This document shows, in pieces, positions 1 to 64,000 of a stretch of 64,000 bases of DNA. The stretch's first letter is position 1, and each line of letters begins with the position of its first letter. The stretch comes from Spirochaetaceae bacterium (lineage in GTDB: Bacteria > Spirochaetota > Spirochaetia > Treponematales > Treponemataceae). The stretch spans positions 39,340 through 103,339 of the forward strand of contig JAGARR010000053.1 of NCBI GenBank assembly GCA_017622135.1, written 5' to 3'. The translations under genes were made by a program, and so were the position numbers. The notes under the pieces are model-generated. The model saw nothing but the letters and a program-made list of their open reading frames with translations, did not search any database and had not been told where the DNA came from.

Positions 1-296
1 TCCTCGGGCTTTTCCCGACTCAGCAGCCGGATGGCAATCTTTGACCTGCCGTTGAAGATGCCCGTCCCCAGGAACAGCCCCGACTTGGAGTACACCTCCA
101 CGGGCATACCGTCACCCACCGGAAAAGTTCCCCGGCCACCAGTCCCATCCCTTCCTGCCACCGGGAATTCCTGCTGCTGAATCCGCCCCTCCTTCAGGTA
201 CTTGACGAAGAGAATCTCATTGTCATATATCCAAGGAGAACCCAGGAGAACCTCATGCTCCTCCCGTGCCTTAAGAAAAAATCGTGGAAAAAACAT
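1..296 (-). CDS. PUA-domain class I SAM-dependent rRNA methyltransferase (RlmI-like), N-terminal part only; the 3' end lies beyond the window
   Basis: Hand translation of the minus strand from the ATG at 296-294 gives MFFPRFFLKAREEHEVLLGSPWIYDNEILFVKYLKEG... The G-x-PWIY-x-NEI pattern is typical of the PUA N-terminus of RlmI-type enzymes. It is absent from the ORF track because it runs off the edge. Confidence 0.5.
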   Translation of the reverse strand, partial: MFFPRFFLKAREEHEVLLGSPWIYDNEILFVKYLKEGRIQQQEFPVAGRDGTGGRGTFPVGDGMPVEVYSKSGLFLGTGIFNGRSKIAIRLLSREKPE

Positions 297-482
297 CTTG
301 CACCTCACCCTTGCATCTGCAGGTGTGCACCGACAGATGCCGCTCTGAAAAAAATCGAGCCATCCAAAGGACGGCCCGAAATAAAACCTACCAAAACAGT
401 TGGAACCATGACAGGAGGTTAACCATCTGCCCGAGAACGTTGAACCATTGTCGGGCAGGTTCTCGAATGAGCCTGCCCCAGA

Positions 483-2144
483 CTAGCAGCGCTCCAGCCT
501 GATGGTCTTTGTGGTGAGGTCGCACACCTCGGAAGGACCGTAGTACTGGATGGCTCCGGGGAAGAGGTAGCTGGTTTCGATGGCCCACTGGTCACGATGG
601 GCAGCGAACTCCAGGAAGGGCTTGCCGTCCAGCTCCACCAGAGCCTTGCGGATAACGGGCTTCTTGGAGCCGTGCCGCTGCTCCATGTTCATCATCATGG
701 TCAGGGGGATTCCGCCGGCCGTCCACTGGGCTGCAGGGGCAGTCAGATTGCGGACGGAGGAAAGGTAGCCGGTCACGCCACTGGCAATCAGCAGGAATGC
801 GGTGTATCCCAGGGCATAGCAGTAGTCGGCATCAAAGTTGGAGGGGAAGGCACAGCGTCCCTCGTAGCCGAAGAAGTGGGTGTAGGAGCTGAAGGTACCC
901 TTGTAGCTGCCCTCCTTCTTCATCACCGCCAGCCGCTCCTCCACCATGGAGGCCAAAAGCTTCTCCGTCTCGATGCGGGACACCTGCACATTTCCATGGG
1001 GATCCCGGTCCGCTAGGAACTGGGCGGCAATGGCCTCCGGCAGGGAGGCGAAGGTCTCGTAGGAGGCGGCAGTCAGGTGGGACTTGAGCCAGTCCTTGCG
1101 GGCGGCAAAATTCGCCAGGCTGTTGAACTCCTCCTGGTGTCCCGCCATGGTGTCGTTCAGCTCGGCGATGAGGGCCTTCATCTCAGGAATGAACTCCACC
1201 AGCCCCTCTGGAATCAGCACCACGCCGAAGTTCTCCTTGTTCTCCGCCCGCCGTGCGATGACAGTGCAGATGTCATCGGTAATGGCCCGCAGGGTCATTT
1301 TCTTAGCCTCCACCTCCTCGGAAATCAGGCAGATGTTGGGCTGTGTCTGGAGGGCGCACTCAAGGGCGATGTGGCTGGCGGAACGGCCCATCAGCTTGAT
1401 GAAGTGCCAGTACTTCTTGGCGCTGTTGGCATCACGGCCAATGTTTCCGATGAGCTCGGAATAGGTCTTGCAGGCGGTGTCAAAGCCAAAGCTCGTCTCG
1501 ATCTGCTGGTTCTTCAGGTCTCCGTCGATAGTCTTGGGCACGCCGATGACCCGGGTCTTCTTACCCAACTCCAGAAAACGCTCCGCCAGAAGGGCGGCGT
1601 TGGTGTTGGAGTCGTCGCCGCCGATGATGACGATGGCATCCAGGTCCAGCTTCTCGGCGGTGGCCACGCTGGCGGCATACTGCTCAGGCGACTCAATCTT
1701 GGTGCGGCCGGAGCCAATCATGTCGAATCCGCCGGTGTTGCGGTACTCATCCATGAAGGAGTCAGTAATCTCCACATAGTCTCCCTCGATGAGGCCGGAG
1801 GGCCCGCCCTTGAAACCAAGCACCACGGAATCCCTGTTCCCCTTCTTGATGCCGTCGTAGAGGCCGGCGATGACGTTGTGGCCACCGGGAGCCTGTCCGC
1901 CGGAAAGGATGATTCCCACCCGCAGCTTCTTTCCTGCATCGGGATTGCTTCCCTTCTGGAACAGTGCCTCAGGCTTTCCATAGGTATTCTTGAACAGCTT
2001 CTCCAGCTCCGCCTGGTCGGCAATGGCGCTGGTGGGCTCTCCAAAATCGATTACAATATCTTGGGGCTGATTGTCCGCCAGGACGGCAGGCAACTTTGGC
2101 TGGTACCCGTAGCGGGCCTTCTGCAGTGCAGATACAGTCTTCAT
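483..2144 (-). CDS. pfp: Pyrophosphate-dependent phosphofructokinase (diphosphate--fructose-6-phosphate 1-phosphotransferase)
   Basis: 553-aa ORF with PFK family motifs (GGDDSNT, MGRSASH, PKTIDGD). The length and sequence style match the long PPi-PFKs of spirochaetes. Confidence 0.93.
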
Positions 2145-2317
2145 GGCTTCTCCTCAAATGATGCGGCTCCCACAAACTCCCGAAATGGCAGCTCCCTTTT
2201 CACCGCATGTAATTAGATATATTTTACACTATTTCAGTAGTCTTTATCAAGGCAACAAAAAAACATGCAATGACTCTTGACTATTTCACCATTGTCTGAT
2301 ACATTATTCTTCGTTAC

Positions 2318-2390
2318 GGCGACATAGCTCAGTAGGTAGAGCAAACGGCTCATATCCGTTCGGTCATAGGTTCGATCCCTATTGTCGCTA
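2318..2390 (+). tRNA. tRNA-Met (anticodon CAT); elongator, initiator or tRNA-Ile2 identity not resolvable by eye
   Basis: 73-nt cloverleaf folded by hand. Acceptor GGCGACA/TGTCGCT, D arm GCTC-AGTAGGTA-GAGC, anticodon arm AACGG-CTCATAT-CCGTT, T arm ATAGG-TTCGATC-CCTAT, discriminator A. No encoded CCA. Confidence 0.9.
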
Positions 2391-2397
2391 CTACGAG

Positions 2398-2431
2398 AAG
2401 GTAATTTGTCGAGTGCAAATTACCTTTTTTT
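2398..2431 (+). terminator. Rho-independent terminator after tRNA-Met
   Basis: Perfect 11-bp stem AAGGTAATTTG/CAAATTACCTT with a 7-nt loop, running into a T7 tract. Confidence 0.7.
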
Positions 2432-2507
2432 GTTTCTGGAATGCTGCCAGCAGACCGGAACGAGGGAACGCATTTTGCGGCCCCAGTACACTATCCCGGA
2501 GGAAAGC

Positions 2508-3458
2508 ATGCTGCCGGAAATTTTCAAGGCTCCCTTCAAGGGACGCTCCCTGCTCAACTGGATTGACTACACACCCCAAGAAATCCTTCAAATCCTTGAT
2601 TTGGCCGCACAGGTCAAGGCCGAGTCAAGGCGAGGAGAGGTTCACCAGCGGTTCCGAGGCAAGACCATAGCCCTCATCTTTGAGAAGCGGTCCACCAGAA
2701 CCCGCTGCTCCTTCGAGACTGCCTTTGGCGAGGAGGGAGGCCATCCCGTCTTCCTCTCCTCCCAGGATATTCAGCTAGGCGCCAAGGAGTCGATTGAGGA
2801 CACTGCCCGGGTTCTGGGCCGTATGTTCTCTGCCATTGAATTCCGTGGCTTCTCCCAGCGGCACGTGGAGCTGCTGGCCCAGCATTCCGGTGTGCCAGTC
2901 ATCAACGGACTCACCGACGAGTATCACCCCACTCAGGTGCTGGCAGACGTGCTGACCCTCAAGGAGCGTTTTGGTAAGCTGGCGGGACTGACGGTGGCAT
3001 TCTGTGGAGACGGCCGGAACAACGTGGCCCGCTCCTTGATGCTCATCTTTTCAAAGCTGGGAATCAACTTCACCATCCTCAGCCCGGAGGAATTGTTCCC
3101 CGATCCAGAGATTCAGGCCATCTGCGAGCCCTTTGCAGAAAAATCCGGAGCCAAAATTACCATTTCCAAGGATATTTCTCTTGTAAAAGACGCAGATTGC
3201 GTTTATACTGATGTATGGACTTCTATGGGAGAAGAGGCTCTCAAGGAAAGTCGCACGGCCTTATTGACACCCTACCAGGTCAACCAGTCCCTCATGCAGG
3301 CAACCGGCAAGGAGAATTCCGTTTTTCTCCATTGTCTTCCTGCAGTCAAGGGAGAGGAGGTTACTGAGGAGGTGTTTGAAGGGTCCAACAGCTTCGTATG
3401 GGAGCAGGCGGAAAACCGCAAGCATACGATCAAGGCGATTATGTTGTCCTTGATCTAG
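2508..3458 (+). CDS. argF: Ornithine carbamoyltransferase
   Basis: STRTR, HPTQ, SMG and HCLP motifs. I place the start at ATG 2508 (MLPEIFKAPFKG...), which follows GGAGGA. The track ORF start at 2382 overlaps the tRNA and is rejected. Confidence 0.9.
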   Translation: MLPEIFKAPFKGRSLLNWIDYTPQEILQILDLAAQVKAESRRGEVHQRFRGKTIALIFEKRSTRTRCSFETAFGEEGGHPVFLSSQDIQLGAKESIEDTARVLGRMFSAIEFRGFSQRHVELLAQHSGVPVINGLTDEYHPTQVLADVLTLKERFGKLAGLTVAFCGDGRNNVARSLMLIFSKLGINFTILSPEELFPDPEIQAICEPFAEKSGAKITISKDISLVKDADCVYTDVWTSMGEEALKESRTALLTPYQVNQSLMQATGKENSVFLHCLPAVKGEEVTEEVFEGSNSFVWEQAENRKHTIKAIMLSLI

Positions 3459-3515
3459 GTTCCTGTGCTGGTTAAAGATGTATCCTAACAATTAGGAAAT
3501 AAAAGGAGTTGCAGT

Positions 3516-3941
3516 ATGAAGAAAAGCTTGCTTGCATTGTTGCTGGTAGTTGGTCTTTCTGTCGGTGGTGCCTTTGCTCAAGAACAGGCTGGGCAGCCAA
3601 ACAAGTACGACGGAAACATCACCTATCGCAACGTTGTTGTCTACAAGGTTTTTGATCACAAGGATGTGGTTATTGTCATGTATGCAAAGCATGGCAAGGA
3701 CATGGGTCAGGTCATGATTCCCAAATCATGGATGTACGAAAATCCCCGGAAGCTCACCTACCGAGAGCTGCCTAAGGGCTTGAACCCCTATATGTCCGTT
3801 GTAGAGAAGGATGGAGAATTCCACAAGGTTGTCCTGAACCTCCCCCCTGTCAGAAGCCCCGACAGCACCTGGACAGTGGCCAAGCCCTACACCGATATTG
3901 GTGACGCAGCCAGTGCCGAAACCTTGGAGTTGGACTACTAA
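3516..3941 (+). CDS. Small secreted protein of unknown function
   Basis: 141-aa ORF with an N-terminal signal peptide (MKKSLLALLLVVGLSVGGAFAQE) and AAGGAG upstream. Confidence 0.6.
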   Translation: MKKSLLALLLVVGLSVGGAFAQEQAGQPNKYDGNITYRNVVVYKVFDHKDVVIVMYAKHGKDMGQVMIPKSWMYENPRKLTYRELPKGLNPYMSVVEKDGEFHKVVLNLPPVRSPDSTWTVAKPYTDIGDAASAETLELDY

Positions 3942-3945
3942 TTAC

Positions 3946-5202
3946 ATGACTTGTCTTGAAAAGATACAAGTTGTCTCACAACAGGAGTCAGCCGTCTCAG
4001 CTTTGGACGGCTGGCTTTTTACTGATTTTGCAGGCAGAGACAACCTTACCAAAGACCTGCTTCAATTACCTGTTGATGGAATGACCACCCGACGGTGGAT
4101 TTATATTGTGCCGCCAGTGGGTGAGCCACAAAAGATTCTCCATGCCATCGAGCCACATGTCCTAGACAGTCTCCCCGGAGAGAACAAGGTGTTTTACTCT
4201 TCCCAGCAGGAGCTGAAGACAATTCTTTCCCAGTACAAGGACAAGACCCTTGCCCTGCTATGGGACTGCAACCTGCCGGTGATTTCCACCGTGGACGGCG
4301 GCTTTGTCACCCTGCTCCAACAACAGGGAGTACAGCTCACCAGCGCCGCCAACCTACTGCAGCGATACCGTGGCATACTTTCGCAAGCCAGCATCAACAG
4401 CCAGGAGCGGTCTGCAGCCCTCCTCTATAAAATCATCCGAGACACCTGGAATTTCATCTGCCAGCACTACCGCTCCCAGGAGCCGCTTACTGAGCGGGCA
4501 GTCCAAATATTCATACTAGAACAGTTCGTACATTACAAGCTGACAACAAACCATAGTCCTGTGGTAGCCTTTGGAGCAAACAGCGGAAATCCCCACTATG
4601 AGGTACCAGAAGATGGCGGCAGGATAGCCCAAGAAGGTGATATCATCCAGCTGGACATTTGGGCAAAGGAACGACTGGCCACCGACGAGGATGGCTCTGT
4701 TTCCGCATCCATTCCAGCCTATGCCGATATTTCTTGGGTGGGAATATATGGAAAAACCGTTCCTCAAGAGGCGGAAAAACGGTTTGCCGTCCTTTGCCAG
4801 GCACGAGACTCTGTGGCGACCACCATTGCCAGTGCAGCTGCCCAAGGCAAACGGATTACGGGAGCAGAGCTAGACCTGCAGGTTCGCTCCATCATCCAGG
4901 AAGCCGGATATAGTAGCTACATCAAGCACCGCACCGGCCACGGCATCGACACCGAGGTTCATGGCAGCGGCGTCAACCTTGACGGCAGCGAATTCCCCGA
5001 CTACCGCCTCATCATGCCCGGCAGCAGCTTCTCAGTGGAGCCAGGCATCTACGGACAGGACTTTGGCATGAGGACAGAAATCGACATCTACATCGACCAG
5101 CAGGGAATGCCGGTTATCTCTGGCCAGAAATTCCAGGCAGCCAATAATCTCGAATTCAGCATCCCCCAGCAAAAGATACTAACGACAGAGGAACAGCCAT
5201 GA
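3946..5202 (+). CDS. M24 family metallopeptidase (Xaa-Pro aminopeptidase/dipeptidase-like)
   Basis: C-terminal pita-bread motifs HRTGHGID, SVEPGIY and RTEIDI. Start taken at ATG 3946 (MTCLEKIQ...), just after the stop of the previous gene. Confidence 0.8.
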   Translation: MTCLEKIQVVSQQESAVSALDGWLFTDFAGRDNLTKDLLQLPVDGMTTRRWIYIVPPVGEPQKILHAIEPHVLDSLPGENKVFYSSQQELKTILSQYKDKTLALLWDCNLPVISTVDGGFVTLLQQQGVQLTSAANLLQRYRGILSQASINSQERSAALLYKIIRDTWNFICQHYRSQEPLTERAVQIFILEQFVHYKLTTNHSPVVAFGANSGNPHYEVPEDGGRIAQEGDIIQLDIWAKERLATDEDGSVSASIPAYADISWVGIYGKTVPQEAEKRFAVLCQARDSVATTIASAAAQGKRITGAELDLQVRSIIQEAGYSSYIKHRTGHGIDTEVHGSGVNLDGSEFPDYRLIMPGSSFSVEPGIYGQDFGMRTEIDIYIDQQGMPVISGQKFQAANNLEFSIPQQKILTTEEQP

Positions 5203-6191
5203 GGATAATTACTGATCAACAAGCCCAGCAATTCAAGGATTTCGTCAGTTCTTACGACCACTTTATCGTGGTGGGCCACAAGGAGCCAGATGGCGACTGC
5301 ATCGCCTCCTCCCTGGGGGTGGCAGCCATCCTGAAGCAGTTGGGCAAGCCCTACCAGCTGCTTTCCGCCGGTCCCTTCAAACGGACGGAAATCAAGCCCT
5401 ACGAAAAATTCTTTGCAAAGCAGGCCACTCTCCTCCAAACAGGAAAGACAGCCTGCATCATTGTGGACTGTGGCGAGTTCAAGCGCATCGGAGAGGTCTT
5501 CCCTCCAGAGGCCTTGATAACGGACGCATCGCAAATTCCCACCTTCTTTGTGGATCACCACAAAACATCCACCCCTGAGTCCGAGACTTCCATCATCGAG
5601 CCCGATTCCCCAGCCACTTCCTATCTGGTCCAGCAGCTTTATGAAAAGCTCATCGGCCCGTTGGATCTGGAGACGGCGGCAATCCTGTTTTTCGGCCTTT
5701 CCACAGACACAGGATACTTCCGCTTCCTGGAAAAAAATTCTAGCGACATTTTCATGGCCGCTGCCAGACTGGTGGAGGCTGGAGTCAGCCCTCGTGCCAC
5801 CTACGACAGCATGACCAGCGGAAAGCCCTTCTCCACCAGAAAGCTGCTGGGCATCATGCTGGACCGCGCCACCCAATATTTCGACGGCAAGCTCATCGTC
5901 ACCTATGAGACCATGGAGGACACCCGCCGCTGGGGAACAGAAGGACGGGACTCCGACAGTCTCTACCAGCTGCTACTCTCCTGCACATCGGTGGAGGCAG
6001 TGGTTTTCATCCGCCAGGAGACGGAGCAGTCCTGCACCATGGGATTGCGATCCAGAGATGAAGTGGACGTCAGTGCAGTTGCTACCGTCTTCGGCGGTGG
6101 TGGTCATAAGAATGCCTCTGGGGGCAGCACTGCCGGCACCATCGAAGAGCTGCTTCCCAAGATTCTGAAGGAATTTGAAGGAAAGCTCTAA
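5199..6191 (+). CDS. nrnA: DHH/DHHA1 phosphoesterase (NrnA-type oligoribonuclease / pAp phosphatase)
   Basis: Motifs HKEPDGDCIAS, VDHH and GGGGHKNASGG. 4-nt overlap with the upstream gene. Confidence 0.85.
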   Translation: MRIITDQQAQQFKDFVSSYDHFIVVGHKEPDGDCIASSLGVAAILKQLGKPYQLLSAGPFKRTEIKPYEKFFAKQATLLQTGKTACIIVDCGEFKRIGEVFPPEALITDASQIPTFFVDHHKTSTPESETSIIEPDSPATSYLVQQLYEKLIGPLDLETAAILFFGLSTDTGYFRFLEKNSSDIFMAAARLVEAGVSPRATYDSMTSGKPFSTRKLLGIMLDRATQYFDGKLIVTYETMEDTRRWGTEGRDSDSLYQLLLSCTSVEAVVFIRQETEQSCTMGLRSRDEVDVSAVATVFGGGGHKNASGGSTAGTIEELLPKILKEFEGKL

Positions 6192-6211
6192 AAAGCATTG
6201 CTTAAACCGTA

Positions 6212-6244
6212 AGGATGGTTCTCGTCGGAACCATCCTTTTTTTT
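6212..6244 (+). terminator. Rho-independent terminator after nrnA
   Basis: Stem AGGATGGTTC/GAACCATCCT with a 6-nt loop, followed by T8. Confidence 0.75.
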
Positions 6245-6274
6245 AAATTTGTAAATTTTTAAAATTGAAAATTC

Positions 6275-6316
6275 CTTAAATAAATTTATCTTTCTGATAA
6301 AATAAATTTATTTAAG
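6275..6316. promoter_or_regulatory. Perfect 15-bp inverted repeat (CTTAAATAAATTTAT, 12-nt spacer, ATAAATTTATTTAAG); candidate enhancer/operator site
   Basis: Read directly: 6275-6289 is the exact reverse complement of 6302-6316. It sits in an AT-rich spacer 64-105 bp upstream of the sigma-54-type promoter at 6380. Confidence 0.4.
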
Positions 6317-6379
6317 AAAAATAATGATACAATAAATCAATTATCTCCATTAAAACAAGCGATAAAAGAGGAAAATACT

Positions 6380-6395
6380 TGGCATGATTCTTGCT
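6380..6395 (+). promoter_or_regulatory. Sigma-54 (RpoN) -24/-12 promoter candidate
   Basis: TGGCATGATTCTTGCT matches TGGCACG-N4-TTGCW with exact GG-to-GC spacing and one mismatch. It lies 35 nt upstream of ATG 6430, with TAGGAG as SD in between. Confidence 0.6.
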
Positions 6396-6429
6396 ATTAC
6401 ACTGTATCACATTTCTAGGAGCGTAGATT

Positions 6430-7314
6430 ATGATACCTACCGTCAACAAAATTTACCTACAATACCGTGCGAAGAAGCTCACACGGAATGAGACCGAATC
6501 CCTGCTTCTGGCAGAAATCTTCAAGTCACCAAAGTACTATGGACTGGTGAATCCCAGCGAGGATGACATAAGCAACTTCCTGCTGTGGATCCATCAATAC
6601 ATCCCTATCATTCTGGAAAAATACAATCCTACAGAAAGCACCTTTCTCACCTACTTTACCACCGCCATCAGGCTACGTTACCGCAGCTGGAAACGCCAGA
6701 TAGTAAAGGAAAAGGTTTTGCAGGAAATTCTGGACAACTATCATTACCAGGAATCATTAAAAAACGAGGAGTATTACATAGAGGTAGCCGAGCTAGAACC
6801 AACATATCTCCCCAGTTGCAGTCAGGAACTGCAACCAAGGTATCCCCTGTCAACAATACAAGCCACAACAGTCTTGGTACTGGCATTACGGTCCATTCAT
6901 TCCCTTTCAGATTCCATCATCAACAAAATCAGCCAGTTGACAGGTATTTCTCGGGAGGAATTTCAAAGGTGTATCGAAAGTGTTGAGTCATACATCGAGA
7001 AGAAAAAACAATTGCAACAGCAGCTGGAAAGGAAAATTAACCGCACCTATATTTTTTGCCAGCAGCATAAGCAGGAACTGGAAGCCCTGGAACCATCAAT
7101 GTCCCAATATCACATCGTTGCCCGTCAATACGAGTACAAGAAGAAATTATTGGAAAAACTACGCAACGATAAGAAAAATGCAGGTTTCTATCCTCCCAAC
7201 AAGCTGATAGAGGAAGCCCTGAATCTTCCCAAAGGAAGCGTCCGACGGATTTTACGCAATGCAGACAAACGTATTGCCCAAATCAAGGCACTTCTTGACC
7301 TGGAAAATGAGTAA
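6430..7314 (+). CDS. Hypothetical protein with weak sigma-70/ECF-like region 2 and region 4 features
   Basis: 294-aa ORF. DDISNFLLWIHQYIPIILEKYNPTESTFLTYFTTAIRLRYRSWKR resembles ECF region 2. LALRSIHSLSDSIINKISQLTGISREEF and LNLPKGSVRRILRNADKRI resemble region 4 HTHs. The function is tentative. Confidence 0.5.
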   Translation: MIPTVNKIYLQYRAKKLTRNETESLLLAEIFKSPKYYGLVNPSEDDISNFLLWIHQYIPIILEKYNPTESTFLTYFTTAIRLRYRSWKRQIVKEKVLQEILDNYHYQESLKNEEYYIEVAELEPTYLPSCSQELQPRYPLSTIQATTVLVLALRSIHSLSDSIINKISQLTGISREEFQRCIESVESYIEKKKQLQQQLERKINRTYIFCQQHKQELEALEPSMSQYHIVARQYEYKKKLLEKLRNDKKNAGFYPPNKLIEEALNLPKGSVRRILRNADKRIAQIKALLDLENE

Positions 7315-7330
7315 GTGATAGGATGTTCCC

Positions 7331-7990
7331 ATGAAAATATATTTTGCCTCAGGCAATCTCCACAAGAAACAGGAGATGTCTGCCCTCTTTCCCGAATTTG
7401 ACCTTGTCATTCCTTCAGAGGAAGGTATTTCCTTCAATCCAGAGGAGACAGGAAAAACCTTTCTAGAAAATAGCATCATCAAGGCCCAGGAATTGTGGAA
7501 CCTGGTGCACCAGCCAGTCATTGCTGACGATTCTGGAATCTGCGTGGATATACTGAATGGTGTACCAGGAATCTATTCTGCCCGTTACGCAGGCAAGGAT
7601 TTCCACCAAGGTCGGAATGACGGAACAAAGCCAACCCAAGAGGAGCAGAACCGCCTGCTTCTGGAGGAAACCGACCTGGCCTTGACCGATTACAGCGCAA
7701 AAGCAATGCCTCTGCCAGAAAACCCTCGCAGTTGTCGCTATGTTTGTGCCATGGTGCTCTATCTGGGACCAGACCGATTCTATTCCGCCCAAGAAACCAT
7801 GGAGGGAAGCCTCATCCCAAGCCTTGACCTCTCCCGTGGAACCGGTGGATTTGGCTACGACCCCATCGTCATACTGGCAGGAACAGATAGAACCATTGCC
7901 CAGCTGTCGGCCCAGGAAAAGAACAGCCTGTCTCACCGAGGCAAGGCAGCTGCAGGAATCCGTCAAATTCTTCTCCAACTAAATAAATAA
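7331..7990 (+). CDS. rdgB: RdgB/HAM1 non-canonical purine NTP pyrophosphatase
   Basis: Motifs ASGNLHKKQE, DDSGICVD, GVPGIYSARY, GFGYDP and SHRGKA. Confidence 0.9.
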   Translation: MKIYFASGNLHKKQEMSALFPEFDLVIPSEEGISFNPEETGKTFLENSIIKAQELWNLVHQPVIADDSGICVDILNGVPGIYSARYAGKDFHQGRNDGTKPTQEEQNRLLLEETDLALTDYSAKAMPLPENPRSCRYVCAMVLYLGPDRFYSAQETMEGSLIPSLDLSRGTGGFGYDPIVILAGTDRTIAQLSAQEKNSLSHRGKAAAGIRQILLQLNK

Positions 7991-7993
7991 GTC

Positions 7994-8803
7994 TCAGGCA
8001 TCTCCCTGCTTTCTAAACAGAAAGATTCTGGGAGATGCCTTGCCCAAATACTCCAGTCCACTGGCGGCTCCACAGGCAGTCATGGCCTTCTCCGTATAGA
8101 ATGAAACGTGGGTCAAATCGTCCTTGTACCACCAGCCCTTGAACCCCTCCGGTATGTTCATGGAATCTGGAATGGGCAAAGTACCAACTGCCACATAGCC
8201 ACCCTCAGCACAGCAGGCGGCCAAATTATGAAAGCCTGCCAGAGGCTCCTCAAAATGCTCTGCCACCTCAAGGCAAAGAACAAGGGAAGCTGTCCCCGGC
8301 ACCATCCTTTCTCCTGGGGCAAAAAATGGATCCCACCCCAAAATACAATCTGGTTCCGGCAGTGGAGGAAGCTGCACGGCCAACAGGTCCACCAACTGCT
8401 CCAAGGAAGCAACCTGTTGAAAATCCACACTACCTGAACCTTCAATATTCCCTCCTTCTCCCCCACTCCGCTGCCTGGCAGACACCTTCTGCATCAGCTG
8501 AATCAAGGCGGGATTCGGCCCACAGCCGTAATCCAGCACAATCTGTGGAGAATAGTTTGGCAGGAAAGAAAAGCAATCTCGCAGGAAGGTGGCAAGGAAA
8601 ACGGCATACCCCAAATCCTCCAAAAAATTGTGATGATGGACATATCTCTCTTTCTGTTGCTCATGCGAAAGAAAACATTTATCTAACAAAGAAATAGCAC
8701 CACAATTCTCACACTGGAAATATTCTAAAGTTTTTTTTCTCGTCACAATGGGAAATGAAAGCAGATTATTTTCACCACAAAATTTACATCTGGAAAAAGG
8801 CAT
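7994..8803 (-). CDS. Class I SAM-dependent methyltransferase with N-terminal zinc ribbon
   Basis: CxxC...CxxC at the N-terminus (CKFCGEN...CENCGA). VLDYGCGPN is a motif I-like glycine loop. Confidence 0.7.
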   Translation of the reverse strand: MPFSRCKFCGENNLLSFPIVTRKKTLEYFQCENCGAISLLDKCFLSHEQQKERYVHHHNFLEDLGYAVFLATFLRDCFSFLPNYSPQIVLDYGCGPNPALIQLMQKVSARQRSGGEGGNIEGSGSVDFQQVASLEQLVDLLAVQLPPLPEPDCILGWDPFFAPGERMVPGTASLVLCLEVAEHFEEPLAGFHNLAACCAEGGYVAVGTLPIPDSMNIPEGFKGWWYKDDLTHVSFYTEKAMTACGAASGLEYLGKASPRIFLFRKQGDA

Positions 8804-8842
8804 ATAAAACTATAAATTATCCTCAAGAAAAATACAATTGCC

Positions 8843-8850
8843 ACCGATAA
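8843..8850 (+). promoter_or_regulatory. Sigma-28-like -10 element (ACCGATAA) upstream of flaB-1; weak call
   Basis: 7/8 match to the FliA -10 consensus GCCGATAA, 150 nt upstream of ATG 9000. No convincing TAAA -35 at the expected spacing. Confidence 0.3.
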
Positions 8851-8953
8851 AATTAGTGAAAAGTTGTGTGGGTGGACAGCTTCGTTGAAGAATCCTACCA
8901 TACATTTTCACCGTAAGTTATCACTAATGTAGCCTTGTAGTGTAAACTTGCAA

Positions 8954-8975
8954 CGGACAGCAGGGAAGTTGTCCG
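8954..8975 (+). promoter_or_regulatory. 5'-UTR hairpin presenting GGA in its loop (candidate CsrA site) upstream of flaB-1
   Basis: Stem CGGACA/TGTCCG with loop GCAGGGAAGT. A second GGA lies in the SD ATGGAGGA (8987-8994). Confidence 0.4.
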
Positions 8976-8999
8976 AACACAATTCCATGGAGGAAAAAT

Positions 9000-9860
9000 A
9001 TGGTTATCAACCACAACATGTCAGCTATGTATTCCAACCGCCAGCTTGGTGTAACAGGCGTAAGCGTACGGAAGGACATTGAGAAGCTCTCATCCGGAAT
9101 GAAGATCAACCGGGCAGGCGATGATGCATCAGGACTTGCTGTATCTGAGAAGATGCGCAGTCAGATCCGCGGCTTGAACCAGGCATCACGGAACGCATCC
9201 AATGGTATCAGCTTCATCCAGGCAACCGAAGGTTACCTGCAGGAGACCACCGATATCATGCAGCGCATCCGCGAGCTGGCTGTTCAGTCATCCAACGGAA
9301 TCTACACTGATGAAGATCGTATGCAGATTCAGGTTGAAATCTCTCAGCTGGTTGCAGAAGTAGACCGCATCGCCAGTTCCGCACAGTTCAACGGATTGAA
9401 CATGCTCACTGGTCGTTTTGCAAAGCAAACAGGCGAAAACTCTGTAACAGGTTCTATGTGGTTCCATATCGGCGCCAACATGGACCAGCGCATGGAAGTT
9501 TACATCGGTACTATGACCGCTGTAGCTCTGGGCGTTCGCGAACTGGGCGACGAGACAATCATTAGCTTGGCATCACCGGCTGAGGCCAATCGTGCAATCG
9601 GTACTATCGACGAAGCTCTGAAGAAGATCAACAAGCAGCGTGCTGACTTGGGTGGATACCAGAATCGTCTGGAGCATGCAGTCAAGGGCATTGACATTGC
9701 CGCTGAGAACCTGCAGGCCGCTGAGTCACGCATCCGTGACACAGACATGGCAGCTCAGATGGTTGAGTACACCAAGAACCAGGTCCTGACACAGGCTGGA
9801 ACTGCAATGCTGGCTCAGGCCAACACACAGTCCCAGAATGTTCTGACACTCCTCAGATAA
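9000..9860 (+). CDS. flaB: Flagellar filament core flagellin FlaB (copy 1)
   Basis: [16 protein letters not shown]...[24 protein letters not shown]... plus the C-terminal [15 protein letters not shown]. Conserved flagellin N and C domains in the spirochaete FlaB style. Confidence 0.95.
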
Positions 9861-9875
9861 GGGTCGTAGTATTAA

Positions 9876-9911
9876 CCGGAAATAGTGTGGATTTCTCTGC
9901 ACTATTTCCGG
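9876..9911 (+). terminator. Hairpin terminator after flaB-1
   Basis: 12-bp perfect stem CCGGAAATAGTG/CACTATTTCCGG followed by a T-rich stretch (GTGTTTGCGTTATTT). Confidence 0.6.
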
Positions 9912-9947
9912 GTGTTTGCGTTATTTAAAAAAATTACTTTTTTTATC

Positions 9948-9976
9948 TTTACAACTCCTAAAATAATCTGTATAAT
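9948..9976 (+). promoter_or_regulatory. Sigma-70 promoter candidate for flaB-2 (TTTACA, 17-bp spacer, TATAAT)
   Basis: Near-consensus hexamers with a 17-bp spacer, about 220 nt upstream of ATG 10197. Confidence 0.5.
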
Positions 9977-10152
9977 AATAAAAGATTTAGGTATGAATTT
10001 AGACATGCCGTTCGATCTTTGACACTTACTTTCCATGTTGTCTATGACAGTATGAACAGACATAGTCTCAGACCATGTCTCTTTATGCTGATGGGTCTAA
10101 AACAGTAAGGAAGGCGCAACTCTTTGCTGGCCACATGGGCATAAAATAAATT

Positions 10153-10171
10153 GAGGACAGGGAATGTCCTC
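10153..10171 (+). promoter_or_regulatory. 5'-UTR hairpin presenting GGA in its loop (candidate CsrA site) upstream of flaB-2
   Basis: Stem GAGGACA/TGTCCTC with loop GGGAA. A second GGA lies in the SD ATGGAGGG (10184-10191). Confidence 0.4.
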
Positions 10172-10196
10172 GTGTATTATCACATGGAGGGTAAAC

Positions 10197-11051
10197 ATGA
10201 TTATTAATCACAACATGAGTTCTATGTACGCCAATCGTACACTGGGTGTTTCAAATGCACAGATTCAGGGCAACATAGAGAAACTCAGTTCTGGTCAGCG
10301 CATAAACAGAGCTGGCGATGATGCTTCAGGATTGGCTGTATCTGAGAAGATGCGGTCACAGATTCGTGGTTTGAATCAGGCTGAAAGAAATATCCAGAAT
10401 GGTGTTTCCTTCATCCAGACTACAGAAGGTTATCTCCAGGAGACCACCGACATTCTGCAGCGCATTCGTGAGCTCGCAGTACAGTCTGCTAACGGTATCT
10501 ACACAGATGAGGATCGCATGCAGATTCAGGTTGAGGTTTCCCAGCTCATTTCTGAGGTGGACCGCATCGCAAGTCAGGCTCAGTTCAACGGAATGAACAT
10601 GCTTACCGGTGCTTTCGCAACAGATTCTGCATCAAACCGCATAATGCAGCTGCAGATTGGCGCAAACATGGATCAGAATGCACGTGTGTACATCGGTACC
10701 ATGACTGCTCAGGCACTTGGCCTGGTTGGTGCTCAGGGTTCAGACGAGAGTATCGCCATCAATTCCCCCGAAGCTGCCAACGTGGCCATCGGATCTGTTG
10801 ATGCCGCCCTCAAGGCCGTTTCAAGACAGCGCGCCGACTTGGGAGCATACCAGAATCGCTTTGAGATGGCAGCAAATGGTGTTGCAATCGCAGCCGAAAA
10901 CCTGCAGGCAGCCGAGTCTCGCATCCGCGACACAGACATGGCTTCTGAAATGGTGGAGTACACCAAGAACCAGATCCTGACACAGGCAGGAACTGCAATG
11001 CTGGCTCAGGCTAACGTACAGTCACAGAACGTATTGGCTCTGTTGAGTTAA
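10197..11051 (+). CDS. flaB: Flagellar filament core flagellin FlaB (copy 2)
   Basis: Start taken at ATG 10197 ([16 protein letters not shown]...), which follows GGAGGG. Paralogous to copy 1 along its whole length. Confidence 0.95.
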
Positions 11052-11102
11052 GCAATACCTCATCAAAGAGATCTCTGGATGTCATCTTTTTGGTGAAAAA
11101 CG

Positions 11103-11138
11103 AACCAGGAGAGGTGCGCCCCTCTCCTGGTTTTATTT
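11103..11138 (+). terminator. Rho-independent terminator after flaB-2
   Basis: Stem AACCAGGAGAGG/CCTCTCCTGGTT followed by TTTTATTT. Confidence 0.6.
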
Positions 11139-11149
11139 AGGAGGAGCCC

Positions 11150-11518
11150 ATGAGTGGAATTCAATCGTTCGGGCGGAATTTGGCAATGGATGGCCAGCCT
11201 TACTTTTCACCTCATCGTGTACCCACTGGTAGTAGCCAGCAGGTTCATATTCCTGTTAGCGAAATGCCAGATGTGGCTGCTACCCTTGCTGATAATCTCG
11301 CTAAAGCTAGAACCGATGTACAGCAATTGCAAAAAGTTGCTGATACGATGGGTAAGAAAATTCGATTTAACGTCAATGAAGAACTTGGACAAGTTGTTGT
11401 CAAGATTGTCGATCCTTCAACCGATAAGGTATTAAGGGAGATACCGTCTGAAGATATGCAACAACTCCGAATCACAATCAGGCACACCATCGGGCTGCTG
11501 GTTGACGAGGTAGTTTAA
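11150..11518 (+). CDS. flaG: FlaG family flagellar protein
   Basis: 122 aa with the C-terminal pattern ELGQVVVKIVDPSTDKVLREIPSEDMQQL typical of FlaG. Sits directly upstream of fliD. Confidence 0.85.
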   Translation: MSGIQSFGRNLAMDGQPYFSPHRVPTGSSQQVHIPVSEMPDVAATLADNLAKARTDVQQLQKVADTMGKKIRFNVNEELGQVVVKIVDPSTDKVLREIPSEDMQQLRITIRHTIGLLVDEVV

Positions 11519-11545
11519 AGGCATCTCGTCGGGCATAGGTGAGCA

Positions 11546-13633
11546 ATGGCTGGAATCAGTATACCCGGTGTTGGTGACAAATACAAAACAAACGACCTCA
11601 TAGAAGCCCTCATCAATCAGGAGAAGCTTCCACTGGAACGGGAGCAGAAAACCCTTGATGGATATAAGGTGCAGAAGGATGCGTTGCGGAGCATCAATCA
11701 GAATATGTCCTCCTTGCGCGAAAGTGTCCGTGGCTTGTATTCCTTTGACAATCCCTTCAACGACAAGTTGGGCATCTCCTCCGATGAGGACGCTATATCC
11801 GCCGATCCGGGGCGGAATGCGGCCTTTGACTCCTTCAAAGTCGATGTGCTCCAACCTGCTACTACAGACCGATTCCTATCTAAAGAAATTTCCAATAGTT
11901 ATAGGGTTGAGGCAGGAAATTATATCTTCAAATCCGGGGAAAAGAGTGTCAATATGAACTGGAAGGGTGGAACCCTCAAGGATTTTATATCCTCCCTTAA
12001 CAAGCGCAGCAAGGACATTGTGAAAGGAACATTGGTAGGTGTTTCACCTGGCAAACAAGCCCTGATGATTGAGTCCATGCAGACAGGAGAGGAAAACCGC
12101 CTTGTCTTTGAGGGGGATGCACTGGATTTTGCCAAGGAAATTGGAATGATCCAGAAGGTTCAACCCCAAGGCACTCCCCTCTCCTCTGCCAATTCTATAA
12201 AAGAGGCTCCAGTCAACACACGTTCCATTTCTACTACAGAGGAGCAGGTTGGAATGCCGGCATTGTCTTCCAGCGGAGTGAAGGTGGAGGACGGCAAGAT
12301 TATCGTGCCACCCCGGGGCAGTTTTTCTATTCCAGTTCCGTCGAATATCGCCTCGGATCCAAACCAGTACATCCAGTTTTCCATCGGACAGATGGACGTT
12401 GCAGACATTACCACAGGATTGAACGAGGCAGCCCAAGGGCCTGTTCTTCCCAGTGCAGGAGGCATCAACTTTAAGGGAATTCGAGTGGACAACATCCAGT
12501 CGGACACAACCCTGGGTAGCAACCAAGCTACTGTACCGAAGAATCCCCTGACACCAATCAGCAACGATCAGATTGTGTCTATCAGGATGAGAGACGGTAC
12601 CGAAATTGAGGTGCCCCATCAGCAGGGAGAGACGAATGAGGATGGCAGCAAGCAGGTTTCTATCCAAGTTTCAGACTATCCCGATATAGACTCAATTGTT
12701 GTGCGGAACAGGAATACCGGCAAGGAACTGACCCTCAGTACCATCGAGTCTTTCAACAAGAATGCTGACTTGGGCTTTGAGCCCATCAATCCCGCCAGCA
12801 TCGCCCAAGATGCAAAGCTCAAATATGAGGGAATAACCATTACTCGCCCCACCAATGAGATTGACGACATCGTTCCTGACGTGACATTGCGGGTTAAGCA
12901 GAAGACGGAGAAAACCGCCACCATCGACATCAAGCCTAATACCGAGACTGCCAAGGAAGCCCTCATCACCTTTGTGGGAACCTACAACCAGGTAATGGCA
13001 GAGATAAATGTGCTGACCCAGACAAAGGAAGAGATTATCTCCGAGCTGGAATACCTTTCCGATGAGGAAGTGGAAAAGTATCAGGAATGGCTGGGGCTGT
13101 TTCAAAGCGACTTTTCATTGAAAAACGGAAAGAGTGCCATGCAGACCATCGTCGCATCCCCTTACATTGTAGAGGTAAACAAGGAGATATCCATGCTTTC
13201 CCAGATGGGAATTTCCACCAGTGCCGACAACTATGCAGGATATTCAGCCAGCAGGTTGCTGGGATACCTTGAGATAAACGAGGGGGAGCTGGACAAGGCA
13301 CTGGAAAACAATTTGCTTGAGATAAAGAACATTTTTGGCTATGATACTGATGGTGATATGGTCATCGACAGCGGCATTGCCTTCCAGCTGGATCACCGGC
13401 TCCAGAGTTTTGTCCAGTCGGGGGGCATTTTTTCCGCAAAGATCTCTGGTCTGGATACGAGAATTGCCAGTTCTGAGACACGTATAGAAAAGCTGGAGAC
13501 ACAGATTGAGGCTAAGGAACAGGAATTGAAGAAGAAATACGGACAGATGGAGTCGACGCTGAACAGTCTTGAGGCCCAATCAGAATCCATTACTAATAGC
13601 TTTAGCAATTTGAACGGTAATAAGTCCAAATAA
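11546..13633 (+). CDS. fliD: Flagellar filament cap protein FliD (hook-associated protein 2)
   Basis: 695 aa. N-terminal GISIPGVG...LIEALINQEKLPLE...L and a C-terminal coiled coil with IEKLETQIEAKEQELKKKYGQMESTL, both typical of FliD. Confidence 0.9.
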   Translation: MAGISIPGVGDKYKTNDLIEALINQEKLPLEREQKTLDGYKVQKDALRSINQNMSSLRESVRGLYSFDNPFNDKLGISSDEDAISADPGRNAAFDSFKVDVLQPATTDRFLSKEISNSYRVEAGNYIFKSGEKSVNMNWKGGTLKDFISSLNKRSKDIVKGTLVGVSPGKQALMIESMQTGEENRLVFEGDALDFAKEIGMIQKVQPQGTPLSSANSIKEAPVNTRSISTTEEQVGMPALSSSGVKVEDGKIIVPPRGSFSIPVPSNIASDPNQYIQFSIGQMDVADITTGLNEAAQGPVLPSAGGINFKGIRVDNIQSDTTLGSNQATVPKNPLTPISNDQIVSIRMRDGTEIEVPHQQGETNEDGSKQVSIQVSDYPDIDSIVVRNRNTGKELTLSTIESFNKNADLGFEPINPASIAQDAKLKYEGITITRPTNEIDDIVPDVTLRVKQKTEKTATIDIKPNTETAKEALITFVGTYNQVMAEINVLTQTKEEIISELEYLSDEEVEKYQEWLGLFQSDFSLKNGKSAMQTIVASPYIVEVNKEISMLSQMGISTSADNYAGYSASRLLGYLEINEGELDKALENNLLEIKNIFGYDTDGDMVIDSGIAFQLDHRLQSFVQSGGIFSAKISGLDTRIASSETRIEKLETQIEAKEQELKKKYGQMESTLNSLEAQSESITNSFSNLNGNKSK

Positions 13634-13645
13634 TGGGGGTAAACA

Positions 13646-14239
13646 GTGAAAATATACATCAACGGACAGGAAGCAGATATTACCCTTGACACGGAGCGAA
13701 ATCTTGGAGATGTGCTGAAATCCTTCGAGATGGAGTGCGAAAGAAACAATGCTACAACCATCAATATTGTTGTGAACGGCCAGGAACTGTTGGCAAATGA
13801 GTTTGACACAATCATACTAAAGTCTATTGAGGAAATCGAGACTCTAGAGCTGACTACAATTACAGAGAATGACGTGCTGGCCTCTCTGCAGGATATTGGG
13901 GAGCGCTTCTGTCAGATTGTTGATGACTTGAAGATGATTTCTGTCCAATTCCAGAATGGACATGACAAGCAAGCCTTTGCCACAGTGACAAAGCTGGCGG
14001 ACAATGTGGATTATTTCTGCAAGGCAACAGCCTTGTCTTCCCTTTTTCCAGAGCGTTTTGTCAATATGGACGTGGAAGGCGTAAAGGTACAGGATTTCTT
14101 TGCAGATTTTTCGTCAGTCCTGGCTGAATTTGAGGAAGCCTTCAAGAATTCTGATTCGATTATGCTGGGAGACCTTGCCGAATATGAGATTACGCCAAGG
14201 ATTGAGTCCATCGTTGCAATGATAAACACTTTGAGCTAA
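13646..14239 (+). CDS. Hypothetical protein in the flagellar filament cluster
   Basis: 197-aa ORF with a GTG start, 12 nt after fliD. No motif I recognise, and it does not look like FliS. Confidence 0.55.
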   Translation: MKIYINGQEADITLDTERNLGDVLKSFEMECERNNATTINIVVNGQELLANEFDTIILKSIEEIETLELTTITENDVLASLQDIGERFCQIVDDLKMISVQFQNGHDKQAFATVTKLADNVDYFCKATALSSLFPERFVNMDVEGVKVQDFFADFSSVLAEFEEAFKNSDSIMLGDLAEYEITPRIESIVAMINTLS

Positions 14240-14265
14240 TAGTATACCCAAATTGGAGTTTTAGG

Positions 14266-14532
14266 ATGCAGATATTAAAATTAAATGACGTAAAAAAGAG
14301 TGAGGGTGTAATATATTATCGCCGACAGTACACCGCAGAAGCGGAAATTGAACTGCCAAACTGTGTGGACAAGATTCCCATCTCATTTATCATCGAGACG
14401 GGTCCCTTGGGGGACAAGCAGTTCGACTTGGAGTTTGACCCTTACAAAGTCAACTATCCCTTCATCCCCATCAAAAAAGCCCTAAAAGAATATATCCTCA
14501 ACATTGACCAGATGGGAGCCCTTCCCCTATGA
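14266..14532 (+). CDS. Hypothetical small protein
   Basis: 88-aa ORF whose stop overlaps the tsaE start by 4 nt (translational coupling). Confidence 0.5.
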   Translation: MQILKLNDVKKSEGVIYYRRQYTAEAEIELPNCVDKIPISFIIETGPLGDKQFDLEFDPYKVNYPFIPIKKALKEYILNIDQMGALPL

Positions 14533-14963
14533 CCTTTGTCACCCATTCAGCTGAGGAAACCATTCAGCTGGGAAAAAAGATTGGTTCCATGCTACAGCCA
14601 GGTGCAATAATTGCCATGGAAGGAAATCTGGCGGTAGGAAAGACCACCATTACCAAGGGAATTGCCGAGTCGCTGGGCATTGAAGAAGCCATAACAAGTC
14701 CTACCTTTACCTTAATTTCTGAATATGAGGGAAAAATGCCCCTCTACCACATGGACGTGTACAGACTTGATTCCTGTGAGGATTTCATCAACCTTGGTGT
14801 TGAGGATCTGATGTATGGAGATGGGGTGAGCATCATCGAATGGAGCGAGCGCGTGCGGGAGGAACTACCTAAATTCACCATTACACTGCGCCTAGAGATT
14901 CGTGGGGATGGAGGAAGAGACATTACACTTGAAAACTGGCCCTACGGAGAAATACAAGAATGA
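14529..14963 (+). CDS. tsaE: tRNA t6A37 biosynthesis ATPase TsaE
   Basis: Motifs GNLAVGKTT, TSPTFTL and LYHMDVYRL. Confidence 0.9.
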   Translation: MTFVTHSAEETIQLGKKIGSMLQPGAIIAMEGNLAVGKTTITKGIAESLGIEEAITSPTFTLISEYEGKMPLYHMDVYRLDSCEDFINLGVEDLMYGDGVSIIEWSERVREELPKFTITLRLEIRGDGGRDITLENWPYGEIQE

Positions 14964-15628
14964 AGGCTCTAGCAATAGATTCAGCTGTACCATGCATCAG
15001 TCTGGCAGCCTGTAACCAGCAGAAGAAGGCCTCGGTCACATTGGACATCGGAATGAGGCAGTCAGAAAAGCTCGTTCCAGCCATAGCGTATGTGTTGGAG
15101 CAGGTTGACCTTCAGCCTACAGACCTAGAGCTCATTGCATTGAGTGGTGGCCCCGGTTCCTTTACCGGTTTACGCCTGGGATTTGCTGCCGCCAAGGGAT
15201 TGCAACTTTCCACAGGCTGTCCCGTCTATTCAATTCCTACCTTGGAAGCACAGGCGCTGCCCTATTCATGCTGGCCGGGAGTCGTTGTTTCCGCCATAGA
15301 TGCAAAGAAGGATAGGTTTTACGTCCAATTCTTTTCAAATGGTAAAAAACAATCAGAACCAATGGATGCCGAGATAGAGGAGATTGTCCAGACAATTGGT
15401 TCCCAAGAAGCCTTGATTGTTGGTCCCGACAGTCTTGTCCTTCATAACAGGCTCAAGGCCCAAGACAACAATCTGCGGCTTCATCGTCTGCCAGACCTGT
15501 CATCTTCCATTACCGACGCATTGTTTTCCATGGCACAGAAGGCCTATGAACGGCAAGAAGCCCAACTGGAACCATATCAAGGGCCCATTTATCTGAGAAA
15601 GAGTGAGGCTGAGGAAAACCAGCGGTAA
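14960..15628 (+). CDS. tsaB: tRNA t6A37 biosynthesis protein TsaB
   Basis: MKALAIDSA... and GPGSFTGLRLG, the YeaZ-type signature. 4-nt overlap with tsaE. Confidence 0.88.
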   Translation: MKALAIDSAVPCISLAACNQQKKASVTLDIGMRQSEKLVPAIAYVLEQVDLQPTDLELIALSGGPGSFTGLRLGFAAAKGLQLSTGCPVYSIPTLEAQALPYSCWPGVVVSAIDAKKDRFYVQFFSNGKKQSEPMDAEIEEIVQTIGSQEALIVGPDSLVLHNRLKAQDNNLRLHRLPDLSSSITDALFSMAQKAYERQEAQLEPYQGPIYLRKSEAEENQR

Positions 15629-15631
15629 GGG

Positions 15632-15670
15632 AAAGCTGTCATGACGATTGGGTCATGGCAGCTTTTTTTT
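15632..15670. terminator. Hairpin terminator between convergent tsaB and the lipoprotein gene
   Basis: Stem AAAGCTGTCATGAC/GTCATGGCAGCTTT with one mismatch, followed by T8 on the plus strand. Confidence 0.7.
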
Positions 15671-17798
15671 ACCTGATGTCAAAGTAGAATCGACTCAGAT
15701 AGGTAAACCTATTCTTCGCACGCTTCCAGAAGGGGCTTTGTGGATAGGAATCCACCACATGCTTATAGGCCTTCTGCGCTTCCTTGATATTTCGAATGGA
15801 TGACTTTGACTCCAGAACCTGTCCCTTGAGGTAATAGGCTGCATCAAAGTCATTTACCGCAATGGCAAAGAACTGGTTGAGGTAATCCAGTGAGGCAGAA
15901 TAATCCTCGGCATAGAAACATTCCTGGGCCTTGGCCAGCAAGGCATCCTGCTCCTCCAAACGGCGCTCCAGTTGGTTCTGCCGCTCCGAGGAGTCGGCTT
16001 CAGATTGAGCGGAACCAGCCTGCTGGATGTCAGCGGTTCTTTGGCGCTCAAGCTCCTCCTGCACCCAAGGGAGCTGAAGGTCTTCCATAGACATACCTGT
16101 CTGGGGATTGTAATTACTGGGAGCAGAAGCAGTTGAAGAGGCACTTTCTGGCTGATATATTTCCTGCTGTCGAACAGCTGAAACATCGGGCTGAGATTGG
16201 ATAGCCTGGCTGGGGACAGGAACAGCATCCCGAGGAGGAACAATCTGTAGAGCGCCAACCTGGTTCTGGACAGGTTCCTGTGAAAGCTGGCTGTCAGCCT
16301 GAACAATACCGGTGACGGGAGCCTGCTGATTTGTAGCCGGTACTGCAGTACTCGTGTCAGACGGTGTATCAGTGGTGCTGGAATCCACAGGACGAGTTTC
16401 CACTGTGGGGGGCTGGGTGATGGAGGAATCAGCTGTGGTGGCAGGACTAGAGGAGTCCGCGACAGCAACCCATTGTTGGGCTTGAGCAACAGTGGCATCA
16501 CCAGCAGCTTTTGTACCATCGGTAGCTGAAGGGTCAGCAGATACTGCGGATGTAGGACTGGCAGGAACATTATATGTTGAACTAGCAGAAGCCATATCAG
16601 TGGTAGAAGGAGCTACAGGTTCTGGAACTTTGGGTGTAGAAACCTCTGGTTCAGAAACTATGGATGGCTCTTGTTCCACTGCTGCCAGCATCTCTTGGGA
16701 TGGCTCTGCTTGCACATAGTCGGAGGGCTTGGGGACGATATCCTGATAGCCGGGTATCACAGAGTCGTAGTTGGGAGCTATAACACGAGAACCTGTCTGG
16801 GCTACCCTGTCGGTGATAGTCACCTGAACAAAATCATCGATGAAGGTGGCAGTCAGCACATCCTGCTTGTAGAAATGAAGGATTGTAGATCCAGACTTAA
16901 TGGACCGAAGGGTAAAATTGGTGTCATTGCTGGTGCGACGACGACCAAAATACGTGAAATTTGGAGTTCCGATGGAAAGTCCCTCCGTTGTCACCTCACC
17001 GAGATATACCCAGCCATTGCCTGGATACCGCAGGTCAAGGAACTGCTGGTTGTCCATGATGATTGTGCGGGAAGGCTCCACAGGAGTAACAACCCCTTGT
17101 ATTGCGTTAACATCAATGGGAGATGCTTCTTCTGGAACAAACTCCTCCGGTTGAGAATCAGACTGTTCCTGGGAAACAATTTCTGGAATGGCAGCATCCT
17201 CCGTCTCAACAAGAAGGGACTCATCTTCCATAATCGGTGCTTCAGTCGGGGACTCAAGCTCCCCAGCATCAGGAACGGCAGTGTCCACCACTTCCTCCAC
17301 AACAAGTGCTAGCTCATCATCTGGCTGTGGCAGCGGCTCAAGAACAGGCTCCACTCCTTCATTGGCGGGGGTCTCCACCACCAGGGCTACCTCAGGCTCA
17401 TCGACCATACTCTGTGGATCATCAATAACCATGGCCATATTTTCCAGGTCATCCATAAAAGGAGCCTGTTGCTGGTCTAAATCTATAATTTCAATTTCCT
17501 GCAGATACTCTGTCTCTTCCAGAGGAACGACATCGTCCAAAGCACTCTCTTCCAGCTCAAGGAATTCAGTGGTGGGGAAAACCTCGGAGGAACCATCCTC
17601 CAAGGAGCCATCTTCCAAGGAAGTATCCCCTCCCTCCTGAACAGTCTGTTCTTCCAAGGCAGCGACTTCTTCTGGCTGGACTCCATCTGTAGTGACGGAT
17701 TCAGTTGGAGCCACATCCTCATGATGTTCTGAAGGTGGCGTGGAGGAACAGGAAATCATCAAAAGACAAAGGATGAGACAGTATGGAATATACTTCAA
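15669..17798 (-). CDS. Large acidic, Ser/Thr/Pro-rich lipoprotein with a C-terminal TPR-like domain
   Basis: 709 aa. Lipobox LLMISCSS, long D/E-rich and S/T/P/Q-rich low-complexity stretches including LEDGSLEDGS, and a helical-repeat C-terminus. Confidence 0.75.
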   Translation of the reverse strand: MKYIPYCLILCLLMISCSSTPPSEHHEDVAPTESVTTDGVQPEEVAALEEQTVQEGGDTSLEDGSLEDGSSEVFPTTEFLELEESALDDVVPLEETEYLQEIEIIDLDQQQAPFMDDLENMAMVIDDPQSMVDEPEVALVVETPANEGVEPVLEPLPQPDDELALVVEEVVDTAVPDAGELESPTEAPIMEDESLLVETEDAAIPEIVSQEQSDSQPEEFVPEEASPIDVNAIQGVVTPVEPSRTIIMDNQQFLDLRYPGNGWVYLGEVTTEGLSIGTPNFTYFGRRRTSNDTNFTLRSIKSGSTILHFYKQDVLTATFIDDFVQVTITDRVAQTGSRVIAPNYDSVIPGYQDIVPKPSDYVQAEPSQEMLAAVEQEPSIVSEPEVSTPKVPEPVAPSTTDMASASSTYNVPASPTSAVSADPSATDGTKAAGDATVAQAQQWVAVADSSSPATTADSSITQPPTVETRPVDSSTTDTPSDTSTAVPATNQQAPVTGIVQADSQLSQEPVQNQVGALQIVPPRDAVPVPSQAIQSQPDVSAVRQQEIYQPESASSTASAPSNYNPQTGMSMEDLQLPWVQEELERQRTADIQQAGSAQSEADSSERQNQLERRLEEQDALLAKAQECFYAEDYSASLDYLNQFFAIAVNDFDAAYYLKGQVLESKSSIRNIKEAQKAYKHVVDSYPQSPFWKRAKNRFTYLSRFYFDIR

Positions 17799-18130
17799 GG
17801 AGCCACCTCCAGCAAATCGGAAATAACAGCATCATTGGCTGCCTGGAGGGAATCCAGCAGCTCTTTGTCAGGGGGACTAAACCACCTTTCTATGTCATCC
17901 TCCGTCCAAACATAGTCCTTTGGCCGCACCAGATGGTACTCATCAGGCATGGACGGAGGCTGTGGAGCCACCAGGGGCTGATGGAGAATTATGGAATCAT
18001 CGAATACAATGTTTTTCTTTCCAAAAAAAGTGCCATCTCCCACCAAGATAATTATAACAGCAATGAGAAAAAATGCTAGTAGAATCACTATGCCGATCTT
18101 GGCGAATTTTGGAATGTCAATCCTGCTCAT
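17795..18130 (-). CDS. Small single-pass membrane protein
   Basis: 111 aa with one hydrophobic helix (IGIVILLAFFLIAVIIILV). Overlaps both neighbouring genes, so it appears operonic with smc. Confidence 0.6.
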   Translation of the reverse strand: MSRIDIPKFAKIGIVILLAFFLIAVIIILVGDGTFFGKKNIVFDDSIILHQPLVAPQPPSMPDEYHLVRPKDYVWTEDDIERWFSPPDKELLDSLQAANDAVISDLLEVAP

Positions 18131-21044
18131 GTTGATTATCTCCAGAAACTACAGGTTTTATTCTTTTGGGTGGATGGGGCGGGATGTAGACATCCTCCTC
18201 CACAGCCACATCCTCCTCCTCGAAAGGCTCCATGTCAGGTAGGGTGGCACCGCCGCCAGCACCCTCATTCTCCAGCCTGATGGTAATGACCTTGCTGACG
18301 CCAGACTCCTCCATGGTGACACCCAGCATGGTTCCCGCGCCAGACACGGTCTTCTTGTTGTGGGTGATGACAATGTACTGACTCACATTGGCAAAGTCCC
18401 GCAGGGTGTGGATGAAGCGGAGGACGTTCTGCTCGTCCAAGGCGGCGTCAATCTCGTCCAAAAGACAGAAGGGAGATGGACGCACCATGTAGGTGGCGAA
18501 CAGGAGGGACACTGCCGTCATGGTCTTCTCTCCACCGGAAAGCAGGGCGATGTTCTCCAGCTTCTTTCCCGGAGGCTGGGCAAAGATGTCGATGCCGGAC
18601 TCCAGCACATTCTGGGGATTCACCAGCCGCAGCTCCGCCCGACCTCCGCCAAAGAGACGACGGAACATATTGTGGAAGTTCTTCTTGATTTTGTTGTAGG
18701 TGGCCAGGAACAACTCCGTGGACTCCGCACGAATCTCCTCGGTGATACGCTGAAGGTCGTCCTTTGCCTTCTGCAGGTCTGCAATCTGGGCCACCAGGAA
18801 ATCGTAGCGCTCCTTTGTCTCGGCAAACTCCTCCGGGGCGGACAGGTTCACGTTGCCCAAATCCTTCATGGACTGACGGGCCTTGGCCAGCTTGTCCCGC
18901 AGTTCGGCGGATGGTGCGGTGATGGTGTACATCCGCTCCTCGAATTCCATCAGGTCGCGGGAATGGTTCTCCCGGAAATTCTCCTTCACGTTGCGAATGT
19001 CCGTCTCGATGGTCGCCAGATCCAGACTATATTTTTCCAGCAGGGCCTGGCACTTTGATAGCTCCGCTGTCTTTTTCTTGACCTCTTCCTTCTTACCAGA
19101 CACATCGCTGTTGCGGGAACGAATCTCCTGCTCCAGCTCCTGCAGCTCGGCAGTCATGGTCACACCCCTGCGCTCGATGGAGGCAATCTCTCCCTCCAGC
19201 TCCACCAGCTGGTCGTGGACGTCCTCCAGCCGCTTGCGCTCGGCAAAAAGCTCGTTTTCCACATCGTGAAGGGCAGACTCCTGGGAGGCCAAAGTACGAC
19301 GCAGCAACTTGATCTTGTCCTCGGCAGACTGGATGTGGGTCTGCATCTGGGCCTTCTGGATACGCAGCTCCTCCAGGGTGCCACGATACTCGTCGATTTT
19401 TCCCACCAGGCCCGCATTCTCGCTTTTCAGGGAGGAAATCCGCTCCCGCAGGCCGTCCTGACGCTCATGAATCTGGGCAATCTCCCGGTCGATGGAGCGT
19501 TTGCGGGTGATAATTCCTTCCGGTGCCAGAAAATCGTCAATAAACTGAGGCGTGGAATCCATGTACTGGGCAAGGGCTTCCTTCAGCTGCTGCAGCAGTG
19601 ATTCCATTTCCGTAAAGGACTCAAGCCCGGTCTTGGTGAACCTTCCCGCATCGTTGGCGGAAGGATTGGCAATGGAGGCAAAGTCAGAGAAGATGTTCTT
19701 GCGACCAGTGGCAAGGGCAAGGAGCTTTCCCACAAGCTCGTCCACCCGTTCCCGGGCGGCGGCACAGGCTGAAGATGAGTAGCCGGCATCCTTGAGGCGG
19801 GAATCCAGCTCTGTAACAATATCCTCAGTGATAGACTCCAAGTCCTTGCGATGGTTAAAAGCCTCTCCATCCAGCTCCTGGATTGTTGACTCATGCTGGG
19901 CGGCCTGACGGTCGTTTTCCGTGATGCGGCTACCAGCAAGATTGATGTTCTCCTCGAAGGAGGTGATGTTCTTGCCCACCTCCTCAATGCGCCGCCGCTG
20001 CTGGTGGAGCCCGGATTCCTGCTCGCCAATGTCCTCCTGCAAGGATTCAATCTGCTCTGTCAGAAATGACTGGCGACCCTCCAGTTGGGTGAGCTTCTGC
20101 TTGATCTCTCCCTGGCGCTGGTTCAGCTGCTTTGCCTGCTGGTCCTTGCCGTTCTTTTCGATGGCAAGACCGTGGATCTGCTTTTCCAGCTCCACCAGGC
20201 GGTTTTCCATGGAGTTCACCTCCTCCATGTTCTCGGAAAGGGATTCGTTGATGGCATCGATTTCCTGGGTCACCTGCTCCCGCTGCTGGGAGGCCTTCTC
20301 AACCTCCTTGCTCTTGCGGTCCTGATCCAGGACAAAGCCCTTGAGACGAAGCAGCTGGATGTCCAGCTCAAAGTTGAAGATGTCCTCCCGGAGACTGCGG
20401 CAGGCAATGGCCTTGTCGGCCTGGACCTTCAGCACATCATAGGAACGCTTCACCTCTCCCAGAATGCCCTCGATTTGCCTCATGTTCTCTTCGGTTCGCT
20501 CCAGCTTGCGCTCGGCCTCCGCCCGCTTTGCCTTGAAGCGGGTAATACCGGCAGCCTCCTCAAAGAGGTAGCGGCGGTCCTCCGGCTTGCTGGAAAGGAT
20601 TTGATCAATCTTGCCCTGCTCCATCACAGAGTAGGCGGCCTTTCCTACACCAGTGTCCCAGAACAGCTCCCGAATATCCTTGAGCTTCACCTGGTTGTTG
20701 TTGATATAGTATTCGCTCTCACCGGAACGATAGAGCCGCCGCTTGATGGTAATCTCGCTGACATCAAGGGGAAGCAGACCGTTGTCATTGGCAATGGTGA
20801 GGATAACCTCCGCAACATTCAAGGGCTTGCGGGTTTCGGTACCGTTGAAGATGATGTCCTCCATCTTCTCGGCACGCATATTCTTTGCGCTCTGCTCTCC
20901 CAGCACCCATTTCACAGCATCCACAACATTGCTCTTTCCACAACCATTGGGACCCAGCAGTGCGGTGATACCATCGGAGAATTCAATTCGGGTACGGTCA
21001 ACAAATGATTTAAAGCCAAATATTTCAAGACTTTTTAGAAACAC
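18117..21044 (-). CDS. smc: Chromosome partition protein SMC
   Basis: N-terminal FLKSLEIFGFKSF...GPNGCGKSN, long coiled coils, signature LSGGEKT and Walker B CLLDEIDAALD. Start placed at GTG 21044 (VFLKSLEIF). The track ORF extends to 21092. Confidence 0.92.
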   Translation of the reverse strand: MFLKSLEIFGFKSFVDRTRIEFSDGITALLGPNGCGKSNVVDAVKWVLGEQSAKNMRAEKMEDIIFNGTETRKPLNVAEVILTIANDNGLLPLDVSEITIKRRLYRSGESEYYINNNQVKLKDIRELFWDTGVGKAAYSVMEQGKIDQILSSKPEDRRYLFEEAAGITRFKAKRAEAERKLERTEENMRQIEGILGEVKRSYDVLKVQADKAIACRSLREDIFNFELDIQLLRLKGFVLDQDRKSKEVEKASQQREQVTQEIDAINESLSENMEEVNSMENRLVELEKQIHGLAIEKNGKDQQAKQLNQRQGEIKQKLTQLEGRQSFLTEQIESLQEDIGEQESGLHQQRRRIEEVGKNITSFEENINLAGSRITENDRQAAQHESTIQELDGEAFNHRKDLESITEDIVTELDSRLKDAGYSSSACAAARERVDELVGKLLALATGRKNIFSDFASIANPSANDAGRFTKTGLESFTEMESLLQQLKEALAQYMDSTPQFIDDFLAPEGIITRKRSIDREIAQIHERQDGLRERISSLKSENAGLVGKIDEYRGTLEELRIQKAQMQTHIQSAEDKIKLLRRTLASQESALHDVENELFAERKRLEDVHDQLVELEGEIASIERRGVTMTAELQELEQEIRSRNSDVSGKKEEVKKKTAELSKCQALLEKYSLDLATIETDIRNVKENFRENHSRDLMEFEERMYTITAPSAELRDKLAKARQSMKDLGNVNLSAPEEFAETKERYDFLVAQIADLQKAKDDLQRITEEIRAESTELFLATYNKIKKNFHNMFRRLFGGGRAELRLVNPQNVLESGIDIFAQPPGKKLENIALLSGGEKTMTAVSLLFATYMVRPSPFCLLDEIDAALDEQNVLRFIHTLRDFANVSQYIVITHNKKTVSGAGTMLGVTMEESGVSKVITIRLENEGAGGGATLPDMEPFEEEDVAVEEDVYIPPHPPKRIKPVVSGDNQHEQD

Positions 21045-21206
21045 AAGAACCCCTAAGAAAAAAATTGGCCAAAACCGGTCCAATATAATCAAGCATGAGA
21101 AAGACTCCTACTCAGGACAGATTGTACCAGTTTTGGCCAATGCTTTCAATATCATCCAAGGAACCCCGAAGCAAAACATGGGGGAGCAACCTTCAACGAG
21201 ATTAAC

Positions 21207-22352
21207 TTAATAGTAGAAGGACAGGGCGAAGGCTCCATGAACCTGGGAAGATGCTCCAGGGTCAATTCCCTTCTCCTTTCCATAGATTGCCATGGACAGA
21301 TGGAAGGGCCCAAGGTCAATTCCTGCTCCAGCAGCAAGATAGGGACCCCTCATCCCAAAACGCAGGGCAATGGTCTTGAACAAAACAGCCTCAAGTCCTG
21401 CGGAGAGGTTCAGCAAGGGATGAGGAAGGAAAACAGCCTTCTCCTTGTTGAAGATGCTGGTGAAGCTGTCGTAGTCAACATACACAGAGAAACTGGTCAA
21501 TACCTTCTTCAAGATGCCGGTGGGAACCTGGACTCCCACACCGAGGCTCAAGTCTCCATTCTGCATGAATTTACACCACTCTTCCTCATTGGAGAACGAC
21601 ATGGATGTGATGGTTCCCAGTCCGTGACTCATACCTAGGTACAGGTCCTTCCAGACAGCGGATAAGGACAAGATATCCCACAGGATATAGGTGGCTCCCA
21701 CATCAAATCCAGCTGCCAAGGTCATGTCCGCAGGAAGGCTGTCAAACTCCATTGAGGTGAGTCCAGTGACTGAACCGGTGTATATGATATTGAAACGTCC
21801 CACCAGCTTTGTCGATATACCGAGAGAAAGCCGATGAAAATCATTATTGAGAATGGGGACGGAGAAACCACCTGCCAGCATCAGGTCGCCGCCTGCAATG
21901 GCAGTAACGGAGGATATAGAGGGCAAGTCGCCCCGCACAAAGATATTGTTGTAGAAGCCAATCCCCCAATTGTTTGCTACACGGGAGAAGGTCAAAGGCA
22001 GCATCATGTCCAGGTCAATGAAGATTCCGTTGCTTTCCTTCAGCATGTCCACCAACATATCTGTCATGGATCCACCATCCGATGACTTCACTAGATCGAA
22101 AAGCTTTGAGGCTGCAGCTGGCGGTCCTCCCAAGTCGAAGGCCAGGGATGGCAGGAAAACCTGCTTTCCGCTAAAGCTCATTCCGCAAGGATTGTTCAGC
22201 AGGACAAAGGGCTGCTTAAAATCACAGAGATAGCTGCCACCCATTCCTGCTGCACGGACATCCAGCACCGTGGGAGTCAGGAATTCGCTGGCGAAGACAG
22301 AGAAACTACCTATGACAAAAGTTAACCACACAATGAGAAAACGCTTTTTCAT
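21207..22352 (-). CDS. Secreted protein, possibly an outer-membrane beta-barrel
   Basis: 381 aa with a signal peptide (MKKRFLIVWLTFVIGSFSVFASE), alternating beta-strand-like pattern and an aromatic C-terminus (LSFYY). Confidence 0.65.
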   Translation of the reverse strand: MKKRFLIVWLTFVIGSFSVFASEFLTPTVLDVRAAGMGGSYLCDFKQPFVLLNNPCGMSFSGKQVFLPSLAFDLGGPPAAASKLFDLVKSSDGGSMTDMLVDMLKESNGIFIDLDMMLPLTFSRVANNWGIGFYNNIFVRGDLPSISSVTAIAGGDLMLAGGFSVPILNNDFHRLSLGISTKLVGRFNIIYTGSVTGLTSMEFDSLPADMTLAAGFDVGATYILWDILSLSAVWKDLYLGMSHGLGTITSMSFSNEEEWCKFMQNGDLSLGVGVQVPTGILKKVLTSFSVYVDYDSFTSIFNKEKAVFLPHPLLNLSAGLEAVLFKTIALRFGMRGPYLAAGAGIDLGPFHLSMAIYGKEKGIDPGASSQVHGAFALSFYY

Positions 22353-23128
22353 GATTCTTTTCCTGTCAAATCATCCAGCAAGCCACCAAGGCTAAAACCT
22401 CCCACACTAATCTTCTCGGTATCTTCCTTTCTGTTGGGCTTTCCCTCCCCTGCTGTGCCGGTCAAAACACTCGTTGTGTTCATGGCAGTTGTCAAGGCAG
22501 ACACCGAGTCTGCACTAAAGCCCTTTTCTTCAAGCTGTTTTTTGAACGTTGATTCGTCAAAGACACCACCAGTTGTGGCACCCTTCACGGCCTCCTGAAA
22601 AGCGTCCATCTTCTCATCACCACCTTCCTTCTTAATGGTATTCGTTATGAGACTGGCGGCTCCCAGTGTAAGTGTGGTAGCATCAGTATTCTCAAGGACA
22701 TCCTCATCCCCAAGGACAGTCTCCAGAGCCTTTGTATCTACATCAGGAGAGTTGCTGGTAAGAGTATCCATGATTTTTTTATAATCCTTCTCCCCTTCAC
22801 CGGAGGTCAGCTGGTCCACCGTCTCCCCCAATTGAGAGGTGGGAAGAATGGCTCCCACTCCAGCCTCCAGAAGCTTTTCCTTTTCATCTCTGGGCAGCTT
22901 TTTGACTTCATCCTGGTCGCGGTCAGCCAACTCACTCAAGACATCCGCCACCTTTTCAGGATCAGAAGAGAATTTGTCGATGTTACCTGCTAAATCCTCG
23001 GTAGACATGGAACCGATGGTTCCTGTAATGTCTCGGGACAGGGTATACATGGGCCTGGAAAAGAACTCGCAGGAAGCAAGAAAACTTATAATAATCAAAG
23101 GAAATAAGATAATCATATATTTTTTCAC
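22349..23128 (-). CDS. Lipoprotein of unknown function
   Basis: Start placed at GTG 23128, 7 nt after AGGAG (VKKYMIILFPLIIISFLASCEF; lipobox LASC). The remainder is acidic and helical. Confidence 0.65.
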   Translation of the reverse strand: MKKYMIILFPLIIISFLASCEFFSRPMYTLSRDITGTIGSMSTEDLAGNIDKFSSDPEKVADVLSELADRDQDEVKKLPRDEKEKLLEAGVGAILPTSQLGETVDQLTSGEGEKDYKKIMDTLTSNSPDVDTKALETVLGDEDVLENTDATTLTLGAASLITNTIKKEGGDEKMDAFQEAVKGATTGGVFDESTFKKQLEEKGFSADSVSALTTAMNTTSVLTGTAGEGKPNRKEDTEKISVGGFSLGGLLDDLTGKES

Positions 23129-23256
23129 TACAAAACTCCTACATTCCAGATGGTGCGATTTTATCAAAAAAATCTCTAAAATACAATGTAAAAAAAAATC
23201 ACTGATTATAATCAATTTATCGGCCGAAATGACAAAAAAAAATTATACTTTATGAT

Positions 23257-23847
23257 GTGGAGAAAAAAATGAAACAAAAGACTTTCCTTACTATCTTACT
23301 GTTGGTCTGTATCAGTTTACTTCCTGCAGACGAGGGAAACACCAAGGATAACCAGAGAAAAAGTGACTTTCTCTCCCTTGCCCTCGTCAGCAGCACAGAC
23401 TCCATCAAGACCTCCGTGAACCTGGAGCTGGGACTCACCATCTTTTCCAATGAAAGGTTCCAGCTGCGGAGCCTCACCGCCATTACCGGGGCAAAGGTTT
23501 ATGACGACGAACCAAACCTGTACCAGTTGGGACTGATGGAAAAGCTCAGCTTTGGCCAGGTGGATGCCTACACCGGTGGAATTTCCGCCGCCCGGTATGG
23601 ATTCTGCTTCGCCAGCTTTGGCTTCATGTCCTTTGACCGGAACGGGGCATCAAAATTCCTGTTCAGTCCGCCCTACTATTGGGAAGTGGGTGGTGGTGCC
23701 GGCGTGAACATTCGCATGAGCCAGCTGGTGGCCCTCGTCGCAGAGGTGGGTGGCGGCCTCCATCTGGTACCGGAGGATGAGTTCATGAAAAAATTACGGA
23801 AGGCAGGATTTGGCAGGATGAGCCTGGGATTCAGGTATTTCTTGTAA
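23257..23847 (+). CDS. Small secreted / outer-membrane-like protein
   Basis: 196 aa with a signal peptide, a Gly-rich beta-like pattern and the C-terminal LGFRYFL. Confidence 0.6.
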   Translation: MEKKMKQKTFLTILLLVCISLLPADEGNTKDNQRKSDFLSLALVSSTDSIKTSVNLELGLTIFSNERFQLRSLTAITGAKVYDDEPNLYQLGLMEKLSFGQVDAYTGGISAARYGFCFASFGFMSFDRNGASKFLFSPPYYWEVGGGAGVNIRMSQLVALVAEVGGGLHLVPEDEFMKKLRKAGFGRMSLGFRYFL

Positions 23848-23879
23848 AAAACAGGTTCAGGAAATACCTCCTGAACCTG
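23846..23879 (-). terminator. Terminator hairpin downstream of ferritin
   Basis: 10-bp perfect stem CAGGTTCAGG/CCTGAACCTG, followed on the minus strand by T5. Confidence 0.6.
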
Positions 23880-23918
23880 CTCGTTACTCCCTACAGGGAT
23901 GTATATCACCACTAAAAA

Positions 23919-24431
23919 TTACAGATTCACCTCAGGAGCGGTATAGGTGCGGCTGCCAAGGTCGGAGTCCAGCAGGTACAGGGCACGGGAATCCCCACCA
24001 AACAGCTCCATCTTGGAGATGAGCTCATGGGTATTGGCCTCTTCCTCACCCTGCTCCTTTACGAACCAGTCCAGGAACTGCATGGTGCGGTAGTCCTTCA
24101 CCTCCTCAGCAGCCCGATAGATCTCGTTGATGGAGGTAGTTACGCCGCACTCATGGGCCAAGGCCATCTGCAGGGGGGACTCGAGCTTCTCATAGGTCTT
24201 GTTGGGGCGGGCAATAGTGTCCAATTCCACCAGCTCGTTGTTATTATGCAGGTACTGGTACATCAGCATGGCATGATCCAACTCCTCCTTTGCCTGGATG
24301 CGGAACCAATTTGCAAAGCCCTTCAACCCCTTGTGCTCATAGTAGTTTGAGAAGTCAAGGTAGAGATAGGCGGAAAAAAATTCATTGTTCACCTGCTTGG
24401 TGAGCAACGATACAATCTTTTTGTCCAACAT
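23919..24431 (-). CDS. ftn: Non-haem ferritin
   Basis: 170 aa. NNEFFSAYLYLDFSNYY...QAKEELDHAMLMYQYL is the ferroxidase-centre pattern of bacterial ferritins. Confidence 0.9.
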   Translation of the reverse strand: MLDKKIVSLLTKQVNNEFFSAYLYLDFSNYYEHKGLKGFANWFRIQAKEELDHAMLMYQYLHNNNELVELDTIARPNKTYEKLESPLQMALAHECGVTTSINEIYRAAEEVKDYRTMQFLDWFVKEQGEEEANTHELISKMELFGGDSRALYLLDSDLGSRTYTAPEVNL

Positions 24432-24638
24432 AGAAAACCTCCAGTATCTTTCGAGGAATCTTGCGGGAGCCGGATCTCAAAATTGATGCTGGACTCTGCC
24501 CAAGGTTCCTAAACTGCTACATTAAATATATCCTTCTCACAAAAGAAAAGCAAGGCTGAAACGAGCATATTTTTGTTTCGATACAAATTTACTGAAATTT
24601 CCCTTCACAAAATCCATTTTCTGATTTATACTGAGCCT

Positions 24639-25289
24639 ATGGCTAAACAAAAAATTCCCGCTACTCCGTCAATCCGTCGGCTTCCCTCCTATCTCCACCT
24701 CATCAAGCAGGTACGATCGGAGGGGTACGAATTCATCTCTGGTACCGTCATAGCCCAGGAGTTGAACCTTGAGCCCATCCAGGTCCGCAAGGATTTGGCA
24801 ATCACTGGCATCATCGGGAAACCGAAGCGTGGATATCCTGTTGCCCCCCTCATTTCTGCCATCGAGCATTTTCTCAGCTGGGATGACGCCAAAAAGGCTA
24901 TCATTGTGGGAGCGGGAAATTTAGCCACTGCCCTCACCGGTTATGGCGAGTTCCAGTATCACGGCTTGAATTTTGTAGCTGCCTTCGACAAGGACAATAC
25001 AAAGATTGGAAAGGAAATCCACGGCGTTCCTGTTTTTTCCATCAACGAGCTGGGAGAAAAGATTAAGGGACATGATGTTTCCCTAGCAATTCTCACCGTC
25101 CCCTCCACCTTCGCACAGGAGACTGCCGACATCATCGTCAAAGCTGGAGTGAAGGCCATCTGGAACTTTACCAACGCAAAGCTGAAGTTACCAGAGGATG
25201 TGGTGTGCCAGCAGGAGGATTTGACCTCAGGCTACGCCATGCTCTGCGTCATGATGGATGCCCAGCGTGAGAAACCTGTAAAAGAATGA
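24639..25289 (+). CDS. rex: Redox-sensing transcriptional repressor Rex
   Basis: MAKQKIPATPSIRRLPSYLHLI... (Rex N-terminal wHTH) followed by the Rossmann motif IVGAGNLATAL. Start taken at ATG 24639. Confidence 0.9.
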   Translation: MAKQKIPATPSIRRLPSYLHLIKQVRSEGYEFISGTVIAQELNLEPIQVRKDLAITGIIGKPKRGYPVAPLISAIEHFLSWDDAKKAIIVGAGNLATALTGYGEFQYHGLNFVAAFDKDNTKIGKEIHGVPVFSINELGEKIKGHDVSLAILTVPSTFAQETADIIVKAGVKAIWNFTNAKLKLPEDVVCQQEDLTSGYAMLCVMMDAQREKPVKE

Positions 25290-26359
25290 GCAATTTCCCG
25301 CACAATACTCCCTCCGCCCCGCAAGACACGCCTTTCCAGGAAAAGGTGGCGTATCAGGCGCAGCTTTTGCATAATCGCCTTGCGAAGCGGTTCCAGCACC
25401 TAAGGAAATGGGCCAGACGAAGTGACATTGGCTGTTACCGGCTCTACGACAAGGATATTCCAGAGATTCCCCTGGCCATCGATGTGTTCCACCTGCAGCA
25501 GGAGCACCCTACGTCAGCGGCAACTGAAAACCAGCAGGACAGGTACCTCCGAATCTACCTTTACCAGCGTCCCTATGAACGGGATGAGGGGGAGGAGGAA
25601 TGCTGGCTGGCAGCCATGAGCCAGGCCGCAGCCCAAGTAGTGGGAGTAGATGCCAGTCATGTGGTGACAAAAACACGAATGCGGCAGCGGGGAACGGACC
25701 AGTACGAAAAGCAGGAGACACAGGACTCCATCACCGGCATTGTGCAGGAGCAGGGCCACCGGTTTTTCGTGAACCTCAGCAATTATCTTGATACAGGATT
25801 GTTCATGGACCACCGCCCCCTGCGAAAGCAGGTGGAGTCAGAAGCGGCGGGAAAGGCCCTGCTCAATCTCTTCTGCTACACCGCCTCCTTTTCCGTCTAC
25901 GGAGCCGTCGGAGGAGCCAGTCGGGTTGACTCAGTGGACCTTTCCAACACCTACCTGGCCTGGGGAGAACGGAATTTCGCCCTCAACGGATTGGGTGGGC
26001 GGCCTGAATATCGGTTCATCAGAAGGGATGTGGCCACCTTCTTGAAGGACACCAAGGACAGCTGGGACCTCATTGTGCTGGATCCCCCCACCTTCTCAAA
26101 CTCCAAGAAAACCAAGGACAGCCTGGACATAAACCGTGACTGGCACAGGCTGGTAAACGGCTGCCTTGACCATCTGAATCCCGGCGGCACCTTGTATTTT
26201 TCCACCAACAGCCGCCAGTTGAAATTCGATGCTGAATTACTGGCAACTACGAAAAATGACGAGGAGATTGTGGTGGAGGACATTACCGCCGCCACCATCC
26301 CAGAGGATTTCCGCAACCAGAAAATCCATCGTTGCTGGAAAATCAGCCTCAAATCTTGA
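25286..26359 (+). CDS. Class I SAM-dependent rRNA methyltransferase (RlmK / C-terminal RlmL-like)
   Basis: Motifs GLFMDHRPLR, LLNLFCYTASFSVY, DLSNTYL and IVLDPPTFSNSKK. Confidence 0.75.
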   Translation: MSNFPHNTPSAPQDTPFQEKVAYQAQLLHNRLAKRFQHLRKWARRSDIGCYRLYDKDIPEIPLAIDVFHLQQEHPTSAATENQQDRYLRIYLYQRPYERDEGEEECWLAAMSQAAAQVVGVDASHVVTKTRMRQRGTDQYEKQETQDSITGIVQEQGHRFFVNLSNYLDTGLFMDHRPLRKQVESEAAGKALLNLFCYTASFSVYGAVGGASRVDSVDLSNTYLAWGERNFALNGLGGRPEYRFIRRDVATFLKDTKDSWDLIVLDPPTFSNSKKTKDSLDINRDWHRLVNGCLDHLNPGGTLYFSTNSRQLKFDAELLATTKNDEEIVVEDITAATIPEDFRNQKIHRCWKISLKS

Positions 26360-26389
26360 GCGAGCCGGCGAGTACGAGTCCACCGTCCC

Positions 26390-29300
26390 CTACTCCAGTC
26401 TCGTCATCACCTCCACAGTACAGGCGGCGGTGGCCAGATTGATTTCCTCCTCCAACAGCTGCAGCTCCTCGGTGATTTTGGCCATGTGGGCCTGCAGCAC
26501 ATCACGGCGGGAACCATATCCAGAGCTGGCCACCCGCTGGGCCCGCTGCAGGTCAGCTTCCGCAGTCTGGATTTTCAGCCGCTGGTAGTCGATTCTCAGG
26601 CTGGCCATGGTCATGGCGTTTATCTGCCGGGACAGCTCCAGCCTGATGGAGGAGCGGGCCTGCTCCAGGTCGAGCTCCGCATCCCGCAGCTGGGACTGGG
26701 TTCGGCGCAGCTGGTTCAGCTTCTTGCCGCCATCCCAGAGGGTGGTCTTGAGTCTCAGCGAAAGGTTGGCCACCAGATCGGACTTTGGATCTGTCTCTCC
26801 CTTGAACAGCTTTTCCATGTCCCCAGTGAGGCCGAAGGAAATCTGCAGCGCAATGTCTGGCTTGCCGTACATATTGCCGGAGGCAATCTTTCGGCTGAAT
26901 TCCGCCGCATCGTGGAGATTCTGGAGGATTGCAAGGGATTCCTGGGCAGGATTCAAGGCAAGGCTTTCCAGCTGGACGGAATCCTTCTGGGCAAGGGCCA
27001 CAAAATCCTCCCGAAAGGCCTGGGTCTCAGAAATGAAGCCTATCTGCCGTGCCTCCAGCTGTGGCAGCCCTGTCAACTCCCGCAGCTCCAGCAGGATCAC
27101 CTCCTTGTTGTGGCGAACCTGCTGGAGGCTCAGGGGAACCAGGGCCTCCTGCATCCTGGCCTCCAGCACCTCCTGCTCCAGCAGGACTCCTTGAGCCTTG
27201 GCTGCCACCGTCAGCTCCACCAGTTCCCGGGCGTAGGTTTCCTGCTGGGACAACAGCTCCTCCATCTGGAGGAGATACTGGAGCGCCAGCACCTGGGCCT
27301 TGAGGGAGCCACGCTTCTGCTTCCGCAGCGACGAAAGCTGGAGCTGGCGAACCTCCGCCACCGAGGAGTAAATCTTCACGCCGTTGGTGATTTTTCCCCA
27401 GGTAAAGATGGGCTGCTGCAGGTCCAGCTGGAAGGTGTAGCCGAAATTGGGCAGGCCGTCGAATACCTTGAGCTCCTGGTTGGGAATGGGAACCTCCACC
27501 ATCCCGCTCGTAGCAGGATTTGCCACGGGAATGGAGCCAAATTCCCCCACTCCCAGGGTGACCCCCTTGATGAGGGGATTGGCGGTGTAGCTGCCCCCTA
27601 GGGTCAGGTCGATCTTGGGATGGTAGCCGGCCCGTGCATCCTGTACGTCCAGCTGGGCCTGCACCAATGCCTCCCGTGCCTTCCGCAAGTCAGTGTTATT
27701 CAGCTCCAGGGCCGCCAGCAGATCCGTGTAGGAAAGTGGGGTTTGGGCGGCGGATGGCGGAGCGGACAGCAGCAGCAGGGGAATCAACAGCAGCAAGGAC
27801 CGCAGGGTGGCAGCATCCTTTTTCCTTGTCTTTCGGATCACTGTCCGCCGTTCCGTCATGTAGTACAGCACCGGAATGATGAAGAGGGTTATCAGGGTGG
27901 AGGTCAGAAGGCCGCCGGCAATGGCCTGTCCCAGGGGAGCGTAGATTTCCGCCCCCTCGCCCTTCGCCATGGCCATGGGAACCACCCCCAGCATGGTGGT
28001 GAGGGTAGTCATGAATATGGGACGGAGGCGGCTGGCGGAGCCTGCAATGACCCAGTGGCGTAGCCCCTCCTCCGACTCCGCTGTCCCGTCGGCAGCAGAG
28101 CGTTCCCGCAGCAGGTTGATGTAGTCTATCAGGATGATTCCATTGTTCACCACCACACCCCCCAGGGAGATGACCCCCAGCAGAGCCACCAGACTCATGC
28201 TGGAGCGGAACAACAGCAGCCCCAGCACCACGCCGATGAGACAGAAGGGAATAGTGGCCATAACGATGAGGGGCTGTCGGAACCGCTGGAACTGCAGCAC
28301 CATCACGGTGTACACCAAAAACCAGGCGACGGCCAAGGCCGTGATGAGGGAAGGCAGGGATTCACCGATGAGCTCCGTGATGCCGCCAGCCTGGGTGGAG
28401 ACACCTGCTGGCAAGGGATGCTCCTTCAGCCACTGTCCCACCCGGCCATCCACCCCCGATGTATCCTCGGAAATCAAGGTGGCGGACACGGTGACGGTCT
28501 TGGCCCTGTCCGTATGGTTGATCTGGGATATGGTCTGCTCACGGCGAAGCTCGCTGATGTTGGACAGGGCCACCGGAACGCCGGCAGCGGACACAATCCT
28601 GATGGCGTTGAAGTCGTCCATGGTAATCTCCTTGTCCGCCCTGTCGGAATAGAGCCTGATGGTGTACCGGTCGTCTCCGCTACGGAAGCGTCCCACATCC
28701 ATCCCCTGGAAAAGGATGGCGCTGGTGATGCCCGCTTCGTAGCTCGACACACCCAGGGAGCTCATGTACTCATGCACCATGTCCAAGGTCAAAGCCTGGG
28801 TGTCAAAGTCCGTGTCCATCTCCACGCTCACCACCTCCGGATCCTGCTGGAGATAGTCTGAAAAATCGGCGGCCACCTGGTACAGGGACAGCACATCCTC
28901 CCCCACAAAGGTAAGACCGTAGCCACCGCCGCCGGAAACGTAGCCCAACAGCTTGTCAAAGCCACCGTTGGAGACCTTTGCCGTCACGTCGGGGATGGTA
29001 CTGGAAATCAGATACTGCACCTCAAGGATAATCTGGTGGATGTCACGATTCCGCTGGGCCACGGGAGCCAGCACCACATGGATGTAGCCTGCATTGGCCA
29101 CCTCCTGTCCACTGCCCAGAGACTCCTCCAGCCCCACAAAGAACACCGCATCCTGCACCTCCGGCACCGCCTGGTACAACAAATCCGCCACCCGCTCCAT
29201 CTCCGCCCTTGTCCTGGACAGGGGATAACCGCCGGGGAACTGCAGGTTGATGTAGAAGTCGCTGTTGTCCGTGGAAGGCAGGAAGGCCAGTCCTAAGGAT

Positions 29301-30946
29301 CCGAGAATCATCATGGTGGCCACCAGCACCACCACCGCCAAAAATAGGATGAATTTCCAAGAGGTGAGGCTCCAGTCCAGCATCCGGCGGTATTTTTCCT
29401 CGATGGTGGCCATGGTCTTGTCCACCACCAGCCGCAGCCGGGAAAGGCCTCCGGTTCCCCCGCTGTCATCTGGCCTCAGCAGGAGCTTCATCAGGAAGGG
29501 CACAATCACCACGGCAGAAATCAAGGAGGCGGTGAGGGCCATAATGAGGGTCAGGGACACGTCCTTCAGAATCATCCCCACCACACCGGACAGGGCCGCA
29601 ATGGGAACGAAGACCACCACCGTGGTGGCAGTGCTGGCAAAGATGGACAGTCCCACCTCGTCGGCCCCCAGCAGAATGGCATCCTCAGGATTGCCCTCCT
29701 TCTTGTAGTGGCGGAACACCTGCTCGATCATGACGATGGAGCCGTCCACCACCATGCCCAGGGCCACCACCATGCCAGACAGGCTCATGAGGTTGATGGT
29801 GACACCGGTGAGCCGCATGGCAATGAAGGTGAAGAGGATGGACAGGGGAATTGACAGGGCAATGATGAGGGTAGCCCTGAGATTGCCTAGGAACAGGAAG
29901 ATCACCAGCACCGCCATGATAATGCCACCGATGCCGGAAGAAATCACCGTCTTCATGGAGGCGGAGACAATGCGGCTGTCGTCACTGATGGTGTTGAACT
30001 CCAGGGCTCCACTGCTTTCCTGCTGGGCCTGAGCCAGCACCGCCTTCACCTCCCGGGCAATGGCCATGGTGTTGCCATCGCTGCGCTTCATCACCTCCAC
30101 CAGAATCAGGGGCTGGTATCCGTCGGTGACGTGGTGCTTTGGTTCAGGATAGTCGAGGCTCACACTAGCCACATCCTGCAGCCGCACTACAACCCCGTCT
30201 CCAGCGCTACCTACTGGCAGCTGGCGGATGTCATCCAAGGAGGAAAGCTCCCCACGATACCTGATGGCCACCGCCTGCCCCTGCACAATGGCGGAGCCCG
30301 CAGGAAGGAACTGGTTGCCGTACTGCAGGGTCTGGTACACCGTCAGGGCAGACACACCCCTAGCCTCCAGCTGGTCCAGCAGGAGCTCCACCTTCACCTG
30401 CAGCTCCTGTCCGCCGGAGACACTGACGTTGGACACGCCGCTGATGGCCGTCAGCCGGGGACGCAGGGTTTCCTGGATGTAGTCGGTGATGGCTCCCCCA
30501 TCCGAGTCGCCGGAAACGGAGAAGGAGAAGATGGGCAACATCTCGGCTCCCCCCACCAGCACCTCCGGCGTCCCCTGGATTCCCTGGGGCAGATCTGGCA
30601 TGAGCCGGTTGATGCGGTCCCGCACCTCGGTGATGCGGTCGTAGGGATCAATGCCGTCACGAAATGTTATTTCTATAGTACTGAATGAATTGGATGATGA
30701 ACTGGAAACCGACTTAAAGTCTGGTAGGGTGACAAAGTTATCCTCCAGTACGCTGGTGACATCGGCCTCCACATCCTCCGCATCGGCGCCGGGGTAAATG
30801 GACACCACGATGACGGTGGGAGCCGAAACATCCCCCATAAACTCGATGTTGATGGAGGAAAGAGCCAAGGCACCGAATACCCCCAGCACAATCAGAAGCA
30901 TTCCGATGACCACCGGATGGCGGACAGCAAAGTGGGACAGTTTCAC
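26390..30946 (-). CDS. RND efflux permease (residues 1 to about 1029) fused in frame to a TolC-family outer-membrane factor (residues about 1030-1518)
   Basis: A single uninterrupted 1518-aa ORF. The N-terminal 1029 aa are AcrB-like with 12 TM segments. Next comes MTERRTVIRKTRKKDAATLRSLLLLIPLLLLSAPPSAAQ, then TolC-type repeats (YTDLLAALELNNTDLRKAREALVQAQLDVQDARAGYHPKIDL...). Confidence 0.85.
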   Translation of the reverse strand: MKLSHFAVRHPVVIGMLLIVLGVFGALALSSINIEFMGDVSAPTVIVVSIYPGADAEDVEADVTSVLEDNFVTLPDFKSVSSSSSNSFSTIEITFRDGIDPYDRITEVRDRINRLMPDLPQGIQGTPEVLVGGAEMLPIFSFSVSGDSDGGAITDYIQETLRPRLTAISGVSNVSVSGGQELQVKVELLLDQLEARGVSALTVYQTLQYGNQFLPAGSAIVQGQAVAIRYRGELSSLDDIRQLPVGSAGDGVVVRLQDVASVSLDYPEPKHHVTDGYQPLILVEVMKRSDGNTMAIAREVKAVLAQAQQESSGALEFNTISDDSRIVSASMKTVISSGIGGIIMAVLVIFLFLGNLRATLIIALSIPLSILFTFIAMRLTGVTINLMSLSGMVVALGMVVDGSIVMIEQVFRHYKKEGNPEDAILLGADEVGLSIFASTATTVVVFVPIAALSGVVGMILKDVSLTLIMALTASLISAVVIVPFLMKLLLRPDDSGGTGGLSRLRLVVDKTMATIEEKYRRMLDWSLTSWKFILFLAVVVLVATMMILGSLGLAFLPSTDNSDFYINLQFPGGYPLSRTRAEMERVADLLYQAVPEVQDAVFFVGLEESLGSGQEVANAGYIHVVLAPVAQRNRDIHQIILEVQYLISSTIPDVTAKVSNGGFDKLLGYVSGGGGYGLTFVGEDVLSLYQVAADFSDYLQQDPEVVSVEMDTDFDTQALTLDMVHEYMSSLGVSSYEAGITSAILFQGMDVGRFRSGDDRYTIRLYSDRADKEITMDDFNAIRIVSAAGVPVALSNISELRREQTISQINHTDRAKTVTVSATLISEDTSGVDGRVGQWLKEHPLPAGVSTQAGGITELIGESLPSLITALAVAWFLVYTVMVLQFQRFRQPLIVMATIPFCLIGVVLGLLLFRSSMSLVALLGVISLGGVVVNNGIILIDYINLLRERSAADGTAESEEGLRHWVIAGSASRLRPIFMTTLTTMLGVVPMAMAKGEGAEIYAPLGQAIAGGLLTSTLITLFIIPVLYYMTERRTVIRKTRKKDAATLRSLLLLIPLLLLSAPPSAAQTPLSYTDLLAALELNNTDLRKAREALVQAQLDVQDARAGYHPKIDLTLGGSYTANPLIKGVTLGVGEFGSIPVANPATSGMVEVPIPNQELKVFDGLPNFGYTFQLDLQQPIFTWGKITNGVKIYSSVAEVRQLQLSSLRKQKRGSLKAQVLALQYLLQMEELLSQQETYARELVELTVAAKAQGVLLEQEVLEARMQEALVPLSLQQVRHNKEVILLELRELTGLPQLEARQIGFISETQAFREDFVALAQKDSVQLESLALNPAQESLAILQNLHDAAEFSRKIASGNMYGKPDIALQISFGLTGDMEKLFKGETDPKSDLVANLSLRLKTTLWDGGKKLNQLRRTQSQLRDAELDLEQARSSIRLELSRQINAMTMASLRIDYQRLKIQTAEADLQRAQRVASSGYGSRRDVLQAHMAKITEELQLLEEEINLATAACTVEVMTRLE

Positions 30947-32115
30947 GGCACCGGCTCCCCTTTTTGGGATGCACCCTCCAACTCTTGGGCAGCACCTTCT
31001 CCCTGCCAGCTTACAGGCTGCCAGTCAAGCTCCTCCCAGCTGGCATCCACCAACTGACCAGACAGCAGACTTCCCTGGCCCGCCACCACAAAGGCTTCTT
31101 GGCTGTATTCCTCCGGCACCATAATCCAGTGGCTGTCCCTCAGCGGGGAATCCAACTGCACCAGGCGGGCCACGCCGGGAGTCCTCCCCTCCGATGCCAG
31201 GGACTCACCCTCCGTCGCCTCGAACCGGTAGAGGCCTCCATCCTTGGTGAGGGCTGTCACCGGCAGCAAGGCAACCTCTTGATGGGAAGCGAACACCACC
31301 TCCACCCGCCCAAACATTCCGGGACTGAAGTCCTCAATAGCCGCCGAGTCCAGCTTGAACACCGTCTCGAAGGTTTTGGACGCACCGTCAATGTAGGGAG
31401 CCATGGTGTCCACCACGGCCTCCACCACCGCTCCCGACTCAGGCCGCATGACAATGGCCCGAAGCTGGTGGCGGTTCTGGGCAAAGAGGGAAAAATATTT
31501 TTCTGGCACGTCAAGGCGCACCACCAGGTCCGACAAATCCGCCACCACCGCCACCGGTTGGGGGGCGGCAGCCACACTTCCCACCGACAGGGGAGCGGCC
31601 AAAATTGTCCCTGCCACTGGAGAGGACACCGACGCATAGCCCAGCTGCAACACCGCCAAGTCATACTGGGCCTTGGCCGCATCCCGCTGGGACTTGAGGG
31701 TGTCATACTCCTGACGAGTGGCGGCCCCTGCCTGGTACAGTCCCTCCACCCGACGGAAGCTGCTTTCGTAGCCAGTATAGGCCGCCTGAGCCTGGAGCAT
31801 CTGCTGGCGGAAGGGCTCCGGGTCGATTTGAGCCAGCAACTGCCCCTCCTCCACCGATTCACCGGCCCGGGCGGGATAGTCCAGAATCGTGCCACTCACC
31901 AAGGGAATCACCGGAATCATGGAACGGGCCTCCACGTGGCCGTTTAGGGTCAGGCTCTCTGTCATGGTTCCCCGAACTGGATAGGCCACCGTCACCGCAG
32001 GCCGAGGGAGGGTATAGGATACCTCCTTCCCTCCGCCAAAGAAACGTACTGCCAGCACCACCACCACGGCAGCAACTACCACAAGAATGTACTTTAGAAC
32101 GCCGCTTTTTTTCAT
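30943..32115 (-). CDS. RND efflux periplasmic adaptor (membrane fusion protein, HlyD family)
   Basis: 390 aa with an N-terminal anchor, a lipoyl/hairpin pattern (GQLLAQIDPEPFRQQMLQAQAAY...) and a 4-nt overlap with the RND gene. Confidence 0.88.
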   Translation of the reverse strand: MKKSGVLKYILVVVAAVVVVLAVRFFGGGKEVSYTLPRPAVTVAYPVRGTMTESLTLNGHVEARSMIPVIPLVSGTILDYPARAGESVEEGQLLAQIDPEPFRQQMLQAQAAYTGYESSFRRVEGLYQAGAATRQEYDTLKSQRDAAKAQYDLAVLQLGYASVSSPVAGTILAAPLSVGSVAAAPQPVAVVADLSDLVVRLDVPEKYFSLFAQNRHQLRAIVMRPESGAVVEAVVDTMAPYIDGASKTFETVFKLDSAAIEDFSPGMFGRVEVVFASHQEVALLPVTALTKDGGLYRFEATEGESLASEGRTPGVARLVQLDSPLRDSHWIMVPEEYSQEAFVVAGQGSLLSGQLVDASWEELDWQPVSWQGEGAAQELEGASQKGEPVP

Positions 32116-32410
32116 ACCAATCCTTCTTTTTTAGTATAAGAATGGAGTCAATTCCTTGTCAACAAAGAAAAACCACTGCCGCAATTAAGCCACAGCATTT
32201 TTAGACAGGTTCTCCACAGTGAGCAAAGTCAAAACGAGACATTTCGCCGTCATTCATTTCCCACTGATTTAAAAATTCTCCTGGCATGAGACAACATGGC
32301 AATGGTCTTCTCCAGAAACAGCGCATCCTCATCAAAATAATAGAAATGGTGGATTCCGGCCTTCCGCTATCTACAGAAAGCCCTCTATGGTCAAGTTTTG
32401 AACTGGATTT

Positions 32411-32447
32411 AAAAATAAAAAAAGGCAACTCATTTCTGAGTTGCCTT
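32411..32447 (-). terminator. Rho-independent terminator after tRNA-Leu
   Basis: Minus strand AAGGCAACTCA-GAAA-TGAGTTGCCTT followed by TTTTTATTTTT. Confidence 0.7.
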
Positions 32448-32531
32448 TGCCCGGAACAAGACTTGAACTTGCACACCCTTACGAGCTCTAGTACCTGAAA
32501 CTAGCGTGTCTACCAATTCCACCATCCGGGC
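32448..32531 (-). tRNA. tRNA-Leu (anticodon CAG)
   Basis: 84-nt class II tRNA folded by hand. Acceptor GCCCGGA/TCCGGGC, anticodon arm CTAGT-TTCAGGT-ACTAG, long variable arm, T loop TTCAAGT, discriminator A. Confidence 0.9.
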
Positions 32532-32624
32532 TTGTTAATGAACATATAGTATCATCAATCAATATATTTGTCAACAGGAAAAACATATTTTTTGAAAAAA
32601 TACCCTTCTCGCTAACCTGCAAGT

Positions 32625-32975
32625 TTACCGCAGCACCTCGCCCTTGTGCCACAGCTTCTCCAGCTCGTAGAATTCCCGGGCACCTTCGGACATCAGGTGC
32701 ACCACGACAGTGCCAATGTCGATGAGATTCCAGTCATCACCGTCAGAGGTCTTTTTATTGGTGATGTGAATCTCCATGTCATTGTCCCGGACATAGTCCT
32801 TCACCAGCTTGTACAAGCCCTTCCAATGGACGGAACTATTTACCGTTACAATAACAAAATAATCTGTCCAGCTGTTGAGCTGGGACACATCGATGACAGT
32901 AACGTCACGTCCCTTTCCGTCATCCATCAGCTGGGCAATTTCCAGCGCCTTTTCCTTTTCACTCTTCATTTCCAC
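32625..32975 (-). CDS. rsfS: Ribosome silencing factor RsfS
   Basis: 116 aa. DYFVIVTVNSSVH...DWNLIDIGTVVVHLM...REFYELEKLW is the iojap/RsfS signature. Confidence 0.9.
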   Translation of the reverse strand: MEMKSEKEKALEIAQLMDDGKGRDVTVIDVSQLNSWTDYFVIVTVNSSVHWKGLYKLVKDYVRDNDMEIHITNKKTSDGDDWNLIDIGTVVVHLMSEGAREFYELEKLWHKGEVLR

Positions 32976-32980
32976 CTCGC

Positions 32981-34183
32981 TTACCGCACATAGCGGCCGT
33001 CAAAATCCTTTCCAAGAATAATTGTAAAGTCAACACGGGATTCCGCTTCCATTCCAGCACTCTCCGGCAGAATCTCCTCCGTTATTATATTTTTACAACT
33101 AATTATATCGCCTAAATTTTTGGCAACCTCATCATTGCCAATATGATTGATAATCACCGTCTCCTGGTAGTCGTTCCTGTCGGCGTTGACAGAGCTCAAC
33201 ACATCGAATCCAAAGCCCTGCAACAGGATGGAGGTATTCCGTGCCAGCCCCTGTACAGTGGTTCCATTTTGAACTTCAAGTACATAAATTCGGTCATAGA
33301 TGGTGTCCACCGCAGAAACCAGGGAGCTCACCGTCTGCTTGAACAGGTCCTTCACCAGTTCCCCGTCGTAGTGGGGAAACAGCAGGGACTTGTCGTCAAC
33401 AGTCCTGACAGAGCCAGTGATGCTTCTGGGAGCCAGCCGCTCGGAATCAACACGGGACACCGTCTCCAGCACAATCCGCAGGTCCTTGTCCTCCAGGTTG
33501 CTGGAAAGGAGTCTGCTGTAATGCTTGAAATTCTCCTCCAGGAACATGGTGGAAAGATTCTTGTTCAGGGCAGCCAAGAAGGCTACCATCACGTTCTGGT
33601 ACCTGTCCTGCACCTCACCGGAACTCTCCTCCGGCGACTGATAGTACAGATAGGTCACCACCTTGTCGCCATCAAGATTGTTCACCCCGGAGGGCAGCAG
33701 CCAGCGGCTGCCATTGTCCGCCTGAATGTCCACGGGATAGGGCACAAAGATTCTCAGGCCACCCAGCAAGTCGGTCATGGTACTGAAGTCATCCACAGAG
33801 CAGACAATGGAGAAAGGAATGGTCTGCCCAGAAAGGGTCTCTATCTCCTTGCGGTAGGCATCGATTCCCTTCTCGTGGTAGACGGCGTCAATGCGGTCTA
33901 CCCTTCCCAAACTGCTGTAAATGGCGCCGGTATTTCCCGGAATATTGAACAAGGCTCCTCGTCCAGACACCGGATAATAGATGAATACATCGGTGAACAG
34001 AACCTTCTCATCATCCTCCAGCACAAAGAGAATCTTGATTGGCTCCTCATTTTCGATTATCACTTCCACAGGATTAACCTGCAGGGCAGACACAATGACG
34101 ATGGAAGTGATGATGATAATCAGGAAGACCAACAGCAAGAAGATCATACTCTTCTCCAGTCCTCCCCCTCTTCTGTTTCTCAT
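32981..34183 (-). CDS. LytR-CpsA-Psr (LCP) family protein
   Basis: 400 aa with an N-terminal TM anchor and an LCP core (ILFVLEDD...ALFNIPGNT...VDRIDAVY...DDFSTMTDLLGGLRIFVP). Confidence 0.85.
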   Translation of the reverse strand: MRNRRGGGLEKSMIFLLLVFLIIIITSIVIVSALQVNPVEVIIENEEPIKILFVLEDDEKVLFTDVFIYYPVSGRGALFNIPGNTGAIYSSLGRVDRIDAVYHEKGIDAYRKEIETLSGQTIPFSIVCSVDDFSTMTDLLGGLRIFVPYPVDIQADNGSRWLLPSGVNNLDGDKVVTYLYYQSPEESSGEVQDRYQNVMVAFLAALNKNLSTMFLEENFKHYSRLLSSNLEDKDLRIVLETVSRVDSERLAPRSITGSVRTVDDKSLLFPHYDGELVKDLFKQTVSSLVSAVDTIYDRIYVLEVQNGTTVQGLARNTSILLQGFGFDVLSSVNADRNDYQETVIINHIGNDEVAKNLGDIISCKNIITEEILPESAGMEAESRVDFTIILGKDFDGRYVR

Positions 34184-34749
34184 TTCTTCTCCAAAAACGA
34201 AAGCAGCTGCAGAGAAGCAGGCGCAATCTTCTTGCCCCTGGCCCGCAAATAACCCACATTTTCTTTCAGCACAAAAAGAAAAACCTCATCCAGTCCCATG
34301 GCGTAGGCTCGGTCTAGATATGCTGCCGTCACATGGGATCGACCCGGCTCTATCTTGTCCGCCACGTAGAGCACCTTCGACAGATTCCCCATGTCAAGGG
34401 CACCAAAGGTATGAAGCCGCACCGCCTCAAGAATGTCCTCATCCTCCACCGAAAAATCCTTCCGTAGAACAGTGGCGGCGGCCCTCCCGTGAAGGAGACT
34501 GGGCTTGTCCTCCTCAAGCTTGGAGACAGGCCCTCCATCCAGTGCTGCCAGAGACAAAACCAGCGGCCCCTTCATTTCCTTGCAGATGTCATGGGCAATA
34601 CCGGCAAAGTACCCCCTCTGAGGATCAAGACCGTGGATACCGCAAAGCTTCTCCGCAGTCTGGGCTACCCGCACCGAGTGCTCGTAGCGACTTTGGGACA
34701 CCATGGCAAGAGCATATTTTCGTACACGTTCAGTCAGCTGTGCATCCAT
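34180..34749 (-). CDS. yqeK: HD-domain bis(5'-nucleosyl)-tetraphosphatase YqeK
   Basis: Start taken at ATG 34749 (MDAQLTERVRKYA...SRYEHSVRVA...AGIAHDICKE). Conserved position after nadD. Confidence 0.85.
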   Translation of the reverse strand: MDAQLTERVRKYALAMVSQSRYEHSVRVAQTAEKLCGIHGLDPQRGYFAGIAHDICKEMKGPLVLSLAALDGGPVSKLEEDKPSLLHGRAAATVLRKDFSVEDEDILEAVRLHTFGALDMGNLSKVLYVADKIEPGRSHVTAAYLDRAYAMGLDEVFLFVLKENVGYLRARGKKIAPASLQLLSFLEKK

Positions 34750-35329
34750 ACAAGTTTCCTTGTATAATATAGCGATAAACAGATTCTGGAACAAGATACC
34801 GCCAAGAGCCGCCATCCCCATTCCTAGCCCTGCGAATCTGACTGGAGGAGACTGGCAGGATACCGTTGTCCAGCTCAATGTGACGATAGGGAAACTCCTT
34901 GCGCACAGTCCCATCCCAGCAAATGCGTCGGGCAAGGATAATGTCAGCAAGCTCAGGCAGCTCCTGATAATGGCCCCACTCCTCAAAGCCTTCCACCAGG
35001 TCATCCCCCATGATCAGACCAATCTTGCCCTCCAGCTGGCCGGCATATTTCCCTTTCAAACAAGAAATCGTATCATACGTGTATGAAATGCCGCCCCTCT
35101 CCAGCTCGCAGGTGTCCACCGCAAAGCGGGAATTTCCTGCAATGGACAGCCGCACCATCTCCAAACGCTGTTCCGAGGTGGCTCCATCAGCCAGCTCCTT
35201 GTGGGGAGGAAGGTTCACCGGCACAAAAAGCACCTTGTCATAGGCCAACCGATGGCATACCTCGTCAGCCAGCAGGAGATGTCCTATGTGGATGGGGTTG
35301 AAGCTTCCCCCCAGCATGGCCAGCCGCAT
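34730..35329 (-). CDS. nadD: Nicotinate-nucleotide adenylyltransferase
   Basis: GGSFNPIHIGHLLLA (HxGH motif) and a C-terminal SSSQIR. Confidence 0.92.
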   Translation of the reverse strand: MRLAMLGGSFNPIHIGHLLLADEVCHRLAYDKVLFVPVNLPPHKELADGATSEQRLEMVRLSIAGNSRFAVDTCELERGGISYTYDTISCLKGKYAGQLEGKIGLIMGDDLVEGFEEWGHYQELPELADIILARRICWDGTVRKEFPYRHIELDNGILPVSSSQIRRARNGDGGSWRYLVPESVYRYIIQGNLYGCTAD

Positions 35330-35331
35330 AC

Positions 35332-36477
35332 CTACTCCTCTGAATCGTCGCTGCCGGGATACTGAATGGGATACACATCACAGACGGAACGGCTCTTCAG
35401 AAACTCAGACTTTGCATCCTTCTCCGTCGCAACGGGCTTACCTGTGGTGGTGCTCTTGTAGCCACCAGCCTCCATCCGCTGAACCAGCGCCAGAATCTCC
35501 CGTCGCACCTGGTCCAAGCCAGTGCGGGAAAAGATTGACAGGGGAATCACCACCTGCTCTGGCTCCTTCTGATGGATGGACTGCTCAATCATCTTGGCCC
35601 GCTCAGGAGCCCCCTCCGTATCCATCTTGTTGCAGAGAATCAAGCGGGGCTTCCGTGCCAATTCCTGGGAAAAATTCTCCAGCTCCGACTGCAGGGTGTC
35701 GTAGGCGGTGAGACAGTCGTCGTCGGAGCAGTCGATCATGAACAAGAGGCCCGCCGTGCGGGAAATGTGCTTCAAGAACCTGATTCCCAGCCCCGCACCC
35801 TGGGAAGCCCCCTCAATAATGCCGGGAATGTCTGCGATGATGATGTCCCGCTCCGCATCGGCGTGGAGCACCCCAAGGTTCGGAATCTTTGTGGTAAAGG
35901 GATAGGGAGCGATTTTGGGGCGGGCATTGGTGAACAGGTCCAGCAGGGATGACTTTCCCGCATTGGGGAATCCCACCAGTCCCACGTCGGCCATAATGCT
36001 CAGCTCCACCCGCAGACGGCGAACCTCACCGGGCTTTCCCTCCAAGGCAATGCGGGGTGCCTGGTTGGTGGAGGACTTGAAGTGGGTGTTTCCCCAGCCG
36101 CCATTGCCGCCCTCCAGAAACACAAACAGCTCGTCCTCAGCCTCCGTGGTAAACTCACGGATGAGCTCACCGGTGTCGTAGTCAAAGAGGGAGGTTCCCG
36201 GCGGCACGGGAATCACCACGTCGTCACCGTTCTTTCCAAACCGGTTGGCGCCCTCCCCGTCACCACCATTGCGAGCCTTGAACACCTGCTTGTACCGCAG
36301 GTGGGCCAGAGTCCGAAGGTTCCGCTTCACATGGAACACCACACTGCCACCCTTTCCACCATCTCCACCAGCGGGTCCACCCATGGGAACATACTTTTCT
36401 CGACGGAAGGCAACACAACCGTTGCCCCCCTTCCCGGAACGCACCTCGATTACCGCTTCATCTGCAAATTGAATCAC
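35332..36477 (-). CDS. obg: GTPase Obg/CgtA
   Basis: IQFADEAVIEVRSGKGGNGCVAFRREKY (glycine-rich Obg fold), then G1 GFPNAGKSS and G3 DIPG. Start placed at GTG 36477 after GGTGAG. The longer track ORF overlaps rpmA. Confidence 0.92.
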   Translation of the reverse strand: MIQFADEAVIEVRSGKGGNGCVAFRREKYVPMGGPAGGDGGKGGSVVFHVKRNLRTLAHLRYKQVFKARNGGDGEGANRFGKNGDDVVIPVPPGTSLFDYDTGELIREFTTEAEDELFVFLEGGNGGWGNTHFKSSTNQAPRIALEGKPGEVRRLRVELSIMADVGLVGFPNAGKSSLLDLFTNARPKIAPYPFTTKIPNLGVLHADAERDIIIADIPGIIEGASQGAGLGIRFLKHISRTAGLLFMIDCSDDDCLTAYDTLQSELENFSQELARKPRLILCNKMDTEGAPERAKMIEQSIHQKEPEQVVIPLSIFSRTGLDQVRREILALVQRMEAGGYKSTTTGKPVATEKDAKSEFLKSRSVCDVYPIQYPGSDDSEE

Positions 36478-36553
36478 AATCTCACCTATAAAAATACCCG
36501 AAGAAGGACAAGCCTGCTTCGGGTACGTAATCAACAAACAAACGTAAAATGAC

Positions 36554-36811
36554 TTATGCCTCAACTGGTGCAATGGAAGCAAGCTTGCGTCCCTTGCGCT
36601 CGTGGTACACCACCGTTCCTGTGGCTGTAGCAAAGAGGGTGTCATCCTTTCCCCTTCCTACATTCTCACCGGGATGAATCTTTGTACCCCGCTGGCGAAC
36701 CAAGATTGATCCTGCAGGAACAAGCTCTCCGCCATACACCTTCACACCAAGATATTTAGGATTTGAGTCACGACCATTCTTTGCGCCGCTACCACCCTTC
36801 TTACGTCCCAT
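36554..36811 (-). CDS. rpmA: 50S ribosomal protein L27
   Basis: [24 protein letters not shown]...VRQRGTK. GGAGGA upstream. No N-terminal propeptide. Confidence 0.95.
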
Positions 36812-36825
36812 AGTATTCCTCCGCT

Positions 36826-37158
36826 TTATTCAGCAATTATTTCCGTAAAAGCTACATACTGCGGATACTCAACTTGCAGGGACTGTAACCCTACCCGCAA
36901 AAAATCCGCCGTATATATCAATCGGGATTCATCATCAATCCCATCCTGCACCCGGAACTCCAAGTTTCCCGGAACAGGAGCATTTACCTCAACCGATGCC
37001 CCGCAAGTATCCAACAAGACCTGCGCTGCCGTCCGCAACAAAACCGTGGCGGCGGCACACACAATGTCACAACCAGTCGGAGCATACCCCGCATGACCCT
37101 TCCCGCAACAGGAACGGAACTGACCGTCCCTGCCACACGTCAGGCACACTTCCATCAT
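36826..37158 (-). CDS. prp: Prp-family cysteine protease (ribosomal-processing protease homologue)
   Basis: 110 aa between rplU and rpmA with the conserved GHA...DIVCAA His/Cys motif. Confidence 0.85.
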
Positions 37159-37472
37159 TAGGCTACGACAATCTCCTGCACACGAATGGTGGTGTACTCC
37201 TGGCGATGACCGATAGTCCGGTGGTAGTCCTTCTTGCTCTTGTACTTGTATACAATAACCTTCTTGTCCCGGATGGAATCCTCGACAATAGCCTTCACCT
37301 TGGCACCCTTTACATAGGGAGCACCAACGCTGACAGAACCATCGTTGCTCACCAACAAAACGGTGTCAATCTCGATGGTCGCGCCCTTTTCGGCATCAAT
37401 CTTGTCAACCTGAATCAGAGCGTCCTTCTCTGCCTTATACTGCTTGCCCTTATACTCTACAAGTGCGTACAT
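37158..37472 (-). CDS. rplU: 50S ribosomal protein L21
   Basis: MYALVEYKGKQYKAEKD... and KKDYHRTIGHRQ. Confidence 0.95.
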   Translation of the reverse strand: MYALVEYKGKQYKAEKDALIQVDKIDAEKGATIEIDTVLLVSNDGSVSVGAPYVKGAKVKAIVEDSIRDKKVIVYKYKSKKDYHRTIGHRQEYTTIRVQEIVVA

Positions 37473-37569
37473 CTGTTACCTCTGTATGTCTTTATTCTGG
37501 GACAAAGAATCCCACCAACGCTCCGGTACTAACGGGACATACCGAAATCGTATTATATGATTAGAAGCC

Positions 37570-37599
37570 ATTATATCGGACTTTATGGGATATAGTCAA
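37570..37599 (-). promoter_or_regulatory. Sigma-70 promoter candidate for rplU-prp-rpmA (TTGACT, 18-bp spacer, TATAAT)
   Basis: Minus strand reads TTGACT (37599-37594), an 18-bp spacer, then TATAAT (37575-37570), about 95 nt upstream of the rplU ATG. Confidence 0.55.
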
Positions 37600-37648
37600 G
37601 CGTAAAACTTCTAAACCATAAAGTTTTCCATCCGATAATGGTTTCCGG

Positions 37649-39442
37649 CTACATGGTCTCCAAAAAGGGAACCAGAATCAGCTCCAGGCCATTCTCCAGC
37701 ACCTGCCGGGTGCAGGTCACCAAGAAGAGACGTGCGGCGGCCAATTCCCTATTCTCCTGGGCTAGGGACAACGTTGGACACTCGTGGTAGAAACGACTGA
37801 AAGCCTTAGCTACATCATAGAGATAGCCCGCCAGCTGGGAGGGATCCAGATTCTGGGCCGCCTTCAGCAGCACCTTGGGATACTGCTCCAACACCTTCAC
37901 CAGCTCCCATTCGGCATCATGGCACAACAATCCTGCAGCCTGGGTGGCGGAAAGGGGTGCAAGTCCGGCCTCCTGAGCCTTCCGCAGGATAGAGCATATT
38001 CTCGCCCCCATATACTGAAGGTAGGGTCCAGTGTCTCCATTGAAGGAAAGGGACTCCTTGGGATTGAACAGCATGTCCTTGGTGGGTGTCGCCTTCAGCA
38101 GGTAGTAATGGAGGGCACCCAGGGCAATCTTTTCCGCAACAGCGGCAGGGTCTCCCACGGCCTCCTCACGGCCCTTGGCGGTAATCTCCTCCAGGGCACC
38201 ATCCCGCAGGCTGTTGATGAGGTCGTCGGCGTCAACCACCGTACCCTCTCGGCTCTTCATCTTGCCCTCCGGCAGGTTCACCATGCCGTAGGACAGGTGG
38301 TACAGCTGGTCCGCCCACTGGTAGCCCAATTTTTTCAGCACATAGAACAGCACCTTGAAGTGGTACTGCTGCTCGCTACCCACCACGTAGACCAGCTGAT
38401 TGAAGGGCCAGTCACCGTGGCGGTAAATGGCAGTACCAATGTCCTGGGTCATGTAGAGGGCGGTGCCGTCCTTCCGCAGCAGCACCTTCTTGTCCAGGTT
38501 GATTTCCTCCAAGTCCACCCATACGGAGCCGTCCTCCTCCTTGTAGAAGATGCCGTCCTCCAGCCCCTTGAGAATTTCGTCCCTTCCCTTCAGGTAGGTC
38601 TCGCTCTCGTAGTACAGCTTGTCAAAGGTGATGCCTGTCCGCTGGTAGGTCTGGGTGATGCCCTGAATGGCCCACTCGTTCATCTGCTTCCAAAGCTGGT
38701 GGACCTCCTGGTCTCCCTGCTCCCACTTCACCAAGAGCTCCTGGGCCAGCTTTTCGGCGGAGGAGTCCTCCTTGTTCCACTTGTCGAACTCAACGTAGCA
38801 GTCGCCGACAAAGCGGTCGCTCTTGAGGCCGAGGCTTTCCGGGGTCTCCCCCTTCTCCTGGTGGAATTTCTGGTAAGCCAGCATGGACTTGCAGATATGA
38901 ACACCACGGTTGTTGATGATGTTCACCTTGAAGACCGCTGCACCGGCTGCTTTGAGGATGCGGGAGATGCTCTCTCCCAGTGCGTCGTTTCGCAGGTGGC
39001 CCAGATGCAGGGGCTTGTTAGTGTTGGGGCTGGAGAATTCCACCATGACCCGGCGGCCCTCCAAAAATTTCGTGCCTTCCTCAGCAAGGGAACCATACTG
39101 CTCCTTCTGACTGGCAATCTTGTCAAGGATACCACAGATGGCCGCCGCCTTGTTCAGCTTGACGTTGATGTAGGGACCCACCGCTGCAAAGGATCCCACG
39201 GCGGAGGTGCCCTCCTGCTGCTGCACCAAGGCCACCACCTTCGCCGCAATGGCAGGAGGAGCCTGTCGGAAGGATTTTGCAAAGGGAAACAGGGGGATTC
39301 CCACATCCCCCATATCGGGGTTTGGTGGAGTCTCCATCACCAGGGCCGCCGCCGTGGTCACGTCCCCCACGCCCAGTTCTTTACCGAATGCATTCAAGGC
39401 ATCCGCCACTAAAATCCGGCACTGCTCCTTCAAGTCTGCCAT
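37649..39442 (-). CDS. argS: Arginine--tRNA ligase
   Basis: 597 aa with SSPNTNKPLHLGHLRN (HIGH region) and the class I ArgRS anticodon-binding C-terminus ending ...ETM. Confidence 0.95.
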   Translation of the reverse strand: MADLKEQCRILVADALNAFGKELGVGDVTTAAALVMETPPNPDMGDVGIPLFPFAKSFRQAPPAIAAKVVALVQQQEGTSAVGSFAAVGPYINVKLNKAAAICGILDKIASQKEQYGSLAEEGTKFLEGRRVMVEFSSPNTNKPLHLGHLRNDALGESISRILKAAGAAVFKVNIINNRGVHICKSMLAYQKFHQEKGETPESLGLKSDRFVGDCYVEFDKWNKEDSSAEKLAQELLVKWEQGDQEVHQLWKQMNEWAIQGITQTYQRTGITFDKLYYESETYLKGRDEILKGLEDGIFYKEEDGSVWVDLEEINLDKKVLLRKDGTALYMTQDIGTAIYRHGDWPFNQLVYVVGSEQQYHFKVLFYVLKKLGYQWADQLYHLSYGMVNLPEGKMKSREGTVVDADDLINSLRDGALEEITAKGREEAVGDPAAVAEKIALGALHYYLLKATPTKDMLFNPKESLSFNGDTGPYLQYMGARICSILRKAQEAGLAPLSATQAAGLLCHDAEWELVKVLEQYPKVLLKAAQNLDPSQLAGYLYDVAKAFSRFYHECPTLSLAQENRELAAARLFLVTCTRQVLENGLELILVPFLETM

Positions 39443-39569
39443 AACACCATCCTAAAAATAAACTTGGAAAGAACATACTATCAAAAAACATGATTTTGTT
39501 CTATAACGTGGCGGAACGTAGCGGAATCTGGATGACCATGAACAAAGCTGCAAGGCAGCGGCGGCAAGG

Positions 39570-40448
39570 CTATCTGACGAAGGCCATCATGGTAGTAAAG
39601 CGGCGGAGTTTTTCCTCCAAGACCATCTCTGCCGGCAAGGAAGCCGTTTCCCGACGGAAGGAGCCCAGACGAGGGTCGCAGCAGGTACAGTCGCTGCAGC
39701 AGAAAACATTGTCCTCTGGCACCCCAAAGTCCCGCAGCAGATTGATGTTCGCCCGGGCAAGGGAAAGGCTATTGGGAGGCAGGATACAGGAGGAACCAAA
39801 ATTGGTGACAAAATACTGGATTCGCTCCTCCTCCACCTGATAGCAGCAGGACTGGATGTGGGGCCCAACCACCACGGAAAAGCCCTGGGGCTTGGCTCCG
39901 TACAACTGTTCCGCCAACTTTATAGCCTCCCCTACAATGCCGGTTCCCTTCCAGCCGGAATGCACCACCCCGCAGCACCCAGTTCCTTGGTGATAGAGGA
40001 AGATGGGAAGACAGTCTGCCACCGTCACCACCGGCACAATTCCCTTGCATCTGGTTATGAGTCCATCTCCACGACACAAGTCCAGGGCCTCGGGATGGCT
40101 TCCCGCCCTGCCCTCCAGCATTAGCCTTCCATCCTCATCCTGAGTCAGGGCAAAGACCACCTGGGAATGAATCAGCTCCACCGGCACGGAAACAGGTTGC
40201 GTTGCAGGAAAAGTTAGCAGTGGAACAGCGGGGCCTGAGGCGGGAGAGAAGATTCCCTCCTGCAGGAAAAACTCAGTGCGACGGGAATTTTCCTCATTCC
40301 AGCGGAATCGCATGGAACCAGCGGCGGCAGTAGTGAGATGGCAGCGGGGATGAGATTTTTCCAAGGGACAGCCCTGGAAAAAAAACGGCAGGGACAAGAG
40401 GTCATCCCTGCCGGAATTGGATAGAGTGAAGGCAGAACCTTGTATCAC
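39570..40448 (-). CDS. pgeF: Peptidoglycan editing factor PgeF / YfiH (DUF152, laccase-domain) family
   Basis: Motifs VADCLPIFL and VVHSGWKGT. Confidence 0.85.
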   Translation of the reverse strand: MIQGSAFTLSNSGRDDLLSLPFFFQGCPLEKSHPRCHLTTAAAGSMRFRWNEENSRRTEFFLQEGIFSPASGPAVPLLTFPATQPVSVPVELIHSQVVFALTQDEDGRLMLEGRAGSHPEALDLCRGDGLITRCKGIVPVVTVADCLPIFLYHQGTGCCGVVHSGWKGTGIVGEAIKLAEQLYGAKPQGFSVVVGPHIQSCCYQVEEERIQYFVTNFGSSCILPPNSLSLARANINLLRDFGVPEDNVFCCSDCTCCDPRLGSFRRETASLPAEMVLEEKLRRFTTMMAFVR

Positions 40449-40454
40449 AGCAGC

Positions 40455-42134
40455 CTACCGGATTGTCTCAAGGTCCTTGATGACTTCCAAAGCCCGCTCA
40501 AAGCCCAACTGCATCTCGTCCAGCTTGTGACGGAACTTCTCGTTGTACTGCCCCTGGATGGAAGACAGGTTGGACAGGGTGTCGTAGCGGGAATTCCTTG
40601 CACCAGTGATGATTCCCTTGAGGATGAGCTCCACAGAACGGGAGGAGGCACACCACTGGGCGAGAATCAGGGCCGCATCGGTCTCCAAGGACTTCATCAG
40701 TGAGTCCAGCTTTGCCTTGTCCTTTGGATTCAGCATATTCTGCTGCATAAGATTCTCAAACATGATGCCGGCCTCTCCGTCAGGAGCAACGCTTGCCTTG
40801 AACCTGTTGAGGGCGGCCCGCTGGCGGTCCAGCTCGGCACAAACATCTGTCAGCTCAATGAGGTTTTCCTTCTGGTAGAACACACCCTCCACCATCAGGA
40901 TTTTCAGCAGCTTGGCATAATCAGGATAAACATCATCGTAGAAGACTGAGATGAATCCCAGCACGTAGTCGTACATGAAGGAAACCCCACCGAGAATCTT
41001 CCGCCAAGGCCTACAGGGCAACACAGGAAGATGCTTGAATCCAAAAGTCTGCCTCAGCACATCCTCTGCTAGGTGCTTCTTCCTTTCGGCAATCCACTGG
41101 TCCCACTGCTTGTCAAAATTCCTGCGCCAGGCGGACTTGTACTTGACGAACCAGTCCTCGCTTCCCTCAGGTTTGTCGGGAAGCCAGAAGGCATCGAACC
41201 ACACAATGGAACCAACGGACCTCATGGGCACAGTGGAGATGAACATCTTGATCATGGCAATGTGGGACGCTGCATCCTCCATGTATTTTGACATCCTGTC
41301 AGTGAAAATGTCCTTGTTGGCCTCGGACATATTGAAGGACAACACGAAGAAAGCCTCCAGCACCTCGGACTGTATATTTTTTCCATGGCACAGCACCTTG
41401 GCAAACTGTGCGATCTCGTTCTTCACGTTGTCGAAGGGACAGACCAGTTGACCGTTCTCCTCGGTGAAGGCAGAAAGAATCCTCTTGAAGGGCAGATGCA
41501 CAAACTGGCGGATCCACTCGGTATTGCAGACGGCACCGTACAGGGCAGCCCGCTTGATGGAAGGCATGCCCTGGACGATGGACTCGAGATTCCGCACCAT
41601 AGAAAGGCGAAGCTCGCTGGTAACCTCCCTGGAGAAGGGAAGTTTCAGGGGATTTACCTCCTCCGCAATTCTTTCATTCACCTCGGGAGCGATGAGGGAG
41701 GAGAGGAACACATCGAATCCTCCCTGGTCAGCGTCATAAGCTTCGATGCCCCCCTCAAAGAACTCAGCACACTTACTCAGTTCCTCCACCTGATCAAAGA
41801 AGCCTTTCAGGAACATGCGGCGGGTAATATCGATGAGGCCGGGCTCCCTCTTTTCTATGTCATGTCCCTTCTTGAGGACAATCTGGGCATTATACAATGT
41901 CTTGATGTCGGTATTGGTAAACACTGATTTGATCATCAGCCAAATCCGAGTGAAAAAGGACTCGTTCTTCAGCTGCAACTCAATGTCAGGTACAATTTTT
42001 GGTCCCTGCATCTCCACAGACACCAGGGACTGGCTTTCTGGATTGACGATAGCCTGCACCTTTTCCAGCATTGCTGCCCGCTCCGCCGGGGTGAGAGAAA
42101 CTACCATACGGTCAAAAGATGAGTAAGAATCCAT
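40455..42134 (-). CDS. Hypothetical protein (559 aa, helical, no recognised motif)
   Basis: Long uninterrupted ORF with core-like codon usage. No motif I can name. Confidence 0.7.
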   Translation of the reverse strand: MDSYSSFDRMVVSLTPAERAAMLEKVQAIVNPESQSLVSVEMQGPKIVPDIELQLKNESFFTRIWLMIKSVFTNTDIKTLYNAQIVLKKGHDIEKREPGLIDITRRMFLKGFFDQVEELSKCAEFFEGGIEAYDADQGGFDVFLSSLIAPEVNERIAEEVNPLKLPFSREVTSELRLSMVRNLESIVQGMPSIKRAALYGAVCNTEWIRQFVHLPFKRILSAFTEENGQLVCPFDNVKNEIAQFAKVLCHGKNIQSEVLEAFFVLSFNMSEANKDIFTDRMSKYMEDAASHIAMIKMFISTVPMRSVGSIVWFDAFWLPDKPEGSEDWFVKYKSAWRRNFDKQWDQWIAERKKHLAEDVLRQTFGFKHLPVLPCRPWRKILGGVSFMYDYVLGFISVFYDDVYPDYAKLLKILMVEGVFYQKENLIELTDVCAELDRQRAALNRFKASVAPDGEAGIMFENLMQQNMLNPKDKAKLDSLMKSLETDAALILAQWCASSRSVELILKGIITGARNSRYDTLSNLSSIQGQYNEKFRHKLDEMQLGFERALEVIKDLETIR

Positions 42135-42270
42135 AATAATATATTCTAGAACAGAAAAAATCCCCTGTCAACCGAGTTTTTCTTCATTTGCAAAACATTC
42201 CATAACATACCAAAACTGAGAATGTTACTGCATCATGGAGCTTTTCATTCAATTTTGACGCAGGACAACG

Positions 42271-43293
42271 CTACCGTCTGGCCTTGAGTCCCCGCTTGAA
42301 CTGGGGGATTCTGGCAGAGGCAGTGGTGCTCCAGGGACTGGTTTCCCCCTGCTTCAGGTACTGGTAGCCTAGGCCCGCAATCATGGCACCGTTGTCGGTA
42401 CAGAGCTTCAGGGGCGGGAATATACAGGTGAGCTCCTTGCGGGCCGCCAGCATCTCCCGAAGCCGTGAGTTGGCTGCCACCCCGCCGCCGGCCACAATGG
42501 TGGTGAGGCCGGTATCCTCCACTGCCCGCAGAATCCTCGTGACGAGAATTCGTACCGCCGTCTCCTGGAAGGCCGCCGCAATGTTCTCCGGTGTCTTGGG
42601 GAAATCGGGATTCCAGAACTGGTCAATCTGGTTGATGACGGCGGTCTTGAGGCCGGAATAGGACACATCGTAGCGGTGCTCCCCCTTGTGGAGGGAGGGA
42701 ATAGGAAAGCTCGCGGCCTTGGGATTCCCCTCCTTGGCCAGCTTGTCGATGATGAGGCCGCCGGGATAGCCAAGACCGTAGAATTTTGCCACCTTGTCGA
42801 AGGCCTCACCGGGAGCGTCGTCCACGGTGGTACCCAGAACGGTGATGTCGTCAAAGCCAGCCACCCTGCAGATGATGCAGTGGCCGCCAGAAACCAGCAG
42901 TCCCAGGTAGGGATAGGCGATGTCCTGGAAAAGGTGGGCGGCATAGAGGTGGGCCAGCATGTGGTTCACCGCAATGAAGGGCTTGTTCCGGGACCAGGCC
43001 AGGGTTTTGGCAAAGGTGAGCCCCACCAGCAGGGAGCCCATGAGTCCCGGCCGATTGGTGGCGGCAATGCCGTCAATGTCCTCTAGGGTGAGACTCGCCT
43101 CGTCAAGGGCCTGCTGCACCACCGGCATAATCCACTCGGCGTGCTTGCGGCTGGCAATCTCCGGCACCACCCCGTTGAACTGCTGGTGGAAGGGAATCTG
43201 GGTGGCCACCACATTGCTAAGGATGGTCCTACCGTCCTCCACAATGGCTGCCGCCGTCTCGTCACAGGACGACTCAACTCCCAAAATTCTCAT
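42271..43293 (-). CDS. tsaD: tRNA N6-adenosine threonylcarbamoyltransferase TsaD
   Basis: MRILGVESSCDETAAAIV..., HMLAHL and SGGH. Kae1/TsaD signature. Confidence 0.95.
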   Translation of the reverse strand: MRILGVESSCDETAAAIVEDGRTILSNVVATQIPFHQQFNGVVPEIASRKHAEWIMPVVQQALDEASLTLEDIDGIAATNRPGLMGSLLVGLTFAKTLAWSRNKPFIAVNHMLAHLYAAHLFQDIAYPYLGLLVSGGHCIICRVAGFDDITVLGTTVDDAPGEAFDKVAKFYGLGYPGGLIIDKLAKEGNPKAASFPIPSLHKGEHRYDVSYSGLKTAVINQIDQFWNPDFPKTPENIAAAFQETAVRILVTRILRAVEDTGLTTIVAGGGVAANSRLREMLAARKELTCIFPPLKLCTDNGAMIAGLGYQYLKQGETSPWSTTASARIPQFKRGLKARR

Positions 43294-44611
43294 ACAAACC
43301 TCCCACCGTTGAAAATGAATAGCCTTGGGCCTTCAGCACAGGATACAATTCTTGCATGATTTGTGCAAGGTTGCTGCCAGACCATACGTGACCAATCATG
43401 ATGGCGTAGCCCTTCTTGTTGGCCACGGCAAGACCCCGTTGGATTTGCTCCAGAATATCGGCTCGTTTCTGCGTATTGTCCAAGAACACATCCCGTTCCC
43501 AAATCTTTGCTCCCAGCTCCAAGGCAGCTTGGGGTGCGGCAGTGGCGGAGGTGGTGCGGGAGTCCAGGAAGAAGATGCCCTGCTTCTGACAGATTTCTAT
43601 CACCTTGCCCACCTTCACCTTTGATTCGGTAATGAGGGAGCCCTCGTGGTTGTTCATGCCCGCCACCGGACCAATTTCCAGGAGATTCTTCCTGACGATG
43701 GCATCGATTTCCGTGGTGGTCATGGTGGGCGTGATGGCTCCGGGGCCGGGATCGACAGAAAGGTTGATGGCCTGCATGGGCTGGTGCAGCAGCAGCTCGT
43801 GGCGGCCAGAGGCACGGACACGGCGGGCAGCCTCCACAGAATGGCTCAACTGGGGCAGCACCGCCACCGCCACAGGAAAGGGAAGATTCAGGTAGTGCTG
43901 GAGGTCAGAAAGACTCTGGCCGCCGTCATCCAGCACAAACACCAAGGTGGCTCCGGGACGAGCTGCGGGGATGGTGTAGTCCTTGGCCGCCACCGCGGTG
44001 CCGCCAGCAGACTGGCCGGCGGATGCACTTCCCGTGGAGGGGGGTGTCCCGGCACGTTCCGTGCCACCCATGGCCAACTGACGAGCCTGGCTTGAGGAAG
44101 CGCCACCATTGTAGGAGGCTGTGCTGCTTTCCTTGGGGGTACCGCTGGAAGATGTGTTTTTTGAGGATGAAGCCTTTTCTGCAGCCAGCTTTTCTGCACG
44201 AGCCTTTTCCGCAGCCAGCCTCTCAGCCGTTGTCTTTTCCCGGACGGAGGCTTGTTCCGCCGCATTCTTTTCTCGCTCAGCAGCCTTTTCTGCCTCCTTT
44301 GCCCGTTTCTCCGCCTCCGAAGCACGACGCTCGGCCTCTTTAGCCCGCCGCTCCGCCGCCTCCAGCTGGGCCACCACCTGGGCAACCCCGTCGTCCTGAA
44401 GGGGAACAGCCTCCACTGTAGCGGAATTTGCCAAGGCTTCCGGAGAGGAGCTCTCCTGGGAGACTGAGGCAGCGTCAGGCGTGGCGGACTGGGGCGAGGT
44501 GATGATGGCCACCGTCAGCATACAGGCGCAGACTGCCACAATGGTGGCTGCCAGTACAATCACCTGCTTTTTCTTCAATAAAACCTTTGGCTTCTTTTTC
44601 TTTTGGGCCAT
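43274..44611 (-). CDS. Divergent polysaccharide deacetylase family protein (YibQ-like) with TM anchor and Ala/Glu-rich linker
   Basis: C-terminal motifs FVLDDGGQS, LLHQPM, NNHEGS and IMIGHV. N-terminal TM helix plus an AEKRAKEAEKAAEREK repeat-like coiled region. Confidence 0.8.
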   Translation of the reverse strand: MAQKKKKPKVLLKKKQVIVLAATIVAVCACMLTVAIITSPQSATPDAASVSQESSSPEALANSATVEAVPLQDDGVAQVVAQLEAAERRAKEAERRASEAEKRAKEAEKAAEREKNAAEQASVREKTTAERLAAEKARAEKLAAEKASSSKNTSSSGTPKESSTASYNGGASSSQARQLAMGGTERAGTPPSTGSASAGQSAGGTAVAAKDYTIPAARPGATLVFVLDDGGQSLSDLQHYLNLPFPVAVAVLPQLSHSVEAARRVRASGRHELLLHQPMQAINLSVDPGPGAITPTMTTTEIDAIVRKNLLEIGPVAGMNNHEGSLITESKVKVGKVIEICQKQGIFFLDSRTTSATAAPQAALELGAKIWERDVFLDNTQKRADILEQIQRGLAVANKKGYAIMIGHVWSGSNLAQIMQELYPVLKAQGYSFSTVGGLYENFGS

Positions 44612-45465
44612 TATTCAATTTCCTCGCAAAAATTCTTGTGGATCAGGGAAAAGTACAGGGGGCCGCTGCCAAGGCTGTGGCTACAGTCCGGCAGAACATG
44701 GAAGCCCCGCTCCGTCACCTCCGGCGTTGGCAATGGGGCGCTACAGAATCTGGTCACGGCCGCTGGCACCGGCGGCAGCTCCCTGACAAGCTCCACATCG
44801 GCGAACTTTCCCTCCAGCCGCTCCACCACCTTGTCGTTTTCATCCGGGGACAGGGCGCAGGTAGCATACACCAGATAGCCTCCGGGATTCAGCATGCGAT
44901 AGGCAGAGGACAGGAGGGCCCACTGGGTCACCGCCAAGGTCTTGATCCGGGCGGGAGACCACTGCTCCAGGTGACGAGGGGAAGCCAGGACATGGCGCTC
45001 CGAGGAACAGGGTGCATCCAGCAGAATCCGGTCGAAGGCATTGGCGGGATTTCGGCAGAGGGTGGCCCCATCCCTTCCTGATATGGTGACACGGCGCCGC
45101 ACGGACTCACCCATGTGCTGATCCGCCACCCGATGGAGACGGGAAAGCCGCTCCCTGGAACGCTCGTTGGAAAGGAGGCAGGCATCCTCCTCCATGAGGG
45201 AGGAAATCACCAGCGTCTTGCCACCGGGAGCGGCACAAAGGTCCAGCAGGGAGGCAGCTCCATCCAGCGGCAGGCTCACCGCGGCACGAATGCTGGCACT
45301 GTCCAGATAATAGGCCGGTCGGCCTGGTTCTGTCTGCCAGGCGACAGGCTCCGACTCCTTCAACAGGGCCTGGTAAAGACCTGACCACCGCTGGCCGTAG
45401 AGCTGGCTGTAATATGACTGGAATCCTGACTCCCCCTGAAGCTTGTCCCGATCCTTCTTTCCCAT
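44611..45465 (-). CDS. NOL1/NOP2/Sun (RsmB/F-like) RNA m5C methyltransferase
   Basis: Start taken at ATG 45465 (MGKKDRDKLQ...). Motifs LDLCAAPGGKT, ILLDAPCSSE and YATCALSPDENDKVV. Confidence 0.8.
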   Translation of the reverse strand: MGKKDRDKLQGESGFQSYYSQLYGQRWSGLYQALLKESEPVAWQTEPGRPAYYLDSASIRAAVSLPLDGAASLLDLCAAPGGKTLVISSLMEEDACLLSNERSRERLSRLHRVADQHMGESVRRRVTISGRDGATLCRNPANAFDRILLDAPCSSERHVLASPRHLEQWSPARIKTLAVTQWALLSSAYRMLNPGGYLVYATCALSPDENDKVVERLEGKFADVELVRELPPVPAAVTRFCSAPLPTPEVTERGFHVLPDCSHSLGSGPLYFSLIHKNFCEEIE

Positions 45466-45562
45466 ATCAATCCTTCTTGATTCCTGAACGCAGGGAACCA
45501 CACCCCAGCCCCACTGGGAAGGCATGAGTCCTCGGCAGAAATCAACTATACAAATATACAGA

Positions 45563-46366
45563 TTATCGGCACAAAAATCCAGTGCAAGAGAGCCACAGGT
45601 TGTCCTCCTTGGGAGGGTGGCAGGCAAGGGACAGCTGCGCTCCCGTGATTGGATGGGGAAACACCAGCTTGTAGGCGTGGAGCCGGATGCCGCCACCCCG
45701 CTCCGACCGCTTGGCACCGTATTTCAAGTCACCCTTGATGGGGCGGCCGATGGAGGCCAGCTGGCAGCGGATCTGATGGCTGCGGCCGGTGAGGGGCTCC
45801 ACCACCAGAAAGTCGTAGCGGTCCCCCCGCCCCACCACCTTGTACCGCAGCCGGGCTTCCTTTGCACCCCGATGTCCAGGACTCACAATCCGTGACTTTT
45901 TCCGACTGGAGTCAAAGACCATGAGACAACTGAGCAGCTGCCACTCCCCAGTCTCCAGAAGGGCTCCTGGCGAGCAGTTTTCCACAGAGTCATGATTCTG
46001 GAGGAAGCGTTCCGTAACAGCACAGTAGGTCTTTTGGACCAATCCCTGGGCAAAGGCCTTTGACAGAGCTGACAGGGATTTTTCAGTCAAGGCAAGGATA
46101 CAAAGACCACTGACGGGCTGGTCAAGGCGATGGACGCACTGGCAGAGCTCCACCCCATGGCCCAGAGCTGCCTCAATGACGGGACGTATCCTGCGGGACA
46201 GGGACTGGGGCACTTTGTCTTGACAGAGCTCCCCCACTCCCTTGACCACCACAGCCAAGTCCTTGTCCAAGAACACAATGCCATCGGGAAGCTGGCGGCT
46301 GGCATCACTCACTGGTGCCCCCGAAGACTGAGCAGTACAGCTCCATTCCCTGCTGGTGGACAGCAT
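45563..46366 (-). CDS. RluA family pseudouridine synthase
   Basis: HRLDQPVSGLCILA catalytic motif and a C-terminal HQIRCQLA. The start is uncertain; GTG 46312 is an alternative that overlaps the upstream gene by only 8 nt. Confidence 0.85.
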   Translation of the reverse strand: MLSTSREWSCTAQSSGAPVSDASRQLPDGIVFLDKDLAVVVKGVGELCQDKVPQSLSRRIRPVIEAALGHGVELCQCVHRLDQPVSGLCILALTEKSLSALSKAFAQGLVQKTYCAVTERFLQNHDSVENCSPGALLETGEWQLLSCLMVFDSSRKKSRIVSPGHRGAKEARLRYKVVGRGDRYDFLVVEPLTGRSHQIRCQLASIGRPIKGDLKYGAKRSERGGGIRLHAYKLVFPHPITGAQLSLACHPPKEDNLWLSCTGFLCR

Positions 46367-47690
46367 CCCAGTCCTCCTGGCTCCAAGGAGACCTCTGGGT
46401 GGGCACCAGCTCCAGTGCTCCAGCAGACTCCCCCACCAGCTGGAAGGTCAAAAGTCCGGCCTGTACCTTGGCGGCTACCACTCGCTCCACTGCCCTATCC
46501 AGCAGGGCGGCAAAATCAGCGTCGCTCTGGCTCCTGTCAAGAATCAGCCGCAGCACGGAGCCAAACCGCTTCTCAGAGAGCATAATCACGTCAACGCCAG
46601 CTTCCAGGGCCAGCATCACCGCCTTGTGGGGGGGGAAGCCGTTCTTTTCCAGGGCCGCCATAAAAATATCGTCGGAAAGGATGAGCCCTCCATAGCCGAA
46701 ACGTTGACGCAGCACCTCCGTCACCCAAAAGTGGGAGAGGCAGGCGGGTGTCTCGGAATCCTGCTCTGGAGAGGCGGTGGTGCCACTGGTACTGATCCGG
46801 GCATGGGACATGAGGACCGCCCACGGATCGCTTTCCTGCAGCACCCGGCGGAAGGGCTCCAGATAGAACCGCTCCAGCTCCTGCTGCTCCAGGGCAATCT
46901 CCGGCAGTCCTGAGTGGGGGTCGTCGTTGGTGTTTCCGGGAAAGTGCTTGGCAACCGCTATCAGTCCCTGACTCTGGAACCCTTTGATGGCGGCACCGGC
47001 AAATTCCTCCATGGTTCCAAGACCCCCAAAGCTGCGGCTGTCCAGAAAGGTGCTGTTGTGCTGGCTTTCCGCCTCGGCCACCGGGGCAAGATTCATCTGG
47101 AAGCCCAGCAAGCTCATCTGTGTGGCCTGGGTGGCGTACAGGGATTGGGCCTGGCTGGAGGTGAGGGACTGGGCCACCTGCCGGGCCGAGGGCAAGGGGG
47201 AGGTTACAGAACGGAGGCGGTTCACCATGCCGCCCTCCTGGTCCACTGCCAGTAGTGGCGGAACCATGCCCCGCTGCTGGCTCCAGCTCTGGATGGAGGC
47301 GGTGAATTCCGCCACCTGGGCTGGTGTTTCGGCGATGTTGTATGAAAAGAAAAGATAGCCTCCGGGCAGCAGGGCCTCCTCAGGAAGGTCACCCCACTGG
47401 AATGACTCTACCGGGGAAAAGCTCCTGCTTCCCTCCAGATTCACCAAAAACAGCTGGCTGTACCGTTGCACCGGATCCAGAGACTGAACAAAGGCGCGGA
47501 TAGCCTCCTCTTGCTGACTGCGGGCCAACTCCTCTGGAGCGACTGCTTGTGGTGATGACACCTCATTGTTTGAATTGAAAGTATCTTTTGTTGGATTATC
47601 CTTGCCGCTGCAGGAAAGGACCAGCAGGGCCGTTGCGGTAAAAAACAGGAATCTTCCGATTCGTGTCATCTTTTTTCGTGCCATGGTCAC
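46305..47690 (-). CDS. Glycoside hydrolase family 3 lipoprotein (NagZ-like beta-N-acetylhexosaminidase)
   Basis: Lipobox LVLSCSG. GH3 motifs LLAVDQEGGMVNRL, KHFPGNTNDDPHSGLP and ILSDDIFM. Confidence 0.85.
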   Translation of the reverse strand: MTMARKKMTRIGRFLFFTATALLVLSCSGKDNPTKDTFNSNNEVSSPQAVAPEELARSQQEEAIRAFVQSLDPVQRYSQLFLVNLEGSRSFSPVESFQWGDLPEEALLPGGYLFFSYNIAETPAQVAEFTASIQSWSQQRGMVPPLLAVDQEGGMVNRLRSVTSPLPSARQVAQSLTSSQAQSLYATQATQMSLLGFQMNLAPVAEAESQHNSTFLDSRSFGGLGTMEEFAGAAIKGFQSQGLIAVAKHFPGNTNDDPHSGLPEIALEQQELERFYLEPFRRVLQESDPWAVLMSHARISTSGTTASPEQDSETPACLSHFWVTEVLRQRFGYGGLILSDDIFMAALEKNGFPPHKAVMLALEAGVDVIMLSEKRFGSVLRLILDRSQSDADFAALLDRAVERVVAAKVQAGLLTFQLVGESAGALELVPTQRSPWSQEDWDAVHQQGMELYCSVFGGTSE

Positions 47691-48007
47691 ACTATAGCTG
47701 AAAAGCGGGAACTTTCCAAGGGAGGGGATGGAGGGTGGATGTGCAACTCACAGGGGTACGCCTTTTGGTTTATTCACGTATTCTTACCCTTGACAATTCC
47801 CCCATGTCTCTTTTGTTCCATAAAAAGTATGCTTTTCTGCCGCCATGGAAATACCAGTGGAGGTACAACCACCGCAATGATGATTTGGTCAGCGAGCTGG
47901 CTAAAATCCTGAAAAGATACTAGTCTAGCACCTTAAATTTACACCCACCGCTCTCCATTCTACCACAGTCCCTGTCCCAAACAATGCCACAGGCTGAAAG
48001 AAATTTT

Positions 48008-48094
48008 CCCTACAGTACAAAACTATTTTCTTTTTGGTACAAAACATTATTCCGACAGTCCAAAAACATTTTCCTGACAGTACAAAAAGATTCT
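48008..48094. repeat. Four degenerate tandem repeats of 21-22 bp (plus-strand unit about CCnGACAGTACAAAAACATTTT)
   Basis: Units read at 48008-48029, 48030-48051, 48052-48072 and 48073-48094. The core GT(A/C)CAAAA recurs at 48015, 48037, 48058 and 48080. Confidence 0.6.
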
Positions 48095-48098
48095 CCTT

Positions 48099-48788
48099 TC
48101 AGCATGAGGCCATGCTTCTGTCAGCCTCCATCCTGATGATTCGGTCCGCCACCAGCTGGGCCTCCTCCTGGTCGTGGGTGACGAAGATGCCGGCGAAGCC
48201 GAATTCCCCCTGCATCCGGCGGATGTCCTGGGCGAGGCGGCGGCGCAAAGGGGCATCCAGGGCGGAAAGTGGCTCGTCAAAGAGGATGAGCTTGGGTCTG
48301 ACGATGAGGGTACGGGCCAGGGACACCCGCTGGGCCTCACCACCGGAAAGGGATTCGGGACGGCGGCGGGCGAAGTCCTTCATGCCGAAGCCTTCCAGCA
48401 GCGCCATGGCCTGCCGCCGAGACTCCGCCCTCCCCATTCCCTGACAGCGCAGCCCGTAGGCAACATTGTCGTCGGTACGGAGATGGGGAAAGAGGGAGGG
48501 CTGCTGGAACACCATGCCAATCTGTCGTTTTCCCGGCGGCACCGGCAGCAGGCTCCGTCCCTCAAGCCGCAGCACCGGCGACTCCTGGCCATCCTCTACA
48601 TCCGGGGTCAGGAGCCCCGCAATGAGCCGCAGCACCGTGGACTTGCCGCAGCCGGAGGGTCCCAGCAGGGCCACCATCTCCCCCGCCTGCAAATCCAGCG
48701 AGAAGTCCACCTGCAGCCGCTGCTCCTCGGACTGCCAGGTCTTCCTCAAATTCCTGGCCTGAAAGTAGACCTCATTCCGATCACCCAT
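48099..48788 (-). CDS. thiQ: Thiamine ABC transporter ATP-binding protein
   Basis: Start taken at ATG 48788, overlapping the thiP stop. Walker A GPSGCGKST, signature LSGGEAQR, Walker B ILFDEP. Assigned to thiamine by operon context and the riboswitch. Confidence 0.85.
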   Translation of the reverse strand: MGDRNEVYFQARNLRKTWQSEEQRLQVDFSLDLQAGEMVALLGPSGCGKSTVLRLIAGLLTPDVEDGQESPVLRLEGRSLLPVPPGKRQIGMVFQQPSLFPHLRTDDNVAYGLRCQGMGRAESRRQAMALLEGFGMKDFARRRPESLSGGEAQRVSLARTLIVRPKLILFDEPLSALDAPLRRRLAQDIRRMQGEFGFAGIFVTHDQEEAQLVADRIIRMEADRSMASC

Positions 48789-50538
48789 GATTCTCCTCCT
48801 TGAAACGCTTTTTCCCCGGCTGCCGTCCCGTTCTTCCCCGGTCACCGAGAAAGAACAGGGGCATGGACAGTGCCGCCAGCACCAGACCGCTGCAGCAGGC
48901 TTCCCCAAAGCGATAGGCTCCTGCCAGATTGTAGGTGTACAGGGCAAGGGTCTCGAAGCGGGGAATCCCCAGAACCAGCGGCAGGGTGGTGTCCCCGCAG
49001 CCCAGGGCCAGGCAGAATCCCAGGGCAGACAGGAGGCTTTTTCGGCACAGGGGCAGGTAGATTCTGAACACAGGGTCAAGGGGAAAGCCAGAGAGCATGG
49101 TGGCCGCATCTGTCATGGCGGGGGGAATCTTGTCCATGGCCACGGAAACCTGCCGGAAGGCCAGGGGCCAGTGGAGGGCGGCCTGCAGCAGCACCAGCAT
49201 CCAGGGGCTTCCTGTCAGGCCAGGCCACCAGGAGGCCATCAGCCGGGTTGCACCAAAGCCCAGCACCACTGAGGACACCGCCATGGGCAGCAGGGGCAGA
49301 ATCCTGCCAAGAACGCCACGTCTCCTGCTCCAGGCAATCCGACGCTCCCATTCCTTCAGGACAACTGACAGAAAGAGGGCGGCCGCCACCGCCAGCACCG
49401 ATGACAGGGCTGAAGTTGCCAGGGTGTTCTTCAGGGAGATGAAAAAGCCGGGGCGGGAAAGGAGGGAGCGGAAGTTCATCAGGGAAAGGCCCTGTCCGGA
49501 GGGAAGGCTTCTGGATGTGAGGGCAGACACCACCAGCTGCAGCAGGGGCAGCAGGAAGAACAGCACCACCGCCACCGTCAGCAGGGCAAATCCCGCCACC
49601 TCGCAGAAACCGCCCAAGGGTCTTCTTCCAAATCCTGCAGCATCCAGGGCCAGTCCACGGTTCTCCCGTCCCCGTCCCTCCGCAAGGCTGTAGAGCCACA
49701 CCACCAGCACCGCCACCGCCGTCTCCACTAGAGCCAGGGCCGAGGCCAGCGGGAAGTTCAGGCTGGAGCGGGCCGCCTGATATATCTCCACCTCCAGCAC
49801 CGAGGTTCCCACCCCGCCAAAGAGCAGCACCAGCACAAAGCTGAAGAAGCAATAGAGGAACACCATCATGGTGGCAGAGGCAATGGAGGGCAGGAGCTGC
49901 ACCAGCGTCACGGTCCTGAACACACGGAAGGGGCTGGCTCCCAGCAGCAGGGCGGCATCATGCTGGTTGGCGGGAAGCTGGCTCCAGCAGTCTCCGCAGG
50001 TCTTCATCACCAGGGGAAAGTTGTAGAAGCCCTGGGCCACCACGATTCCCAGGGAGGAGTACAGAAAGGTGAATGGAGGCTCCTCCAGTCCCACCAGGGC
50101 CTGGGCCATGTCGTTGGCCACACCCTGCATTCCCCAGAACATGACGTAACCCAGGGCCACCAGCAGCGGCGGCACACAGAGGGGCACTGCAGACAGGGAA
50201 AGGAGCAGACGGCGGCCGGGAAATCTTCTGGTAGCGGTAAAGAAGGCGGCGGGAATCCCTATCACCAGGGCCAACAGGGAGGAAAGCAGCGCCAGAACCA
50301 ATGTCCTGAATGCAACCCGCACCACCCTGCTGGAAAACACAAGGGAGAGCCCGCCGCCAGCATCCTTCAACGGAAGAACGGCGTGAACAAGGGGCAGCAC
50401 AAAGGCCAGCACCAGAGCCGCCAGCACAACGCCGCCCAGAACAGCGGCGGCAACCTGGCCACCCCTCCTGACAAGGCCACCGGCAGACAATCTGCCCGTC
50501 TTCCCAACGAACATCCTTTCTTCCATAGAAGTCAGCAC
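48781..50538 (-). CDS. thiP: Thiamine ABC transporter permease (two fused permease domains)
   Basis: 585 aa, about 12 TM segments, GTG start. Context is thiB-thiP-thiQ. Confidence 0.85.
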   Translation of the reverse strand: MLTSMEERMFVGKTGRLSAGGLVRRGGQVAAAVLGGVVLAALVLAFVLPLVHAVLPLKDAGGGLSLVFSSRVVRVAFRTLVLALLSSLLALVIGIPAAFFTATRRFPGRRLLLSLSAVPLCVPPLLVALGYVMFWGMQGVANDMAQALVGLEEPPFTFLYSSLGIVVAQGFYNFPLVMKTCGDCWSQLPANQHDAALLLGASPFRVFRTVTLVQLLPSIASATMMVFLYCFFSFVLVLLFGGVGTSVLEVEIYQAARSSLNFPLASALALVETAVAVLVVWLYSLAEGRGRENRGLALDAAGFGRRPLGGFCEVAGFALLTVAVVLFFLLPLLQLVVSALTSRSLPSGQGLSLMNFRSLLSRPGFFISLKNTLATSALSSVLAVAAALFLSVVLKEWERRIAWSRRRGVLGRILPLLPMAVSSVVLGFGATRLMASWWPGLTGSPWMLVLLQAALHWPLAFRQVSVAMDKIPPAMTDAATMLSGFPLDPVFRIYLPLCRKSLLSALGFCLALGCGDTTLPLVLGIPRFETLALYTYNLAGAYRFGEACCSGLVLAALSMPLFFLGDRGRTGRQPGKKRFKEENHG

Positions 50539-50549
50539 AGAGGGTCGGC

Positions 50550-51566
50550 CTATTCCGCCAGCAGGCTCATCACCGCCTCCACAGCCGCCGCCAGGGTCTC
50601 ATTGTCCACCGTCAGGGCCTTGCCTGCCTGGGGAGCCGCCTGGTAGGAGGCGGGCAACTCCACCTGCGGGTTCACGGGGTACATCCACTGGGTCAGGGGC
50701 AGCATCTCCTGGGCCTGCTGTGAGACCAGGAAGTCCAGGAAGCGGCGGCCTCCTTCAGCATTGGGAGCCCCCTTCACCAGGGCCGCCCCCTCAATCTGGA
50801 GGGAATGCCCCTCCGGGAAGATGAGGGCCTGGAACTGGTCCCCCTCGCCATATTCCAGGTGGTAAGCAGGACTGGTGGTATAGCTCACCACCAAGGGGGC
50901 CTCCCCGGCGGTGAAGAATCCGTAGCCCGTGCTCCAGGAGGGAGCCATGGTGAGGATGTTGGGCTTGAGCGCCCGCCAGTAGTCAAGGTAGTCCTCACCA
51001 AAGACTGCCACCGTCCAGGCCACAAAGCCCAGGCCGGGCGTGCTGGTGCGGGGGTCCATCAGGATTATCTTCTTGCGGTACACCTCACTGGTCAAATCCT
51101 GCAGCGATGTGGGAGCGGGAACCGACGAGCGGCTGTCGTGAATCATGGCGAAGTAGCTCCAGTCGTAGGGGGTCAAAAGCCAGTCCTCCGTGAGGCGGAG
51201 ATGCTGCGGCACCAGCTGGGCTCCATCCTGCGGCTGGTAGGGCTCCAGCACGCCGGAGCTGCGGGCCAAATCGACTTGGTTGTTGTCCACTCCGATGACC
51301 ACATCGGCCTGGGGAGCCGACGACTCAAGGATGGTGCGGGAGAGAATCTGGGCCCCGTCCCCCACCACAATCATGGTGCATTTTAGACCTGTTTTTTCTT
51401 CAAAGGCCTTGGCCAGCTGCGGTCCTGGCCCCCACTCCCCTGCAAAGGAGTCGTAGGTGTAGACCACCACCTCGTCGGTTCGTTGGGAATTGTCCTTGGC
51501 ACCAAAGGCAGCCACAGAACAAACAATACATGTAGATAGGAAAATGGTAAAAAGACGTGTCTTCAT
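50550..51566 (-). CDS. thiB: Thiamine-binding periplasmic lipoprotein
   Basis: Start taken at ATG 51566 (MKTRLFTIFLSTCIV...; lipobox LSTC), which follows GGAGG. VVVYTYDSFAGEWGPGP is typical of ThiB/TbpA. Confidence 0.88.
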   Translation of the reverse strand: MKTRLFTIFLSTCIVCSVAAFGAKDNSQRTDEVVVYTYDSFAGEWGPGPQLAKAFEEKTGLKCTMIVVGDGAQILSRTILESSAPQADVVIGVDNNQVDLARSSGVLEPYQPQDGAQLVPQHLRLTEDWLLTPYDWSYFAMIHDSRSSVPAPTSLQDLTSEVYRKKIILMDPRTSTPGLGFVAWTVAVFGEDYLDYWRALKPNILTMAPSWSTGYGFFTAGEAPLVVSYTTSPAYHLEYGEGDQFQALIFPEGHSLQIEGAALVKGAPNAEGGRRFLDFLVSQQAQEMLPLTQWMYPVNPQVELPASYQAAPQAGKALTVDNETLAAAVEAVMSLLAE

Positions 51567-51571
51567 ACTTC

Positions 51572-51668
51572 CTCCGCCGGCATTATCCGGATCAGGTTGG
51601 GACAGCCCTACGGCCATCCTGCGGGTATATTCTCAGAGAGCATGGAATGCCACGCTCACACCCCGGTG
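51572..51668 (-). promoter_or_regulatory. TPP (THI-box) riboswitch controlling thiBPQ
   Basis: Minus strand reads CACCGGGGTG...CTGAGA..ACCC...AACCTGATCCGGATAATGCCGGCGGAGG. All conserved THI-box blocks are present, and the 3' end runs into the thiB SD (GGAGG, 51575-51571). Confidence 0.9.
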
Positions 51669-51677
51669 ATGGGTTTG

Positions 51678-51706
51678 AGTATAGTGGATTTATCTAGGAA
51701 TGACAA
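51678..51706 (-). promoter_or_regulatory. Sigma-70 promoter candidate for the TPP riboswitch / thiBPQ (TTGTCA, 17-bp spacer, TATACT)
   Basis: Minus strand has TTGTCA (51706-51701), a 17-bp spacer, then TATACT (51683-51678), about 10 nt before the riboswitch 5' end. Confidence 0.55.
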
Positions 51707-51791
51707 GGTGGGATGTGGATGAGAGACAATGGATCATTATATTCATCTTTTACAAGATTTATTAAGAGAAATCAATCTCAGTCATCTTATA

Positions 51792-54700
51792 TCATACTTT
51801 AATCCCTATTTTGTTTCTTAAATCATCGAAAGAAGCAACGTGGTCATAGTGAACTTCCTTTGATGAAACCACATTGAACAGTTTTTTTGCACATTCAATT
51901 TTATTTGCTTCTATCTTTCTCAATTGCAAATCTTCCAAACGTCCCTTTGTTTCAGCAACAAAGAAAATATGTTTTACCCTATCCTTATCAAAGGCAATGG
52001 CCCAATCCGGTGCATAATTTCCCACAGGTGTTGGAATTTGGAATGAACGGGGAAGTCTTGCATAGACCACCACTTCTGTAGCACCATCAAGCTGTTCAAC
52101 AAATTTCCATTCAGTATCACTATCTACAAAAACTAAATCTTGAATGCACTTTGATGCAGGAAAAGCATCTTTATTAGATAAATTACCAGCTGTAAAAATA
52201 CTTGAATCATAAGTATCTGATAATTCATGATACTCAATATGCTCAACTATTTTTGTAGATTTTTGAGCATTAATGATATTGATTACATCACGAATAAATT
52301 TTTCTGGATTAAATCCAAATTGCTCCATCTCTTTTATTGTAAGTTGACTCAGAATTGTAGCCACCGTCTTTCTGGTTAGCTTGCAGCCTTTTGCAATATC
52401 ACCTACAAGGTCATATTTTACTGTACTAGATGTAGCTTTACGAACTATCTTTGATTCACTTTTCGTTTCACCAAAGGAAGAACCTGCTTTTAATTCAGCT
52501 TCATCCATTTTATCTTTTTGTTTTCCCACCTCCAAGGTATAACGCATAGGAGCAACATGAAGCTCCTTTTTAATTGCATCAACAGCATTGTTTATCAACT
52601 CTTCGCTATTAAACTGGCAAGTATATGAATACTTATGATTGATTTTATGCCACAACTCTTGGAAAATCTCCTTATCAAAGTTTCTGTTCAACGGATTTCC
52701 ATTTTCCCATTTTGGATGCTGTGCATTATCAATCATTCCAGAAAGCATGGAAGGATTATAAACGGCCTGAACAAGTCTTTGGATTTGTTCAAACATCTCT
52801 AGGCGAGCTTGGGGATTTGTTTGTATTTCATCCGGTAAAGTATATTCAATACTTTCAGGAATTCTTTGCAAACAACCGTTTTCTACCGACTCTTTATATA
52901 TTTGTGTTGGTTGATCATTTTCATCGATATAATCGTTCTTTAACAAATACTGATAAATGATTTTTGCTTGTTTTGCATCAAGTTCTATCTTGTAGCCACA
53001 AACAGTAATTACCTTACCGACAAAATAATCAATATCAGCAATTTTAGGGCGTGTATCAGAAAGTTCTGCTGCAATATCTTTTTGCAAACCATCCACAAAA
53101 TCTTTATAACTTTCACTGGCAATAACGGTGAGAGTATTAATTTCATGGACACTTTCGCCAAGGATATCTTTATCTTGACGTGCACCATCCTCATTTACGC
53201 AAAGTCGCATACCCCGCCCCACTTCTTGGCGACGAGAAACAGTGTTATCGGAATGCTTTAAAGTACAAATCTGGAATACATTGGGATTATCCCACCCTTC
53301 TCGCAATGCAGAGTGAGAAAAAATAAACCGTATTGGCACAGTAAAATCTAAGAGCAGCTCCTTTCGTTTAAGAATCAAATCATAAGTTGAAACATCCTCT
53401 TCTGACTCCCCATTAGAATTGGTTAATCTGCCTTTTTTATCCCGACTAAAATACCCTTCATGACAGGAACTAATTTCTTTTGCAGTTGGAAGCAAATACT
53501 TTTGATAATAACTATCAGGAGAAATATGAAGAAACTCATTCATGACATTGACATATTCCTCCTCAAACATTTGACCATATTCACCAGGAATTTCAGAACC
53601 ATCTTCTTCTGTAGCACGATATTTTGCAACTTCATCGATAAAGAAAAGAGAAAGAACTTTTATTTTCAATCCCTGCTCATAAAATTCCCTCTCCTTTTCA
53701 AAATGACTACGAATGGTTTCTCTAATTTGAACTCGACGAATATCCTTTTCTGCAACATTTCCTGTTACTTGTCCCATAAACAACATAGTAGGATCTGCAT
53801 TGGAACTTACAGACACATTAAATCTAACTGCATTTATTTCTGGCAATATTTCGGCAATGTAAATTCCCTTATATTCTTCCAAACCTTTTGACACAACATC
53901 AAGCTTATCTCCAGTTAAAAGTTTTACTGGAAGCCGTTTAATTCCGTTTGCTTGCTTTACATCAATTTCTAATTTTACCATTGGTGGTTGTTTGGGAGAA
54001 AGGATGATACTTTCTGCATAAATATAGGTTTGGGTTCCTGCTATATTGTCTAGCCTAAATCCTTTTACCTTAATTTTTTTTACGAGCTTTTGATTATATG
54101 CATCAAGAGCATCAAGACGATATATAAGATTATGCTGAACCTTGTGTGTAGCAGAATAATTTATTGTAAACAAAGGGATAAACTGCTTTAATGCATTTTG
54201 AGTTGCAGCACCACCCATTTTTTGAGGTTCATCCAAAATGAGAATAGGACGATTTGCAGCAATAACATCAATGGGGCGACGGCTAGCAAATTCATCACGC
54301 TTAGTATAAATAATACGTGCAGCCTCATTCCCCTTTCTGCCTGCTACATTTTTATCTTTGTTTAAGGAGCTATTAAATGCCTGCATATTGATTATCATGA
54401 CATTGATATCAGCACTGCTAGAATACTGATCCAGCAAATTCAATCTTTTGCTATTATAGATAAAGTAGCGGATTTTTTTTCCATAACGCTGCATGAAGTG
54501 ATCTTGGGTATATTCGAGACTTTTAAAAACTCCTTCACGAATGGGAAGAGAAGGTACAACTATAATGAACTTACTCCAACCGTAAACCTTGTTCAGTTCA
54601 TACATTGTATTAGTATACACATAGGTTTTTCCAGTTCCTGTCTCCATTTCAATATCAAAACTTGGACTGTTTGCTGTTTTTTCAATTTTTTCAGAATGAA

Positions 54701-54986
54701 TTATAAAATTCCTGTCTTGAATTTTATGGATATTATCTAAAAGTTCTTTATCACTTAAAATCAAATCTGCATTACGATATCCCGTATCTGATTCTTCCAG
54801 TTGTTCATCTTCTGTCTTTTGTTTTTCAAACAATTCTGTTTGGACGTCTTGTTTTACCAATTTGGGCATTAAACCTTTATCACGCAAATATTGTACTCCG
54901 TTTGCAGGTAACTGTCCCTCAAAGCAATCTACAAGTGAAGCTACGGCTTCTGTCTGATATTGTTGTATCTTAAAAGTAAACTTCAT
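51792..54986 (-). CDS. res: Type III restriction endonuclease subunit Res (SF2 helicase/translocase + PD-(D/E)xK nuclease)
   Basis: 1064 aa. Motif I ETGTGKTY, motif II ILDEPQKMGG, C-terminal nuclease YAPDWAIAF...FFVAETKG. Its ATG overlaps the stop of the mod C-terminal frame (TAATG at 54988-54984). Confidence 0.9.
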   Translation of the reverse strand: MKFTFKIQQYQTEAVASLVDCFEGQLPANGVQYLRDKGLMPKLVKQDVQTELFEKQKTEDEQLEESDTGYRNADLILSDKELLDNIHKIQDRNFIIHSEKIEKTANSPSFDIEMETGTGKTYVYTNTMYELNKVYGWSKFIIVVPSLPIREGVFKSLEYTQDHFMQRYGKKIRYFIYNSKRLNLLDQYSSSADINVMIINMQAFNSSLNKDKNVAGRKGNEAARIIYTKRDEFASRRPIDVIAANRPILILDEPQKMGGAATQNALKQFIPLFTINYSATHKVQHNLIYRLDALDAYNQKLVKKIKVKGFRLDNIAGTQTYIYAESIILSPKQPPMVKLEIDVKQANGIKRLPVKLLTGDKLDVVSKGLEEYKGIYIAEILPEINAVRFNVSVSSNADPTMLFMGQVTGNVAEKDIRRVQIRETIRSHFEKEREFYEQGLKIKVLSLFFIDEVAKYRATEEDGSEIPGEYGQMFEEEYVNVMNEFLHISPDSYYQKYLLPTAKEISSCHEGYFSRDKKGRLTNSNGESEEDVSTYDLILKRKELLLDFTVPIRFIFSHSALREGWDNPNVFQICTLKHSDNTVSRRQEVGRGMRLCVNEDGARQDKDILGESVHEINTLTVIASESYKDFVDGLQKDIAAELSDTRPKIADIDYFVGKVITVCGYKIELDAKQAKIIYQYLLKNDYIDENDQPTQIYKESVENGCLQRIPESIEYTLPDEIQTNPQARLEMFEQIQRLVQAVYNPSMLSGMIDNAQHPKWENGNPLNRNFDKEIFQELWHKINHKYSYTCQFNSEELINNAVDAIKKELHVAPMRYTLEVGKQKDKMDEAELKAGSSFGETKSESKIVRKATSSTVKYDLVGDIAKGCKLTRKTVATILSQLTIKEMEQFGFNPEKFIRDVINIINAQKSTKIVEHIEYHELSDTYDSSIFTAGNLSNKDAFPASKCIQDLVFVDSDTEWKFVEQLDGATEVVVYARLPRSFQIPTPVGNYAPDWAIAFDKDRVKHIFFVAETKGRLEDLQLRKIEANKIECAKKLFNVVSSKEVHYDHVASFDDLRNKIGIKV

Positions 54987-55411
54987 TATAGAACCTTCCT
55001 TACTGTGTCAGCAGAATATGTTGTGAATATCTGCTCAAAGTTTGTGGCGACACTATCACTGGCAAAGCCGCTGTCTCGCATTACAAAATAATATGGTTTT
55101 TCTTTTGCAATCTGAGTGATTGTTTCTTCTGTAATATCTTGATCAAAACAGGCTACAAGATAATTGTCGTTTACAAAATAAACTGTTTTTTCATTAACTT
55201 TTTTTGTTTTGATTTTGCTTGAAAGTTGTACGCCTAAATCAAGCATTACTTGGAACAGTAAATCTTCTGCGGTTCGGTCTGGTTTTACGTTGTCTTGAAA
55301 CAAGTCTTGTTTGTGTACATTCTCGGGGGAATAATACACATCCTGCATATTGGATGAATCGATTTTTAATACCCTGAAACCTATATCTAGGCTACTAGGA
55401 GCATCGCCTGT
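54986..55411 (-). pseudogene. mod: C-terminal portion of mod in the +1 frame, disconnected by the G9 tract (track ORF 54986-55348 plus its open in-frame extension)
   Basis: Reading from 55411 gives TGDAPSSLDIGFRVLKIDSSNMQDVYYSPENV... with no stop. The GFRVLKxDSSN pattern is the usual continuation of this methyltransferase family after the catalytic domain. Confidence 0.8.
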
Positions 55412-56901
55412 ACCCCCCCCCTGGTATCTTTAACCAAAAACTGATTTCCTGCACGGCGAATGCGTTCTTTGCCGATTTCACAGATGTTTTTAAAACCAGC
55501 TTTGTATGCTTCTGATTTTTCATTTGTTACTTCGGGAAGCTGCACCATAATGAATTTACGTTTGCCACCGTCTTCTGCGTTAAGTTGCATGACGGCATGG
55601 GCGGTTGTTGCTGAACCAGAGAAGAAATCAAAGATGATTGCATTTTCATCATGTATAGACTGAATAAGGAATTTTATTAAACTAGCCGGTTTTGGGAAGC
55701 TAAAGACTTTATTTCCAACAAGTGAATCAACTTCTTTTGAACCGTTTTCATTCATTCCTATGTCACTTGGTAAGGCAGTAGAAACACTTTTCAAAAAATT
55801 AGTTGTACCATATTTTTCAAATGCTTTTTTTCTGTCTTCGCTTTCAAATACTCTGTAGGCAGGTATAGAAATATTTAAGAAATCATAATCATCTGGAAAA
55901 ACAATTTTTCCTTTATCATAATAACTTGGAAATGTATCTTTTGTAATGGCCCATAATCGTTTTGGATTATATTTATACTCTTTTCCTGTTTTTGGATCAA
56001 TTAAATTAAAAGCAGAATTTGGACGCTGACTTTCAATTTTTTGAGTAGTTAAATCTGATAAACGCCATCTATCATTAGGATAATCTGGGCTTGAATAGTA
56101 TTTTCTTTCTACTGGCACACCTGCAAAGAATTTCTGAGATTTAGCATAAACAAGGACCCATTCAAAATCTTGTGAAATTCCGAATGGTACATCTGTTTTA
56201 GTAGTCCTTTTTCTGTAAGGTATTATTCCAGCAAAATTTACGCTTCCGAAAATCTCATTTCCAATATTAATAAGATTTTTTACTTCCTTATCATCTATAC
56301 TAATAAATATAACTCCATCGTCCGTTAATAGGTCTTTTGCGATTTTCAATCTTGGGTACATCATGTTAAGCCAGTCGGTGTGGAATCTTCCGTTACTTTC
56401 AGTGTTTGCTACAAGACGATTTCCTTCTCCATCTAGCTGCCCACTGTTTGCAATGTAATCATCTGCGTTTTGTGCAAAATCATCCTCATACACAAAGTCA
56501 TTTCCCGTGTTATAAGGTGGGTCGATGTAAATCATTTTGATTTTTCCAAGATATGTTTCCTGCAACAGTTTTAGAACTTCTAGGTTGTCGCCTTCTATGT
56601 ACAGGTTTTCTGTGGTGTCAAAGTTTACGCTTTCTTCTCGACAGGGACGAAGGGTTTTGTTTATTGGAGCATTTGCTGTAAGAATGGCTTGTTTCTTGTC
56701 TGGCCAAGTGAATTGGTAACGTTCCTCTCGACCTTCGACTACTTTGCAATTAATTTCTTGCATGAGAATATCTTTATCTATCGCACGTACTACATTTCCA
56801 TTTTCATCAGTGCTTTCTGTCACTGCATTTGGAAAAAGAACTGCCAGTTTTTCATAGTTTTCATTTGCTAAGTTTTTTGTTTGCATTTTGAGTTTATCCA
56901 T
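55387..56901 (-). CDS. mod: Type III (beta-class) N6-adenine DNA methyltransferase Mod, as read truncated at 504 aa by a frameshift in a G9 tract
   Basis: Motif IV IYIDPPYNTG precedes motif I FDFFSGSATTAHA (beta-class order). The variable TRD-like middle and the location directly upstream of res fit Mod. The ORF ends 8 codons after the homopolymer. Confidence 0.9.
   Translation of the reverse strand: MDKLKMQTKNLANENYEKLAVLFPNAVTESTDENGNVVRAIDKDILMQEINCKVVEGREERYQFTWPDKKQAILTANAPINKTLRPCREESVNFDTTENLYIEGDNLEVLKLLQETYLGKIKMIYIDPPYNTGNDFVYEDDFAQNADDYIANSGQLDGEGNRLVANTESNGRFHTDWLNMMYPRLKIAKDLLTDDGVIFISIDDKEVKNLINIGNEIFGSVNFAGIIPYRKRTTKTDVPFGISQDFEWVLVYAKSQKFFAGVPVERKYYSSPDYPNDRWRLSDLTTQKIESQRPNSAFNLIDPKTGKEYKYNPKRLWAITKDTFPSYYDKGKIVFPDDYDFLNISIPAYRVFESEDRKKAFEKYGTTNFLKSVSTALPSDIGMNENGSKEVDSLVGNKVFSFPKPASLIKFLIQSIHDENAIIFDFFSGSATTAHAVMQLNAEDGGKRKFIMVQLPEVTNEKSEAYKAGFKNICEIGKERIRRAGNQFLVKDTRGGVQAMLLVA
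55413..55421 (-). repeat. Homopolymeric G9 tract (C9 on the plus strand) inside mod; candidate slipped-strand phase-variation site
   Basis: Counted directly as tacccccccc + c. It is the only long G/C run I saw in the ~30% GC island, and it sits exactly at the frame break between the two mod ORFs. Confidence 0.85.
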
Positions 56902-56928
56902 TAGTTACTCCTTTTCTTGTGTAATGGT

Positions 56929-57003
56929 TATGTTGAAAAATTTGTTTTTTTTTCAACATAATGACCTACATATGTTGAAAAAATATAATTTTTTCAACAT
57001 ATG
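56929..57003. promoter_or_regulatory. Two adjacent AT-rich palindromes sharing the arm ATGTTGAAAAA / TTTTTCAACAT, between the fic stop and the mod start
   Basis: IR1 is TATGTTGAAAAA (56929-56940) with TTTTTCAACATA (56949-56960). IR2 is CATATGTTGAAAAAA (56969-56983) with TTTTTTCAACATATG (56989-57003). So there are four copies of one 11-mer half-site. Confidence 0.6.
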
Positions 57004-57006
57004 ATT

Positions 57007-58134
57007 CTATCCATGTAAAGTTCCCTGATTCATTAATAACTCTACCAATCTATCATTAATGTAATAATTACTTGTTCCAATCTTAATTTTCGAAAGTAAT
57101 TTTAATTCTACGATTAAGTCCAAATATTTCGATGCTGTAAAACGAGAAACATTCAAATCATTTTGAATAAATTCAATTTTTGTATAAGGATGATTAAATA
57201 AATTATTTAGTAATTCATGATTATATTTTGTTCCAAAAGCATCTCTTATTTTTCCTTTATATTCATCCATCAAAAATTTAATTTGTTGAACTAATTCAAC
57301 AGTTTGCTTAGCCGTTTCTTCAATCCCTTTCAATATAAAAAACACCCAATTTTCCCAATCAGCATTGTTATTACCAGAATTATCCCTTATCTTTTGAATT
57401 AGTGAATAATATTCAATTTTATTATGTGTAATGTATCTACTTAAATATAAAATTGGCAAATCTAATAAATCATTTACTACAAGATATAAAACTGAAATAA
57501 TTCTTCCTGTCCTTCCGTTTCCGTCATAAAATGGATGAATACTTTCAAATTGATGATGAATTATTGCAAGCTTAACAAGCGGATCAAGTTCCGATAAAGA
57601 TGAATCATTTATAAACTTTTCCAAATTTCCCATGTATTTTTCAATTTCCTGTAGAGTTTGAGGTGGCGTATACACCGTTTCACCCACATTATTTTCAAGA
57701 TGTGTGCCCGGTAAGGTTCTAAAACCAGCTTTATTTTGCTCCAGTTCTTGTTGTATTTCTTTTATGATACTATTTGTTAGAAGTTTAGCTTTTCTTACTT
57801 TTGAAAAACCTAATTGCATGGCTTGTCTATATCTCAATACTTCTTTTGCAGCAATTCGTTTAGCAGTTTGCTCTATTTCTTTCATATTTAAATCTGTTTT
57901 AAACAAATCATCTTGAGTAGTAACTATATTTTCAATTTCGGAACTATCTTTTGCTTCTTGCAAAATAAGTGTATTTAATAAAATTTGTTCATTAGGAATT
58001 GTTTTTGCAACTCCTTTCAATTCTGCTAAAGCACGAGAAGCCAAATTTTGTTGTTTTAGAATCTTTTTAGTTTCTAAATCTATGTTTAGCGGAAGAACAG
58101 GAATTTCATACAGACCTGTATTAATGTTTGTCAT
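57007..58134 (-). CDS. fic: Fic family protein (AMPylase-type; N-terminal inhibitory motif and C-terminal wHTH-like domain)
   Basis: 375 aa. Canonical Fic motif HPFYDGNGRTGR and upstream SSEIEN, which matches the (S/T)xxxE(G/N) auto-inhibition motif. Confidence 0.9.
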   Translation of the reverse strand: MTNINTGLYEIPVLPLNIDLETKKILKQQNLASRALAELKGVAKTIPNEQILLNTLILQEAKDSSEIENIVTTQDDLFKTDLNMKEIEQTAKRIAAKEVLRYRQAMQLGFSKVRKAKLLTNSIIKEIQQELEQNKAGFRTLPGTHLENNVGETVYTPPQTLQEIEKYMGNLEKFINDSSLSELDPLVKLAIIHHQFESIHPFYDGNGRTGRIISVLYLVVNDLLDLPILYLSRYITHNKIEYYSLIQKIRDNSGNNNADWENWVFFILKGIEETAKQTVELVQQIKFLMDEYKGKIRDAFGTKYNHELLNNLFNHPYTKIEFIQNDLNVSRFTASKYLDLIVELKLLSKIKIGTSNYYINDRLVELLMNQGTLHG

Positions 58135-58255
58135 TACAATACCTTCCTCAATCTAAGATATTTTCATCTATTTTGTTTAGTGAGTGCATTTTTAGGTGTG
58201 TCATGGGAGAGCTCCTTATCAGTTTCTATTTTCATCATCATATAGTCCACTTACT

Positions 58256-58264
58256 ATTCTACCA
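58256..58264 (-). promoter_or_regulatory. Extended -10 promoter candidate (TGGTAGAAT) upstream of fic
   Basis: Minus strand TGGTAGAAT, immediately after the stop of the TOPRIM-like gene and about 120 nt before the fic ATG. Confidence 0.35.
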
Positions 58265-58270
58265 TGTTTC

Positions 58271-59011
58271 TTATAACTTCTTTAGTTCTTTAAACACTTC
58301 TCGTATATTTTCATATTCTTCCCAAGGTATTTGGGTTAAAATCTTATATCGTTGACGAAAATGATTTTTAGTTGGTTCAATACGAATCGCAAAATAAGCA
58401 TATAATTTTGCTTTTGTTACAAATCCCCTATGAGTAAGATATTTTTTTTCAGGATCTGCACTATCAACAAATTCTTTTGCTTTTCTTATGATTTCAGCGT
58501 CATAAGAATCTGCTTTAGAAACAGAGTCCAACAAAAAAGTTTCTAAAGCACCATTCTCATTAAATGGAATTATTAGAAGCAATAATTCACAATTAAATTG
58601 ATTTTGAGAGGCATCTTTAAAAGTTAATGATGTCCAATTGTTATTACTACTTATCGGAATATTATTTTTTACAGAATCATTTAATTCAGATACAATTCTT
58701 GTTTCAACACAGTCATCATCATTATCTGTAAGAACGACAATCTTTGTATATCGCTCACTATCTTCTATTTCATTTTCATTTTTACGAATTACTTCTTCAA
58801 AAACAGTTTTTATATTTCCACATCCACCACAAGAAATAATTGTAAGCATATTAGAATCTTTAAAAAAATCACGACTTAGCGAATTGTGAACATGTGAGTT
58901 AAAGGAAGGATTGGAATTTTGTTTCGAATCTTTCCATCCATTGACTTTAATCATAAAGTGCTGAAGAAAAACAAAATCTGTTTCTCCTTCACAAATAATT
59001 ATTGATTTCAT
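58271..59011 (-). CDS. TOPRIM-type / RloB(AbiLii)- or AriB-like protein, partner of the upstream ATPase
   Basis: 246 aa. The N-terminal IIICEGETDFVFL (conserved Glu) and VVLTDNDDD (DxD) form a TOPRIM-like pair. The start overlaps the ATPase stop (TAATG). Confidence 0.65.
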   Translation of the reverse strand: MKSIIICEGETDFVFLQHFMIKVNGWKDSKQNSNPSFNSHVHNSLSRDFFKDSNMLTIISCGGCGNIKTVFEEVIRKNENEIEDSERYTKIVVLTDNDDDCVETRIVSELNDSVKNNIPISSNNNWTSLTFKDASQNQFNCELLLLIIPFNENGALETFLLDSVSKADSYDAEIIRKAKEFVDSADPEKKYLTHRGFVTKAKLYAYFAIRIEPTKNHFRQRYKILTQIPWEEYENIREVFKELKKL

Positions 59012-60126
59012 TATCTGAGCTCCTGATTAAAGTTATAATCTGCCTCTATTGCTCTTTCTGCACTCAGTTTTCTTGCAATATTTTTTCCATTTTTTTTGTA
59101 TAGAGTAAAAAGAGTAATATCACCTTTTAATTCAATATCTGAATTGAGTGCAAGAATTTTTTGTAAAGCTTCTTTACTATGAGTGGTCAAAAAAAGTTGA
59201 ATATTAAGTTTCTTACAAGTCTTTAGAATCCACTCATAAATTTTTGTCATTGCTGAGGTGTGAATCGCAGTCTCAAACTCATCAATCAATAAGACTCCAT
59301 TTTTTACATGAAGAATAGCAGTGGCTAGTTGTATAACTTTTTTTAATCCATCACCATACACAGTAAGAGGAAGTAATTTTCCCATAGATTTTGAACGAAT
59401 TTGATAACTGTTTTTTAGTGGAAATGGAATATCATATTCTCTAATAGTTGGAACAATATCTAGAATATCTTCATCAAAAAGTCGTAAAACAGATAGAAAT
59501 TCCTCTTGTTTTTCATTTTCTTTTAATATCTTAGTTATCTCAGTATCATAGTCTTCAGTATATACACAGGGTGGAATATACACTATTTCATATTGGGTAT
59601 AAGGTTTTCTAATATTTTCTACGAAACCATCAAAGCGAGTTACATTAAAAACACCAAACCCATCAACAAGCTTTTCGTTGTAAAAAAAATCAGTATGCAA
59701 TTCTACCAGCTCTGCTTCAGAAAATTCTTCTTCAGGACTACAGCCAATGTGAGCCTCTTCACAGTATTCCCTTTTAAATACTTTGTTTTTACTGATAGAA
59801 CCTTTTAATTCTACAGACGAAACGCCATTTTTGTCATCTTCTTTTTTATATGCTATACGCATTTCACTTTCAGCAATCGAATATAAATTTTTTATCGACT
59901 CAAAAACAGTTTGAGAAGGGTTGGGGTATTTTGTAGTTCTGCCTAATCGACTCCAAACTACAGGTGAACAAGGATTGCCTACCGTTTGGAGCACTTCAAG
60001 AACACTGGTCTTTCCACAATTATTGTCACCAGTAAAAATATTGACCCCAGTGAAGCTTTCTAAATGAAGATTATGTATACCTCTATACGTTTCAATGTTC
60101 AATGACTTGACGTGAATATTTCCCAT
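59011..60126 (-). CDS. ABC-type AAA ATPase (AAA_21-like; AbiLi/RloA- or AriA-like)
   Basis: 371 aa. Walker A GDNNCGKTS, Walker B LLIDEFETAIH, and LTTHS (H-loop). Confidence 0.8.
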   Translation of the reverse strand: MGNIHVKSLNIETYRGIHNLHLESFTGVNIFTGDNNCGKTSVLEVLQTVGNPCSPVVWSRLGRTTKYPNPSQTVFESIKNLYSIAESEMRIAYKKEDDKNGVSSVELKGSISKNKVFKREYCEEAHIGCSPEEEFSEAELVELHTDFFYNEKLVDGFGVFNVTRFDGFVENIRKPYTQYEIVYIPPCVYTEDYDTEITKILKENEKQEEFLSVLRLFDEDILDIVPTIREYDIPFPLKNSYQIRSKSMGKLLPLTVYGDGLKKVIQLATAILHVKNGVLLIDEFETAIHTSAMTKIYEWILKTCKKLNIQLFLTTHSKEALQKILALNSDIELKGDITLFTLYKKNGKNIARKLSAERAIEADYNFNQELR

Positions 60127-60164
60127 ATTTCACCACACCTCTTCTACAAGTATAAAGCCACCCC

Positions 60165-60173
60165 ATTCTATCA
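60165..60173 (-). promoter_or_regulatory. Extended -10 promoter candidate (TGATAGAAT) upstream of the ATPase gene
   Basis: Minus strand TGATAGAAT, 38 nt before ATG 60126, with AGGTG as SD in between. Confidence 0.35.
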
Positions 60174-60197
60174 TATCCGTAGCTTTTCTTCTATCTT

Positions 60198-60806
60198 TCA
60201 TAAACCATTCAACTCATCTTCCAAGTTTCGCTTCTGACTGACAAGTTCAAACTTCTTCTTTGGCTGGATTTCTTTCCTTGCAAGTTTTTCAAGTTTAGCT
60301 ATCTCTTTCTGAAGCTTTTCTTTTTTTTCTTTTAATTCTATGTTTTCAGAAAGAGAAAGATTTGAATCCCATTCTCCACCTTCTATTTTTTTAATGATAT
60401 TTTCCCACACTTCATCAAAGGTAAGCCCCTGTAATTCAAGCTGAACTTGTGCTTCAGGTATCCAGGCTGTGGTAAACATTCTTTCACAAAATACAGCCAG
60501 CTGGATTTCTTCTTCAAACTGAAGTGCAAACACAAGATTTTGTGGTATCAGCTTTGCAATTCTTTCTATATTCTTGTAATCAATGATTTTTTTCTTTAGC
60601 CTTACACTAAGAACATAAAAACTTTTTACCTTGGAACCTACTCTAATTGCAGGAATTGTTCTGCTACTAATCTCGTTCACAATATCTATCCTGCTAATAT
60701 CCAAGTCAAATTTCGTTTGTTGTGCATTATTCAACTGAAACTTTTTATAAATCTGAGACTTTGGTAAGTTTTTTTGCAATTGAGTGATTTCTGGAAGATT
60801 AAGCAT
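60198..60806 (-). CDS. DUF4391-like protein (assignment from memory of the family pattern; needs HMM confirmation)
   Basis: 202 aa. LPKSQIYKKF..., IDIVNEIS..., VLSVRLKKK..., ERIAKLIPQNLVFALQF..., LELQGLTFDEVWENIIKKIEG, then a Lys/Glu-rich coiled tail. 8-nt overlap with the helicase gene. Confidence 0.6.
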   Translation of the reverse strand: MLNLPEITQLQKNLPKSQIYKKFQLNNAQQTKFDLDISRIDIVNEISSRTIPAIRVGSKVKSFYVLSVRLKKKIIDYKNIERIAKLIPQNLVFALQFEEEIQLAVFCERMFTTAWIPEAQVQLELQGLTFDEVWENIIKKIEGGEWDSNLSLSENIELKEKKEKLQKEIAKLEKLARKEIQPKKKFELVSQKRNLEDELNGL

Positions 60807-63800
60807 ATGTACCCTCTTTTATAACTAAAAAGCAAATAAGTTCAAAGTCATCTAAACCATTAATTTGTCCATGTTTAAAATCAACAGAATCACCACTTAA
60901 GAATAAATCCATATCACTTTCGTCTTTAACTTCTATAATTGAGGCAATTGAATCACCCAAAAGCTTGTTGAAGAATTTCATGTTACGGCCATCCTTTGTC
61001 TGTTCATTAAATTGTTTGTACACTTCTACAATAGGTTCATCTTGACCCTTGCACAGTAACCTCATTTTATCTAACATATTTTTGGGATTTAAATGATTAC
61101 ACACCACAGTACCATCTTCTGCAATATAAACCATGTAAAATGGGTGTAGGCAATTTTGATTATCAATGTTTACATTATTGTTTCTATTTTTAAGAATATA
61201 AATAACACCAGAAGGACAATCTTCTGAGGCCTTTACAACTGCATGAAGTCCAAAAGGAGTGGCATCTAAATAACCATTATCTTTAACGTATTCTAACAAA
61301 TCTAAGCGAAACTCATTTAAACCTAAGTCCATAATACTGATTCCAGTATTCATTTCTTCAATATCCACCACTTCCTCTTTTAATTTTTGTAATTGAGCCT
61401 TTCTGTACTCCAGATCCTTTTGGTTATCATCCAAAAGATTGTCGTCTGCTGTAGCAGTCATATCCACAATCTTCATACGAGTTTCTACTCGGTTTTTAAG
61501 ATTTATATATTCATCTAAAGTTAAATCTGGCCAGAAATTTACCAGCTGAATTACATTATTTTTACTACCAATTCGGTCAATACGACCAAATCTCTGAATA
61601 ATACGAACAGGATTCCAATGAATGTCGTAATTAACGAGATAGTCACAGTCCTGCAAATTTTGGCCTTCCGAAATACAATCCGTGGCAATAAGTACATCAA
61701 TACTTCTTTCATCTCCAGGATAAATTACATCCTTATCTTTTGACATTGGAGAAAAATACGTCAAAACAGCATTCAAATCACATTTAAACTTTTCCAAGGT
61801 AGTTTTTCCTTCAGAAGTTCCACTTATTTTTGCTGAATTGAGAGAGTATTTTTCCTTTACATATACGCTCACTTGCTCATAAAGATAATCTGCCGTATCA
61901 GCAAATGCTGAAAAAACTATAATTTTCTTATTGTCTGAATTGATAGGTTTTTCTATTTTACCACTTATTATTTCCAGCAATTTTTGCAATTTTGAATCCT
62001 TTGCTGGAGTTATATCTTCAATGAGGCTTTCTAAGCCTGATAAAATATTTGCGTCATTCGTTAAATCATTAAGCCATGAAATATAATCCATGTCCTTCAG
62101 ATCTATTTTGACTTTCTTGCCAATGGTAAAAATATCACAGGTATTCTGATCATCAAAATCATAGTCCCTGTCAAAAGACATATCTTGAATAGCAATCTCT
62201 GAAGTTGAATCATGAGAATGAAAATTGTTCACCATTTCAATCGTGTGTTGTACATATTCTTTTACCCGTTGAATAGTTAAACGAAAAGAATAAACAGAGC
62301 TTTCCAAACGCTTTAGTAGATTTATCGCCATCAACCGACGGACTCCTAATTCTCGTCCCATTTGGTCAAAACCACCAGCATCATCAATTTCATACTTCGC
62401 CCTTTTACTTGGATGAATAAACAATGAGGGAACATACACTGTCAGTTTTAATTTTTCTAACTCTTCAAAAATCAAGTTAAATGTTGTTTCATTTTCCCGC
62501 TCTGTCAGTGGTGTATGTATAGAAATCGGCTTCAATCTTTTAGGAAATGTCCCAATGTCTTTTGTATCATAATATTTTTGAATATGCTTTCTTGAACGAG
62601 CTATAGTAACACTATCAAGCACTTCAAAAAAATCAAAACTAAGCATTGCCAAAAGATTTTCTGTTGTTCGATCTGCTGTTACCAACTGGCTCCATTTATT
62701 AAATGCAACTTGAGCTTGGCGGAATATATCATCAATAGATTTTTTTGTTTTTAATTGTGAGTCAATATTTTCTACGACTCCTTCATAGGCTAATGCAAGT
62801 TGATTTTTTAAATCGATAAATCGGTTATTGACTGGAGTTGCAGAAAGCATAAGTACTTTTGTTTTCACCCCCTGCTTAATAACCTTGTTCATCAACTGCA
62901 TATATCTATTTTCTTTTGTATTTGAATGAGTTCCAATACCATTCCTGAAATTGTGAGATTCATCGATAACAACTAAATCATAATTTTCCCAATTTATAAA
63001 AGCTAAGTCATTTCCATTAGAGTATCCAGAAGTTCTATTTAAATCTGTGTGAAATAACACATCATATCGCAATCTGTCGTCTGAAATGGGATTGTTCTTG
63101 TAATTGTTTTTATAGATATTCCAGTTATTCGAAAGTTTTTTGGGGCAAAGAACAAGTACCCTATTATTACGGCTTTCGTAGTATTTTATGACAGCAAGTG
63201 CAGTGAATGTTTTTCCAAGTCCCACACTATCAGCAAGAATGCAACCATTATATTTTTCTAGCTTATTAATAATTGCTAAACAGGCATCTTGTTGAAAATT
63301 ATACAATTTTGACCATACTTTGCTGTTTCTAAAACCTGTATCTTCTTTTGGTAGTACATCTTCATTTATATCATCTAAAAATTCTTTGAAAATATTATAG
63401 AGCGTTACAAAATAAATAAATTCTGGTGCATTTTCATTATATGCAGATGCGATATTCTCTATTACTTGTTCAGTAACATCCTGCATAATAGTTTTGTTCT
63501 CCCAGAACTGTTCAAATAACTGTAAAAAACTAAGACTCATAGGAGCTTTCATTTTGGTAATTGCAAAAGCTGCATTGTTACCTTTTTCTACTCCAAGTTC
63601 AACGGCAGTGAATTCTTTTACTGGATTATAGCTTACCTCATCAACATTAATAAAACTTGGCATAGCCTGTTGTGTCACATTTGACTTGAAAATTGCCTTT
63701 TCTTTGATCCATTGTGCACATTCTTTTGCAATAGCTTTTTGACTTAACTCATTCCTTAATTTAACTTCAAATTCTGTTCCATACAAACTTCTTTCTCTAT

Positions 63801-63987
63801 TTAGACGTGGAATATAAAACTCTCGTTTTTCTTTCTTTACTTTTTCAGCAAGAAATGTGGGGGAAGTAAAGATGAAACGGAACTCGTCAATATTCTTAAG
63901 TTCATTTTGTAACTCTTGATATGCATAAATAGAAAAACAAGCAGCTGCAATGGACACTTTACTACTAGGCCTTAATTCTTCTTTCAT
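60799..63987 (-). CDS. SNF2/Rad54-family helicase (DEAD-like N lobe + HELICc), with an N-terminal extra domain; the 5' end is probably beyond the window
   Basis: Motifs ILADSVGLGKTFTA (I), VVIDESHNFRN (II), MLSATPVNN (III) and ATDCISEGQNLQDCDYLVNYDIHWNPVRIIQRFGRIDRIGS (V-VI). The frame stays open upstream of ATG 63987 to the window edge. Confidence 0.9.
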   Translation of the reverse strand: MKEELRPSSKVSIAAACFSIYAYQELQNELKNIDEFRFIFTSPTFLAEKVKKEKREFYIPRLNRERSLYGTEFEVKLRNELSQKAIAKECAQWIKEKAIFKSNVTQQAMPSFINVDEVSYNPVKEFTAVELGVEKGNNAAFAITKMKAPMSLSFLQLFEQFWENKTIMQDVTEQVIENIASAYNENAPEFIYFVTLYNIFKEFLDDINEDVLPKEDTGFRNSKVWSKLYNFQQDACLAIINKLEKYNGCILADSVGLGKTFTALAVIKYYESRNNRVLVLCPKKLSNNWNIYKNNYKNNPISDDRLRYDVLFHTDLNRTSGYSNGNDLAFINWENYDLVVIDESHNFRNGIGTHSNTKENRYMQLMNKVIKQGVKTKVLMLSATPVNNRFIDLKNQLALAYEGVVENIDSQLKTKKSIDDIFRQAQVAFNKWSQLVTADRTTENLLAMLSFDFFEVLDSVTIARSRKHIQKYYDTKDIGTFPKRLKPISIHTPLTERENETTFNLIFEELEKLKLTVYVPSLFIHPSKRAKYEIDDAGGFDQMGRELGVRRLMAINLLKRLESSVYSFRLTIQRVKEYVQHTIEMVNNFHSHDSTSEIAIQDMSFDRDYDFDDQNTCDIFTIGKKVKIDLKDMDYISWLNDLTNDANILSGLESLIEDITPAKDSKLQKLLEIISGKIEKPINSDNKKIIVFSAFADTADYLYEQVSVYVKEKYSLNSAKISGTSEGKTTLEKFKCDLNAVLTYFSPMSKDKDVIYPGDERSIDVLIATDCISEGQNLQDCDYLVNYDIHWNPVRIIQRFGRIDRIGSKNNVIQLVNFWPDLTLDEYINLKNRVETRMKIVDMTATADDNLLDDNQKDLEYRKAQLQKLKEEVVDIEEMNTGISIMDLGLNEFRLDLLEYVKDNGYLDATPFGLHAVVKASEDCPSGVIYILKNRNNNVNIDNQNCLHPFYMVYIAEDGTVVCNHLNPKNMLDKMRLLCKGQDEPIVEVYKQFNEQTKDGRNMKFFNKLLGDSIASIIEVKDESDMDLFLSGDSVDFKHGQINGLDDFELICFLVIKEGTYA

Positions 63988-64000
63988 ACTTTGACCAAGC

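Follow-up and report, generated by a model that had tools for sequence, protein, structure and literature searches.

The best-known phase-variable type III methyltransferases are those of host-adapted pathogens. The survey of Atack et al. 2018 (PMC5909438) sets the threshold for a phase-variable tract at a mononucleotide repeat of at least 9, which includes G[9], and gives about 10^-3 for the switching of such tracts. The same survey describes the phasevarion mod groups as genes in which the repeat arises first and the TRD diversifies afterwards. A second point of reference is EcoP15I, a type III enzyme of composition Mod2Res1 (PDB 4ZCF). There the two Mod subunits are held together by their NTD and MTase domains, and Mod2 is a methyltransferase by itself; Res is extensively contacted by the CTD of ModA, and it also touches the MTase domain of that subunit (PMC4490356). 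Efficient synthesis and stability of EcoP15I Res depend on the expression of Mod (PMC3333885).

The locus studied here lies in a stretch of 64,000 nucleotides, called the window in what follows, from a metagenome-assembled genome. The window is a mosaic: host DNA with a GC content of 55-60% extends to about 51.7 kb, and an island at 31-35% GC runs from there to the window end. The island holds a mod gene and a res gene, both on the minus strand, and their neighbours, assigned by Pfam and PADLOC, are defence genes or candidates: SoFic (57007-58134), PDC-M38B (58271-59011), PDC-M38A (59011-60126), DUF4391 (60198-60806) and an HKD+Snf2 helicase (60799-63987). The type III system sits in a horizontally acquired, low-GC defence island, and its host is a rumen-type Spirochaetaceae (Treponema-like).

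The mod gene appears in the window as two frames. The 5' frame, at 55387-56901 on the minus strand, encodes 504 amino acids and comprises the N-terminal dimerisation domain, motif IV (DPPY), the TRD, motif I (FFSGSATT) and an 8-codon out-of-frame tail, VQAMLLVA*. Its product is identical to NCBI entry MBO5125799.1, labeled “MAG: Spirochaetaceae bacterium”. When the two frames are joined, the repaired Mod matches the Pfam family N6_N4_Mtase (E 2.8e-32) and, over its full length, the PADLOC model MTase_III PDLC03634 (E 4.5e-221); the closest PDB sequences are 6k0w (E 3e-64), EcoP15I 4zcf (E 6e-54) and Mbo45V. The segment IDPPYNTGND is found near residues 126-135 and DFFSGSATT near residues 425-433, with the variable TRD in between, and this is the order of the beta class: motif IV (DPPY) N-terminal of the TRD, motif I (FxGxG) C-terminal. 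The AF2 model of the ON form (pTM 0.70) has the four-domain NTD/MTase/TRD/CTD architecture of the solved type III Mods. Among the PDB structure matches of this model, 4zcf_A/B come at the top (E ~1e-35, TMq 0.56-0.64), followed by 6k0w and the Mbo45V Mod; the best match of the whole model is the EcoP15I Mod, with E 3.5e-36 over about 690 aligned columns.

The res gene, at 51792-54986, encodes 1064 amino acids, with an SF2 helicase-like motor and a C-terminal endonuclease domain. Its product matches Pfam ResIII and RE_endonuc, and PADLOC REase_III with E 1e-274. Against the NCBIfam type III endonuclease model it reaches 369.7 bits, under the equivalog cut-off of 564, and so belongs to that family without being the same equivalog. 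The gene is intact, at 1064 amino acids, in every full-length cluster member listed (14 of 15, the other entry being partial), and its dN/dS of 0.08-0.13 points to purifying selection. Judged by sequence and fold, mod and res appear to form a complete type III restriction-modification system.

The two mod frames meet at a homopolymer, a G9 on the mod coding strand that reads as C9 on the plus strand (55413-55421). The open reading frame from 56901 to 55387 crosses the run as ACC AGG GGG GGG GTA and ends ...KDTRGGVQAMLLVA*, its stop being 8 codons past the G run. The next frame is without a stop from the run down to 54986; its residues at the run and onward are GTGDAPSSLDIGFRVLKIDSSNMQDVYY..., and it reads GTGDAPSSLDIGFRVLK.... 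This 3' frame, at 54986-55414 on the minus strand, has 142 codons and a stop, comprises the remaining linker and a C-terminal alpha/beta domain (CTD), and is read only at G7, G10 and G13. At 54986, in the sequence TAATG, mod and res overlap by one base, the A that closes the mod stop codon and opens the res ATG. The run encodes a stretch of glycines in the linker between the methyltransferase domain and the CTD, codons 496-499, and a G9 tract leaves the gene OFF. Gene callers report the 3' frame only from its ATG, as a protein of 120 amino acids at 54986-55348.

These frames agree with an earlier account of this DNA, the sequence-only reading, which had claimed that a G9 homopolymer splits mod exactly at a frame junction with a stop 8 codons on, and that the +1 frame is open down to 54986, where it overlaps the res ATG. 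It had also claimed that one additional G, or two fewer, would give a single mod of 638 codons: editing the tract in silico does yield a 638-aa Mod with one G added (G10), and the removal of two (G7) yields 637 amino acids instead. Two further candidates were rejected. The first is that the off-frame stops are close to the tract by design: at 36% GC, stops are expected every dozen or so codons. The second is that the CTD is expressed independently: at G9, a TAA just upstream of the tract closes the CTD frame. The first start codon of that frame, ATG 55348, comes after the conserved LDIGFRVLK strand and is without a Shine-Dalgarno sequence.

How surprising is a run of this length? In shuffles of the whole window, at 50% GC, the mean number of G9 runs is 1.9, and G9 is not unexpected on that scale. 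The whole-window shuffle is misleading because of the host DNA at 55-60% GC, and the Markov expectation at the level of the island was used instead. A first-order Markov model predicts 0.003 runs of at least 9 in the 12.2-kb island at 33% GC, and 0.0009 in mod itself: locally, the G9 run is far from chance. The sequence-only reading had called the run compositionally out of place in its gene, and these expectations agree; the GC content of about 30% that it had given for mod needs correcting to the measured 35.8%.

Upstream of mod, the Fic-mod intergenic region (56902-57006, minus strand) includes AAAGGAG, the ribosome-binding site of mod, as well as two palindromes that are conserved, and it probably holds an operon boundary or a control region. 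At the other end of the gene, a Shine-Dalgarno-like AAGGAAGG stands at 54994-55001 on the minus strand, 7 nt upstream of the res ATG, and suggests that ribosomes arriving from mod need not be required for the translation of res. The overlap of mod and res at TAATG is real, as had been claimed, but the loss of translational coupling that was deduced from it was overstated: since res has its own good Shine-Dalgarno sequence, this loss is no strong argument. A promoter and terminator scan of 54700-57200 yielded sites no more numerous than in shuffles, and was uninformative on a separate res promoter.

The length of the tract can be compared between populations. It was read directly in the DNA of 30 loci of the mod gene group, in independent metagenome assemblies from several studies (XIEF21-1, LIUQ22-1, TONG22-1, ERZ and Logan runs) produced by megahit, SPAdes and Logan. 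All lengths from G7 to G12 are present. The source samples include SAMN15830108 with G9, SAMN15830131 with G10, SAMN15830135 with G12 and SAMN15830005 with G7. The tract is G7 in L005 and G10 in L002, both ON. The OFF lengths are G8 (L007), G9 (the window, L001, L008, L010, L011, L017-19, L109, L110, L113 and L115), G11 (L003, L004, L106, L107, L108, L111, L112 and L114) and G12 (L006 and L009). In four of these loci, L106, L110, L111 and L113, the tract has a substitution at its border or an insertion of 3 nt, and these loci are counted by their frame-equivalent length; the literal number of G differs from it in L106 (12), L110 (10) and L111 (10). In one lineage, whose upstream flank is 1 nt longer, the assignment is shifted: G9 is ON (L014 and L016, 649 aa) and G10 is OFF (L012 and L013). 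The loci were retrieved by exact-protein look-ups in the ENA, Logan and NCBI collections, a biased procedure, and the ON:OFF tally of about 1:2 to 1:3 is not a frequency estimate. Exact DNA-pattern scans for the tract flanks in JGI metagenome contigs and GTDB representative genomes gave no match.

Protein searches tell the same story, the protein ends being in agreement with the DNA lengths: RGGT... and RGGGT... when ON, RGG(G)VQAMLLVA* and RGG(G)YRRCS* when OFF. Full-length proteins of 637 or 638 amino acids, P0001, P0122 and P0121, are found at ON lengths. P0001, which reads ...KDTRGGGTGDAPSS... and corresponds to G10, and P0122 are ON copies with 100% identical protein sequence. The 504-aa form, P0005, is present on five contigs, and P0037 ends ...RGGGYRRCS*, in the G11 frame; other cluster members read RGGT (G7, ON), RGGGVQAMLLVA* (G12) and RGGHKRCS* (G8). 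The cluster of the 120-aa C-terminal fragment alone covers about 49 contigs.

The most direct comparisons are those in which nearly everything else is equal. L006, a G12 locus from another sample, can be aligned with 18,617 bp of the window without a mismatch, and the sole gap is one of 3 nt at the tract. L009, also G12, has 0 mismatches over 5.9 kb, and in 9.4 kb of L002, the G10 locus that is ON, there are 5 mismatches and one gap of 1 nt. Indels at the tract far outnumber substitutions. These lengths come from consensus assemblies of different samples, and as such they show polymorphism between populations rather than reversible switching in one clone.

We can now state the reading that we prefer. 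The G9 run would be a contingency locus, a homopolymer prone to frequent mutation that is placed within mod, the methyltransferase gene of a complete type III system. Slipped-strand mispairing at replication would add or remove G; G7, G10 and G13 would join the methyltransferase core and the CTD in one frame, giving an ON product of 637-639 amino acids, and all other lengths would stop translation 5 or 8 codons past the run, giving an OFF product. Full-length Mod would then assemble with Res into Mod2Res1, able to restrict, and an OFF Mod, without the CTD that contacts Res, would be expected to lose restriction. We consider it very probable that full-length Mod is subject to such a slippage-driven ON/OFF switch, and that the copy in the window is OFF, as the sequence-only reading had proposed: support comes from the spread G7-G12 in independent assemblies, from the full-length ON proteins, and from otherwise identical DNA differing only at the run. 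What we infer from this picture is that slippage causes the mutations, that a clone can switch back and forth, and that restriction is lost in the OFF state.

The gene also exists in several versions. A full alignment of four alleles shows about 95-100% identity over some 135 amino acids at the start and some 200 at the end, dropping to 5-20% in 40-column windows in the central segment that separates DPPY from FxGxG. Clustering of the central segment yields six TRD alleles with 37-49% mutual identity, except for one pair at 83%. The tract is present in all six, and both ON and OFF forms are seen in four of them. Such an allelic series, with conserved ends and a swapped central TRD, is the pattern of phasevarion-type mod genes.

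What an OFF length does to the protein depends on where the cut falls. In the AF2 model of the ON form (residues numbered as in P0001, that is, full-length numbering minus 5), the last long helix of the MTase domain spans 468-489, the segment 488-497, which includes RGGG, has a pLDDT below 50 and lies between that helix and the first CTD strand, and a well-folded alpha/beta domain, the CTD, extends from 504 to the end. A model of the CTD by itself also finds the EcoP15I Mod as its best PDB match (E 2.4e-3; 4zcf_A, TMq 0.53, rmsd 3.3 A, 113 columns), a modest support from predicted structures. Both OFF frames stop 5 or 8 codons past the tract, and therefore the OFF products consist of NTD, MTase and TRD without the CTD. 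That the truncated product keeps its catalytic motifs and loses its C-terminal domain, another claim of the earlier account, agrees with the presence of motifs IV and I in the 504-aa frame and with the predicted position of the tract in a disordered MTase-CTD linker. Restriction is likely lost in the OFF state, because the domain that would contact Res is gone; this role of the CTD is extrapolated from EcoP15I, to which the protein is about 24% identical.

The fate of methylation is less clear, and two readings of the OFF state must be weighed. According to the first, the switch is the classical one: the truncated Mod is non-functional or degraded, OFF abolishes both methylation and restriction, and the change may alter the expression of other genes. 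Characterised phasevarions behave in this way, the TRD allele series is typical of phasevarion mod groups, and the dependence of EcoP15I Res on Mod expression (PMC3333885) goes in the same direction. However, the frameshift leaves the catalytic core and the TRD untouched, and res is fully conserved, beyond the needs of a purely regulatory methyltransferase. We regard this reading as evenly poised between true and false. The context of a defence island and the intact res point at least as much to defence as to regulation.

According to the second reading, already put forward in the sequence-only reading, the OFF Mod of 504 amino acids is stable and still methylates but cannot hold Res: the tract would toggle between R+ and R-, and modification would stay on. 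The OFF products of both wrong frames retain the NTD, motifs IV and I, and the TRD; the tract falls exactly at the MTase-CTD boundary; in EcoP15I, it is the NTD and MTase domains that hold the Mod dimer together, Mod2 methylates alone, and the CTD of ModA contacts Res; here, res is intact, under purifying selection and equipped with its own Shine-Dalgarno sequence, and the type III system is within a defence island. On the other hand, the linker may be the sole site that tolerates a run of glycines (its length varies from 19 to 80 amino acids over 120 homologues), and the position of the tract need not be adaptive. Moreover, in EcoP15I the MTase domain of ModA is in contact with Res as well, so that the loss of the CTD may leave binding, and truncated proteins are often unstable. 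All considered, this second reading is possible, and we lean against it.

Self-restriction on switch-on is a standing problem for phase-variable restriction-modification systems. If the truncated Mod is active but unable to hold Res, the locus would be a natural case of restriction switched independently of modification: the genome would stay protected, restriction could return safely, and such an uncoupling would explain how these systems avoid self-restriction at switch-on. A stronger form of this conjecture is that the position of the tract is functional, the cut between the catalytic core and the Res-contacting CTD making it a “restriction-only” phase switch whose OFF state is M+ R-; OFF cells would then have a time open to DNA uptake, with no self-restriction on switching back on. 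We advance this stronger form as a doubtful one. The same linker tract in several Treponema-type mod lineages is consistent with selection for the arrangement.

Slippage could also take place at the level of expression. Long homopolymers can cause transcriptional slippage, and dnaX, with its two products, offers a parallel: RNA polymerase or the ribosome would slip on the G run, and one DNA length would give both truncated and full-length Mod, instead of or besides switching in the DNA, which would make OFF states leaky. However, variation of length in the DNA is directly observed and is sufficient, and a designed mechanism would conserve one tract length, which is not the case here. We judge this explanation improbable.

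There is also the question of whether G9 is a sequencing or assembly error, the true gene being an ordinary intact G10 mod. Homopolymers are error-prone, and the window comes from a metagenome-assembled genome; however, six lengths spanning 5 nt recur over independent samples, studies and three assembler types, and at least five assemblies made independently from the same allele give exactly G9. Two neighbouring runs serve as controls. The first, an A9 at 56945-56953 in the Fic-mod spacer, 1.5 kb upstream, keeps its length in all checked loci except the three members of the diverged L017 lineage, all of which have A8; the second, an in-frame C8 at 46628-46635 within the GH3 gene, has the same length in the window, L001 and L006, the three contigs that extend over it. 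These control runs being stable, homopolymer miscalling is therefore not the cause of the G7-G12 spread, and the error explanation is very improbable.

The CTD frame gives access to selection on the part of the gene that lies beyond the tract. Between the lineage of the window and the L017 lineage, this frame differs by 18 synonymous and 5 non-synonymous changes, a dN/dS of 0.06, and full-length Mod must be in use sufficiently often to be exposed to selection. The two lineages so compared are both OFF in the assemblies. That the gene is a fixed frameshift pseudogene, in a decaying restriction-modification remnant, is thus scarcely credible: the window copy is split and OFF copies are the majority of the retrieved contigs, but ON copies with 100% identical protein sequence exist, the downstream frame is without stops and has this low dN/dS, res is intact in the 14 of 15 listed cluster members that are complete, and both ON and OFF forms occur in four alleles. 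The sequence-only reading had named two outcomes that would speak against it, a homopolymer error common to all reads and a pseudogene that is fixed and decaying; the length spread, the ON proteins and the differences confined to the tract rule out both.

The G run itself extends beyond the immediate relatives of the window and is older than this lineage. More distant mods with 67% identity, found in MAGs labeled “Treponema sp.” and surrounded by other genes, also show a G9 at this place in the linker, preceded by a different upstream linker, ...TTIQT-GGG-TKDSAPS.... Of the 80 nearest loci in GTDB representative genomes, L026, from the MAG of an uncultured Treponema, is the only one with the tract at this site. 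Near the 5' end of L031, a homologue from Erysipelotrichaceae, there is a C9 that is unrelated to this tract.

A full-text search of the literature returned no report of a phase-variable mod of this kind in Treponema, and neither “Treponema” nor “spirochaet” occurs in the main text of the survey (PMC5909438). A known mechanism is here extended to uncultured rumen (gut) spirochaetes. Public metagenome assemblies alone can document switching, here through six tract lengths and six specificity alleles. For annotation, the consequence is that a 504-aa “methyltransferase” and a 120-aa “hypothetical protein” are one phase-variable gene, and not a pseudogene.

How does the locus compare with the systems already described? 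With EcoP15I (PMC4490356) it shares the type of enzyme, a beta-class N6-adenine methyltransferase with NTD, MTase, TRD and CTD, and a Res made of a helicase-like motor and an endonuclease domain; unlike mod here, EcoP15I is without a repeat tract and is not phase-variable, and it is the only one of the two for which the role of the CTD in holding Res is established. With modA, modB and modD of Haemophilus influenzae and Neisseria it shares a repeat inside the open reading frame that switches a type III Mod ON and OFF stochastically, and many TRD alleles. The repeat here is a homopolymer, whereas the units there are of 4-5 nt (tetra- or pentanucleotide), and the regulatory role of these three genes is experimentally shown, whereas the present locus is known from its sequence: it has the features of a phase-variable mod of phasevarion type, as distinct from a demonstrated phasevarion.

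The closest resemblance is with the G[n] mod groups of the survey (PMC5909438). Here as there, a G[n] tract of at least 9, the G9 at 55413-55421, lies inside the mod open reading frame, its length sets the frame and differs between strains or populations, as in the G7-G12 of the 30 loci, conserved N- and C-terminal regions surround a swapped TRD, with six alleles in the present case, and the cognate res is downstream. The host is different, being an uncultured rumen-type Spirochaetaceae/Treponema. The tract stands here at codon 496 of 638, in the MTase-CTD linker, so that the OFF products keep the whole catalytic core and the TRD, and this position, put forward with no claim of uniqueness, is the one feature that might set the locus apart from the known groups. 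The mechanism itself is well known; what is new is a phase-variable type III mod group in rumen-type Spirochaetaceae/Treponema.

The segment of Mod that carries the tract, the G9 run within the type III methyltransferase gene, lies between the motifs GKERIRRAG and LDxGFRVLK, at residues ~486-505 (window 55397-55456). Across 120 homologues, this segment varies in length from 19 to 80 residues, and the sequences are unrelated: it is a hypervariable linker between domains, and this may explain how a G run coding for glycine could arise there.

The borders of the tract are themselves subject to mutation in the related loci. The variants are ACC-G12 (L106:2125), ACT-G10 (L110:971), CCAA-G10 (L111:908), and an insertion of three nucleotides, TGT, following G9 (L113:540). 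The pure run is therefore made longer or shorter by point changes in some populations. Four short contigs of this locus, L011, L013, L015 and L020, start 36-300 nt from the tract site; if single samples contain more than one tract length, the assembly graph might have broken there for that reason.

As a control homopolymer, we used the G8 run at window 46628-46635, which is C8 on the coding strand of a glycoside hydrolase family 3 gene, where it lies in frame and codes for FPPH. This run is the same in the window and in the related loci L001 and L006, and is thus non-variable. The spacer between the Fic gene and mod contains two near-identical AT-rich palindromes, ATGTTGAAAAA...TTTTTCAACAT, at window 56930-56959 and 56972-57000, one of which includes an A9 run. 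The palindromes are kept in all lineages, and the A9 run is invariant, A8 being confined to the diverged L017 group; they could act as a terminator or an operator.

Both mod and res belong to an island at window 51792-64000, whose GC content is 31-35%, versus 55-60% in the surrounding chromosome, and which adjoins an ABC-transporter operon. The island also encodes SoFic, DUF4391, an HKD+Snf2 helicase, and the PDC-M38A/B pair, an AbiLi/AriA-like ATPase with a DUF3226 TOPRIM-like protein. At the equivalent chromosomal site of the related genome L003, an AAA_13 gene replaces the PDC-M38 pair.

More distant Treponema-type systems that bear the tract have other gene arrangements: additional genes separate mod from res, namely 194-aa and 57-aa ORFs in L021-L024, and Fic and RhuM genes in L025, and the two genes are not translationally coupled in these systems. 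A homologue at 53% identity, from the uncultured Erysipelotrichaceae RUG087 (L031), carries C9 close to the 5' end of mod, around codon 29 (L031:3086-3094). This run is unrelated to the tract, and looks like a homopolymer gained independently within the same mod gene family.

Follow-up and report, generated by a model that had tools for sequence, protein, structure and literature searches.

Introduction

Classical type III restriction-modification (R-M) systems, exemplified by EcoP15I and EcoP1I and including those with a StyLTI-type Res, comprise a beta-class N6-adenine methyltransferase (Mod) followed by Res, a protein with an SF2 ATPase and a PD-(D/E)xK nuclease at its C-terminus, with mod placed before res and the two genes abutting. 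By definition these two subunits suffice, and ATP-dependent cleavage requires a pair of unmethylated sites in inverse orientation. StyLTI works with Mod alone. In phasevarions such as those of Haemophilus, Neisseria and Helicobacter, in which a type III mod is phase-variable (reviewed in PMC11868660), the mod reading frame contains a simple-sequence repeat whose length differs among samples and switches the gene ON or OFF. Class 1 DISARM (the SNF2 protein DrmD with DrmMI and DrmABC) includes an SNF2 ATPase together with an N6-adenine methylase and another large helicase of the SF2 type. The operons that PADLOC terms Hma are of R-M or BREX type and harbor accessory defence genes: the conserved genes of a methylation-based system are interrupted, on the same strand, by a changing set of Abi, TA, TIR, Fic and ATPase genes.

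Here we analyze the end of a 64,000-nucleotide stretch of Spirochaetaceae DNA (the window), which resembles each of these systems in the features just named. However, two further conserved genes, encoding an SNF2 ATPase and a DUF4391 protein, lie upstream of mod and res, a departure from the two-gene definition of type III R-M. Moreover, only about half of the cassette Res can be aligned with an EcoP1-type plasmid Res, at about 33% identity.

A low-GC island encodes an SNF2 ATPase, a DUF4391 protein, Mod and Res on one strand

The minus strand at the window end carries, in this order, genes for an SNF2 ATPase, a DUF4391 protein, three inserted functions, a type III Mod and Res, within a restriction island of 31–35% GC flanked by DNA of 55–62% GC. 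The SNF2-family ATPase (60799–64000; Pfam SNF2-rel_dom and Helicase_C) is represented by residues 20–1081, the first 19 codons being absent from the window. The ATG at 63987 opens an ORF of 1062 aa (63987–60799) and is internal, as no in-frame stop precedes it within the window; in sister contigs L001–L005 the protein has its full length of 1081 aa. The stop of this gene and the start of the DUF4391 gene (60198–60806; 202 aa; PF14335, E=1.7e-26) overlap by 8 nt (60799–60806, ATGCTTAA), and an AAGAGGG ribosome-binding site is located 7 nt 5' of the DUF4391 ATG, within the helicase 3' end. Overlap and ribosome-binding site together support translational coupling of the two genes.

Three minus-strand genes separate this pair from mod. 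The first (59011–60126; 371 aa) encodes an AAA_21/AAA_15 ATPase assigned by Pfam and by PADLOC as PDC-M38A (2.6e-100; AbiLi-like), the second (58271–59011; 246 aa) a DUF3226/OLD-like TOPRIM protein (Pfam DUF3226; PADLOC PDC-M38B, 1.5e-82) and the third (57007–58134; 375 aa) a SoFic-type Fic protein with a HPFYDGNGRTGR motif (PADLOC SoFic, 6.3e-116; Pfam Fic_N, Fic and SoFic-like_C). The original prediction, made from the sequence alone, had proposed the same-strand order of SNF2, DUF4391, Mod and Res, the 8-nt overlap, a helicase of more than 1062 aa with SNF2_N and Helicase_C domains, a 202-aa DUF4391 protein and a shared GC content of about 30%. All of these claims held and all of its ORFs exist; the three inserted genes, which it had left unnamed, are now identified as the PDC-M38A/B pair and SoFic.

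Mod and Res are EcoP15I homologues, and mod carries a variable G tract

Mod is encoded in two parts. The N-terminal part (55387–56901, minus strand; 504 codons; PADLOC MTase_III, 2e-179) and the C-terminal part (54986–55348, minus strand; 120 codons; MTase_III, E=4e-31) are out of frame with each other and match positions 2–479 and 503–620, respectively, of a single 621-position PADLOC MTase_III model. The protein belongs to N6_N4_Mtase (PF01555), and its DPPY motif (around residue 127) precedes FxGxG (around residue 440), the motif order of the beta class; among PDB entries it matches 6k0w (3e-64) and EcoP15I Mod (4zcf_A, 6e-54). By ORF coordinates, the end of the C-terminal Mod ORF abuts the start of Res (51792–54986, minus strand; 1064 aa; PADLOC REase_III, 9.8e-275; Pfam ResIII and RE_endonuc). 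Res combines an SF2 ATPase, in which GTGKT and DEPQ motifs are readable, with a C-terminal PD-(D/E)xK endonuclease (PDW ... ETK). It matches EcoP15I Res (4zcf_C) at 4.9e-75 and shows full-length similarity to the StyLTI-type NCBIfam model PRK15483 (370 bits, below the cutoff of 564). Homology thus shows Mod and Res to be clear EcoP15I relatives. By analogy with EcoP15I, Mod is predicted to recognize a short asymmetric site and to methylate one adenine, and the SF2 ATPase and PD-(D/E)xK domains of Res would cut unmethylated invading DNA.

The type III criterion of an intact mod frame is unmet in the window, where the frame is broken at a run of nine G residues (55413–55421, minus strand; C9 on the plus strand). 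The original prediction was incomplete in missing this frameshift. The tract is G9 in the window and in L002, G10 in L007, G11 in L003 and G12 in L001, L005 and L006, and the G10 contig encodes an uninterrupted Mod of 633 aa. Its flanks are identical in five of six sister contigs; L006 has G in place of A immediately 5' of the tract, and this base is counted in its G12. The next-longest G/C run of the island is 5, with a chance expectation of 0.004 for runs of G9 length, and G8–G11 tracts also occur in Mod or Res of the loci of four other species. As the tract ranges from 9 to 12 G across sister contigs and G10 restores the frame, Mod is phase-variable, with repeat-length change altering the frame, and is OFF in this sequence; this is shown for the sequence and inferred for expression. 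Variation of tract length among metagenome assemblies could partly be assembly noise. The R-M half would thus be switched off by slippage at G9, and a population could toggle the system via G10. Unlike in the known phasevarions, the switch resides in a four-gene cassette of a gut/environmental Treponema-lineage metagenome-assembled genome, and the tract is located toward the 3' end of the gene (around codon 493 of 633 in mod).

The SNF2 protein retains its ATPase motifs and lacks a nuclease signature

The SNF2 protein consists of an N-terminal domain of about 245 aa without assignment, the SNF2 core and a C-terminal domain of about 225 aa, likewise unassigned. It meets the criteria of the SNF2 family, with a PF00176 N-lobe, a PF00271 Helicase_C domain and conserved motifs I, II and VI; across 80 homologues, GLGKT, DESHNFRN and QRFGRIDRIG are at least 99% conserved. 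Its PDB matches are SNF2/Rad54/RapA ATPases. Neither terminal domain matched anything in Pfam or among PDB sequences, and the N-terminal 245 aa alone matched no PADLOC model, contained no His conserved among the 80 homologues and gave no PLD/HKD signal in Pfam or PADLOC. An AF2 model of this domain had low confidence (pLDDT 37) and did not resolve its fold. The sole PADLOC match of the C-terminal piece was to the helicase model C3a139 'HKD+Snf2', at the C-terminus of that model, and this is not a nuclease model. Identity as a PLD/HKD-helicase fusion was rejected, given a score of 118 bits against a cutoff of 1100 for NF042964 (phospholipD_antiphage) and no sign of an N-terminal HxK/PLD domain.

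At the sequence level, the ATPase motifs of the protein are thus intact, and no nuclease can be detected in it. Because these motifs are almost invariant, no N-terminal His is conserved, the termini lack Pfam and PDB matches and the C-terminal PADLOC match is not to a nuclease model, we read it as a putative active double-stranded DNA translocase or remodeller without nuclease activity.

DUF4391 is an orphan fold without conserved catalytic residues

The DUF4391 protein matches PF14335 over its full length (94 bits versus a gathering cutoff of 29.9; residues 2–199 on model positions 1–232). A confident AF2 model (pLDDT 90.8) shows an α/β domain (residues 1–145) followed by a C-terminal helical hairpin (residues 152–201). 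Foldseek found no structural match in PDB or BFVD for the protein; designed coiled coils were the only matches of its C-terminus. The family evolves fast (33% mean identity); over 74 diverse members K16 is the only invariant residue, and no conserved catalytic residues were found. From the confident model with K16 alone invariant and from the resemblance of the C-terminus to designed coiled coils, we infer that DUF4391 is non-enzymatic. PADLOC has no model for this family.

The four-gene cassette is conserved across phyla and replicons

We took a census of the 80 genome loci closest to the helicase (54–86% identity, many phyla). DUF4391 directly follows the helicase in 71/71 testable loci, and SNF2, DUF4391, Mod and Res are complete, in this order and on one strand in all 44 loci, each from a different species, with at least 9 kb of downstream sequence. 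The median gap between SNF2 and DUF4391 is 6.5 nt in the 56 of the 80 loci in which all four genes were found, and in compact versions the genes overlap or abut throughout. Only a few checks were anchored on DUF4391 (sister contigs, Phascolarctobacterium, Massiliimalia and plasmids); gene order is the same in Phascolarctobacterium and Massiliimalia, and the cassette is found on plasmids of Escherichia coli, Listeria, Enterococcus (E. faecium), Bacillus, Acinetobacter, Shewanella, Paraburkholderia and Raoultella as well as on the Erysipelothrix record phi1605, deposited as phage. On the E. coli plasmid pLAO18 the cassette lies at NZ_OP242248.1:3154–12215.

The intervening genes vary around this constant frame. 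In sister contig L008, other genes replace the PDC-M38A-type gene, and 68 cargo ORFs across loci encode Abi, TIR, Schlafen, KAP, Zeta, Fic and similar proteins. The two gaps flanking mod are thus insertion slots for unrelated defence genes. WYL or Xre regulators are encoded directly upstream of cassettes. Compared with Hma, the scaffold that receives the cargo is a four-gene type III derivative, and the helicase matches HmaA only weakly (2.4e-24).

These data bear on the simplest alternative, a type III system of just two genes that happens to adjoin an unrelated helicase pair in a defence island. Defence genes do cluster in islands, and three unrelated ones separate the two halves here. However, 44/44 loci share one order and one strand, junctions are tight or overlapping in different phyla and on different types of replicon, the frame is kept even though the genes inside it differ, and the four proteins co-diverge (see below). 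The census of the 80 closest loci already contradicts this explanation, which we consider all but excluded. The invariant order supports a four-gene frame that did not arise by chance and a widespread, apparently unstudied arrangement; the literature searched contained no publication on the four-gene cassette or on DUF4391, whether sought under the family name or under its Pfam and InterPro identifiers.

The locus is neither DISARM nor BREX

Among named families, DrmD comes nearest to the helicase (NCBIfam 2e-41, PADLOC 4e-35), and in Bacillus cereus plasmids drmA and drmB form one tight operon with SNF2-DUF4391-Mod-Res. One could thus envisage a class 1 DISARM-like mode of action instead of that of a classical restriction enzyme, with the SNF2 protein as DrmD equivalent, unmethylated DNA blocked mainly by helicase action and Res as a DrmA-like motor; in class 1 DISARM, too, an SNF2 protein and an N6-adenine methylase occur together. 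Several observations render this scenario very unlikely. In NCBIfam the helicase reaches 142 bits for DrmD, well short of the cutoff of 610, and the match covers the C-terminal lobe only. The eight window proteins had no Pfam match to DUF1998 or PLD, the only DrmA match in the window was a weak PADLOC hit to the SNF2 core, and none of the 80 genome loci encoded a DrmA or DrmB homologue in the 10 kb upstream. Mod belongs to PF01555, while DrmMI belongs to pfam13659. Finally, the cassette encodes DUF4391 and a type III Res nuclease, the PD-(D/E)xK domain of which is intact.

DISARM identity is excluded for the locus, which lacks the core genes drmA (helicase), drmB (DUF1998) and drmC (PLD) and does not meet the DrmD and DrmMI criteria. 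BREX identity is excluded as well, as PADLOC detected no PglZ, BrxC/PglY or PglX in the window; similarity of the helicase to BrxHI/II was weak.

SNF2 and DUF4391 appear to depend on Mod-Res, but not the reverse

Mod-Res without SNF2 and DUF4391 occurs in Lactococcus and E. faecalis plasmids, and cassettes in which SNF2 is disrupted by IS712 are stably carried on Lactococcus/Enterococcus plasmids. An intact SNF2-DUF4391 pair without Mod-Res was not seen in the census loci or the plasmid survey. From this pattern of presence and absence we infer a one-way dependence of SNF2-DUF4391 on Mod-Res. As Mod-Res-only derivatives survive in Lactococcus plasmids, the pair looks accessory and not essential for carriage. 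It may even add little to restriction itself, since Res resembles the StyLTI-type model and Mod-Res-only plasmids persist.

The same observations weigh on a second rival, in which SNF2-DUF4391 is a control or safety module that strips or repositions Mod-Res on host DNA against self-restriction, such as might follow arrival in a new host, replication or a phase switch, or that regulates operon expression. In its favor, high mobility (the cassette occurs on plasmids, in islands and in many phyla) and frequent phase variation are settings that yield unmethylated self sites; the operon begins with the pair; and SNF2 enzymes remodel protein-DNA complexes, with RapA among the matches of the helicase. 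However, the stably carried Mod-Res-only and IS712-disrupted cassettes indicate that the pair is not needed for host viability. In addition, classical Res needs Mod for DNA binding and loss of Mod is not toxic, leaving less need for a safety device. We regard this explanation as unlikely.

Divergence patterns link DUF4391 to both SNF2 and Res

All four cassette proteins co-diverge. Partial correlations of pairwise divergence over 47 loci were significant for SNF2-DUF4391 (0.56), DUF4391-Res (0.45) and Mod-Res (0.57; p=0.002 each), the last pair, a known physical complex, serving as positive control. Correlations for SNF2-Res (0.09), SNF2-Mod (0.00) and DUF4391-Mod (0.04) were not significant in the same loci. 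The divergence of DUF4391 was best matched by that of the SNF2 C-terminal domain (r=0.80), and one in-frame SNF2::DUF4391 fusion was found. Linkage, or the wider dynamic range of the rapidly evolving DUF4391, may account for part of this correlation chain.

Discussion

On balance we lean, with moderate confidence, toward a four-component type III derivative with an SNF2/DUF4391 accessory motor module, cargo slots and a phase switch as the overall explanation. The whole region would then be a single, horizontally acquired operon of about 12.8 kb. We take the cassette as a variant of type III R-M with an inferred mechanism, on which no experiment exists. The translationally coupled upstream pair would act as an accessory motor module dependent on Mod-Res. 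DUF4391 may serve as a non-enzymatic adaptor whose globular domain and conserved hairpin tip join SNF2 to Res, with the C-terminal domain of SNF2 its most likely contact on the ATPase. The motor would then transport or gather Mod-Res complexes, or else remove DNA-bound obstacles ahead of them.

The original prediction had viewed the locus as an elaborated four-component system rather than a plain type III enzyme, which census and co-divergence support. It had also pointed to recurrent helicase/DUF4391/methylase/Res neighborhoods, a claim that held (71/71 and 44/44 loci), as did its statement that no experimental work was known. Its exclusion of DISARM and BREX held for this locus, with the B. 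cereus plasmids showing a DISARM connection elsewhere. The roles it had considered (target search, discrimination or a second effector) remain inferred, and a second effector is disfavored because neither extra protein has a nuclease signature.

A bolder reading, which we consider no more than possible, is that SNF2, DUF4391, Res and Mod form one four-protein machine, in which the orphan fold of DUF4391 docks a double-stranded DNA translocase onto a type III enzyme. If so, passive one-dimensional sliding would be replaced or supplemented and the rules of type III restriction altered, possibly allowing single-site or orientation-independent cutting, or ploughing through DNA-bound anti-restriction proteins. 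The cassette would then represent a distinct class of ATP-dependent restriction, doubling as a standard chassis for embedded defence genes.

Island layout and borders

An island of 31–35% GC, against 55–62% in its flank, runs from about 51.7 kb to the window end, in broad agreement with the original prediction that the genes share about 30% GC, and all its long ORFs lie on the minus strand. The first gene encodes an SNF2 ATPase (63987..60799; Pfam SNF2-rel_dom and Helicase_C) and overlaps by 8 nt (ATGCTTAA) the gene of a 202-aa protein (60806..60198). An AAGAGGG ribosome-binding site closely precedes the overlap, and the 202-aa protein matches Pfam DUF4391 with 94 bits (cutoff 29.9); the predicted overlap and both family assignments thus held. 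The three genes said to be inserted ahead of the methylase gene, mod, are also present, and PADLOC recognizes them as a 371-aa ATPase (60126..59011; PDC-M38A, 2.6e-100), a 246-aa protein (59011..58271; PDC-M38B, 1.5e-82) and a 375-aa Fic protein (58134..57007; SoFic, 6.3e-116). Mod is represented by a 504-aa fragment (56901..55387; Pfam N6_N4_Mtase), covering positions 2–479 of the PADLOC type III methylase model, and a 120-aa ORF (55348..54986) matching positions 503–620 of the same model, followed by a 1064-aa Res (54986..51792; Pfam ResIII and RE_endonuc).

No in-frame stop precedes the helicase ATG at 63987 within the window, and the helicase comprises 1081 aa in sister contigs, recovered from other samples, whose DUF4391 protein is identical to that of the window. 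The window is therefore short of 19 helicase codons, as expected from the earlier reading of a helicase of more than 1062 aa with its upstream part missing. That reading had also called for an upstream extension; the 278-kb sister contig L001 provides it and adds no further system gene upstream of the helicase. The host is a MAG of the Spirochaetaceae/Treponema lineage. In L001, the island is flanked on both sides by ordinary host genes, with an HTH/transposase-like ORF, an Endonuclease_NS gene, ABC transporter genes, RuvC and YebC on the helicase side and ABC transporter genes past Res. No direct repeats were found flanking the island ends, and a promoter/terminator scan returned fewer promoter-like sites than shuffled sequences.

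At the island border, about 190–480 nt upstream of the SNF2 start (L001:6282-6576, about 230–525 nt past window end 64000), L001 carries approximately eight tandem 22-nt units with a GATAAGCTAT core, followed by three 22-nt units containing CAGTGAGA. These repeats may be regulator-binding or iteron-like sites.

Conservation and spread of the four-gene frame

Because DUF4391 alignments contain no conserved stretch of 7–10 residues, the genome census was anchored on the helicase, as a helicase-alignment scan of one genome per species. The scan returned at least 600 matching stretches, at least 594 of them confirmed; as two patterns per gene underlie these stretches, the number of loci is about 300 or more. 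The 80 best-matching ones, with helicase identities of 54–86%, belong to Bacillota, Bacteroidota, Spirochaetota, Pseudomonadota, Verrucomicrobiota, Planctomycetota, Fibrobacterota, Actinomycetota and one Methanoregula MAG. When the ORFs of these loci were searched with the DUF4391 HMM and the window's Mod and Res, DUF4391 lay immediately 3' of the helicase in 71 of 71 loci with enough room, and the order SNF2>DUF4391>Mod>Res was found on one strand in 44 of 44 loci with at least 9 kb downstream. The earlier statement that such neighborhoods recur in genomes was thus borne out, and a merely fortuitous adjacency of the helicase pair and Mod-Res is all but excluded by the 44 ordered loci. The four genes form one unit. 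Across the 56 loci in which all four were found, the SNF2-to-DUF4391 gap has a median of 6.5 nt, and many cassettes are compact throughout, their genes overlapping or abutting (e.g. Syntrophomonas L054, Campylobacter concisus L058, Stenotrophomonas L089). Look-ups anchored on DUF4391 revealed the identical frame in Phascolarctobacterium and Massiliimalia.

At least 110 PLSDB plasmids carry the cassette. It is present in compact form on the E. coli IncFIB plasmid pLAO18, also on plasmids of Listeria and Raoultella, and on plasmids of E. faecium, Shewanella and Paraburkholderia at a helicase identity of 39%; among complete E. coli genomes, 10 of 5426 have it. Below about 39% identity the helicase matches shift in character, to about 27% identity and without the N-terminal domain, and DUF4391 was absent beside such a helicase in Nostoc, the sole context of this kind checked.

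A compact cassette also resides on a 90-kb Erysipelothrix phi1605 record deposited as a phage (L105:9998-18878, MF172979.1), which additionally has mef(A)/msr(D) and in which DUF4391 bears the annotation "methyl-accepting chemotaxis protein".

Mod-Res and the two additional proteins

Mod and Res are clear type III homologues: Res matches EcoP15I Res at 4.9e-75 and retains GTGKT, DEPQ and a PD...ETK nuclease motif, and the matches of Mod are 6k0w (3e-64) and EcoP15I Mod (6e-54). By definition, type III enzymes are machines of two subunits. Mod and Res pass the sequence tests for a classical type III system, except that the window Mod is out of frame; in contrast to such systems, the cassette constantly has two further proteins, SNF2 and DUF4391.

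The SNF2 protein is the most conserved of the four (mean pairwise identity 63%, versus 54% for Res, 48% for Mod and 33% for DUF4391), and its ATPase motifs are all kept in the 80 homologues; judged from sequence alone, it appears competent as an ATPase. Neither Pfam nor the PDB yielded a match to its N-terminal 245 aa or its C-terminal 225 aa, a profile of the N-terminal domain run against PDB sequences gave noise only (e.g. Cullin-3 at E=0.26), and an AF2 model of the N-terminal 235 aa reached a pLDDT of 37. The best PADLOC match of the full-length protein is C3a139 "HKD+Snf2" (2e-115), a family that shares only the core and C-terminal domain with it. We rejected the PLD nuclease that this label suggests, and consider "HKD" inapplicable, because the N-terminus taken by itself hits nothing in PADLOC and lacks any conserved histidine. 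The protein also falls far under the NCBIfam cutoffs for DrmD, DpdE and the PLD anti-phage helicase, and no nuclease signature was found in SNF2 or DUF4391. Some family helicases, 1210 aa in length, have an extra domain (L012:6351-9983, L016:10001-13633), which in the Massiliimalia helicase (L012) is of the YAcAr/SLOG type by Pfam.

At 50% identity the DUF4391 family falls into about 830 clusters, and almost all of these are standalone proteins of about 200 aa. A confident AF2 model (pLDDT 90.8) places a two-helix hairpin after an alpha/beta domain, a structure for which Foldseek retrieved nothing in the PDB (best E 0.12) or BFVD (best E 0.056). Low-probability Foldseek matches to Hjc and splicing endonucleases were rejected as relatives, since DUF4391 conserves no acidic or lysine catalytic residues. 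K16 is the sole invariant residue across 74 diverse members, and the best-conserved features are an N-terminal MLGLPxxTE..K.LPK motif and an EKQP motif at the hairpin tip; sequence and model give no sign of catalysis. A tblastn search of plasmids with the window DUF4391 gave no match, which reflects sensitivity only, as the plasmids carry divergent DUF4391 genes; a metagenome scan with a distant member likewise did not find relatives.

Relation to DISARM and BREX

The locus fails the membership tests for both DISARM and BREX, so that their exclusion in the original prediction held at the window locus. A DISARM-like mode of action could still be argued, as the SNF2 protein resembles DrmD and as drmA-drmB share one tight operon with the cassette on B. 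cereus plasmids; on plasmid NZ_AP022904.1 (L101:2241-15983), drmA, a DUF1998 gene (drmB) and SNF2-DUF4391-Mod-Res form six tightly spaced genes. However, core DISARM genes are missing at the window locus and at all 80 genome loci, none of which links drmA/drmB to the cassette, and the methylase belongs to a family other than DrmMI. We therefore regard a DISARM-like mode as unlikely, and DrmA/DrmB, found only on B. cereus plasmids, were rejected as a regular cassette part.

Decay and co-divergence suggest an accessory motor module

Lactococcus plasmids retain Mod-Res with an IS element immediately upstream or with IS712 within the SNF2 gene, and E. faecalis plasmids retain DUF4391-Mod-Res. Conversely, no intact SNF2-DUF4391 without Mod-Res was seen in the 80-locus census or the plasmids examined. 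From this asymmetric decay we infer that the SNF2-DUF4391 module depends on Mod-Res.

Pairwise divergences of the four proteins are positively correlated in all six of six Mantel comparisons (r=0.49–0.77, p=0.001). Partial correlations remain for SNF2-DUF4391 (0.56), DUF4391-Res (0.45) and Mod-Res (0.57), and are about zero for SNF2-Res, SNF2-Mod and DUF4391-Mod. Mod and Res form a physical complex, and this pair serves as the positive control. The DUF4391-Res link is not mere adjacency, given that mod lies between the two genes. DUF4391 divergence best tracks the SNF2 C-terminal domain (r=0.80). Linkage and the wide dynamic range of DUF4391 may have inflated these correlations. A single in-frame SNF2::DUF4391 fusion, P0475 (1219 aa, from a metagenome contig; possibly an assembly artefact), lacks the last ~40 SNF2 residues and the first ~22 DUF4391 residues.

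Based on co-divergence, asymmetric decay and the single fusion, we propose that DUF4391 may be an adaptor joining the SNF2 translocase to Res. SNF2-DUF4391 would then be an accessory motor module acting with, and dependent on, Mod-Res, and the SNF2 motor would move or collect Mod-Res complexes or remove obstacles on target DNA. We lean, by a modest margin, toward this explanation, whose mechanism is inferred, no complex having been modelled. The idea of an elaborated rather than a plain type III system therefore held with respect to the genes as a unit; how they work is only inferred. Alternatively, the pair might have a safety or control role, a possibility weakened by viable plasmids with Mod-Res only or with a disrupted SNF2 gene.

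IS-mediated decay is seen in a Listeria/Enterococcus/Lactococcus plasmid clade (L097, Lactococcus cremoris pJM2E; matches H111-H127), some plasmids of which have Mod-Res alone behind ISS1. In the same clade, otherwise 97% identical cassettes differ by a swap of the Mod target-recognition region.

Cargo slots and possible upstream regulators

The DUF4391>Mod gap exceeds 600 nt in 22 of 56 loci and the Mod>Res gap in 20 of 56, and insertions at the SNF2>DUF4391 junction are rare. The gaps hold 68 cargo ORFs, nearly all on the operon strand, including 23S-rRNA-IVP, Schlafen/AlbA_2 with HATPase_c_4, AAA_14/DUF4143, AAA_21, KAP NTPases, DUF1016, TIR, Zeta toxin, RhuM, AbiEii/AbiEi, Abi_2, Abi_C and Fic. 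Cargo differs even between Treponema contigs that are nearly identical: PDC-M38A/B and SoFic occupy the window (57007-60126), one sister contig has an extra GAPS4 pair in this stretch (L004:10306-12374), and another has DUF6680 and an AAA_13 ATPase in place of the window's cargo (L008:4621-7402).

At least 13 loci have an Xre-type HTH gene of 66–76 aa immediately 5' of the helicase (e.g. L010:6446-6676, L099:1879-2079). On a Raoultella plasmid, a WYL-domain gene ends at the SNF2 start (L104:9096-10001), and Enterobacter and Citrobacter plasmid matches likewise overlap an annotated WYL gene. These WYL and Xre-type proteins are possible regulators; neither kind is present upstream of SNF2 at the Treponema locus.

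A poly-G tract in mod

The split of Mod into 504-aa and 120-aa ORFs, missed in the original prediction, results from a frameshift at a G9 tract (C9 on the plus strand, 55413-55421), which stands out in the 12.2-kb island: no other G/C run there exceeds 5, and chance would give about 0.004 runs of its length. In the window, mod is in the OFF frame with respect to sequence; a lack of expression is inferred. Six near-identical contigs from other samples have 9, 10, 11, 12, 12 and 12 G, and in the G10 contig (L007) Mod is uninterrupted at 633 aa. Cassettes of four other species also have G8–G11 tracts, located in Mod or Res and absent from their SNF2 and DUF4391 genes. The tract is thus likely to be a phase-variable switch of mod, with the caveat that its length differences may partly be assembly noise.

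Some loci have two tandem Mod genes before Res (L018:13998-18314, L032:13899-17649, L045:14026-17824), and both copies in L018 carry a G8 tract. Sister contig L006 combines a G12 (OFF) mod with a 739-nt internal deletion in SNF2 (L006:845-3349) and represents a decayed allele in the same population lineage. Outside the island, the high-GC host region contains a G8 run at window 46628-46635.

Discussion

No relevant paper on DUF4391 (by name, PF14335/IPR025503) or the cassette was found in the literature searched, which was mainly open-access and did not include REBASE, so that an earlier mention is possible; the "DUF4391" of a Goslar phage preprint refers to DUF7941 proteins, not PF14335. A 2025 study of the lactococcal defensome (PMC12418389) counted type III systems as R+M only, and current surveys of this kind count cassette loci as plain R+M pairs, leaving an annotation gap. 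The cassette is widespread, apparently unstudied and testable in E. coli, with its mechanism inferred rather than shown. This large, mobile subfamily, with several hundred loci in genomes and over 100 plasmids that carry it, departs from the two-subunit definition of type III; E. coli, Listeria, Enterococcus, Veillonella, Campylobacter concisus and Bacteroidales are among its hosts. The poly-G switch and the cargo slots matter in practice when defence islands and methylomes of gut spirochaetes are interpreted. The copy on an E. coli plasmid renders the question directly testable, and such work could explain the selection for a second motor beside Res and might clarify the role of SNF2 proteins such as DrmD in methylation-based defence. 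DUF4391 has neither a recognizable fold nor a published function, and solving its role here would give the family a function.
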